DNA from: Candidatus Saccharimonadota bacterium | GTDB taxonomy: Bacteria; Bacteroidota; Bacteroidia; Cytophagales; Amoebophilaceae | Length of the DNA: 32,000 nt | Assembly (NCBI RefSeq): GCF_003351905.1 | Contig: NZ_CP022339.1 | Location: 630,001 to 662,000 of the forward strand | Direction of reading: 5' to 3' | In this document: positions 1 through 32,000 of the stretch, one piece after another | Position numbering within the stretch: position 1 is the first letter of the stretch | How the letters are laid out: every line of letters begins with the position of its first letter | The notes under the pieces: generated by a model | What the model was told of the DNA's origin: nothing | Seen by the model: only the letters and a program-made list of their open reading frames with translations | Databases searched by the model: none | Position numbers and translations under genes: made by a program

Positions 1-174
1 TGGATACTGCTATTACTCGTTGGGTTAGGTCTATCTCTACGTCTGTCTCTACGTTTATCTTTAGGCCTATCTCTCGTGCTATTAATTATCTTGTGCCTTT
101 TGTGCCTTGTTATCGTGTGCGTGATCCTGCTGCTCAAGCCTAAGCAAAATAGTTCTACTATGTGCTTCGTATAG
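1..174 (+). CDS. 3' end of a CDS cut by the window edge, with a Leu-rich hydrophobic (membrane-anchor-like) C-terminus
   Basis: Frame +1 is open from nt 1 to TAG at 172-174 (...GLSLRLSLRLSLGLSLVLLIILCLLCLVIVCVILLLKPKQNSSTMCFV*). Four 12-nt periodic units at 31-78 encode L-S-L-R-like repeats. There is no start codon in the window, so it is absent from the ORF track. Confidence 0.3.
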   Translation, partial: WILLLLVGLGLSLRLSLRLSLGLSLVLLIILCLLCLVIVCVILLLKPKQNSSTMCFV

Positions 175-425
175 ATTGTTATATTTCCTTTTATACCTTT
201 TTTTACTAGTTTTTCAAATATACTTTCTTCAACTCAACCCTTGCGCTGCAAAAGGTTTACCCACTAAAACTTTTGTACTATACCTTTATAATAAAATTTA
301 TTTCCATCTATATAGTTGTATTTTTCTTATATTTTTTTAAATAATCTATTGATATGCAAATTTAGATAGTAAGCCATTGCGTAAAATTGTTTTTTAGCGG
401 TGTAATGTTAAACGTATAACTCGGT

Positions 426-1637
426 ATGGAACATGGACGCATTTTTATATTGTGGTTACTCCTATTAAGTGGTTGCCATACGGACATTAAGCAGGATGTG
501 CATCCTGGGGATCCCTCTTTTGTTGCGGGTCCCATGTATCTTACGCATGCTTCTGGTGCTGCTGATTTTGATTCTTCTGTTGCTTCTGCTTTTATGACTG
601 CTGCGGCTGCTCGTGTGGATGCGGCTGATGCGGATGCGGCTGCTCGTGCTGCGGCTGCTCGTGCCAATACTGCTCTTGCGCGTGCTTTCCCTCTTGATGG
701 TGGTACGCCTGTTCGGGCTACTATTTCTGGGTCTGCTGTTTTTGCTTGTACTAATGCTGCCGCTGCTTATATGCGTGTTGCTGCATCTGCTGCTGCAGCA
801 GCAGATGCGTATCTAGTTGCTGCGCGTGCTGCGTATGATGTTGGCCATCCGGTTGCTTATGCCCATGCTTCTGGCTATGCTGATGCATATACTTGTACTT
901 CTGTTTCTGCTTTGACTGCTGCGGCGTCTTTTGATGCTGCTGCTAAGGCTGCTGCTGTTTCGCATGTGGTTGCTGCTAAGGCTGCTGTTGCTGTTTCGCA
1001 TGCCGGTGATCATGCTGCTGTTTTTGCTGCTGCTGCTAGGGCTGCTGCTACTAAGGCTGCTACCTATGCTACTTCTGTGGCTCGTTCTGCTAATTTGTCT
1101 ACTACAGTTGGCTGTATACGTATGGTTTCTGCTCATGTTGCTTCTATTGCTTCTGCTGCCCGTGCTGCTCATACGGCTCGTGTTGAGGCTGATTCTGCAA
1201 CTCATTCTGCAGATTGTGCTAGGGTTTATGCATATACTGCTCATGCTGCTGTTTCTGCTGCTGCTGCTATTTGTGCACATGCTGATGCTGTGTTTGCGAC
1301 TACTGATGCTGTATTTGCTTATGACCGTGTGGTTGAGGTTGCTGATGCACATATTAATAATGCACGTAAAATTGCTTCTATTAGGGTCCATAATGATACG
1401 GCTTCTGCTGCTTATGAGCGTGCCAGTTCTGCTTCTGTTGATGCTGCTACTGCTGCTGCTGGAGCTACTAAAGCAGCAGCAGCAGTGAGTCGTTTTGCTG
1501 CTGTAGCTGATGTTTCGTCTGTTGAGTCTTCTGTTTCGGATCTATTTGCTGCTGCTGCTCGTGCTGCTGCTGTTGTTGTTGACGCTATTCGTCTGCATGC
1601 TGCTACTGCTGCGAATGCTGTTGCTGCTGCCATATAA
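426..1637 (+). CDS. Alanine-rich predicted lipoprotein, unknown function (paralog 1)
   Basis: The N-terminus MEHGRIFILWLLLLSGC has a hydrophobic core and a canonical lipobox (L-S-G-C). The mature part is dominated by A with S/V/D/H/T/Y/R and has almost no K/E/I/N/L/P. Codons are overwhelmingly T-ending (gct, tct, gtt, gat, cat, act, tat, cgt). It is paralogous to 1906..2616, including the 5' leader. Confidence 0.7.
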   Translation: MEHGRIFILWLLLLSGCHTDIKQDVHPGDPSFVAGPMYLTHASGAADFDSSVASAFMTAAAARVDAADADAAARAAAARANTALARAFPLDGGTPVRATISGSAVFACTNAAAAYMRVAASAAAAADAYLVAARAAYDVGHPVAYAHASGYADAYTCTSVSALTAAASFDAAAKAAAVSHVVAAKAAVAVSHAGDHAAVFAAAARAAATKAATYATSVARSANLSTTVGCIRMVSAHVASIASAARAAHTARVEADSATHSADCARVYAYTAHAAVSAAAAICAHADAVFATTDAVFAYDRVVEVADAHINNARKIASIRVHNDTASAAYERASSASVDAATAAAGATKAAAAVSRFAAVADVSSVESSVSDLFAAAARAAAVVVDAIRLHAATAANAVAAAI

Positions 1638-1905
1638 AAGCAGCCTGTATAGATGCTGCTCCGGGAATGGTGGCTATTTAAGGATAGCCCCATTGTAAAA
1701 TTTACGTCATAAGGTGCTTTTTTTCAGTACATTCTATTGCATTACCCATGCATGCATAGCGTAATCGACTTCCATGCATCTGGTTGTATATTTCTATGTT
1801 TATTTATATAATAACTTATGGTATGAATAATAATTACCCAATGCCCAGGCAGGTTGCTTAAGGTGTTTTTAACGATGTAATGCAAAACGCATAGCTAAGG
1901 AAAAC

Positions 1906-2616
1906 ATGGAACATAAAAAAGTTTTTGTACTGTGGTTATTAACGTTAGGTGGATGTAATGCGCTGGTGAAGCACCATATGCATGCTGTAAGTGAATCCTG
2001 TGTTACAACCACCCATACTCCGCATCATGGTGTGCCTTGTATGCGCCATGTTTCTTCTGGTTTTGTTTCTGGTTCTTCTTCCGCTTCTGCTCCGTTCTCT
2101 TCTTTGTCTTTGTCTGAAGTTTTTGGTCGTGCTTATCGTAATGCTTGCGACTTGTATGCTGCTAGTCGTGCTACTGTTTTGACGTGTTGTCCTGCTATTG
2201 AGTCTGTTGGTTATGCTAGTGATGATGTGTGTCATTTTGCTACTGCTGCACGTTCTGTTGCTAAGGCGGCTGCTTGCGCTGCTGCTGATGTGCGTTATTA
2301 TGCTGCGGCTGCTTGGGCTATTGTTGATCATGTAGTTGCTGTTCGTCGTGCGCCTATGGCTCGTGCGCGCTATATTGCTTTGGTGAAAGTTTTATTTGGT
2401 AAGATGACGGTTTTGGTTCGTTCTGCTAAGGCTGCTGCTGATGCTGCTACTGATGCTGCTAAGACTGTTGCTGATATAGCAGCTTCTGCTTTTGCTCTGG
2501 CTGCTGCTGATGTGGTTCGTGATTTTGCTTCGGCTGCTGCGTGTTCTGCTGCTGCTGCGCAGCGTTATGCGGCTCATACTGTTGCTGCAGCACGTTTTGC
2601 TGCTGCTATTGCATAA
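1906..2616 (+). CDS. Alanine-rich predicted lipoprotein, unknown function (paralog 2)
   Basis: The N-terminus MEHKKVFVLWLLTLGGC has a lipobox (L-G-G-C). A His/Cys-rich stretch is followed by an Ala-rich body with the same NNT codon style as 426..1637. The leader at 1861-1905 resembles 387-425. Confidence 0.7.
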   Translation: MEHKKVFVLWLLTLGGCNALVKHHMHAVSESCVTTTHTPHHGVPCMRHVSSGFVSGSSSASAPFSSLSLSEVFGRAYRNACDLYAASRATVLTCCPAIESVGYASDDVCHFATAARSVAKAAACAAADVRYYAAAAWAIVDHVVAVRRAPMARARYIALVKVLFGKMTVLVRSAKAAADAATDAAKTVADIAASAFALAAADVVRDFASAAACSAAAAQRYAAHTVAAARFAAAIA

Positions 2617-2886
2617 CAATAGATTAATAATAGACCATATCCTTCAACCATCTATTATAATGGCCTCTTTTTGCATATATTTGCGCATGTATCTGATTCG
2701 CACATGACCTGTAGCGTTTTGAAAGAAGGCTATCCTTAGAGGGGAGGCGTACAAATGGTAGACTATTTATGACACAATCTATTTAGGCCCATTTGCTTTT
2801 AAAAAACCTTTTAGCTACCTTTCAGTTAATAGGAAGCGCAATTAGTTATTGAGCGTGACTGTCTACCAAAAGTAAATAGATTAAAT

Positions 2887-3129
2887 ATGCATTTATCTAT
2901 CATTGCGCCTAATCGTAGGCTTTTTAATGGAGAGGTGGATAGTGTCATGTTGCCAGGTGCACTTGGTCCATTTCAGGTGCTTTCTGATCATGCACCTACT
3001 TTAAGTAGTTTCATAGCAGGAAAGATCACTTATACAGTTGGGTCTACCTCATCTTCCCTTTCAGTAAAGGGTGGTTTTACCTCGGTAGCTAATAACCAGG
3101 TTAGGGTAGTTTGTGAGCCTAGCGTATAG
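2887..3129 (+). CDS. atpC: F0F1 ATP synthase epsilon subunit (short, beta-sandwich-only form)
   Basis: MHLSIIAPNRRLFNGEVDSVMLPGALGPFQVLSDHAPTLSSFIAGKITY matches the conserved AtpC N-terminal pattern (L.I.tP.. .f.G.v.sV.lPG..G.fgvL..HAP.i..l..G.i). The 80-aa length is typical of Bacteroidetes AtpC. Confidence 0.75.
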   Translation: MHLSIIAPNRRLFNGEVDSVMLPGALGPFQVLSDHAPTLSSFIAGKITYTVGSTSSSLSVKGGFTSVANNQVRVVCEPSV

Positions 3130-3481
3130 AAGGGTGTAGCCGCATAGCACGCAACTATTGACCATTCAAGCATGGGTCTTATAGCTCTGCTTTGCTTCTA
3201 AATGCACGAGCTTTTGGTTGTGCTTGGCTAACCGCTGCGTTTCCTTAAGGGGGCTTATAACTGGTATGGGTTACGACTGTTAAGCACAAAATGATAATCT
3301 TTGTATTTTTGCATAAAAAAGATCTAAAAATGTAATATATTTAAGCAATAAAGGGTTTTTGTTCATCTGAGCCGCTAGGTAAGCGGAGTAATGAGCCGAG
3401 TGCACCTGCTATATGGCACCTTTGTATACAATCGTTATGGCGCGTATGCCGCAAGTATCATGAATAATAAAGTGACCCAAC

Positions 3482-4042
3482 ATGTTGCATCATTGCACTA
3501 GTACTATATTATCTGAAGTAAACCAATACATTCAATCTAAAACGAATGTAAAGGGGCCAGCTATATCCCTGTCAATTTTAGGAAATTCCCAAATAGAAAG
3601 CAAATATTCCAAGGGAATTTTTATGAGGTTGGTAGATATTGCTTCAGTAGAACTGCGCAGCAACCCTACGCAATATGTGCCACAGGGGGATGGTTTTGTT
3701 TTACGTAAAGTACCAGAAGCATTTAGCCTTTATTTCTTATTTTCTACAGATTATAAGGCAGCCGACTTATTAAAAAATTTAGAATTACTTGCTTATGTGG
3801 CAGCATTTTTTCAACATAAGTCGCATTTTGATGTTGCTAACACCCCTGTTTTACAGGAGATTGGGATTGACAGTTTTTCAGTTGAGTTAGTAAAGATGGC
3901 GCCATCGGAGCGGTCCATGCTTTGGAAAAGTTTACATACGCCTTATAGTCCTTCTTTGCTCTATAAGGTAGGTCTTATATTTATAGGAGATGCTGCGATG
4001 GATTTAAAGGTAGTATCCGCATTTTCATCACGTGAGCGGTAA
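3482..4042 (+). CDS. CIS cap / tail-terminator-like protein (DUF4255, Afp16/Pvc16 N-terminal domain family)
   Basis: FMRLVDIASVELRSNPTQYVPQGDGFVLRKVPEAFSLYFLFS and SMLWKSLHTPYSPSLLYKVGLIFI line up with the DUF4255 signature as I recall it from Pvc16 (..LYDI.ENVELRSNEP....G......PPL.....YLVTA ... EFW.AL....RPSL...V). It lies in a same-strand block with the sheath and tube genes. Confidence 0.75.
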   Translation: MLHHCTSTILSEVNQYIQSKTNVKGPAISLSILGNSQIESKYSKGIFMRLVDIASVELRSNPTQYVPQGDGFVLRKVPEAFSLYFLFSTDYKAADLLKNLELLAYVAAFFQHKSHFDVANTPVLQEIGIDSFSVELVKMAPSERSMLWKSLHTPYSPSLLYKVGLIFIGDAAMDLKVVSAFSSRER

Positions 4043-4893
4043 TGGCATTTATAACAAAATTATTTCGTATAGTTATTTCAAATGGTTATTATAAATCTAA
4101 TAAGCCTCAGAATGACTTCGATATAGCGCCAACCCAGGCTACTACCTCTTGGATGGCCGCACGTAGGGTGCGTCTGTTAGGTCACCCAGATGGTATAGAG
4201 TTGATATGGCTTTCACAGGATTATGATCATCCGTTGGCGTTATTTAAAAAAAAGGCAGCGGGCATTACCCTTTCCTTTGTGGTGACATTAAAAAATAGCC
4301 AACTATTGAATCTTGCAGAATTAGAAGCAGGGTACCCAATCGGTCAAGTCTATTATTTGCATAATCGGCATACGGACCCTCATCTGCTACATAGCAAAGT
4401 CTCTATGGGTAAGTCGGATCTAGTAAAAATTCAAGATGTGCCTCATTACCCAGCCGGGTTAGGTTGGAATGTTTTTGCCATGATTGATATAGATCTTACC
4501 CGTTTTGTGCATGCTTTATCTGAGCAAAAAGATAGTGCCTTAGTCGAGCCTATTACCTATACCATTAAGATTCAAAATCGTGCTACCTTTTGGCGGTATT
4601 ATTTCGTAGATACCAACCAGCAGCTTGGTAAGGCGCTAAAGATTCTATCCAAAGGAGATGCCTCTTATTTTGGTGCAGTAAAGGCTTTGCCAGAACACCC
4701 CCATACCTATTGTGCAGAATCTACCATGCCCATGGAGCTTTGTGATCGATACGACCGTTCTTTTTCACTTTGCAAACTAGGCGGTGCAAAAGGCGAGACC
4801 ATATTATTAGAAAAATTGCCTTATCCTACCTATGACTCGCTCAAAAAGGATAAGGGGAAGAAACGCTATAGTGATATAGTTGTATATGTTTAG
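4042..4893 (+). CDS. Hypothetical protein, CIS-cluster associated (no family recognised)
   Basis: A 283-aa ORF with ordinary composition. Its ATG overlaps the TAA of the upstream cap-like gene (TAATG at 4040-4044), which implies translational coupling. It sits 45 nt upstream of the sheath gene. Confidence 0.6.
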   Translation: MAFITKLFRIVISNGYYKSNKPQNDFDIAPTQATTSWMAARRVRLLGHPDGIELIWLSQDYDHPLALFKKKAAGITLSFVVTLKNSQLLNLAELEAGYPIGQVYYLHNRHTDPHLLHSKVSMGKSDLVKIQDVPHYPAGLGWNVFAMIDIDLTRFVHALSEQKDSALVEPITYTIKIQNRATFWRYYFVDTNQQLGKALKILSKGDASYFGAVKALPEHPHTYCAESTMPMELCDRYDRSFSLCKLGGAKGETILLEKLPYPTYDSLKKDKGKKRYSDIVVYV

Positions 4894-4938
4894 TTTAAAC
4901 TTAATTTAACTTTTATATAATTCATAAAATCAAATAAA

Positions 4939-6426
4939 ATGGCTGAAAATTTAAAAACTCCCGGCGTGTACATCGTCGAGAAGGATACGGGTGCCAACGC
5001 CGTGGTTCAAGTATCAACCGCAGTTCCTGCTTTTATAGGCTTCACAGAAAGAGCTGAAATTAATGGAAAGTCGTTTCATATGAAACCTGTTCAGATTTCT
5101 TCGCTTTCTGAATTTGAGTTGTTTTTTGGTGGACCAGCAGTACCTGTCTATACCATTAAGGAGGTAACCAGTGGAGACAAAGATTTGGTGATGAATGGCA
5201 AGTCTTATGTCATGGAACAGAGTCTAAATTCTACATTTTATCTATATAATAGTTTAAAGCTATTTTTTGATAATGGTGGAGCAGATTGTTTTATTGTCTC
5301 TGTTGGTCAGTATGGTGACCCAAATGTACAGTTAGCAATTACACCAGATGTATTTAAACAAGGTATAGATGCCTTAGCTGGAGAGGAGGTGCCTACCATG
5401 TTGTTAATGCCAGATTCACTCTTATTAGACGAGGAAGATGCCTCTTACTATGCGGTGCAGACCTATGGACTGGCCCATTGTGGTAAGTATCTGAATAAAG
5501 TAGCATTATTTGATATATGGGGTGGTAATAAGGAATTATCTATCGAGGATAAGAACAAATATGTAGATAGGTTTCGTGAATATATTGGATTAGATAATTT
5601 GAGTTATGGTGCTGCCTATTATCCATGGGTTAAAACCAATATTATCCCATTGAATAGCATTGATTACAAAAACTTCGATTTAGAGTCGCTCAAAGGTGTA
5701 TTACAAGAAGAACACAAAACCATGTTGGCCAATCTAATCAGTGCTACTACAGAGAAAGAGAAAGTCTATTGGGATGCTGGGCTAAAGAATACCAGTAAGG
5801 AGTACAAATTACTGCGTAAAACCATTGCCGATCGGTTGAATATTCTTCCAGCTGCTCCGGCTATGGCTGGGTTGTATACTAGAACCGATAAAGCAAGAGG
5901 GGTATGGATTGCGCCGGCCAACCAAAACTTAAATTCTGTGGTAGAGCCCATGGTTAAGATTACCCATGAAGAACAAGAAGCACTGAACGTAGATGGCATT
6001 AGTGGCAAGTCGATCAATGCCATTCGGACCTTTAAAGGAGCCGGTGCAGCAGTCGTTTGGGGTGCCAGAACTTTGGCAGGAAATAGTCCAGAATGGCGGT
6101 ATATTAACGTTAGGAGGTTGTTTATCCTTATTGAGCAATCGATTAAAAATGCAGCTTTTTCCGTTGTCTTTAGGCCAAACGTTCCCGTTACCTGGGCAGT
6201 TGTACAGGGCATGATTTCCAACTTCTTAACCAACCTTTGGAGACAAGGTGCTTTGGTAGGGGCAAGTCCTGCAGAGGCATTTACCGTCCTTTGTGGATTA
6301 GGTGAGACCATGTCTCAGGATGATGTGAATGAAGGCATTATGCGCATTTCCGTAAAAGTGGCAGCGCCTAGACCAGCTGAGTTTATTGTGATCACATTTG
6401 AACAAAAAATGGGTGCAGATGGTTAA
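4939..6426 (+). CDS. Contractile sheath protein (phage tail sheath / Afp2-4 / TssBC-like)
   Basis: The N-terminus MAENLKTPGVYIVEKDTG..VSTAVPAFIGFTERA is the classic sheath start (TPGVYIEE...S.avaafvG). The C-terminal block GVWIAPAN..L..V......T..EQ..LN..G...INAIR.F.G.G..VWGARTL....EWRYINVRRLF..IE.SI is the tail-sheath C-terminal domain pattern. Confidence 0.95.
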   Translation: MAENLKTPGVYIVEKDTGANAVVQVSTAVPAFIGFTERAEINGKSFHMKPVQISSLSEFELFFGGPAVPVYTIKEVTSGDKDLVMNGKSYVMEQSLNSTFYLYNSLKLFFDNGGADCFIVSVGQYGDPNVQLAITPDVFKQGIDALAGEEVPTMLLMPDSLLLDEEDASYYAVQTYGLAHCGKYLNKVALFDIWGGNKELSIEDKNKYVDRFREYIGLDNLSYGAAYYPWVKTNIIPLNSIDYKNFDLESLKGVLQEEHKTMLANLISATTEKEKVYWDAGLKNTSKEYKLLRKTIADRLNILPAAPAMAGLYTRTDKARGVWIAPANQNLNSVVEPMVKITHEEQEALNVDGISGKSINAIRTFKGAGAAVVWGARTLAGNSPEWRYINVRRLFILIEQSIKNAAFSVVFRPNVPVTWAVVQGMISNFLTNLWRQGALVGASPAEAFTVLCGLGETMSQDDVNEGIMRISVKVAAPRPAEFIVITFEQKMGADG

Positions 6427-6443
6427 GGCACACACCTGTCTGT

Positions 6444-6469
6444 CTATAGGGGGTATTTTCCCCCTATGG
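6444..6469 (+). terminator. Strong stem-loop immediately after the sheath gene (partial terminator, attenuator or mRNA stabiliser)
   Basis: ataggggg (6446-6453) pairs perfectly with ccccctat (6460-6467) around the loop tatttt. The stem is extendable by c6444-g6469 and t6445-g6468. It is followed by a T-rich sequence (ggctatttgcttataatttt). Confidence 0.4.
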
Positions 6470-6511
6470 CTATTTGCTTATAATTTTAAAAACATTTAAA
6501 ATAAAATAATC

Positions 6512-6976
6512 ATGGCTAATAATTTGTTAGTACCTTCTATCGTCCATTTTAATTTGGGCGCTTCAAAGGTTAGTATAACGGATTACCATATAGCAATTAC
6601 TATAGAAAATGGATCCGAATATATTAGATCAGTTAATGCGCAAGGTAAGTCCACTTATGCTATATCTAAAGGAGAGCAAATTGCACAAAAGGCTGATATT
6701 AAAGTTTCTATACTTAAAGCGCCAGATGGGGGATTTGATGATGATATTAAAAAATTAGAAAAAAACTTAGATGCCGCAAAAGAAAATGATCCTAAAAAAT
6801 ATGTGGAAGATATGCTGTTTAGTTTTGCAACCAATGATGATAAGCCATTTGCACATATACAATTCCGGGGATATGTTTCTCACATAGAACCAGACGTAGA
6901 TCCTGAGACTCAAATACCGTTAGCGGTAGCTGAACTTTCTGTTTATGATCCAATGAGTTTTGTAATTAAAGAATAG
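6512..6976 (+). CDS. Small CIS-cluster protein, possible divergent tube/Hcp-fold protein
   Basis: It is 154 aa, directly downstream of the sheath gene on the same strand, and the size is typical of tube proteins. The alternating beta-strand-like pattern and the FAHIQFRGYV..I motif loosely resemble Bacteroidetes Hcp/TssD. I cannot see a firm family signature. Confidence 0.45.
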   Translation: MANNLLVPSIVHFNLGASKVSITDYHIAITIENGSEYIRSVNAQGKSTYAISKGEQIAQKADIKVSILKAPDGGFDDDIKKLEKNLDAAKENDPKKYVEDMLFSFATNDDKPFAHIQFRGYVSHIEPDVDPETQIPLAVAELSVYDPMSFVIKE

Positions 6977-7043
6977 ATTACTGATCCATTATTGAGTTTT
7001 TTTAAAATTAAGTAGCTTAACTAGAATTTGATAAAAAAATATT

Positions 7044-7487
7044 ATGCAAAGAGTAACTATTGATTATAAACACTTTAATAAAGCAGGTTTTGATGGTAAA
7101 ACTTGTAGTGTTTTGGGTATGGGTATACCAAATCAAAAAATATCGACCTCAGCAATCGTATATGATACGGCAGCTTCTGCACCACTTCATTATAATCAAC
7201 GCAGTGCTCCAAAGATTGTAACGTTCACTGTAGACTTCTTGCCTTATATAACTAGTAAACATTTATTATCAAAAGCAGATAGCTTAGTTAAAGAAGTGTT
7301 TGAGAGTAAATATAATCCAGAACCATTGACCTATTGTATACATAAAAAAGATGGTGCAATAGATACAAAAAAAACTGTAAATGACGTTATCATACAAAAC
7401 GTAAAGTTATTTTTGGATAGGAAAAACGAAGCTACAGGTGAAAAAGGGTATGTTCGTATACGTTTTACTTTACAAGGTTTAGTATAA
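7044..7487 (+). CDS. Small CIS-cluster protein, tube-sized, family not recognised
   Basis: A 147-aa ORF between two tube-like genes on the same strand, with normal coding composition and no overlapping competitor ORF. Confidence 0.45.
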   Translation: MQRVTIDYKHFNKAGFDGKTCSVLGMGIPNQKISTSAIVYDTAASAPLHYNQRSAPKIVTFTVDFLPYITSKHLLSKADSLVKEVFESKYNPEPLTYCIHKKDGAIDTKKTVNDVIIQNVKLFLDRKNEATGEKGYVRIRFTLQGLV

Positions 7488-7535
7488 CCAGATAAAAAGT
7501 AATCACATGATGTTTATAACCTTGTTCTGATATTT

Positions 7536-7985
7536 ATGGTTGATTTTAATTTAGTCCATACCTATTCTTTTCAAGTAGAAGTACAGAAAGTAACAGATAA
7601 TAGTTCCCGAGAATATTTCTATAAGGTAGAAGGGTTAAATAATGCTTTGCGTATGGAGCCTTATCTACCTGGAGGGGCGAATAGACCTTATTATAGGGCT
7701 AATGCATGTGAAACGACTGATTTAATCTTGACGAGGCCCTTAGTAGAGGGGAAAACCAAAATAACCGTTTGGTGCGAAAAGGCCATTGACACAGGATTTT
7801 TTGAACTTACGCGAGCCCATATTTTTGTGCTTAGTAGGGAAGGTAAAATTCTGGCACGATGGGATATAGAAGATGTCTATCCAAAGGGTATAGCCATTAC
7901 ACCATTCCAGTTAAATGGTCCAACAGAATTTGGGGTAGGAGAAACCATTACACTGGGCTATTCTAGGTTGGTGCGTGCCAAATGA
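7536..7985 (+). CDS. CIS inner tube protein (phage T4 gp19-like / Afp1-Afp5 family)
   Basis: YSFQVEV....FYKVEGLNNALRMEPYLPGGANRPYYRANACETTDLILTRPLVEG...WCEKAID....AHIFVLSREGKILARWDIEDVYPKGIAITPFQLNG...VGETITLGYS follows the tail-tube consensus (F.V.I....F..VSGL..E.ev.EYreGG.n...hKlPG...y.nlTLkRG......l..W........I.LlD..g.....W....AwP.k.....L.a.....v.iE.lel.he). Confidence 0.85.
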   Translation: MVDFNLVHTYSFQVEVQKVTDNSSREYFYKVEGLNNALRMEPYLPGGANRPYYRANACETTDLILTRPLVEGKTKITVWCEKAIDTGFFELTRAHIFVLSREGKILARWDIEDVYPKGIAITPFQLNGPTEFGVGETITLGYSRLVRAK

Positions 7986-8157
7986 TAGCAGGAATAGACC
8001 TTTTTGCAACCTATTTGTGGTGTACAATGGTGAGCAGTGACGTTAGTCACCGGCATACCAAATCTATTCGGAGGAGCATAGACAAGCTGTACCGCCAAAT
8101 CATCATGAGACAGTGGCTTCGAAAGAGGTCTAGTGTAGCAAATAAATTGTATGGATT

Positions 8158-8328
8158 ATGGCAGTTAAAATTAATGAATTCGTGATTCAGTTTAAGGTGC
8201 ATGAAGCCAGTCAACCAGTAGAAAACACGACCAATAAGCCAGTTGGTTACTTACCGGATAGGACGGAGCAGCAAGATTTGGTAAGGGAGGTGGTTGACGC
8301 ATTATTAGAAGATCGAGAAGCAAGGTAA
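8158..8328 (+). CDS. Small Afp6/Pvc6-like protein (DUF5908-like). This ORF is not in the supplied track.
   Basis: I translated it by hand: ATG at 8158 to TAA at 8326-8328 gives the 56-aa MAVKINEFVIQFKVHEASQPVENTTNKPVGYLPDRTEQQDLVREVVDALLEDREAR. The start M.(I/V)(K/E)I.E(L/F).I...V, the polar middle and the acidic helical end ...L(E/K)..(K/R)ER resemble the small protein found between tube and Afp7 genes in eCIS loci. Its position matches, ending 14 nt before the Afp7-like gene. Confidence 0.55.
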   Translation: MAVKINEFVIQFKVHEASQPVENTTNKPVGYLPDRTEQQDLVREVVDALLEDREAR

Positions 8329-8342
8329 AACAACCTCCAGGT

Positions 8343-9665
8343 ATGAGTAACGTTAGTAAACTAGTTATTAAAGCATGTAGGGACAATAAGTTTTCTTCTT
8401 TTATAGGGGAATTTATTACATCTATTAATCCAGAGAACTTGGTTATTAAAAGTGCTGTATCCTACCATATTCCTGGAGGAACTCCTCCTAGTGCCCATTT
8501 GCTTAAATACCGTGGATCCCCTCCTAAGTTGCTTTCTTTTAGTCTTTTATTTGACAATACAGGGATTATGCCTGGTAGCAATACCATTGCTGTGATGGAG
8601 CAAGTCAAGCAACTACAAGATGTTGCCTATAGCGTCCAGAAAAAAAATAATGCCCCGAATTACATTCGTGTAATCTGGGGGCAGATTGATTTTAAAGGAA
8701 GATTGGTGGATCTAGATATGATCTATTCTATGTTTCAAGTAGATGGTACGCTGGTTAGAGCCGAGGCACATATCGCTGTATTGGAGGAGCTGGTCCCTGT
8801 AGGGAGAGGGGAATCTGCTGCAGGTGTAGATAGCGACTATGCAAAAGCATCGGGTGCAAGTGCAACCTCGAAGGGTTCATCTAGTCAAAGGGGTGGCCCC
8901 CCGCCCTCTTATCAGGAGGCCACTGCGCCCCCTCCTTCTTATCAGGCAGCTGTTGCTGCACCGCATCAGGAGGCCTTTGCACCTACCCCTAATGGGATGA
9001 ATGGCGCCTACAGTGGTGCACCACCGGGTGCCTATGATGGAGGGGCTGACCAGATTTATCATGGATCTAATGATGCTGGTGGAGCGGTTTATGCCTCGTC
9101 CAGTGTGGCTACGGCTCAGTCTGGCAAGCCTATTTCCAGTGTAAAGCCGGTCTCCTCTAGCCATGGTGGCTATAGTAATGATGCTGATATTGGCCGTTCT
9201 AGTAACGGCTTACAAGGTGGTGTGGCGGGCAATGGCCCTGGAGGGAGTGGAGGAGGAGTTGGCGGGGGAGGTCATGGACCAGGTAGTGGGAAGGCTGGCA
9301 AGGCTACTACTGGAATAGGTAGCCCTGAAGGTAAAGCTGGTACAAGTGGTAGTAGCCATGGATCAGGCAGTTCTCCGACTGGATCTGCCAAAAGCAATAC
9401 GGCCTCAGGGAGTGGTAAAGTCAAAGGAAAAGATAGTAACTTTAAGGCGGGTAGCATGGTAGCTGCTGGTGCAGCTGGTAGTGCGGCAGTAGCAGCTGCT
9501 GCTGCAACTGGAGCAGATAGTTTGCGTAAAATTGATCTAAAGGGTAAGGGCCTCAATTTTTTAAGAAATAAAGTGAGTTGGCGGGATAGGCTCAAAATGA
9601 TTGTTAAATTTGTTAAAAAACAAGCAGGAAAAGCATATAATGCCGGAAAAAAGATGGTACAGTAA
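8343..9665 (+). CDS. CIS tube-initiator-like protein (Afp7/Pvc7 N-terminal tube domain) fused to a long low-complexity tail, with no LysM domain
   Basis: The N-terminal ~155 aa (KLVIKACRDNKFSSFIGEFITSINPENL...SFSLLFDNTGIMPG...NYIRVIWGQIDFKGRLVDLDMIYSMFQVDGTLVRAEAHIAV) match the CIS tube protein N-domain pattern (KL.I.A....F...vgeF.vm.NPE.ys......y....f.LvFDgTGv.p......P.fl.l.WG.l.FkcrL.sl.i.YtLF..dGtPlRA.a.v.f). Residues ~160-400 are G/S/A/P-rich. The C-terminus is an Ala/Gly hydrophobic stretch followed by a Lys/Arg-rich helix. Confidence 0.8.
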   Translation: MSNVSKLVIKACRDNKFSSFIGEFITSINPENLVIKSAVSYHIPGGTPPSAHLLKYRGSPPKLLSFSLLFDNTGIMPGSNTIAVMEQVKQLQDVAYSVQKKNNAPNYIRVIWGQIDFKGRLVDLDMIYSMFQVDGTLVRAEAHIAVLEELVPVGRGESAAGVDSDYAKASGASATSKGSSSQRGGPPPSYQEATAPPPSYQAAVAAPHQEAFAPTPNGMNGAYSGAPPGAYDGGADQIYHGSNDAGGAVYASSSVATAQSGKPISSVKPVSSSHGGYSNDADIGRSSNGLQGGVAGNGPGGSGGGVGGGGHGPGSGKAGKATTGIGSPEGKAGTSGSSHGSGSSPTGSAKSNTASGSGKVKGKDSNFKAGSMVAAGAAGSAAVAAAAATGADSLRKIDLKGKGLNFLRNKVSWRDRLKMIVKFVKKQAGKAYNAGKKMVQ

Positions 9666-9801
9666 AGCGGTTTTTAAAAAAGTAGGAAAAGTGCTTTGCA
9701 CTTACTGGATTTTCTCGCTATAGTTGTACCAAGTACAAAGGCCTTTTTTAAAGTGTTGGTGTCTATAGCGCTCATACGCATAACCACATTTAATCACTTC
9801 T

Positions 9802-11259
9802 ATGCGTTATATGAAATCTGTTGTTGTAGCTGTTTTTTTAACAGCTTGTGGGCATTTTATTGCTTATGGTAACACCAAACTTAAATCCAGTGTCATTGAG
9901 CATGCCAAGCGTGCGGTAGTTTCTCTTGATGTGCAGGCAGCCCTTACGGCCTATACTGCGCCTGGGAAGTTGCATGGAAATGGGGTAGTAATAGATAAAA
10001 AAATAGGCTATATTTTAACTTCTGCTACTACGGTTGGTCCCGCTATAGTAGCAGACTATACGGTTGGTTTTTTTAATGGTGTAGAGGCTAAAGCGAAAGT
10101 AGTTTATTATGATCCTTGGTTGGACTATGCGATTCTAAAGGTAGATCCATTGGTGCTTCCTAAAGAAATCCAGGCGATCAAGTTAAGTAGTAAGGAACCA
10201 TTGCTAGGCCAGTCTATTTTTACGATTGGTAAGAAAAAAAATACGCCTGCTGTAGTATATGCTGGAACCATAGATGCTACCAATTGTAGTGTGCAATGGA
10301 CCATGCCCCAACATTTTATTCGTGTGAGTATGCCCAGTAAGACTCATGCAGTTGGTTCTTTAATTTTCAATGAGGCTGGGGAGGGTATTGCTTTAAATTG
10401 TGCGGGTTCAGATACCGCGAATATTGGGTTGCATCTAGGCTATGTGCGTCAGGCGCTAGCTGCCTTAAAGCAAAACAAATTACCAGTTAGAAAGCATATC
10501 GGTGCGTTACTAGTTACTTATTCCATAGATGATGCCATCCGTTATGATCATCTTTCGCAAGCTTCACAAAAAGTGTATACTGCAAAATTTCCAAATGCAG
10601 AAAATAAAATCTTGCAAGTAGATAGTATACTTAAAGGTACACCAGCAGCGGGTAAACTTTTGCCTGGGGATTTAATTTGGGCGCTTAATGGTCAGTTGAT
10701 TGGCCCTAATCTCATAGATTTTGATATAGCGCTGGATAAATCACCAAAAGATTCAGTTTTGTTAACTGTTTTTCGAAATGGTTCCTTTCATGAGGTTGCT
10801 ATTCCTTGTTATAATTTACACAACCATCGGATCACTAAAATGGTTCAATTTGGCGGTGCTACTTTTTTTGAGACAGATGATTTTTGTAGTACGCTGGGTG
10901 GTGTTTCCCCTAAAACTTTGGCTGCTTGTATTGCAGAAACCAATACCATTTTCAAAGTACCTGCTTCGCATCAAAATTATTTCAATATTTTAGGCATGCA
11001 ATTTTTAGCTATTAATGGTAAGCCTGTGCAAACATTGGATGCGTTGATCACACTGATTCCAGAATTGGTTCATCAAAAATATTTTACAGTTTCCTATGTT
11101 AATCACTTGGTGCCATTAAATCATGGCATGTGGTCATCCTATGCGCATAGTTCCTATAAAGTGAATGTAGCATATGACTCCAACTTAGTATTGCCCAAAG
11201 TTTGGACATGGGATTCCATGCAGCTGGAATGGAAAGGTGAGGCAATTGTTTTGCAATAG
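9802..11259 (+). CDS. Secreted trypsin-fold/PDZ protein of the HtrA type, predicted catalytically dead (pseudoprotease), probable lipoprotein
   Basis: It aligns end to end with the 11409..12860 product and has the same 485-aa length. The His site reads GYILTSATTVGP (10021-10035) against GYILTNQHVIGD. The Ser site reads KTHAVGSLIFN (10345-10362) against KGGSSGSPIFN. The Asp context DPWLDYAILKV is kept. The N-terminus VVVAVFLTAC has a lipobox (L-T-A-C). Confidence 0.8.
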   Translation: MRYMKSVVVAVFLTACGHFIAYGNTKLKSSVIEHAKRAVVSLDVQAALTAYTAPGKLHGNGVVIDKKIGYILTSATTVGPAIVADYTVGFFNGVEAKAKVVYYDPWLDYAILKVDPLVLPKEIQAIKLSSKEPLLGQSIFTIGKKKNTPAVVYAGTIDATNCSVQWTMPQHFIRVSMPSKTHAVGSLIFNEAGEGIALNCAGSDTANIGLHLGYVRQALAALKQNKLPVRKHIGALLVTYSIDDAIRYDHLSQASQKVYTAKFPNAENKILQVDSILKGTPAAGKLLPGDLIWALNGQLIGPNLIDFDIALDKSPKDSVLLTVFRNGSFHEVAIPCYNLHNHRITKMVQFGGATFFETDDFCSTLGGVSPKTLAACIAETNTIFKVPASHQNYFNILGMQFLAINGKPVQTLDALITLIPELVHQKYFTVSYVNHLVPLNHGMWSSYAHSSYKVNVAYDSNLVLPKVWTWDSMQLEWKGEAIVLQ

Positions 11260-11408
11260 GGCTGGAGTTGCTTGCGTTATCCCATCCTATATGGAAGTTT
11301 TTAGAAGTGTGAAAGCCAAAAATCCATATTTAATCCTATCATCTTTTATGCTTTTTTTGCCTTAATGATTTGATCAGGTTGTTCTAATCGCTATTTACTA
11401 CAGTGCGT

Positions 11409-12860
11409 ATGAAAATAAATAGGTTAAAATCTAAATGCTGGATTCTATTTTTTACCCTTTTGCTGCATACGCCTATGCTTTTAGCCAAAGAGGTCTTCTC
11501 TGAAAAGGTAATTGAGCATGCTAAAAAGTCAGTAGTAACCATTGATGTAAATGCTGCTTTTGCAGCTTATGGAGAAGGTAGCAAGTGGAGCGGAACCGGT
11601 TGCGTGGTAGATAAGCAGCATGGCTACATCTTAACCAACCAACATGTAATAGGCGATGCTGTAGTGGGTAGTTATAAAGCAACCTTTTTTAATGGCATCC
11701 AACAAGAAGCCCATCTGATCTATTACGATCCATGGTTAGACTATGGATTTGTAAAAGTTTCCCCTACCGTTATTCCAAAAGAGGTTACGGAAACTACCTT
11801 TAGTAGCCATAATCCAGTTATAGATCAGCCTATTTTTATCGTTGGCAATAATGAAGGCTATAGCTTTTCTTTACATACAGGAGTGGTGGCAGATTTGTAT
11901 GGGGTTACAGGTGCCATGCCTCAACAATCGATTAAACTGAGTTTAAATACTAAGGGTGGGTCAAGTGGATCGCCCATTTTTAACAAAAATGGGCAGGCTG
12001 TAGGGCTTAATTATGCTGGCAATCGAACATTCGGGTTTGCTATCCATCCTGAATATATTCGGTATGCTTTGTCAGCGATTCGGCAAGGTAACTCCCCAAT
12101 TAGGAAACAAGTGGGCGTAATCACCAAATCTACACCTATTAAAGATGTAGTCCAGTATGATGGGTTATCCACCCAGCAGCAATACATTAAAACATTTCCT
12201 AATGGCGCTACTTCTGTTATTACAGTCCATCATGTGTTAGTTGGTAGTCCTGCGGCTGCCTTACTCTTTCCTGGAGATGTGATTTGGGCCATTAATGGTC
12301 ACCCAATAGGGCCTAATTTGGTTGCTTTCTATATGGCTATGAACAAAACTACGAAAGATTCTGTTCTATTAACCATTTTTAGGATGGGCCAGTGGCATGA
12401 TATCAAAATAGGGCTTTATGATCTCGAGGCGCATAAAATCACAAAAATGGTCCATTTTGGAGGGGCGCTTTTTTTTGAAATGGATGATTATTGTGCCAAA
12501 CTAAATCATTTATCTCCTAAAAGTTTGACTTTTGTGCATGTAGATGCAAACCATATGTTTCATAATGTTGCACCCAATAGAGTCGGTGAATTTAGGTTGA
12601 AAGTCTTATCTTTTAATAAAAAATCGGTTGCTGACCTTCAAGCATTAGTGGCAGTGATACCATCGTTAATCTCTAAAAAATACTTTACTATAGAATATAC
12701 TGATTTGTCTCCTTGTCATCTATTTGGTTCTGCGTTACACTTAGGTCCTAGGCCATCAAGGGCCTATGTAGCGTATGATACCCATCTTTCTCAGCCTAGA
12801 TCATTTATTTGGGATGAAGCAAGTCATCAATGGATTAGTTCACCTATTGGTATAAAATGA
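11409..12860 (+). CDS. Secreted HtrA-family (S1C-like) serine protease with C-terminal PDZ-like region, catalytic triad intact
   Basis: TNQHV (His codon 11643-11645), DPWLDYGFVKV (Asp) and GGSSGSP (Ser codon 11964-11966) are all present. The signal peptide is KCWILFFTLLLHTPMLLA/KE. The track starts at GTG 11403, but I prefer ATG 11409. Confidence 0.85.
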   Translation: MKINRLKSKCWILFFTLLLHTPMLLAKEVFSEKVIEHAKKSVVTIDVNAAFAAYGEGSKWSGTGCVVDKQHGYILTNQHVIGDAVVGSYKATFFNGIQQEAHLIYYDPWLDYGFVKVSPTVIPKEVTETTFSSHNPVIDQPIFIVGNNEGYSFSLHTGVVADLYGVTGAMPQQSIKLSLNTKGGSSGSPIFNKNGQAVGLNYAGNRTFGFAIHPEYIRYALSAIRQGNSPIRKQVGVITKSTPIKDVVQYDGLSTQQQYIKTFPNGATSVITVHHVLVGSPAAALLFPGDVIWAINGHPIGPNLVAFYMAMNKTTKDSVLLTIFRMGQWHDIKIGLYDLEAHKITKMVHFGGALFFEMDDYCAKLNHLSPKSLTFVHVDANHMFHNVAPNRVGEFRLKVLSFNKKSVADLQALVAVIPSLISKKYFTIEYTDLSPCHLFGSALHLGPRPSRAYVAYDTHLSQPRSFIWDEASHQWISSPIGIK

Positions 12861-12906
12861 TTGTAACCTCAACCTATCCATTCAGTTATATAGCGTTACT
12901 ATCCCC

Positions 12907-13017
12907 AAAACGACAGTATCTGTTCAAGTCACTGGTTTTTTTGTCCACTTTTTTCTTGATAAAAAAGTGGGATACAATCCATCATTAACCAGTAATGTGA
13001 ACAGATACAAAACGACA
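12907..13017. mobile_element. MITE-like element: 93-bp body (12916-13008) with 22-bp imperfect terminal inverted repeats, flanked by a 9-bp direct repeat
   Basis: The left end gtatctgttcaagtcactggtt (12916-12937) matches the reverse complement of the right end aaccagtaatgtgaacagatac (12987-13008) at 19/22 positions. Identical aaaacgaca sits at 12907-12915 and 13009-13017, directly abutting both ends. An internal perfect 10-bp hairpin has ccactttttt (12945-12954) paired with aaaaaagtgg (12961-12970). The element lies in the convergent gap between the protease gene and tatD. Confidence 0.55.
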
Positions 13018-13051
13018 AGCAAAGAGTAGCATAAAAATTCCTTTACCCATC

Positions 13052-13816
13052 CTATTGAGTTGGCTCAAAAATGGTTTCAGCATTTTGCGTAGTGATGCAT
13101 GCCACTTCTCCTAGTGTTGTCTCTTTGACCGCTGCAAGCGTTGATGCTGTGTAAGGTAAGTAGCTTGGTTCATTGGGTTTTCCCCGATAAGGTACCGGTG
13201 TTAAATAAGGGCTATCTGTTTCTAAGACCAAATGTTTGAGATCTATAGCCGATATGGTTGCCGCTAATCCACTTTTCGGCATCGTAATAATCCCGCCAAT
13301 TCCTAGTGAAAACCCCAGCGCTATACATGCTTCTGCTTCTTGAAAATTGCCTGTAAAGCAGTGAATCACTCCCCTTAGACGACCATCCTGTTCTTTTTCC
13401 AATAGTTCGATGACCTCTTTAAAAGCATTTCTGCAGTGAATGGAAACAGGAAGATGATAGTGCTTGGCTAAAACAAGTTGCATCCTAAATGCTTCCTGTT
13501 GTTCTGGAAACAAAGCCGTATCATGGTATAGGTCTATACCAATTTCACCCACTGCTATAAAAGCACTTTTACCAAGCCATTCCTCTATTAGGTATAACTG
13601 TTTGATAAAATCTTTTCTGATGTGACAAGGATGGATGCCCATCATAGGTAGACAAGAAGGATATGCCGCTGCTATATCCATCATCCTGGCTATTGTTTCT
13701 TCATCTATATTAGGCATATAGATTTTTTTAATATAGTTTTTTTGTGCCCTTTCTAAGACCAGTGGCAATAGACCTTCCAGGTCATATATATGGGCGTGGG
13801 TATCAATAAATTGCAT
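13052..13816 (-). CDS. tatD: TatD-family metal-dependent hydrolase/DNase
   Basis: It starts MQFIDTHAHIYD, and GEIGIDLYH, HCR.A, HCFTG and ETDSPYL are the conserved TatD/YcfH metal-binding motifs. Confidence 0.9.
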   Translation of the reverse strand: MQFIDTHAHIYDLEGLLPLVLERAQKNYIKKIYMPNIDEETIARMMDIAAAYPSCLPMMGIHPCHIRKDFIKQLYLIEEWLGKSAFIAVGEIGIDLYHDTALFPEQQEAFRMQLVLAKHYHLPVSIHCRNAFKEVIELLEKEQDGRLRGVIHCFTGNFQEAEACIALGFSLGIGGIITMPKSGLAATISAIDLKHLVLETDSPYLTPVPYRGKPNEPSYLPYTASTLAAVKETTLGEVACITTQNAETIFEPTQ

Positions 13817-13958
13817 AATCTATTAGGGTTAGTAGACTCCTTTTGAAACTCGCTTATGCTAAGGAGTTTAGGAGACACGGGGCGCAAAGCTCCAGTATAC
13901 TAGACGAGATTTAAGTACCGGATCAACATGCAAATTACCGTAAAGTTTCTAAAGAAGT

Positions 13959-14474
13959 CTAGTGATTATCTACTAATGTTGCTCTTATCCCCAACTCTAT
14001 CACCTCTATATTGTGAATCTTTGTGTCGTTTATTTCAAAACGCAATAAAGTTCGCATATAGTGCCCGCCATAGCGTCCAGCCGCACCAGGGTTCAAGTAA
14101 AGCAGTGGAGGACGCTTGATGTCATGCATTACCCGTAAGATGTGTGAGTGGCCACCTACTAAAATATCAGGTTGCTCTACGCTTAATTTGGTGCGCATTT
14201 GTGGCGTATATAAAGGCGGATAACCCGATATATGTATCATCCATATATGTATTTGTTCACATTGAAATGATTGAAATTCAGGATATTTATTTCTTATTGT
14301 ACGGTCATCAATATTGCCATATACCGCTCTAAAATGGTTGAAACGATCAAATGCAGGCAGTAGCTCAGGGTCACCAATGTCTCCTGCATGCCATATCTCG
14401 TCACACTTTTCAAAGTGATCAAAAATTTTAGGATCCAACCACCCATGGGTATCTGCAAGTAAACCAATTTTCAT
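13959..14474 (-). CDS. YfcE/MJ0936-family metallophosphoesterase
   Basis: MKIGLLADTHG, WHAGDIG, GNID, GGHSH and the ~170-aa size fit the calcineurin-like phosphodiesterase MJ0936 family. Confidence 0.85.
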   Translation of the reverse strand: MKIGLLADTHGWLDPKIFDHFEKCDEIWHAGDIGDPELLPAFDRFNHFRAVYGNIDDRTIRNKYPEFQSFQCEQIHIWMIHISGYPPLYTPQMRTKLSVEQPDILVGGHSHILRVMHDIKRPPLLYLNPGAAGRYGGHYMRTLLRFEINDTKIHNIEVIELGIRATLVDNH

Positions 14475-14601
14475 ATTCGTTCGTTGTGCGCATTTTTACC
14501 GTAGCCTGATCTGCTGCCTATGAAAATAAGATACAAAATTATTGTCCAAAGCAAGACAGCCTGGTGGCTTTAGCCGTTCAACTTGAACCGTATCATGCCT
14601 T

Positions 14602-14629
14602 GCAAGCCATAACTTAGCTTATGGCTTGC
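14602..14629 (-). terminator. Perfect 11-bp palindromic stem overlapping the ogt stop codon (possible terminator or RNA stability element)
   Basis: gcaagccataa (14602-14612) pairs with ttatggcttgc (14619-14629) around the loop cttagc. No clear U-tract follows on the minus-strand transcript, so terminator function is uncertain. Confidence 0.3.
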
Positions 14630-15156
14630 GCTTCTAATGTAAGTAACTGTTTTTTTACAGCTGTCCCGGCAGCATATCCTCCTAGCGATCCATCACTTCT
14701 AATCACCCTATGACAAGGCAACAGAATAGACAGAGGATTTTTACCAATAGCAGAAGCTACTGCTCTGATTGCATGCGGATATGCCGTTAAAGAAGCAAAT
14801 GTTTTGTAAGTGCATACCACACCGTAAGGAATTCTTGTTAAGCTTTGCCATATGTTTTTTTGAAAAGAAGTCCCGTTTAATCTATAATCAATGTTAAAAT
14901 AGCTACTTTTTAATCTAAAGTAGTCATTTAACTGTATTTTTGTATTGGTAAAAACCGCTATATGCGGATTATGTTGCCAATAGTCTTTTATAATAGGAAA
15001 GTGCTTTTGTCCTTCGATATGAAGCCCAATAAGCTTGTCATTGCTAGCAGTTAATAATATTCTGCCCATTCGGGTGTTTATATAGGTATAGTAGATCATC
15101 AAGCTATCTATTGCATTCGAAGATGTTTGAACCCATTTTAGAGATATGGTTTTCAT
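14614..15156 (-). CDS. ogt: Methylated-DNA--protein-cysteine methyltransferase
   Basis: It has the active-site motif LLPCHRVIRSDGSLGGY (PCHRV) and the upstream IPYG..C.Y..A pattern. Confidence 0.9.
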   Translation of the reverse strand: MKTISLKWVQTSSNAIDSLMIYYTYINTRMGRILLTASNDKLIGLHIEGQKHFPIIKDYWQHNPHIAVFTNTKIQLNDYFRLKSSYFNIDYRLNGTSFQKNIWQSLTRIPYGVVCTYKTFASLTAYPHAIRAVASAIGKNPLSILLPCHRVIRSDGSLGGYAAGTAVKKQLLTLEAQAIS

Positions 15157-15236
15157 AAGCTGTAATGGTAAATTACTATCTATGATAGGTTATTAGTTGT
15201 ACAGATCTTTCTAAAGCAATCTAAGTATAGACCATT

Positions 15237-32000: not shown

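What the first reader, a model, noticed from the sequence alone, without database searches (positions are those of the whole stretch)
3482..9665. Contractile injection system sheath-tube module with no spike, baseplate, tape-measure or ATPase genes nearby
Eight same-strand genes form a CIS half-locus: DUF4255 cap-like, a 283-aa unknown, sheath, three tube-sized proteins, Afp6-like and Afp7-like. The block is bounded upstream by atpC and downstream by two Sec-type proteases, then by opposite-strand housekeeping genes. No VgrG/gp27-gp5 spike, PAAR, gp25, gp6/gp7 baseplate wedge, tape measure or AAA+ ATPase is visible anywhere in the 32 kb. In the Serratia Afp and Photorhabdus PVC reference loci all of these are contiguous. 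Afp-like CIS (T6SS subtype iv) have been reported in Amoebophilus and Cardinium, so the machine class is known. This split arrangement and its unrecognised members are what deserve a closer look.
Basis: partly seen in the sequence, partly recalled or inferred. Interest (0 to 1): 0.8.

Follow-up and report, generated by a model that had tools for sequence, protein, structure and literature searches.

The report
Cardinium injection-system sheath–tube gene block
This is the sheath, tube and cap gene block of the phage-tail-like injection machine (T6SSiv) of the insect symbiont Cardinium; its remaining genes lie elsewhere in the genome, as was already published for Cardinium in 2012, so the finding is real but ordinary.

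Summary
Eight intact same-strand genes at 3482-9665 encode cap, cap adaptor, sheath, two orphan ~150-aa proteins, a gp19-type tube protein, a 56-aa DUF5908 plug and an Afp7-like tube initiator. No spike, baseplate, tape-measure or ATPase gene is in the 32 kb.

The window comes from a Cardinium strain. Its sheath is 99% identical to Cardinium sp. TP and 77% to Amoebophilus Aasi_1074. The block is the ortholog of CAHE_0456-0463 and Aasi_1072-1079.

The split is known. Penz et al. 2012 reported 16 Afp-like genes in five regions of Cardinium cEper1. In strain TP, I found VgrG-PAAR-gp25-Afp12-like genes on a different contig, between housekeeping genes.

The "283-aa unknown" is the cap adaptor (Alg16B/Cis16b family). 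The Afp6-like gene is at 8158-8328, not the 67-aa ORF at 7982-8185.

The 154- and 147-aa proteins occupy the slot of the main tube gene. They match no known family by sequence, and their fold is unresolved.

One thing is specific to this strain. The 154/147-aa gene pair (6422-7492) differs by 20% in DNA from strain TP, against 6.5% in the flanks. That looks like a swapped cassette.

Novelty: already known. Interest: low.

The parts
3482..4042 (+). Cap protein (186 aa). It is the short Alg16A/Afp16-N-terminal-domain type and the ortholog of Aasi_1072 / CAHE_0456.
   Evidence: Pfam Pvc16_N, E 2.2e-17. 35% identical to the Amoebophilus ortholog and 92% to Cardinium sp. TP. BLASTP to the Algoriphagus NG3 cap gives E 2e-12.
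4042..4893 (+). Cap adaptor (283 aa) of the Alg16B/Cis16b family; ortholog of Aasi_1073 / CAHE_0457. Its start codon overlaps the cap gene's stop by one base.
   Evidence: The single sequence has no Pfam hit. A 14-sequence family profile (A4) hits PDB 9r9n_C 'SalCis16b - cap' (E 8.8e-8, profile positions 5-273 of 284), 7adz_1A 'cap adaptor protein' of AlgoCIS (E 2.6e-7) and 7b5i_AB of the Anabaena CIS cap complex (E 1.5e-6). The same profile hits the gene in the same position in Algoriphagus NG3 (49.6 bits).
4939..6426 (+). Contractile sheath protein (495 aa); ortholog of Aasi_1074 / CAHE_0458.
   Evidence: Pfam Phage_sheath_1C and Phage_sheath_1. 99% identical to Cardinium sp. TP, 95-98% to other Cardinium and 77% to Aasi_1074. 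dN/dS is 0.02-0.04.
6444..6469 (+). Stable RNA hairpin (10-bp stem, 6 G-C pairs) 18 nt after the sheath stop codon. It is a candidate attenuator or mRNA-stabilising element.
   Evidence: Terminator-like scan. Fold z-score is -3.5. A strong hairpin sits at the same place, with different sequence, in Cardinium L003, L010 and L009, in the Cardinium-related MAG L011 and in Amoebophilus L001 (z -6.5). It is not seen in L004, L023 or L025.
6512..6976 (+). 154-aa protein of the Aasi_1075 / CAHE_0459 family. It is the first of two orphan proteins in the slot where related systems carry the main tube gene.
   Evidence: Orthologs are present in all Cardinium and Amoebophilus loci. Only 24 clusters in 1.84 billion representatives match. 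There are no Pfam, PHROG, NCBIfam or PDB matches even with a 29-sequence profile. hhalign against the gp19 family is negative. The AF2 model is unusable, pLDDT 36.
7044..7487 (+). 147-aa protein of the Aasi_1076 / CAHE_0460 family, the second orphan protein in the tube slot.
   Evidence: Orthologs. No family or PDB match. hhalign against the gp19 family gives probability 1.3%. AF2 pLDDT 36.
7536..7985 (+). gp19-family tube protein (149 aa), closest to the Alg5/Afp5 position (tube-initiator ring); ortholog of Aasi_1077 / CAHE_0461.
   Evidence: Pfam Phage_T4_gp19, E 4e-12. PDB hits include AlgoCIS 7aeb_Y at E 3e-6. The family profile scores 51.9 bits against the second Algoriphagus tube gene and 22.8 bits against the first.
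8158..8328 (+). 56-aa DUF5908 protein, the Afp6/Alg6 'plug'; ortholog of Aasi_1078 / CAHE_0462.
   Evidence: Frame translation and comparison with L003 and L001. Pfam DUF5908, 27.9 bits against a cut-off of 27.7. Aasi_1078 is named as the Alg6 plug homologue in PMC8894135.
8343..9665 (+). Afp7/Alg7-like tube initiator (440 aa). It has an N-terminal CIS_tube domain (residues 4-148) and a ~290-aa Gly/Ser/Ala/Pro-rich tail ending in a basic helix-like segment. The LysM domain of Alg7 is not detectable. Ortholog of Aasi_1079 / CAHE_0463.
   Evidence: Pfam CIS_tube, E 1.6e-31. 35% identical to the Algoriphagus Alg7-position protein over the tube domain. Tails are compared across 19 loci.
6422..7492 (.). 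Divergent two-gene cassette (the 154- and 147-aa genes plus their intergenic DNA) relative to the nearest genome.
   Evidence: Mismatch to Cardinium sp. TP is 20.5% inside against 6.5% outside. Maximum chi-square places the breakpoints at 6422 and 7492, which are the sheath stop and the 147-aa gene stop. Fisher p = 5e-35. Amino-acid identity is 72% and 71%, against 92-99% for the cap, cap adaptor and sheath and 88-96% for the two downstream genes.

Best explanation
The block is the cap, sheath and tube module of the single, dispersed T6SSiv (Afp-like contractile injection system) of a Cardinium endosymbiont. It is orthologous to Aasi_1072-1079 of Amoebophilus asiaticus and CAHE_0456-0463 of Cardinium hertigii cEper1.

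In the ancestor the genes for spike (VgrG), PAAR, gp25 and the baseplate wedge followed directly. Genome rearrangement in the Cardinium lineage cut the cluster right after the Afp7-like gene, and the parts now assemble in trans.

Inferred mechanism, by homology with the solved AlgoCIS, Afp and PVC structures:
- The plug (8158-8328), the Afp7-like ring (8343-9665) and the gp19/Alg5-like ring (7536-7985) seed the inner tube on a VgrG spike encoded elsewhere.
- The tube and the sheath (4939-6426) polymerise together.
- The cap (3482-4042) closes the tube, and the cap adaptor (4042-4893) ties the cap to the last sheath ring.
- Sheath contraction drives the tube and spike out of the bacterium into the host cell.
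- The 154- and 147-aa proteins most probably are, or contribute to, the inner tube.

What is shown here: gene identities, orthology, intactness, purifying selection, and the separate location of the spike module in the nearest genome. What is inferred: assembly in trans, the injection function, and the role of the two orphan proteins.
For: Gene order is identical to Amoebophilus, where VgrG, PAAR, gp25, an 831-aa protein and CIS_TMP follow contiguously. An ENA metagenome relative with 71% sheath identity has atpC upstream, as here, and still has VgrG-PAAR-gp25-823aa-TMP downstream.

All 10 Cardinium loci and the four Cardinium-proximal MAG loci keep atpC plus the module wherever the locus extends that far. 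None has a VgrG downstream of it.

In Cardinium sp. TP, VgrG-PAAR-gp25-825aa lies on contig JANAVR010000009, between a tRNA synthetase and a sodium:solute symporter. There is no second sheath or tube gene there. The sheath module is on contig JANAVR010000001.

All eight ORFs have ortholog-like lengths and no frameshifts. Sheath dN/dS is 0.02-0.04 and the other genes are at 0.07-0.4.

Literature:
- Five regions and 16 genes in cEper1 (PMC3486910).
- Transcripts of all 15 genes counted for the system, with the sheath gene ranked 10th-11th among the most highly expressed (PMC5698495).
- T6SSiv homologs reported in all sequenced Cardinium, and thought to form the microfilament-like arrays typical of the genus (PMC12342168).
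Against: The rest of this strain's genome was not available. The presence of spike and baseplate genes is therefore shown only for its nearest sequenced relative and for cEper1.

No canonical Afp1/Alg1-type main tube gene is detectable. The tube role of the 154/147-aa proteins rests on position, size and secondary-structure pattern only.

In this strain those two genes carry changes at 8 of 60 and 6 of 61 sites that are invariant in the ten other Cardinium-clade loci compared. That could mean relaxed constraint.

No dedicated Afp15-type ATPase is known for Cardinium. The published candidate is an FtsH homolog.
Confidence: 0.9

Rival explanations
1. The block is a decaying remnant or partial duplicate of a CIS locus that no longer contributes to a working machine.
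For: It is cut off from the spike and baseplate genes. In this strain the 154/147-aa genes are unusually divergent, with dN about 0.17 against 0.03-0.04 between other strains. The rough dN/dS on the window branch is about 0.6-1.4, estimated from three-taxon distances.
Against: All eight ORFs are intact and of ortholog length. The sheath is under very strong purifying selection, dN/dS 0.03. The same eight-gene block is conserved wherever the locus extends that far in the 10 Cardinium and four Cardinium-related loci. It is transcribed at moderate to high level in cEper1. The spike locus of the nearest genome holds no second sheath or tube set.
Confidence: 0.04
2. The sheath-tube-cap module makes an autonomous cytoplasmic filament, a structural 'microfilament' array, that works without a spike or baseplate and does not inject anything.
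For: Cardinium is defined by conspicuous parallel filament arrays. No substrate of the system is known. The module is transcriptionally separate from the baseplate genes.
Against: The plug, the Alg5-like ring and the Afp7-like ring are baseplate-hub parts that contact the spike in AlgoCIS, and they are kept here. VgrG, PAAR, gp25 and wedge genes are retained in Cardinium genomes and are transcribed in cEper1. The Amoebophilus homolog was reported as a functional contractile system (cited).
Confidence: 0.04
3. The block is part of a prophage tail or of an extracellular, lysis-released eCIS (Afp/PVC/AlgoCIS-like), not a cell-anchored T6SSiv.
For: All recognisable proteins belong to families shared with eCIS. 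AlgoCIS, of the same clade Ib, is extracellular.
Against: No capsid, terminase, lysis or integrase gene is in the window. The genes are chromosomal, vertically conserved and syntenic across the family. The organism is an obligate intracellular symbiont. The closest characterised homolog, at 77% sheath identity, is the membrane-anchored T6SSiv of Amoebophilus.
Confidence: 0.02

Closest known systems
Cardinium hertigii cEper1 Afp-like / T6SSiv genes CAHE_0456-0463 (Penz et al. 2012, PMC3486910)
   Same: Same genus, the same eight genes in the same order, and the same separation from the VgrG/PAAR/gp25/Afp12-like block (CAHE_0760-0763), the baseplate-J/fibre pair (CAHE_0036-0037), the Afp14-like gene (CAHE_0118) and the FtsH-like ATPase (CAHE_0409).
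   Different: This is a different strain. Cardinium hertigii strains cEhis1 and cEina3, used here as stand-ins because cEper1 itself was not fetched, have about 95% sheath identity but only 69-71% for the 154/147-aa proteins. In this strain the 154/147-aa gene pair is a divergent cassette.
Amoebophilus asiaticus T6SSiv, Aasi_1072-1083 (Böck et al. 2017, as cited)
   Same: The eight genes are orthologous and collinear. The two orphan ~150-aa proteins sit in the same place, between the sheath and the gp19 tube gene. Both have a DUF5908 plug and an Afp7-like protein with a long low-complexity tail.
   Different: In Amoebophilus the spike, PAAR, gp25, wedge and tape-measure genes follow directly. 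Here the cluster stops after the Afp7-like gene. The Amoebophilus Afp7-like tail still shows a LysM-like stretch and a hydrophobic segment. In Cardinium only a short 'DSLRK' remnant and a basic C-terminus remain.
AlgoCIS of Algoriphagus machipongonensis (clade Ib eCIS; Xu et al. 2022, PMC8894135; PDB 7adz, 7aeb)
   Same: It has the short single-domain cap, a separate cap adaptor, sheath, Alg5-type tube ring, Alg6 plug and Alg7 CIS_tube initiator in the same order.
   Different: AlgoCIS-type loci have a canonical gp19-family main tube gene (Alg1) directly after the sheath. Here two sequence-orphan proteins occupy that slot. AlgoCIS is extracellular, contiguous, and has an adjacent AAA ATPase. 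Its Alg7 carries LysM.
Serratia Afp / Photorhabdus PVC (clade Ia eCIS)
   Same: Same machine class. The sheath, Afp5-type tube, Afp6, Afp7 and the Afp16 N-terminal domain are homologous.
   Different: Afp and PVC are contiguous and mobile-element-borne, with three sheath paralogs, a two-domain cap, no separate cap adaptor, and toxin cargo genes. None of that applies here.

Membership tests
T6SSiv / clade Ib contractile injection system (Amoebophilus-Cardinium type) | Contractile sheath protein of the phage-sheath family, closely related to Aasi_1074 | tested here: met
   Pfam Phage_sheath_1C and Phage_sheath_1. 77% identical to Aasi_1074 over the full length.
T6SSiv / clade Ib contractile injection system (Amoebophilus-Cardinium type) | Collinear orthologs of Aasi_1072-1079 (cap, 1073, sheath, 1075, 1076, gp19 tube, DUF5908, CIS_tube) | tested here: met
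   tblastn and gene tables show all eight genes in the same order.
T6SSiv / clade Ib contractile injection system (Amoebophilus-Cardinium type) | Separate cap adaptor (Alg16B/Cis16b) next to a short single-domain cap | tested here: met
   Profile A4 against the PDB: 9r9n_C E 8.8e-8, 7adz_1A E 2.6e-7. The cap is 186 aa with Pvc16_N only.
T6SSiv / clade Ib contractile injection system (Amoebophilus-Cardinium type) | Inner tube protein of the gp19/Hcp fold | tested here: inconclusive
   One gp19-family protein is present (7536-7985), but it groups with the Alg5 initiator position. The two proteins in the main-tube slot have no detectable similarity to any tube family. Their AF2 models failed.
T6SSiv / clade Ib contractile injection system (Amoebophilus-Cardinium type) | Spike (VgrG), PAAR, gp25 and wedge proteins encoded in the same genome | tested here: inconclusive
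   They are absent from the window. They are present on another contig in the nearest genome, Cardinium sp. TP, and in cEper1. The genome of this strain itself could not be searched.
T6SSiv / clade Ib contractile injection system (Amoebophilus-Cardinium type) | Intracellular, membrane-anchored arrays that contract and act on the host membrane | not testable with these tools
   This needs cryo-ET. The literature reports such arrays for Amoebophilus and filament arrays for Cardinium.
Extracellular CIS of the Afp/PVC type (clade Ia) | One contiguous cassette, Afp1-16, with tape measure, AAA ATPase and toxin cargo | tested here: not met
   Only the equivalents of Afp16, the sheath, Afp5, Afp6 and Afp7 are present. 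No Afp8-15 equivalents or toxins are in the 32 kb.

The most novel reading that the evidence does not exclude
In the T6SSiv lineage the canonical main tube gene has been replaced by a pair of sequence-orphan ~150-aa proteins (the Aasi_1075 and Aasi_1076 families). They may form an unconventional, possibly two-component, inner tube or tube-associated cargo. In this strain exactly that two-gene cassette (6422-7492) has been exchanged by recombination for a far more divergent allele from an unsampled Cardinium lineage. That would suggest that the part of the machine that enters the host is swapped or diversified between co-infecting symbionts.
Probability: 0.2. Interest if true: 0.5.

Novelty: already known. 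Interest (0 to 1): 0.2.

Why it matters
This machine is the only specialised host-directed secretion device known in all Cardinium; some strains also have a predicted type I system. Cardinium manipulates arthropod reproduction, so the machine is the likely route for its still-unknown effectors.

The locus itself adds nothing new to that picture, because the dispersed layout and the gene set are published. Three points could be of use to specialists:
- Two formerly 'n.d.' genes (the Aasi_1073 and Aasi_1078 families) can be named cap adaptor and plug in Cardinium.
- The two proteins in the tube slot remain orphans by sequence.
- Those two genes behave as an exchangeable cassette in this strain.

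Tried and rejected
**The 67-aa ORF at 7982-8185.** It has no homolog. The conserved DUF5908 gene lies in another frame at 8158-8328.

**Assigning the 154/147-aa proteins to a tube family.** All of the following were negative or unusable:
- Single-sequence and profile searches of the PDB.
- Pfam on 29 family members, PHROGs and NCBIfam.
- hhalign against the gp19 family and against each other.
- hmmsearch against the Algoriphagus Alg1- and Alg5-position proteins.
- A concatenated homolog search meant to build deep alignments, which returned only two proteins.
- The two resulting AF2 models, which had pLDDT 36.
- Foldseek on those models, which gave nothing significant: best E 0.05 and TM up to 0.38. 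Tail-tube proteins are frequent among the top hits, but I do not count this as evidence.
- A metagenome scan for more relatives of the 147-aa protein, which added only nine loci.

**A functional link between the two downstream proteases and the module.** I rejected this. Neither protease is detected in the loci of Cardinium sp. TP, Tipula, Oedothorax and cBcalN2. Both carry signal peptides, so they are probably periplasmic.

**The PPSY (WW-ligand-like) motifs in the Afp7-like tail as a conserved host-targeting signal.** I rejected this. They occur only in this strain and in TP.

**Promoter scans.** Sigma-70-type sites are no more frequent than in shuffled sequence. The Bacteroidetes -33/-7 pattern gave no hit near the module.

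**An exact-sequence look-up of the window's sheath.** It found no record, so the source genome is not in that collection. Böck et al. 2017 could not be read.


Full report
**What is in the window.** ORF listing and Pfam scans give this map of the + strand:

| Coordinates | Product |
|---|---|
| 2887-3129 | atpC |
| 3482-4042 | Pvc16_N/DUF4255 cap, 186 aa |
| 4042-4893 | 283-aa protein |
| 4939-6426 | sheath, 495 aa |
| 6512-6976 | 154-aa protein |
| 7044-7487 | 147-aa protein |
| 7536-7985 | Phage_T4_gp19 tube protein, 149 aa |
| 8158-8328 | DUF5908 protein, 56 aa |
| 8343-9665 | 440-aa protein with an N-terminal CIS_tube domain |
| 9802-11259, 11403-12860 | two HtrA-like trypsin/PDZ proteins with signal peptides |

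Opposite-strand tatD, a metallophosphoesterase and ogt follow. The rest of the window holds an LD-carboxypeptidase, a beta-lactamase-family fragment, thyA, 23S and 5S rRNA, a leucine-rich-repeat protein, unknowns, tsaE, a MutS-domain protein and topA. tblastn with Amoebophilus VgrG, PAAR, gp25, Aasi_1083 and tape-measure proteins finds nothing in the window. One correction: the Afp6-like gene is the 56-aa ORF at 8158-8328, not the 67-aa ORF at 7982-8185.

**Whose genome it is.** The sheath is 99% identical to that of Candidatus Cardinium sp. TP. It is 98% identical to the Cardinium of Nabis limbatus, 95% to several Cardinium hertigii strains and 77% to Aasi_1074 of Amoebophilus asiaticus. The exact protein is not on record. 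The window therefore comes from an unsampled Cardinium strain close to TP.

**The split is real, ancestral to Cardinium, and published.**
- In Amoebophilus the same eight genes are followed directly by VgrG, PAAR, gp25, an 831-aa protein and a CIS_TMP protein.
- A metagenomic relative with 71% sheath identity has atpC upstream, as here, and still has the spike, baseplate and tape-measure genes downstream.
- All ten Cardinium loci and four Cardinium-proximal MAG loci keep atpC plus the module wherever the locus extends that far. None has a VgrG after the Afp7-like gene.
- The downstream neighbour varies. The two proteases are present in some strains, and neither is detected in the loci of TP, Tipula, Oedothorax and cBcalN2.

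The ancestral cluster was therefore cut right after the Afp7-like gene, at the base of the Cardinium clade.

In Cardinium sp. TP, VgrG-PAAR-gp25-825aa lies on a different contig, between a tRNA synthetase and a sodium:solute symporter. No sheath or tube genes are there. This argues against a second complete locus.

Penz et al. [quoted passage not shown] Their Table S5 lists CAHE_0456-0463 as the counterpart of Aasi_1072-1079. Mann et al. [quoted passage not shown] Recent papers state that all sequenced Cardinium carry T6SSiv homologs, thought to form the filament arrays typical of the genus.

**The 'unrecognised members'.**

*The 283-aa protein.* A profile of its family matches the Salmonella 'SalCis16b' cap protein (E 8.8e-8, nearly full length). 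It also matches the AlgoCIS cap adaptor Alg16B (E 2.6e-7) and a cap-complex chain of the Anabaena system (E 1.5e-6). In AlgoCIS this protein links the short cap to the last sheath ring and is needed for correct assembly.

*The DUF5908 protein.* It is the Alg6/Afp6 'plug'. [quoted passage not shown]

*The 149-aa gp19 protein.* It scores best against the Alg5-position gene of Algoriphagus. It is therefore more likely the initiator ring than the bulk tube.

*The 154- and 147-aa proteins.* They lie where AlgoCIS-type loci have the canonical Alg1 tube gene. They show no similarity to any Pfam, PHROG, NCBIfam or PDB entry, to the gp19 family, or to each other, even with profiles. Their family is small: 24 clusters among 1.84 billion representatives for the 154-aa protein. 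My structure predictions failed for lack of alignment depth. A tube role is inferred from position, size and a β-α-β secondary-structure pattern only. In Amoebophilus both orthologs are co-regulated with the other T6SSiv genes.

**State of the genes.** All eight ORFs are intact and of ortholog length. Between strains the sheath has dN/dS 0.02-0.04 and the other genes 0.05-0.4. The block is not a decaying duplicate.

**A strain-specific oddity.** Against Cardinium sp. TP, DNA identity is 91-99% across most of 2800-6462 and 88-95% across most of 7503-9183. It is only 76-85% from 6463 to 7503.
- Maximum chi-square puts the breakpoints at 6422 and 7492. These are the sheath stop and the 147-aa gene stop. 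Mismatch is 20.5% inside and 6.5% outside (Fisher p = 5e-35).
- The two proteins are 71-72% identical to those of TP. The same proteins are 85-95% identical among four other clade-A strains.
- The window differs at 8 of 60 and 6 of 61 sites that are invariant in the ten other Cardinium-clade loci compared.
- The intergenic DNA is also divergent and the boundaries are sharp. I therefore favour replacement of the two-gene cassette by recombination with an unsampled lineage over local acceleration.
- An assembly chimera of co-infecting strains cannot be excluded.

**Mechanism and verdict.** The block supplies the distal cap module, the sheath, the probable tube and the tube-initiator hub of one dispersed T6SSiv. 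The spike and baseplate come from other loci, and the machine assembles in trans. This is already known biology for Cardinium, so the novelty class is 'already known' and interest is low. The open point is the nature of the two orphan tube-slot proteins and their cassette-like exchange.

Noticed in passing
window 6422-7492: The two-gene cassette (154- and 147-aa genes) is 20.5% divergent in DNA from Cardinium sp. TP, while its flanks are 6.5% divergent. The breakpoints fall at the sheath stop and the 147-aa gene stop. This looks like recombinational replacement from an unsampled lineage, or an assembly chimera.
   Followed up: yes
window 6444-6469; also L001, L003, L009, L010, L011 just after the sheath stop: A strong RNA hairpin directly after the sheath gene is conserved in position but not in sequence from Cardinium to Amoebophilus (z down to -6.5). 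It may attenuate read-through or stabilise the sheath message. In Amoebophilus RNA-seq counts the sheath is about 5-fold above the next three genes, not length-normalised.
   Followed up: partly
window 9802-11259 versus 11403-12860: The two HtrA-like proteins are 41% identical paralogs. The first has lost the catalytic His (TSATTV instead of TNQHV) and Ser (HAVGSL instead of GSSGSP), so it is probably a pseudoprotease. Its N-terminus has a lipobox-like LTAC. The pair is present in the loci of the Nabis, cEhis1 and cEina3 strains and in metagenome contig L026, cBtQ1 keeps the second protease and only a fragment of the first, and neither is detected in the TP, Tipula, Oedothorax and cBcalN2 loci.
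   Followed up: partly
window 8343-9665 (residues ~150-440): The Afp7-like protein has a ~290-aa Gly/Ser/Ala/Pro-rich tail with two PPSY motifs (residues 187 and 197) and a basic C-terminus. The motifs occur only here and, once, in strain TP. Amoebophilus-type orthologs keep a LysM-like stretch plus a hydrophobic segment that Cardinium has largely lost.
   Followed up: partly
window 426-1637 and 1906-2616: Two very alanine-rich ORFs (403 and 236 aa) share a lipoprotein-like N-terminus (MEH..LWLL.LSGC) and have no Pfam match. The DNA here has a strong T-over-A skew (AT skew -0.28 to -0.38). Only the N-terminal ~30 residues find a match in strain TP.
   Followed up: no
window 18044-21136: 23S and 5S rRNA genes are present with no 16S rRNA and no tRNA gene nearby. 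thyA is the upstream neighbour, so the rRNA operon is split.
   Followed up: no
window 21280-23271: A 663-aa protein is made almost entirely of RNI-type leucine-rich repeats (LRR_6, E 6e-77), in a stretch of higher G+C (0.43-0.47). It is a eukaryote-like candidate effector.
   Followed up: no
window 23826-25235, 25715-26026, 26059-26646: This is a small family of unknowns. The 469- and 195-aa proteins are 34% identical over 186 residues. The 103-aa ORF contains, after ~30 extra residues, the signal-peptide-like stretch (GR.YINILVLIGITQLMQC) with which the 469-aa protein begins. It may be a duplicated and partly broken gene.
   Followed up: no
window 27258-29429 (- strand): A 723-aa protein has only MutS domains III and V and a hydrophobic N-terminus. 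It resembles the MutS-domain proteins CAHE_0017 and CAHE_0267 that Mann et al. 2017 flagged as candidate host-interaction factors.
   Followed up: no
L023 (ENA scaffold_489) and L025 (ENA k141_463915): Other uncultured relatives show different stages of break-up. L023 (sheath 63% identical) keeps only the sheath-to-Afp7-like genes between housekeeping genes, with no cap upstream and no spike downstream. L025 (71%) is contiguous through the tape measure but has no cap-adaptor gene between cap and sheath.
   Followed up: partly
window 16214-16885 (- strand): A beta-lactamase-family ORF of 223 aa matches only profile positions 80-250 of 329. It is probably a truncated gene.
   Followed up: no

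What the first reader, a model, noticed from the sequence alone, without database searches (positions are those of the whole stretch)
8820..9665. Afp7-like tube initiator has swapped its LysM domain for a ~280-aa disordered tail with two PPSY motifs and a hydrophobic/basic C-terminus
The N-terminal ~155 aa look like the conserved CIS tube-initiator domain, which in Afp7/Pvc7-type proteins is followed by a LysM domain. Here it is followed by a G/S/A/P-rich low-complexity region. That region contains GGPPPSYQEATAPPPSYQ, giving two PPxY motifs at nt 8901-8912 and 8931-8942. Next comes an Ala/Gly hydrophobic stretch (MVAAGAAGSAAVAAAAATGA, ~9456-9515), then a Lys/Arg-rich amphipathic end (LRNKVSWRDRLKMIVKFVKKQAGKAYNAGKKMVQ). 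PPxY is the ligand of eukaryotic WW domains such as Nedd4-family ubiquitin ligases. I see two non-exclusive hypotheses. First, this could be a specialised tube/baseplate component carrying a host-directed short linear motif, analogous to evolved VgrG/Hcp. Second, the linker plus C-terminal helix could tether the baseplate to the membrane in a system that lacks TssJLM-type anchors.
Basis: partly seen in the sequence, partly recalled or inferred. Interest (0 to 1): 0.75.

Follow-up and report, generated by a model that had tools for sequence, protein, structure and literature searches.

The report
Injection-system tube initiator with tethered tail
This gene encodes the ring protein that starts the inner tube of a symbiont's phage-tail-like injection machine; its long floppy tail is a stretched linker with a decayed LysM domain and a conserved basic end-helix, and its two "PPSY" host-like motifs are a recent local duplication, not a family feature.

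Summary
ORF 8343-9665 (440 aa, Cardinium endosymbiont of Sogatella furcifera) has an Afp7/Cis7-type tube-initiator domain (aa 4-148). A 285-aa G/S/A/P-rich tail follows, with PPSY at nt 8901-8912 and 8931-8942, an Ala-rich stretch and a basic C-terminal helix. No LysM domain is detectable.

The tail is not a swap. A discrete clade of roughly 38 clusters (50% identity), spanning Cardinium, Amoebophilus and relatives, carries a 120-250-aa variable linker. The Amoebophilus-type members still have a LysM after that linker, then a hydrophobic helix and a polybasic tail. Cardinium keeps only the C-terminal part of this module (hhalign E 1e-4).

The PPSY pair is a 10-aa tandem duplication confined to one subclade. 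PPxY occurs in 3 of 35 homologs and in a fourth, frameshifted gene (cDfar), about what composition predicts. The Ala-rich stretch is not conserved as hydrophobic.

Three elements are conserved:
- the amphipathic basic C-terminal helix;
- island 1, FAPTPNG..GAYSGAP.GAYDGGPD.VYHG (dN/dS 0.09-0.19);
- island 2, GGVAGNGPGGSGGGVGGGGH (dN/dS about 0).

The islands occur only where LysM is lost.

Most likely the tail is a leash carrying an attachment module for the baseplate or inner membrane. It is a new variant of a known protein, of moderate interest.

The parts
8343..9665 (+). Complete gene for the Afp7/Cis7-type tube initiator (440 aa plus stop) of the Cardinium T6SSiv/Afp-like contractile injection system
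   Evidence: ORF list. 100% identical to the NCBI cSfur protein. Best solved relatives are all Cis7-type: Alg7 7aeb_M E 1e-31, All3321 7b5h_AK, Pvc7 6j0n_b, Afp7 6rao_G.
8352..8786 (+). Tube beta-barrel domain (aa 4-148), the conserved core
   Evidence: Pfam PF19266 E 1.6e-31. AF2 pLDDT about 90 with strands up to aa 148. dN/dS 0.07-0.11, computed over aa 1-153.
8898..8957 (+). Tandem duplication of a 10-aa unit (PPPSYQEATA / PPPSYQAAVA) that carries the two PPSY motifs (nt 8901-8912 and 8931-8942). Specific to one lineage.
   Evidence: 22/30 nt identical between the units. Alignment columns are 82-89% gaps. The cTP ortholog keeps only the first PPSY, and cDfar reads APPSY...APSAY.
8976..9062 (+). 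Conserved island 1 (aa 212-240, FAPTPNGMNGAYSGAPPGAYDGGADQIYH), with Tyr every 8 residues. Partner unknown.
   Evidence: Column conservation 0.80-0.91, as high as the tube domain. dN/dS 0.09-0.19. AF2 pLDDT about 60 against below 50 in the surroundings. Present only in homologs without LysM (34 vs 80, none with both).
9216..9275 (+). Conserved island 2 (aa 292-311, GGVAGNGPGGSGGGVGGGGH), a Gly-rich motif under very strong purifying selection
   Evidence: dN = 0-0.02 with dS 0.26-2.7 in three pairwise comparisons. Conservation 0.78.
9456..9530 (+). Ala-rich stretch (aa 372-391) plus DSLRK (aa 392-396). Probable eroded remnant of the second LysM helix and the NGLDSLR motif.
   Evidence: MAFFT aligns it to ...LNGLDSLR... 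of LysM-bearing relatives. hhalign of the Cardinium C-terminus against the LysM-clade module gives E 9.9e-5, prob 58%. It is not conserved as hydrophobic.
9549..9662 (+). C-terminal basic amphipathic helices (aa 403-440). Family consensus K.SFW.RLK.FAKKV.PKAY.AGKK.
   Evidence: AF2 helices at 403-410 and 413-439, pLDDT about 75. Conserved in Cardinium-type homologs, with the AY.AGKK and SWWQRLK motifs also found in LysM-bearing relatives P0128, P0103 and P0126. Net charge of the last 40 aa has a median of +10. Hydrophobic moment 0.65-0.86.
8158..8328 (+). Context: Afp6/Cis6-like spike plug (DUF5908), the gene immediately upstream
   Evidence: Pfam PF19265 E 4.4e-6. Alg6 is described as the spike plug in PMC8894135.
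7536..7985 (+). Context: Afp5/Cis5-like tube initiator layer (gp19-like)
   Evidence: Pfam PF06841 E 4.3e-12.
4939..6426 (+). Context: contractile sheath protein
   Evidence: Pfam Phage_sheath_1C and Phage_sheath_1.
3482..4042 (+). Context: Pvc16/Afp16-like cap protein, the first gene of this module
   Evidence: Pfam PF14065 E 2.2e-17.

Best explanation
The gene encodes the Cis7/Afp7 tube initiator of the membrane-anchored, phage-tail-like T6SSiv of Cardinium. This is the hexameric ring between the spike and the inner tube.

In canonical systems this protein is about 220-230 aa: a tube barrel, a roughly 15-aa linker and a LysM domain. The LysM 'glues' the hub to the wedge proteins Cis9 and Cis12.

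In the Amoebophilaceae-type clade the linker has expanded to 120-250 aa of variable low-complexity sequence. A new element was also added after the LysM: a hydrophobic or amphipathic helix followed by a polybasic tail.

In the Cardinium branch the LysM itself has eroded to an Ala-rich stretch plus DSLRK. Two short, strongly constrained linear motifs (islands 1 and 2) appeared in the linker, and the C-terminal basic amphipathic helix was kept.

I infer that the tail is a flexible leash carrying an attachment module. The islands take over the LysM's contact with the baseplate. The six C-terminal amphipathic polybasic helices per particle bind a negatively charged surface at a distance from the hub. 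That surface is most likely the anionic inner membrane to which this TssJLM-less machine must be fixed.

The two PPSY motifs are a recent tandem duplication in one subclade and are not part of the conserved mechanism.

Shown here: the identity of the protein, the clade-wide architecture, the LysM in sister lineages, the conservation pattern, and the non-conservation of PPxY. Inferred only: what the islands and the helix bind.
For: Identity:
- CIS_tube domain E 1.6e-31.
- The best solved relatives are all Cis7-type proteins of 217-234 aa.
- Operon order is cap, sheath, tube, Afp5, Afp6, then this gene. In Amoebophilus sp. the next gene is VgrG.

Clade-wide architecture:
- phmmer of the barrel against 1.84 billion representatives splits the hits in two.
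- Hits at 37% identity or more are nearly all 290-616 aa.
- Hits at 35% identity or less are mostly 210-250 aa; the shorter entries look like fragments.

LysM behind the long linker in the sister lineages:
- Pfam LysM scores are 21.2, 17.4, 17.2 and 14.8 bits.
- Profiles A2 and A5 hit the LysM of Alg7 and All3321 at E 4.5e-5 to 1e-3.

Homology of the Cardinium C-terminus:
- hhalign against that module gives E 9.9e-5 over 51 columns.
- The motifs KAYDAGKK and SWWQRLK are shared with the LysM-bearing proteins P0128 and P0126.

Linker is free in length and composition:
- One population with at least 98% identical barrels ranges from 354 to 464 aa, setting aside one 274-aa entry.
- Linker composition varies between lineages.
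- dN/dS in the variable stretches is 0.5-0.85.

Constrained elements:
- Island 1 has dN/dS 0.09-0.19 and island 2 about 0.
- Island 1 and LysM are mutually exclusive: 34 vs 80 homologs, none with both.

The C-terminal helix:
- AF2 predicts helices at pLDDT about 75.
- Hydrophobic moment is 0.65-0.86, against 0.78 for the FtsA membrane-targeting helix computed the same way. The FtsA sequence was taken from memory.
- The last 40 aa carry a net charge of about +9 to +14 in all three subgroups.

Literature:
- The LysM of Cis7/Alg7 binds the wedge proteins Cis9 and Cis12, and the Alg7 linker is cleaved (PMC8894135 and PMC8894136).
- T6SSiv lacks TssJLM (PMC10433429).
- T6SSiv is held on the membrane by six feet-like densities; no assignment of them was found in the papers read here (PMC11566945).
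Against: - No experiment or structure places the tail anywhere.
- In LysM-bearing relatives the hydrophobic helix follows the LysM with no spacer. If the LysM sits at its canonical site inside the baseplate, the helix would be several nanometres from the membrane.
- C-terminal helices of tube initiators that bind wedge proteins electrostatically are known (P2 gpU). A protein partner is therefore at least as conventional as a lipid one.
- Homology of the Cardinium C-terminus to the LysM module is only moderately supported. hhalign probability is 58%, and plain HMM scores are at decoy level.
- AF2 did not fold the LysM region of P0095 confidently (pLDDT 41-45).
- The cSfur C-terminus itself is more diverged than in other Cardinium (dN/dS 0.5-0.9).
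- The island/LysM complementarity reflects essentially one evolutionary event.
Confidence: 0.55

Rival explanations
1. Pure baseplate glue. The C-terminal basic helix, with or without islands 1 and 2, binds acidic surfaces of the wedge or sheath-initiator proteins. It would simply replace the eroded LysM. The long linker would be tolerated slack with no membrane role.
For: - The canonical role of the Cis7 LysM is to bind Cis9 and Cis12 and the peripheral wedges.
- The P2 tube initiator gpU has a C-terminal helix that contacts the wedge triplex electrostatically.
- The P2 LysM glue protein gpX has a C-terminal extension that contacts the triplex or the hub.
- Pyocin R2 and phage 812 initiators also have helical C-terminal extensions.
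- In LysM-bearing relatives the helix follows the LysM directly.
Against: - A contact at the canonical site needs only about 15 linker residues. Yet every full-length-looking member of the clade seen here keeps more than 120, and the length is free to vary.
- The polybasic tails reach 100-200 aa in some members and give weak Phasin and YtxH-like hits. Those families are amphipathic helices that coat lipid surfaces.
Confidence: 0.3
2. Host-directed short linear motifs. The initiator ring travels with the spike and tube into the host cytoplasm, and the PPSY pair recruits WW-domain proteins such as Nedd4-family ligases. The protein would then be an 'evolved' structural component.
For: - Two PPSY motifs lie in an accessible disordered region.
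- The first PPSY is kept in the subclade cSfur / cTP / cDfar. A PPSY arose again at the homologous site in P0026.
- In contractile systems the initiator is part of the hub that moves with the tube. This is general knowledge and was not tested here.
Against: - PPxY is absent from 32 of 35 homologs and from all LysM-bearing relatives.
- It lies in an insertion that most orthologs lack.
- The pair is a single duplication event.
- About 0.68 PPxY-bearing tails are expected by composition among 31. Two independent origins have a Poisson probability of about 0.15 (my arithmetic).
- The second unit has already decayed in cTP (PPTSY) and cDfar (APSAY).
- The segment containing the motifs (aa 154-211) has an unremarkable dN/dS of 0.36.
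- There is no evidence that the tail leaves the bacterium.
Confidence: 0.07
3. Decaying remnant. In a reduced endosymbiont genome the LysM was lost, and the tail is mostly functionless low-complexity sequence drifting under relaxed selection.
For: - The variable stretches have dN/dS 0.5-0.85.
- The linker gains and loses repeats freely.
- The cDfar copy is frameshifted at a G8 run.
Against: - The reading frame is kept open over 350-490 aa in nearly all of the roughly 119 clade members seen.
- Islands 1 and 2 are as constrained as the structural domain.
- The C-terminal helix and its motifs are conserved between Cardinium-type and LysM-bearing lineages.
Confidence: 0.08

Closest known systems
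Alg7 of AlgoCIS (PDB 7AEB chain M), All3321/Cis7 of the Anabaena tCIS (7B5H), Pvc7 (6J0N) and Afp7 (6RAO): Cis7-type tube initiators
   Same: The N-terminal tube barrel is homologous (E 1e-31 to 1e-15). The gene sits at the same operon position, after the Afp5 and Afp6 homologs. The sister clade keeps an orthologous LysM.
   Different: The canonical proteins are 217-234 aa with a linker of about 15 aa and end at the LysM. Here the linker is about 220 aa, LysM is undetectable, two new constrained motifs are present, and a basic amphipathic helix lies beyond the LysM position.
Amoebophilus-type Cis7 (e.g. Candidatus Amoebophilus sp. 36-38, L011 6001-7125; P0095, P0092)
   Same: Same clade, about 50% identical barrel, long variable linker, and a C-terminal helix with a polybasic tail.
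   Different: These proteins retain a recognisable LysM and a strongly hydrophobic post-LysM helix (Kyte-Doolittle 19-residue mean 2.0-2.6). They lack islands 1 and 2 and have no PPxY.
C-terminal extensions of phage and tailocin hub proteins: P2 gpU helix, P2 gpX (LysM glue with extension), pyocin R2 ripcord, phage 812 initiator 'handle'
   Same: Each is a helical C-terminal element of a tube initiator or LysM glue protein that contacts the wedge and stabilises the pre-firing baseplate.
   Different: No sequence similarity was tested or found. Those extensions are short and directly attached, not carried on a disordered leash of more than 200 aa.
C-terminal amphipathic membrane-targeting helices of FtsA and MinD
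   Same: C-terminal position, basic amphipathic character, Trp/Phe on the apolar face, and a comparable hydrophobic moment (reference sequences from memory).
   Different: The resemblance is physicochemical only. There is no homology, and membrane binding was not tested.
Class I WW-domain ligands (PPxY late domains of viral matrix proteins and Nedd4 adaptors)
   Same: The motif sequence PPSY occurs twice in a disordered region.
   Different: The motif is not conserved among orthologs, its exposure to the host is unknown, and it arose by a local duplication.

Membership tests
Cis7/Afp7-type tube initiator (contractile injection systems) | N-terminal tube beta-barrel domain (Pfam CIS_tube PF19266) homologous to solved Cis7 proteins | tested here: met
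   PF19266 E 1.6e-31 over aa 4-148. Profile hits to 7aeb_M, 7b5h_AK, 6j0n_b and 6rao_G. AF2 barrel at pLDDT about 90.
Cis7/Afp7-type tube initiator (contractile injection systems) | Gene position after the Afp5 (gp19-like) and Afp6 (DUF5908) homologs and before the VgrG spike | tested here: met
   The upstream order is met in the window. VgrG is not adjacent here: two HtrA-like genes follow instead. VgrG does follow directly in the Amoebophilus sp. ortholog locus L011.
Cis7/Afp7-type tube initiator (contractile injection systems) | C-terminal LysM domain that binds the wedge | tested here: not met
   No Pfam LysM hit at E<=1 for this protein or for any Cardinium-type homolog. AF2 shows no beta-alpha-alpha-beta fold. 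A clade-specific LysM HMM scores below 10 bits. Only a vestige is suggested (hhalign E 9.9e-5).
Cis7/Afp7-type tube initiator (contractile injection systems) | Forms a hexameric ring between VgrG and the Afp5 ring or the tube in the particle | not testable with these tools
   This needs cryo-EM of particles or multimer modelling.
LysM domain (PF01476) | A module of about 44 aa with the signature h.V..GDTL..IA ... N.L ... L..Gq.L.iP | tested here: not met
   Absent in P0001. Present in the sister clade: P0095 scores 21.2 bits, at or above the gathering score of 20.9.
Class I WW-domain ligand (PPxY) | PPxY motif in an accessible, disordered region | tested here: met
   PPSY at aa 187-190 and 197-200, in a region with pLDDT below 50.
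Class I WW-domain ligand (PPxY) | Evolutionary conservation of the motif among orthologs | tested here: not met
   Found in 3 of 35 homologs plus the frameshifted cDfar gene. The motif lies in columns that are 82-89% gaps. About 0.68 tails with PPxY are expected by chance.
Class I WW-domain ligand (PPxY) | Co-localisation with, and binding to, host WW-domain proteins | not testable with these tools
   This needs pull-down or yeast two-hybrid assays and localisation of the tail in host cells.
C-terminal amphipathic membrane-targeting helix (FtsA/MinD type) | C-terminal, conserved, basic amphipathic helix | tested here: met
   AF2 helices at 403-439. Hydrophobic moment 0.65-0.86. Net charge about +10. 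Conserved consensus K.SFW.RLK.FAKKV.
C-terminal amphipathic membrane-targeting helix (FtsA/MinD type) | Binds anionic phospholipid membranes | not testable with these tools
   This needs GFP-fusion localisation or liposome binding assays.
Transmembrane anchor | A hydrophobic segment of about 19 aa or more, conserved among orthologs, with a compatible topology | tested here: not met
   The Ala-rich stretch has a Kyte-Doolittle mean of 1.44. Ortholog values range from 0.02 to 1.86, and the segment contains Arg or is polar in several orthologs. In the sister clade a single membrane span would place a polybasic tail of up to 200 aa outside the cell (inference).
Evolved (specialised) VgrG/Hcp-type structural effector | A folded effector domain fused to the structural core | tested here: not met
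   No Pfam or NCBIfam domain is found in the tail. AF2 shows no fold apart from the terminal helices.

The most novel reading that the evidence does not exclude
The whole tail leaves the bacterium with the spike and tube, and acts in the host cytoplasm as a six-copy display of host-directed linear motifs. Island 1 (three Tyr at 8-residue spacing) and island 2 would be the conserved host-binding elements. The PPSY units would be a lineage-specific addition that recruits WW-domain ligases. A core structural protein of the injection machine would then double as an effector.
Probability: 0.07. Interest if true: 0.85.

Novelty: new variant of a known kind. Interest (0 to 1): 0.45.

Why it matters
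How the T6SSiv machines of Amoebophilus and Cardinium are fixed to the inner membrane without TssJLM is unresolved. These machines form the 'microfilament-like' arrays that characterise Cardinium. Only six unassigned feet-like densities have been described.

The analysis identifies a clade-specific element present in six copies per particle: a leash plus a polybasic hydrophobic or amphipathic helix on the tube initiator. This gives a concrete, testable candidate for the anchor, or for a new kind of hub-to-wedge link.

It also shows LysM being replaced stepwise by short linear motifs in a phage-derived machine.

Finally, it removes a tempting but unsupported story: PPxY mimicry of host ubiquitin-ligase ligands.

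Tried and rejected
- blastn of the gene against plasmids found no match.
- hhalign of the Cardinium C-terminus against the first, narrow LysM-clade alignment A2 aligned only 13 columns (E 0.0025, prob 12%).
- Plain hmmsearch in both directions scored at decoy level. Only the broader profile A5 gave a usable signal.
- AF2 of the LysM-bearing P0095 did not fold the LysM region confidently (pLDDT 41-45). The LysM call therefore rests on sequence profiles alone.
- A regex scan of the window and 15 loci found the island and C-terminal motifs only in Afp7 orthologs.
- Bock et al. 2017, the primary T6SSiv paper, is not held. The anchoring description is second-hand, from PMC11566945 and PMC10433429.
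- Literature searches for Aasi_1079 and for Cardinium with Afp7 returned nothing.
- Rejected: the Ala-rich stretch as a transmembrane segment, because it is neither hydrophobic enough nor conserved.
- Rejected: the tail lying in the tube lumen. In solved Cis7 structures the C-terminus leaves from the outside of the ring towards the wedges.
- Rejected: the minus-strand ORFs 8877-9164 and 9272-9595 as genes. They lie antisense within this conserved coding region; no separate test was run on them.
- TRF found only short, weak repeats in the tail DNA and did not report the 30-nt duplication.
Full report
WHAT IS THERE

The window comes from the Cardinium endosymbiont of the planthopper Sogatella furcifera. 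The 440-aa product of ORF 8343-9665 (+) is 100% identical to an NCBI protein of that organism.

The gene closes a module of a phage-tail-like contractile injection system:
- Pvc16-like cap, 3482-4042
- an unassigned 283-aa gene
- sheath, 4939-6426
- two small genes without Pfam hits
- gp19/Afp5-like tube protein, 7536-7985
- DUF5908/Afp6-like plug, 8158-8328
- this gene

Every coordinate in the finding reproduces:
- PPSY at aa 187-190 and 197-200 (nt 8901-8912 and 8931-8942)
- the Ala-rich stretch at aa 372-391
- the basic end at aa 407-440

Pfam places a CIS_tube domain at aa 4-148 (E 1.6e-31). A profile of the family hits only Cis7-type tube initiators among solved structures: Alg7 7aeb_M E 1e-31, All3321 7b5h_AK, Pvc7 and Afp7. 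All of them are 217-234 aa.

The tail is 56% G/S/A/P. AlphaFold2 gives mostly pLDDT below 50 from aa 154 to 404, and two terminal helices (aa 403-410 and 413-439) at about 75. No LysM is detectable.

The NCBI name 'afp12-like' is a misnomer: the protein is Afp7/Cis7-like.

THE PPSY PAIR

The two motifs are the two units of one tandem duplication, PPPSYQEATA / PPPSYQAAVA, with 22 of 30 nt identical.

In an alignment of 35 homologs the duplication lies in columns that are 82-89% gaps. PPxY occurs in these places only:
- cSfur (this window)
- its 82%-identical relative from Tyrophagus mites. The first unit is kept; the second reads PPTSY.
- the Dermatophagoides strain. There the gene is broken by a frameshift at a G8 run, and the shifted frame reads DAPPSYNEAVGAPSAYKET.
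- P0026, independently (LPPSYEES)

The motif sits just upstream of a conserved island, in a context that reads (P)PS-QE-AF in most orthologs. A single change is enough to create PPSY there.

Composition alone predicts 0.68 PPxY-bearing tails among 31. Two origins are unremarkable, with a Poisson probability of about 0.15 by my arithmetic.

A function limited to one lineage cannot be excluded, but nothing supports it.

THE TAIL IS AN EXPANDED LINKER, NOT A SWAP

I ran phmmer with the barrel alone against 1.84 billion representative proteins. The result is sharply bimodal:
- Hits of 37% identity or more (about 38 clusters) are nearly all 290-616 aa.
- Hits of 35% identity or less are mostly 210-250 aa, the canonical size; the shorter entries look like fragments.

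The long-tail clade includes Cardinium, other Amoebophilaceae and Candidatus Amoebophilus sp. 36-38. In the Amoebophilus locus the gene (374 aa) is followed directly by VgrG.

In the non-Cardinium members the architecture is:
- barrel
- hypervariable linker. It is A/G-rich, E/K/N-rich or S/T-rich depending on lineage.
- LysM
- hydrophobic helix (FSLAALLAALLAK; Kyte-Doolittle 19-residue mean 2.0-2.6)
- a polybasic tail of 30-200 aa

The LysM is supported in two ways. Pfam gives 21.2 bits for P0095 at a gathering score of 20.9, and sub-threshold full-length matches in P0094, P0032 and P0093. Profile hits land on exactly the LysM domains of the solved Cis7 proteins, Alg7 residues 173-222 and All3321 residues 178-227, at E 4.5e-5 to 1e-3. 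AF2 did not fold this region confidently, so the evidence is from sequence only.

Linker length is free to vary. One metagenomic population with barrels at least 98% identical ranges from 354 to 464 aa through repeat indels, setting aside one 274-aa entry.

WHAT CARDINIUM KEPT

A profile-profile comparison was run between the Cardinium C-terminal 60-95 aa and the broad LysM-plus-helix module. It aligns 51 columns (E 9.9e-5, probability 58%):
- (A)DSLRK aligns to NGLDSLR of the second LysM half.
- K-lSfWqRLK aligns to P-lSl-ALL of the post-LysM helix.
- The two basic ends align with each other.

Exact shared motifs back this up. KAYDAGKK occurs in P0128, and SWWQRLK occurs in the LysM-bearing P0126. 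A narrower profile and plain HMM searches were at noise level, so I rate this homology as probable, not proven.

It is not conserved as hydrophobic: orthologs there contain Arg, or read SSSAKSKSAELKAAKSSS.

Three things are conserved in Cardinium-type proteins:
1. The C-terminal amphipathic basic helix. The consensus is K.SFW.RLK.FAKKV.PKAY.AGKK. Its hydrophobic moment is 0.65-0.86 and its net charge about +10.
2. Island 1, aa 212-240, FAPTPNGMNGAYSGAPPGAYDGGADQIYH, with Tyr every eight residues.
3. Island 2, aa 292-311, GGVAGNGPGGSGGGVGGGGH.

Nei-Gojobori dN/dS against three other Cardinium:
- tube domain, 0.07-0.11
- island 1, 0.09-0.19
- island 2, 0-0.01, despite dS of 0.26-2.7
- the stretches in between, 0.5-0.85

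Island 1 and a detectable LysM are mutually exclusive across 119 clade members: 34 with island 1 only, 80 with LysM only, 5 with neither and none with both. This is essentially one evolutionary event, but it fits replacement of the LysM contact by linear motifs.

HOW IT MOST LIKELY WORKS

The established facts come from the literature:
- In solved systems the Cis7 LysM ties the hub and tube to the wedge proteins Cis9 and Cis12 (PMC8894136; PMC8894135).
- In AlgoCIS the short barrel-LysM linker is found cleaved.
- T6SSiv lacks TssJLM and ClpV and forms arrays (PMC10433429).
- Cardinium has no other classical effector secretion system. Its 'microfilament-like' arrays are thought to be this machine (PMC3486910, PMC12342168).

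My inference has two steps. First, a contact at the canonical LysM site needs only about 15 linker residues, yet the whole clade maintains more than 120 residues of freely evolving linker. The C-terminal module therefore probably acts at a distance from the ring, or must stay attached while the ring moves. Second, a C-terminal hydrophobic or amphipathic helix followed by a polybasic tail, in six copies, is the classical design of a peripheral anchor to anionic membranes. The comparison with FtsA and MinD rests on my own knowledge.

I therefore favour a leash-plus-anchor model. The islands (or the LysM in the sister clade) hold the baseplate, and the terminal helix binds the inner membrane.

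The main rival is that the helix binds wedge proteins electrostatically. The P2 gpU helix, the gpX extension, the pyocin R2 ripcord and the phage 812 handle all work this way. Its strongest argument is that the hydrophobic helix follows the LysM without a spacer in the sister clade.

I give the membrane version about 0.4 and the wedge-only version about 0.3. The 0.55 in the Best explanation section covers the identity and evolutionary account together with this mechanism. The host-motif and junk-remnant readings get less than 0.1 each.

COMPARISON AND NOVELTY

The protein is a member of the Cis7/Afp7 family by its barrel and its gene position. It fails the LysM criterion, so it is best filed as a divergent architectural variant.

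The clade-wide combination of long linker, post-LysM helix and polybasic tail did not turn up in any paper I could search. Neither did the Cardinium-specific erosion of LysM with gain of two constrained motifs.

It is a new variant of a known kind, not a new system. Its value is as a testable candidate for the unknown T6SSiv anchor. The PPxY feature that motivated the high first-stage score is most likely incidental.

Noticed in passing
window 426-1637 and 1906-2616 (+): Two paralogous, extremely Ala-rich ORFs with lipoprotein-like N-termini (LLLLSGCH and LLTLGGCN). They have no Pfam hit. The region has a strong AT skew of -0.28 to -0.38.
   Followed up: partly
window 9802-11259 and 11403-12860 (+): Tandem HtrA/DegP-like (Trypsin_2 + PDZ) paralogs directly downstream of the Afp7 gene, where Amoebophilus sp. 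has VgrG. The Cardinium of Dermatophagoides (L013) has the same arrangement.
   Followed up: partly
window 18044-20941 and 21025-21136 (+): 23S and 5S rRNA genes with thymidylate synthase (16895-17689, minus strand) upstream. No 16S gene is adjacent, so the rRNA operon appears to be split.
   Followed up: no
window 21280-23271 (+): A 663-aa leucine-rich-repeat (LRR_6/RNI-like, E 6e-77) protein immediately after the 5S rRNA. It is a eukaryote-like candidate host-interaction protein.
   Followed up: no
L013 3001-4277 (Cardinium of Dermatophagoides farinae): The Afp7 ortholog is split into 209-aa and 216-aa ORFs by a frameshift at a G8 homopolymer, just before the PPSY region. This could be a sequencing error, a pseudogene or slippage.
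   Followed up: partly
window 9216-9275 (aa 292-311): The Gly-rich 20-mer GGVAGNGPGGSGGGVGGGGH shows essentially no non-synonymous change among Cardinium strains, although synonymous sites are near saturation. The reason is unknown.
   Followed up: partly
P0033-P0091 (ENA metagenomes; e.g. L015 8001-9302): A population of near-identical Cis7 genes (barrel at least 98% identical) whose linkers differ by up to 110 aa through E/K/N-rich repeat indels. The host genome looks reduced, and infB follows the gene.
   Followed up: partly
P0114 (616 aa): An apparent fusion of the Afp6-like plug, Cis7 and about 190 aa of downstream sequence into one predicted protein. It may be a read-through or a gene-calling artefact.
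   Followed up: no

Follow-up and report, generated by a model that had tools for sequence, protein, structure and literature searches.

Live/dead tandem pairs in an Nma111-like branch of HtrA-family proteases, typified by a predicted secreted pair in Cardinium

Quality-control enzymes that assemble as homo-oligomers and are regulated allosterically have their textbook example in the HtrA proteases. DegP and DegQ are both homo-oligomeric, and neither is known to have a dedicated dead partner. The proteins closest to the locus described here are Nma111 (Ynm3) of yeast and DEG7 of plants, the second half of which is degenerate; to our knowledge, the reason for this has never been explained. In DEG7, the degenerate protease domain mediates trimerization (PMC3194040). 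Furthermore, paralogous subunits come together in one oligomer in chloroplast Deg5-Deg8 and in ClpP-ClpR, where ClpR lacks the catalytic residues (PMC3194040).

The stretch of DNA analyzed here (32,000 nucleotides, hereafter the window) comes from the genome of Cardinium, an insect symbiont, and encodes two HtrA-family paralogs, denoted copy A and copy B, with the following features.

3482..9665, plus strand: structural genes of a contractile injection system (AFP-like / T6SSiv), context only (Pvc16_N, sheath, gp19 tube and CIS_tube matches)
9802..11259, plus strand: copy A, dead HtrA-family paralog, 485 aa (ORF; Trypsin_2, E = 1.4e-13, and PDZ)
9802..9870, plus strand: copy A signal peptide, aa 1–23, MRYMKSVVVAVFLTACGHFIAYG↓N, with a strain-specific lipobox-like LTAC (hydrophobic N-terminal helix in the AF2 model)
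10027..10029, plus strand: copy A Thr76, aligned with the catalytic His (alignments; F, L, I, M, P or Y in orthologs)
10351..10353, plus strand: copy A Val184, aligned with the catalytic Ser (alignments; V, S, Q, T, Y or P in orthologs)
10480..11256, plus strand: copy A PDZ1 (aa 227–336) and PDZ2 or C-terminal PDZ-like domain (aa 337–485) (PDZ_6 and PDZ_2 matches)
11403..12860, plus strand: copy B, predicted active HtrA-family serine protease (ORF; Trypsin_2, E = 2.6e-23; DegP alignment)
11403..11486, plus strand: copy B signal peptide, aa 1–28, ...HTPMLLA↓KE (N-terminal helix in the AF2 model; LLA↓KE conserved in orthologs)
11643..11645, plus strand: copy B catalytic His81, TNQHV (DegP alignment; invariant in 44 live family members)
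11739..11741, plus strand: copy B catalytic Asp113, DPWLDYG (DegP alignment; comparison of live members)
11964..11966, plus strand: copy B catalytic Ser188, GGSSGSP (DegP alignment; comparison of live members)

The two products can be aligned end to end with 41% identity (E = 1e-127, BLASTP) and are encoded by two separate ORFs on the same strand, 143 bp apart in the window. Both have the organization that defines the HtrA family (MEROPS S1C), i.e., a protease domain with the trypsin fold and, C-terminal to it, one or more PDZ domains, according to the Trypsin_2 and PDZ matches and the AF2 fold; in copy A, the protease domain is degenerate and lies between the signal peptide and the two PDZ domains, PDZ1 and PDZ2. 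The initial annotation described a tandem of proteins of exactly 485 aa each. The tandem of same-strand paralogs alignable over the full length stands, but the equality of length hinges on the start codon, given that copy B is 485 aa long only when read from a GTG and 483 aa when read from the ATG at 11409, two codons in. The database gene call is also 483 aa, and the ATG start agrees with orthologs that open with MKIN or MQIN; copy B thus probably starts at this ATG. The orthologs vary from 481 to 497 aa for copy A and from 464 to 487 aa for copy B. The AF2 models of both copies have pLDDT values of 90.3 (A) and 92.9 (B), with high-confidence protease, PDZ1 and PDZ2 domains, and the HtrA fold is present in the copy A model. 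For the C-terminal domains, the sole family match is Pfam PDZ_1 (PF12812), at 12–13 bits (13 bits for copy A; E 0.1–0.2) against a cut-off of 28, which is passed by the relatives P0079, P0025, P0080, P0229, P0231 and P0237.

When aligned with Escherichia coli DegP, the TNQHV, DPWLDYG and GGSSGSP motifs of copy B fall on the catalytic His, Asp and Ser, respectively, which gives the complete triad characteristic of S1C peptidases (H81, D113, S188). Copy A retains the Asp (D108) but has T76 and V184 in the other two columns and is, therefore, a non-peptidase homolog; it also lacks the glycines of the oxyanion loop. The His is missing from 10 of the 10 copy A orthologs, and the Ser column of these orthologs is, to judge from the substitutions it accommodates, unconstrained. 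The alignments obtained with BLASTP and with MAFFT for 29 and for 107 sequences are concordant and gap-free at the motifs, which rules out a rescue of the copy A triad by realignment. In particular, neither the His nor the Ser of the triad shifts onto existing residues of copy A, such as the His of KTHAVGS (H183), a possibility that had been raised at the outset. This His is located two residues ahead of the Ser column and cannot restore the triad because R, S, G, A, F or M occupies this position in orthologs. The original proposal that one copy is active and the other is a pseudoprotease is accordingly borne out by the triad residues, as a prediction from sequence.

The comparison with the described systems places the pair next to Nma111/DEG7, with which it shares TN(R/Q)HV, DP..D(F/Y)(G/A) and GGSSGSP. 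The resemblance to this branch, suggested by the initial annotation from the motifs, holds at the family level: a profile of the live members matches Nma111-type proteins of 943–1025 aa at E about 1e-87, with each half covering the whole ~485-aa profile, and the 485-aa family together with the N-halves and C-halves of Nma111 forms one clade apart from the DegP-like proteins, with 100% bootstrap support in a neighbor-joining (NJ) tree. In both cases, a live protease module is combined with a dead one, and each of them has its own PDZ domains. However, Nma111/DEG7 is a single polypeptide (about 950–1100 aa, its N-terminal protease domain active and its C-terminal one degenerate) whereas the pair consists of two genes, and the former proteins are nuclear or chloroplast whereas the latter are bacterial and predicted to be secreted. 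The further suggestion that the pair is an unfused bacterial counterpart, in the sense of an Nma111 precursor, has to be abandoned. In the NJ tree that includes the Nma111 halves, the dead Cardinium copy is the sister of its own live partner and not of the degenerate Nma111 half, which rules out the pair as the direct unfused ancestor of Nma111. By the topology of this tree, the Cardinium duplication is assigned to Amoebophilaceae, being younger than, and independent of, the internal duplication of Nma111.

Copy B shares the catalytic triad and the fold with DegP and DegQ (Foldseek matches at E about 1e-24), but these proteins (Do family, TIGR02037) are only distantly related to the pair by sequence, with scores of 45 and 77 bits compared to a cut-off of 416, and have GNSGGP instead of GSSGSP at the active site. 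The best full-length Foldseek matches of the copy B model are plant Deg2 and Deg9 (TM 0.54–0.55 over 474–483 columns). They have the same layout of protease domain, PDZ1 and atypical PDZ2, but differ in that they are homo-oligomers with 14–16% sequence identity to copy B and belong to a separate clade. With respect to oligomers of paralogous subunits, Deg5 and Deg8 are both catalytically competent, unlike copy A, and the Clp fold is unrelated; compared to Deg5-Deg8 and ClpP-ClpR, the Cardinium pair is known from sequence and models, and its assembly is putative.

The main new result of this analysis is the recurrence of live/dead tandem pairs. The family as a whole counts 618 clusters at E of 1e-30 or lower. 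All dead members of the family with a readable neighborhood are encoded in tandem with a live one (loci L004, L006, L007, L008, L019, L023, L024 and L026). P0232 (L025) is also in tandem with a family member, the ORF of which is cut at the contig end such that only the Asp and Ser columns are readable. In the relatives, the two genes of a pair often overlap slightly or are separated by only a few bases (at most about 20), and a fused live-dead version is present in bacteria as well. In the trees built from full-length sequences and from the PDZ region alone (NJ with Kimura distances, as for all trees here), the dead lineages cluster with their own partners. Both clades, dead and live, are old and arose before the Cardinium groups diversified. 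These phylogenies support at least three or four separate origins of the live and dead pairing in this HtrA branch. The tree of the protease domain alone was left out of this count because it is near saturation and contradicts, for lineages i and iii, the tree built from the PDZ region; an independent origin of these two lineages is at odds with the protease-only partition. We found no earlier description of the pair in the Cardinium, Amoebophilus-transcriptome and HtrA-pseudoprotease literature that was searched.

Across six Cardinium genomes, dN/dS is about 0.27 (0.21–0.35) for copy A and 0.21 (0.19–0.32) for copy B. Partitioned by domain, the values for copies A and B are 0.29 vs. 0.165 in the protease domain, 0.21 vs. 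0.19 in PDZ1 and 0.25 vs. 0.25 in PDZ2; hence the relaxation in copy A is limited to the protease domain. Among the sites conserved in live copies only, 20 of 22 are located in the protease domain and two in the PDZ region, and they include H81, G185, G186 and S188, whereas at 81 further sites the two copies conserve the same residue. Copy A retains the N-terminal helix, the fold and the two PDZ domains with the PxRKHIG loop. Its ORF is intact and full-length in all other Cardinium examined, with the exception of strain cBtQ1, and in deep relatives down to 38–50% identity; dead orthologs are also present in Cardinium group C and in a metagenome-assembled genome from Amoebophilaceae. The dead copy is kept by purifying selection and is not decaying, as the initial annotation had argued; both the dN/dS range and the reach of the dead orthologs bear this out. 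Relaxed selection or frameshifts in relatives, which had been named as evidence to the contrary, are encountered in part: in cBtQ1, copy A is deleted save for the last 66 codons and copy B is intact.

Both products are probably secreted and periplasmic. Copy A had been thought to carry a lipobox and to be tethered to the membrane. The LTAC motif is present in the window strain but is unique to it, the same position being LTVS, LSV- or LTVF in the copy A orthologs, and is followed in these orthologs by a conserved signal-peptidase I site, (A/C)(Y/H)(G/A)↓K. A membrane tether is doubtful because the lipobox, defined as [LVI][ASTVI][GAS]C, is not conserved across orthologs, and the lipoprotein assignment was dropped.

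On balance, we lean toward the view that the two genes encode a secreted, periplasmic quality-control module of the HtrA family, belonging to the GSSGSP-containing, Nma111-like branch of S1C and working as a live/dead hetero-oligomer. Hetero-oligomerization of A and B, by analogy with DEG7, which trimerizes via its degenerate domain, appears to be the most likely mechanism. Under this scheme, the dead subunit would contribute assembly surfaces and bind substrates or activating peptides through its PDZ domains, whereas the live subunit would perform the cleavage, so that physical association would go along with a division of labor. Several observations speak against a hetero-oligomer: cBtQ1 keeps B without A, and so the live protease can work without A in at least one host; the genes in the window, with 143 bp between them, are not translationally coupled; and in several relatives (L015, L016, L017 and L020), a live copy appears to stand alone in flanks of about 4 kb.

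A broader possibility, which we put forward tentatively, is that the Nma111-like branch is predisposed to live/dead heteromers. Bacteria would then have undergone at least three to five independent tandem duplications with inactivation and at least one fusion, Nma111/DEG7 would be another instance or a descendant of a bacterial fusion, and the Cardinium proteins would form an A3B3-type complex with the dead subunit as trimerization core and PDZ sensor. The two-gene state permits a direct test because the polypeptides can be expressed, mixed and mutated separately, and could reveal whether a dead HtrA protomer contributes to assembly, to gating or to the capture of substrates. In addition, the family offers natural replicates of pseudoenzyme evolution; for Cardinium, the pair represents a protease module that is conserved, expressed and predicted to be secreted, in an organism whose genome is very small.

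Alternatively, the dead copy could be an independent periplasmic chaperone, holdase or PDZ adaptor, that is, a subfunctionalized paralog rather than a protease subunit. There is precedent in DegP, the chaperone and protease functions of which are separable, with inactive DegP S210A remaining a chaperone. The PDZ domains and the overall fold of copy A are as constrained as those of the live copy, and the persistence of intact copy B in cBtQ1 implies that B does not strictly depend on A. Nevertheless, we consider this alternative unlikely given that unrelated lineages repeatedly have the dead gene in close tandem with a live one, and that fusion recurs too; both point to physical co-operation. 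Transcript levels are likewise at odds with it. In the RNA-seq data for cEper1, the two genes past the last AFP-like gene have ~415 and 411 normalized counts, compared to 994 for the upstream flanking gene and 22 for the downstream one (PMC5698495, Tables S2 and S7). These genes, CAHE_0464 and CAHE_0465, were assigned to the pair by synteny; the two transcripts thus appear to be equal in level. A and B are probably co-transcribed. A promoter scan was uninformative, with 13 promoter-like sites against 12.9 expected.

The pair lies directly 3' of the injection genes, the nearest being CIS_tube, and in the same orientation, as the initial annotation pointed out for the module; this could suggest an accessory of the contractile injection system, either a maturation protease or a host-delivered cargo. 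This adjacency is real in the window and in several Cardinium (the order is shared by L001, L002, L010–L012 and L014) but is lineage-specific. The co-occurrence is not conserved across relatives, the pair being located elsewhere in L004 and L006, and on this synteny the pair was rejected as part of the injection-system module. In Cardinium of Culicoides, the orthologous pair lies between EamA and MutL, away from the injection genes, and in an Amoebophilaceae genome it is near an ankyrin gene and polA; moreover, the family is widespread without injection-system neighbors. Both proteins have Sec-type signal peptides, uncommon for such cargo, and a hairpin resembling a terminator is located past the tube gene (9689–9703). 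The published list of AFP-like genes in cEper1 ends at CAHE_0463 (PMC5698495). An accessory role is, then, very improbable. The last reading, in which copy A is a decaying duplicate, a pseudogene in the making with a frame intact by chance, could draw on the deletion in cBtQ1 and on a protease-domain dN/dS above that of copy B, but is hardly credible and already largely refuted by the intact full-length ORF in the other Cardinium and in distant relatives, by a dN/dS far under 1 and by dead and live clades that are older than the Cardinium groups.

The two genes and the cluster that precedes them in the window are arranged as follows:

3482-9665, upstream of the pair: seven contractile injection system (CIS) structural genes (Pvc16_N, sheath, gp19-like tube, CIS_tube and others)
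9802..11259, same strand as copy B: copy A, the dead HtrA paralog, listed at 485 aa
11403..12860, same strand as copy A: copy B, the live protease, listed at 485 aa

As proposed in the initial annotation, these are tandem paralogs that align over their full length (BLASTP, nearly end-to-end, 41% identity, 61% positives, E 1e-127). Both match the Trypsin_2 and PDZ Pfam models, and for the NCBIfam models of DegP, DegQ and DegS both fall far short of the curated cut-off scores. On the E. coli DegP structure, TNQHV of copy B corresponds to the catalytic His and DPWLDYG to the Asp, and the nucleophile column is occupied by the second Ser of GGSSGSP; this triad (H81, D113, S188), recognized as intact from the outset, is invariant across 44 live family members. 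The loss of the catalytic His and Ser from copy A is borne out as well: in an alignment free of gaps around the motifs, T76 and V184 occupy the His and Ser columns, respectively, and only D108 is retained. Re-alignment does not rescue the triad, and the His of KTHAVGS is ruled out as a catalytic residue given that it is not conserved among orthologs. The identical length of 485 aa holds for the ORFs as listed, but for copy B it requires a GTG start; in the public gene call, translation starts at an ATG two codons later (483 aa), the position at which its orthologs begin. Similarly, the lipobox of copy A (LTAC) is present in this strain but is strain-specific, the orthologs having LTVS, LSV- or LTVF, whereas a signal-peptidase I-type site, (A/C)(Y/H)(G/A)|K, is common to all of them. 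AlphaFold2 models both proteins confidently as a protease domain followed by PDZ1 and PDZ2 (pLDDT 90.3 for copy A and 92.9 for copy B).

The catalytic His is absent in all 10 copy A orthologs, the Ser column is occupied by V, S, Q, T, Y, T, V, P, T and V, and Asp is replaced by Asn in the three deepest orthologs. Across six Cardinium genomes, dN/dS (Nei-Gojobori) ranges from 0.21 to 0.35 in copy A and from 0.19 to 0.32 in copy B, with controls from the same loci at 0.036 (sheath), 0.18 (gp19 tube), 0.09 (Pvc16_N) and 0.19 (TatD).

dN/dS by domain
Protease domain: copy A 0.29, copy B 0.165
PDZ1: copy A 0.21, copy B 0.19
PDZ2: copy A 0.25, copy B 0.25

Twenty of the 22 columns that are conserved in live but variable in dead copies fall in the protease domain (the 22 include H81, V82, N150, G185, G186 and S188), and a further 81 columns are conserved with the same residue in live and dead copies, among them the VIEHAK helix region at the N-terminus and the PxRKHIG loop with which PDZ1 opens. 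Taken together, the dN/dS values, column conservation and confident fold indicate that copy A is a preserved pseudoprotease in which relaxation is limited to the catalytic machinery. Thus, the earlier proposal that the dead copy is maintained holds, with one exception. In cBtQ1, the Cardinium of Bemisia tabaci, copy A is reduced to its last 66 codons (L014 4013-4213), between a CIS_tube gene and a copy B that are both intact; the remnant peptide matches the C-terminus of the intact ortholog P0002 over the stretch compared, which marks the deletion as recent. cBtQ1 is a natural pseudoprotease knockout, and hence copy A is dispensable in at least one host.

In Foldseek searches of the PDB, DegP and DegQ are retrieved at E ~1e-24, and the best full-length superpositions are with plant Deg2 and Deg9 (TM ~0.55). 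A 488-position profile built from the 44 live members and searched against 1.84 billion representative proteins yielded 618 proteins at E <=1e-30. Most of the best 150 of these are 460-540 aa long; these 150 also include proteins of 943, 950 and 1025 aa, the last from the choanoflagellate Salpingoeca punica, with two matched stretches (E ~1e-87). All three contain Trypsin_2, PDZ and PDZ_1 (PF12812), i.e., the Nma111/DEG7 architecture, and each half spans profile positions ~5-445. In a neighbor-joining (NJ) tree, a clade with 100% bootstrap unites the 485-aa family with both the N-halves and the degenerate C-halves of Nma111-type proteins and excludes DegP-like sequences, so the suggested resemblance to Nma111/Deg7 is correct at the family level. 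The pair is not, however, an unfused precursor of Nma111: the degenerate C-halves form their own clade, apart from the dead copies of Cardinium, and by this topology the Cardinium duplication is independent of that in Nma111 and younger. The fused live-dead architecture, usually described for fungi and plants, is also bacterial, since the 943-aa protein (L027 6001-8832; active N-half, degenerate C-half, PF12812) carries a Sec signal peptide and is encoded in a bacterial gene context, ndk-rlmN-pilW-rodZ-ispG. Bacterial proteins that resemble yeast Nma111 more closely than they do human HtrA2 have been noted previously (PMC5982838; PMC10565124), and for DEG7, an origin by duplication and fusion has been proposed, with trimerisation mediated by the degenerate domain (PMC3194040).

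Wherever family members lie in tandem in the first set of loci, one copy has the His-Asp-Ser triad (HDS) and the other is dead.

Live/dead tandem pairs, with the triad columns of the dead copy
Cardinium groups A and B
Cardinium of Culicoides: YGS
Amoebophilaceae genome: YCH
Locus L007: YRC
Locus L008: RDV
Locus L019: SNN

Among 136 further proteins from the best 150 of 618, eight are full-length dead copies, two of them in pairs listed above. Neighborhoods were examined for five of the remaining six: three (L023, L024, L026) are in tandem with an HDS partner; one (L025) adjoins a family ORF that runs off the contig, with Asp and Ser present and the His column missing; and the fifth lies at a contig edge, its upstream neighbor outside the contig. 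Three metagenomic contigs (L023 2411-5476, L025 2-2732, L026 2532-5488) share the order family member, dead HtrA, RNase_T, the genes being separated by, or overlapping by, 3-8 bases. HDS status of the upstream member is established in L023 and L026, and in L025 that member is truncated. These contigs represent a pair lineage of their own, in which the live copies cluster with Holosporaceae-like proteins. A family member is also present in the Holosporaceae bacterium 'Namur' (L020 3929-5404), an alphaproteobacterial protist endosymbiont, and the occurrence of the family in endosymbionts as unrelated as Holosporaceae and Amoebophilaceae (Bacteroidota) hints at horizontal transfer.

In full-length NJ trees, each dead lineage adjoins the clade of its own partner, in agreement with a tree restricted to PDZ1 and PDZ2, a region in which the dead copies show no acceleration.

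Bootstrap support, full-length and PDZ-only trees
Lineage i, Cardinium/Amoebophilaceae: 86 and 80
Lineage ii, protein P0018: 97-98 and 97
Lineage iii, protein P0059/L019: 95-97 and 100
Lineage iv, P0212 group and Holosporaceae-like live copies: 77 and 50
Lineage v, protein P0206: 97 and 87

The protease-only tree, with distances near saturation, draws lineages i and iii together. Two explanations are available: long-branch attraction, or an older duplication common to both lineages, after which the PDZ halves underwent gene conversion. Counted from NJ trees alone, live/dead pairs would have originated independently three or four times, conservatively, and likely five times; the fusion is an additional event.

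We propose that both proteins are probably exported to the periplasm, co-transcribed and assembled as a hetero-oligomer, in which assembly surfaces and PDZ-based binding of ligands would come from the dead subunit and cleavage from the live one. In cEper1, the consecutive genes CAHE_0463-0466 have normalised RNA-seq counts of ~994, 415, 411 and 22 (PMC5698495, Tables S2, S7), CAHE_0463 being the last AFP-like gene of the list (PMC5698495). By synteny, the middle two (~415, 411) would be the dead and live protease genes; the levels of this putative pair are equal and distinct from both neighbors. In the recurrent pairs, intergenic gaps are often a few bases, up to ~20, or there are short overlaps. 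The main support for the hetero-oligomer comes from the repeated evolution of the two-gene arrangement together with the fusion, and an analogy is provided by DEG7, in which the degenerate protease domain is a trimerisation module (PMC3194040). Against it, cBtQ1 lives without copy A and several relatives seem to carry a single live copy. An independent chaperone or adaptor role of copy A is plausible and is hard to tell from a heteromer by sequence data alone.

A role of the pair as a CIS accessory is unlikely. The closest relatives of both proteins carry the annotation Candidatus Cardinium hertigii or Cardinium endosymbiont, and the order CIS, dead copy, live copy, with tatD downstream on the opposite strand in the window, recurs in C. 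hertigii strains, a 1.26-Mb Cardinium, cEina3, cEhis1, the Nabis limbatus symbiont and, except for the copy A deletion, cBtQ1. The reported position directly downstream of the CIS, on the same strand, is accurate for the window, but the arrangement does not extend to the Cardinium of Culicoides punctatus, where the orthologous pair lies between an EamA transporter gene and mutL, or to an Amoebophilaceae metagenome-assembled genome, where its neighbors are an ankyrin gene and polA and the live copy precedes the dead one. Accordingly, the adjacency is lineage-specific; furthermore, the family is widespread without CIS neighbors and both proteins carry Sec signals. Ongoing decay of copy A runs counter to both the dN/dS values and the age of the dead clade.

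The HtrA (S1C) superfamily and pseudoenzyme partners as a theme are already known. No description of a live/dead HtrA pair was found in the literature searched, including Cardinium and Amoebophilus papers; new are the unfused bacterial pair conserved across Cardinium, its place in the Nma111-like branch, and the repeated, apparently convergent origin of such pairs along with a fused bacterial form. Of interest to protease and pseudoenzyme specialists, the pair opens the degenerate half of Nma111 and DEG7, so far unexplained, to tractable experiments.

Several other features of the window deserve mention. In the CIS_tube protein (8343-9665, 440 aa), the tube domain match is confined to residues 4-148, and the remainder is a Gly/Ser/Ala/Pro-rich low-complexity tail with a basic segment at the end; the protein varies in length between strains (425-440 aa), and in locus L003 two ORFs take the place of the single gene. 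Over positions 1-3000, AT skew is strongly negative (-0.28 to -0.38), and the ORFs at 426-1637 and 1906-2616 have no Pfam match. Of the 329 positions in the Pfam profile, a beta-lactamase-fold ORF (16214-16885, - strand, 223 aa) covers only 80-250, and it is probably a truncated gene remnant. No tRNA was found across the entire window. Upstream of the 23S (18044-20941) and 5S (21025-21136) rRNA genes there is no 16S rRNA, the preceding gene being thyA, on the opposite strand; therefore the rRNA operon is unlinked, as in many reduced genomes. Directly after the 5S rRNA, a 663-aa protein (21280-23271) consisting almost entirely of LRR_6 (ribonuclease-inhibitor-type) leucine-rich repeats is a candidate eukaryote-like host-interaction protein.
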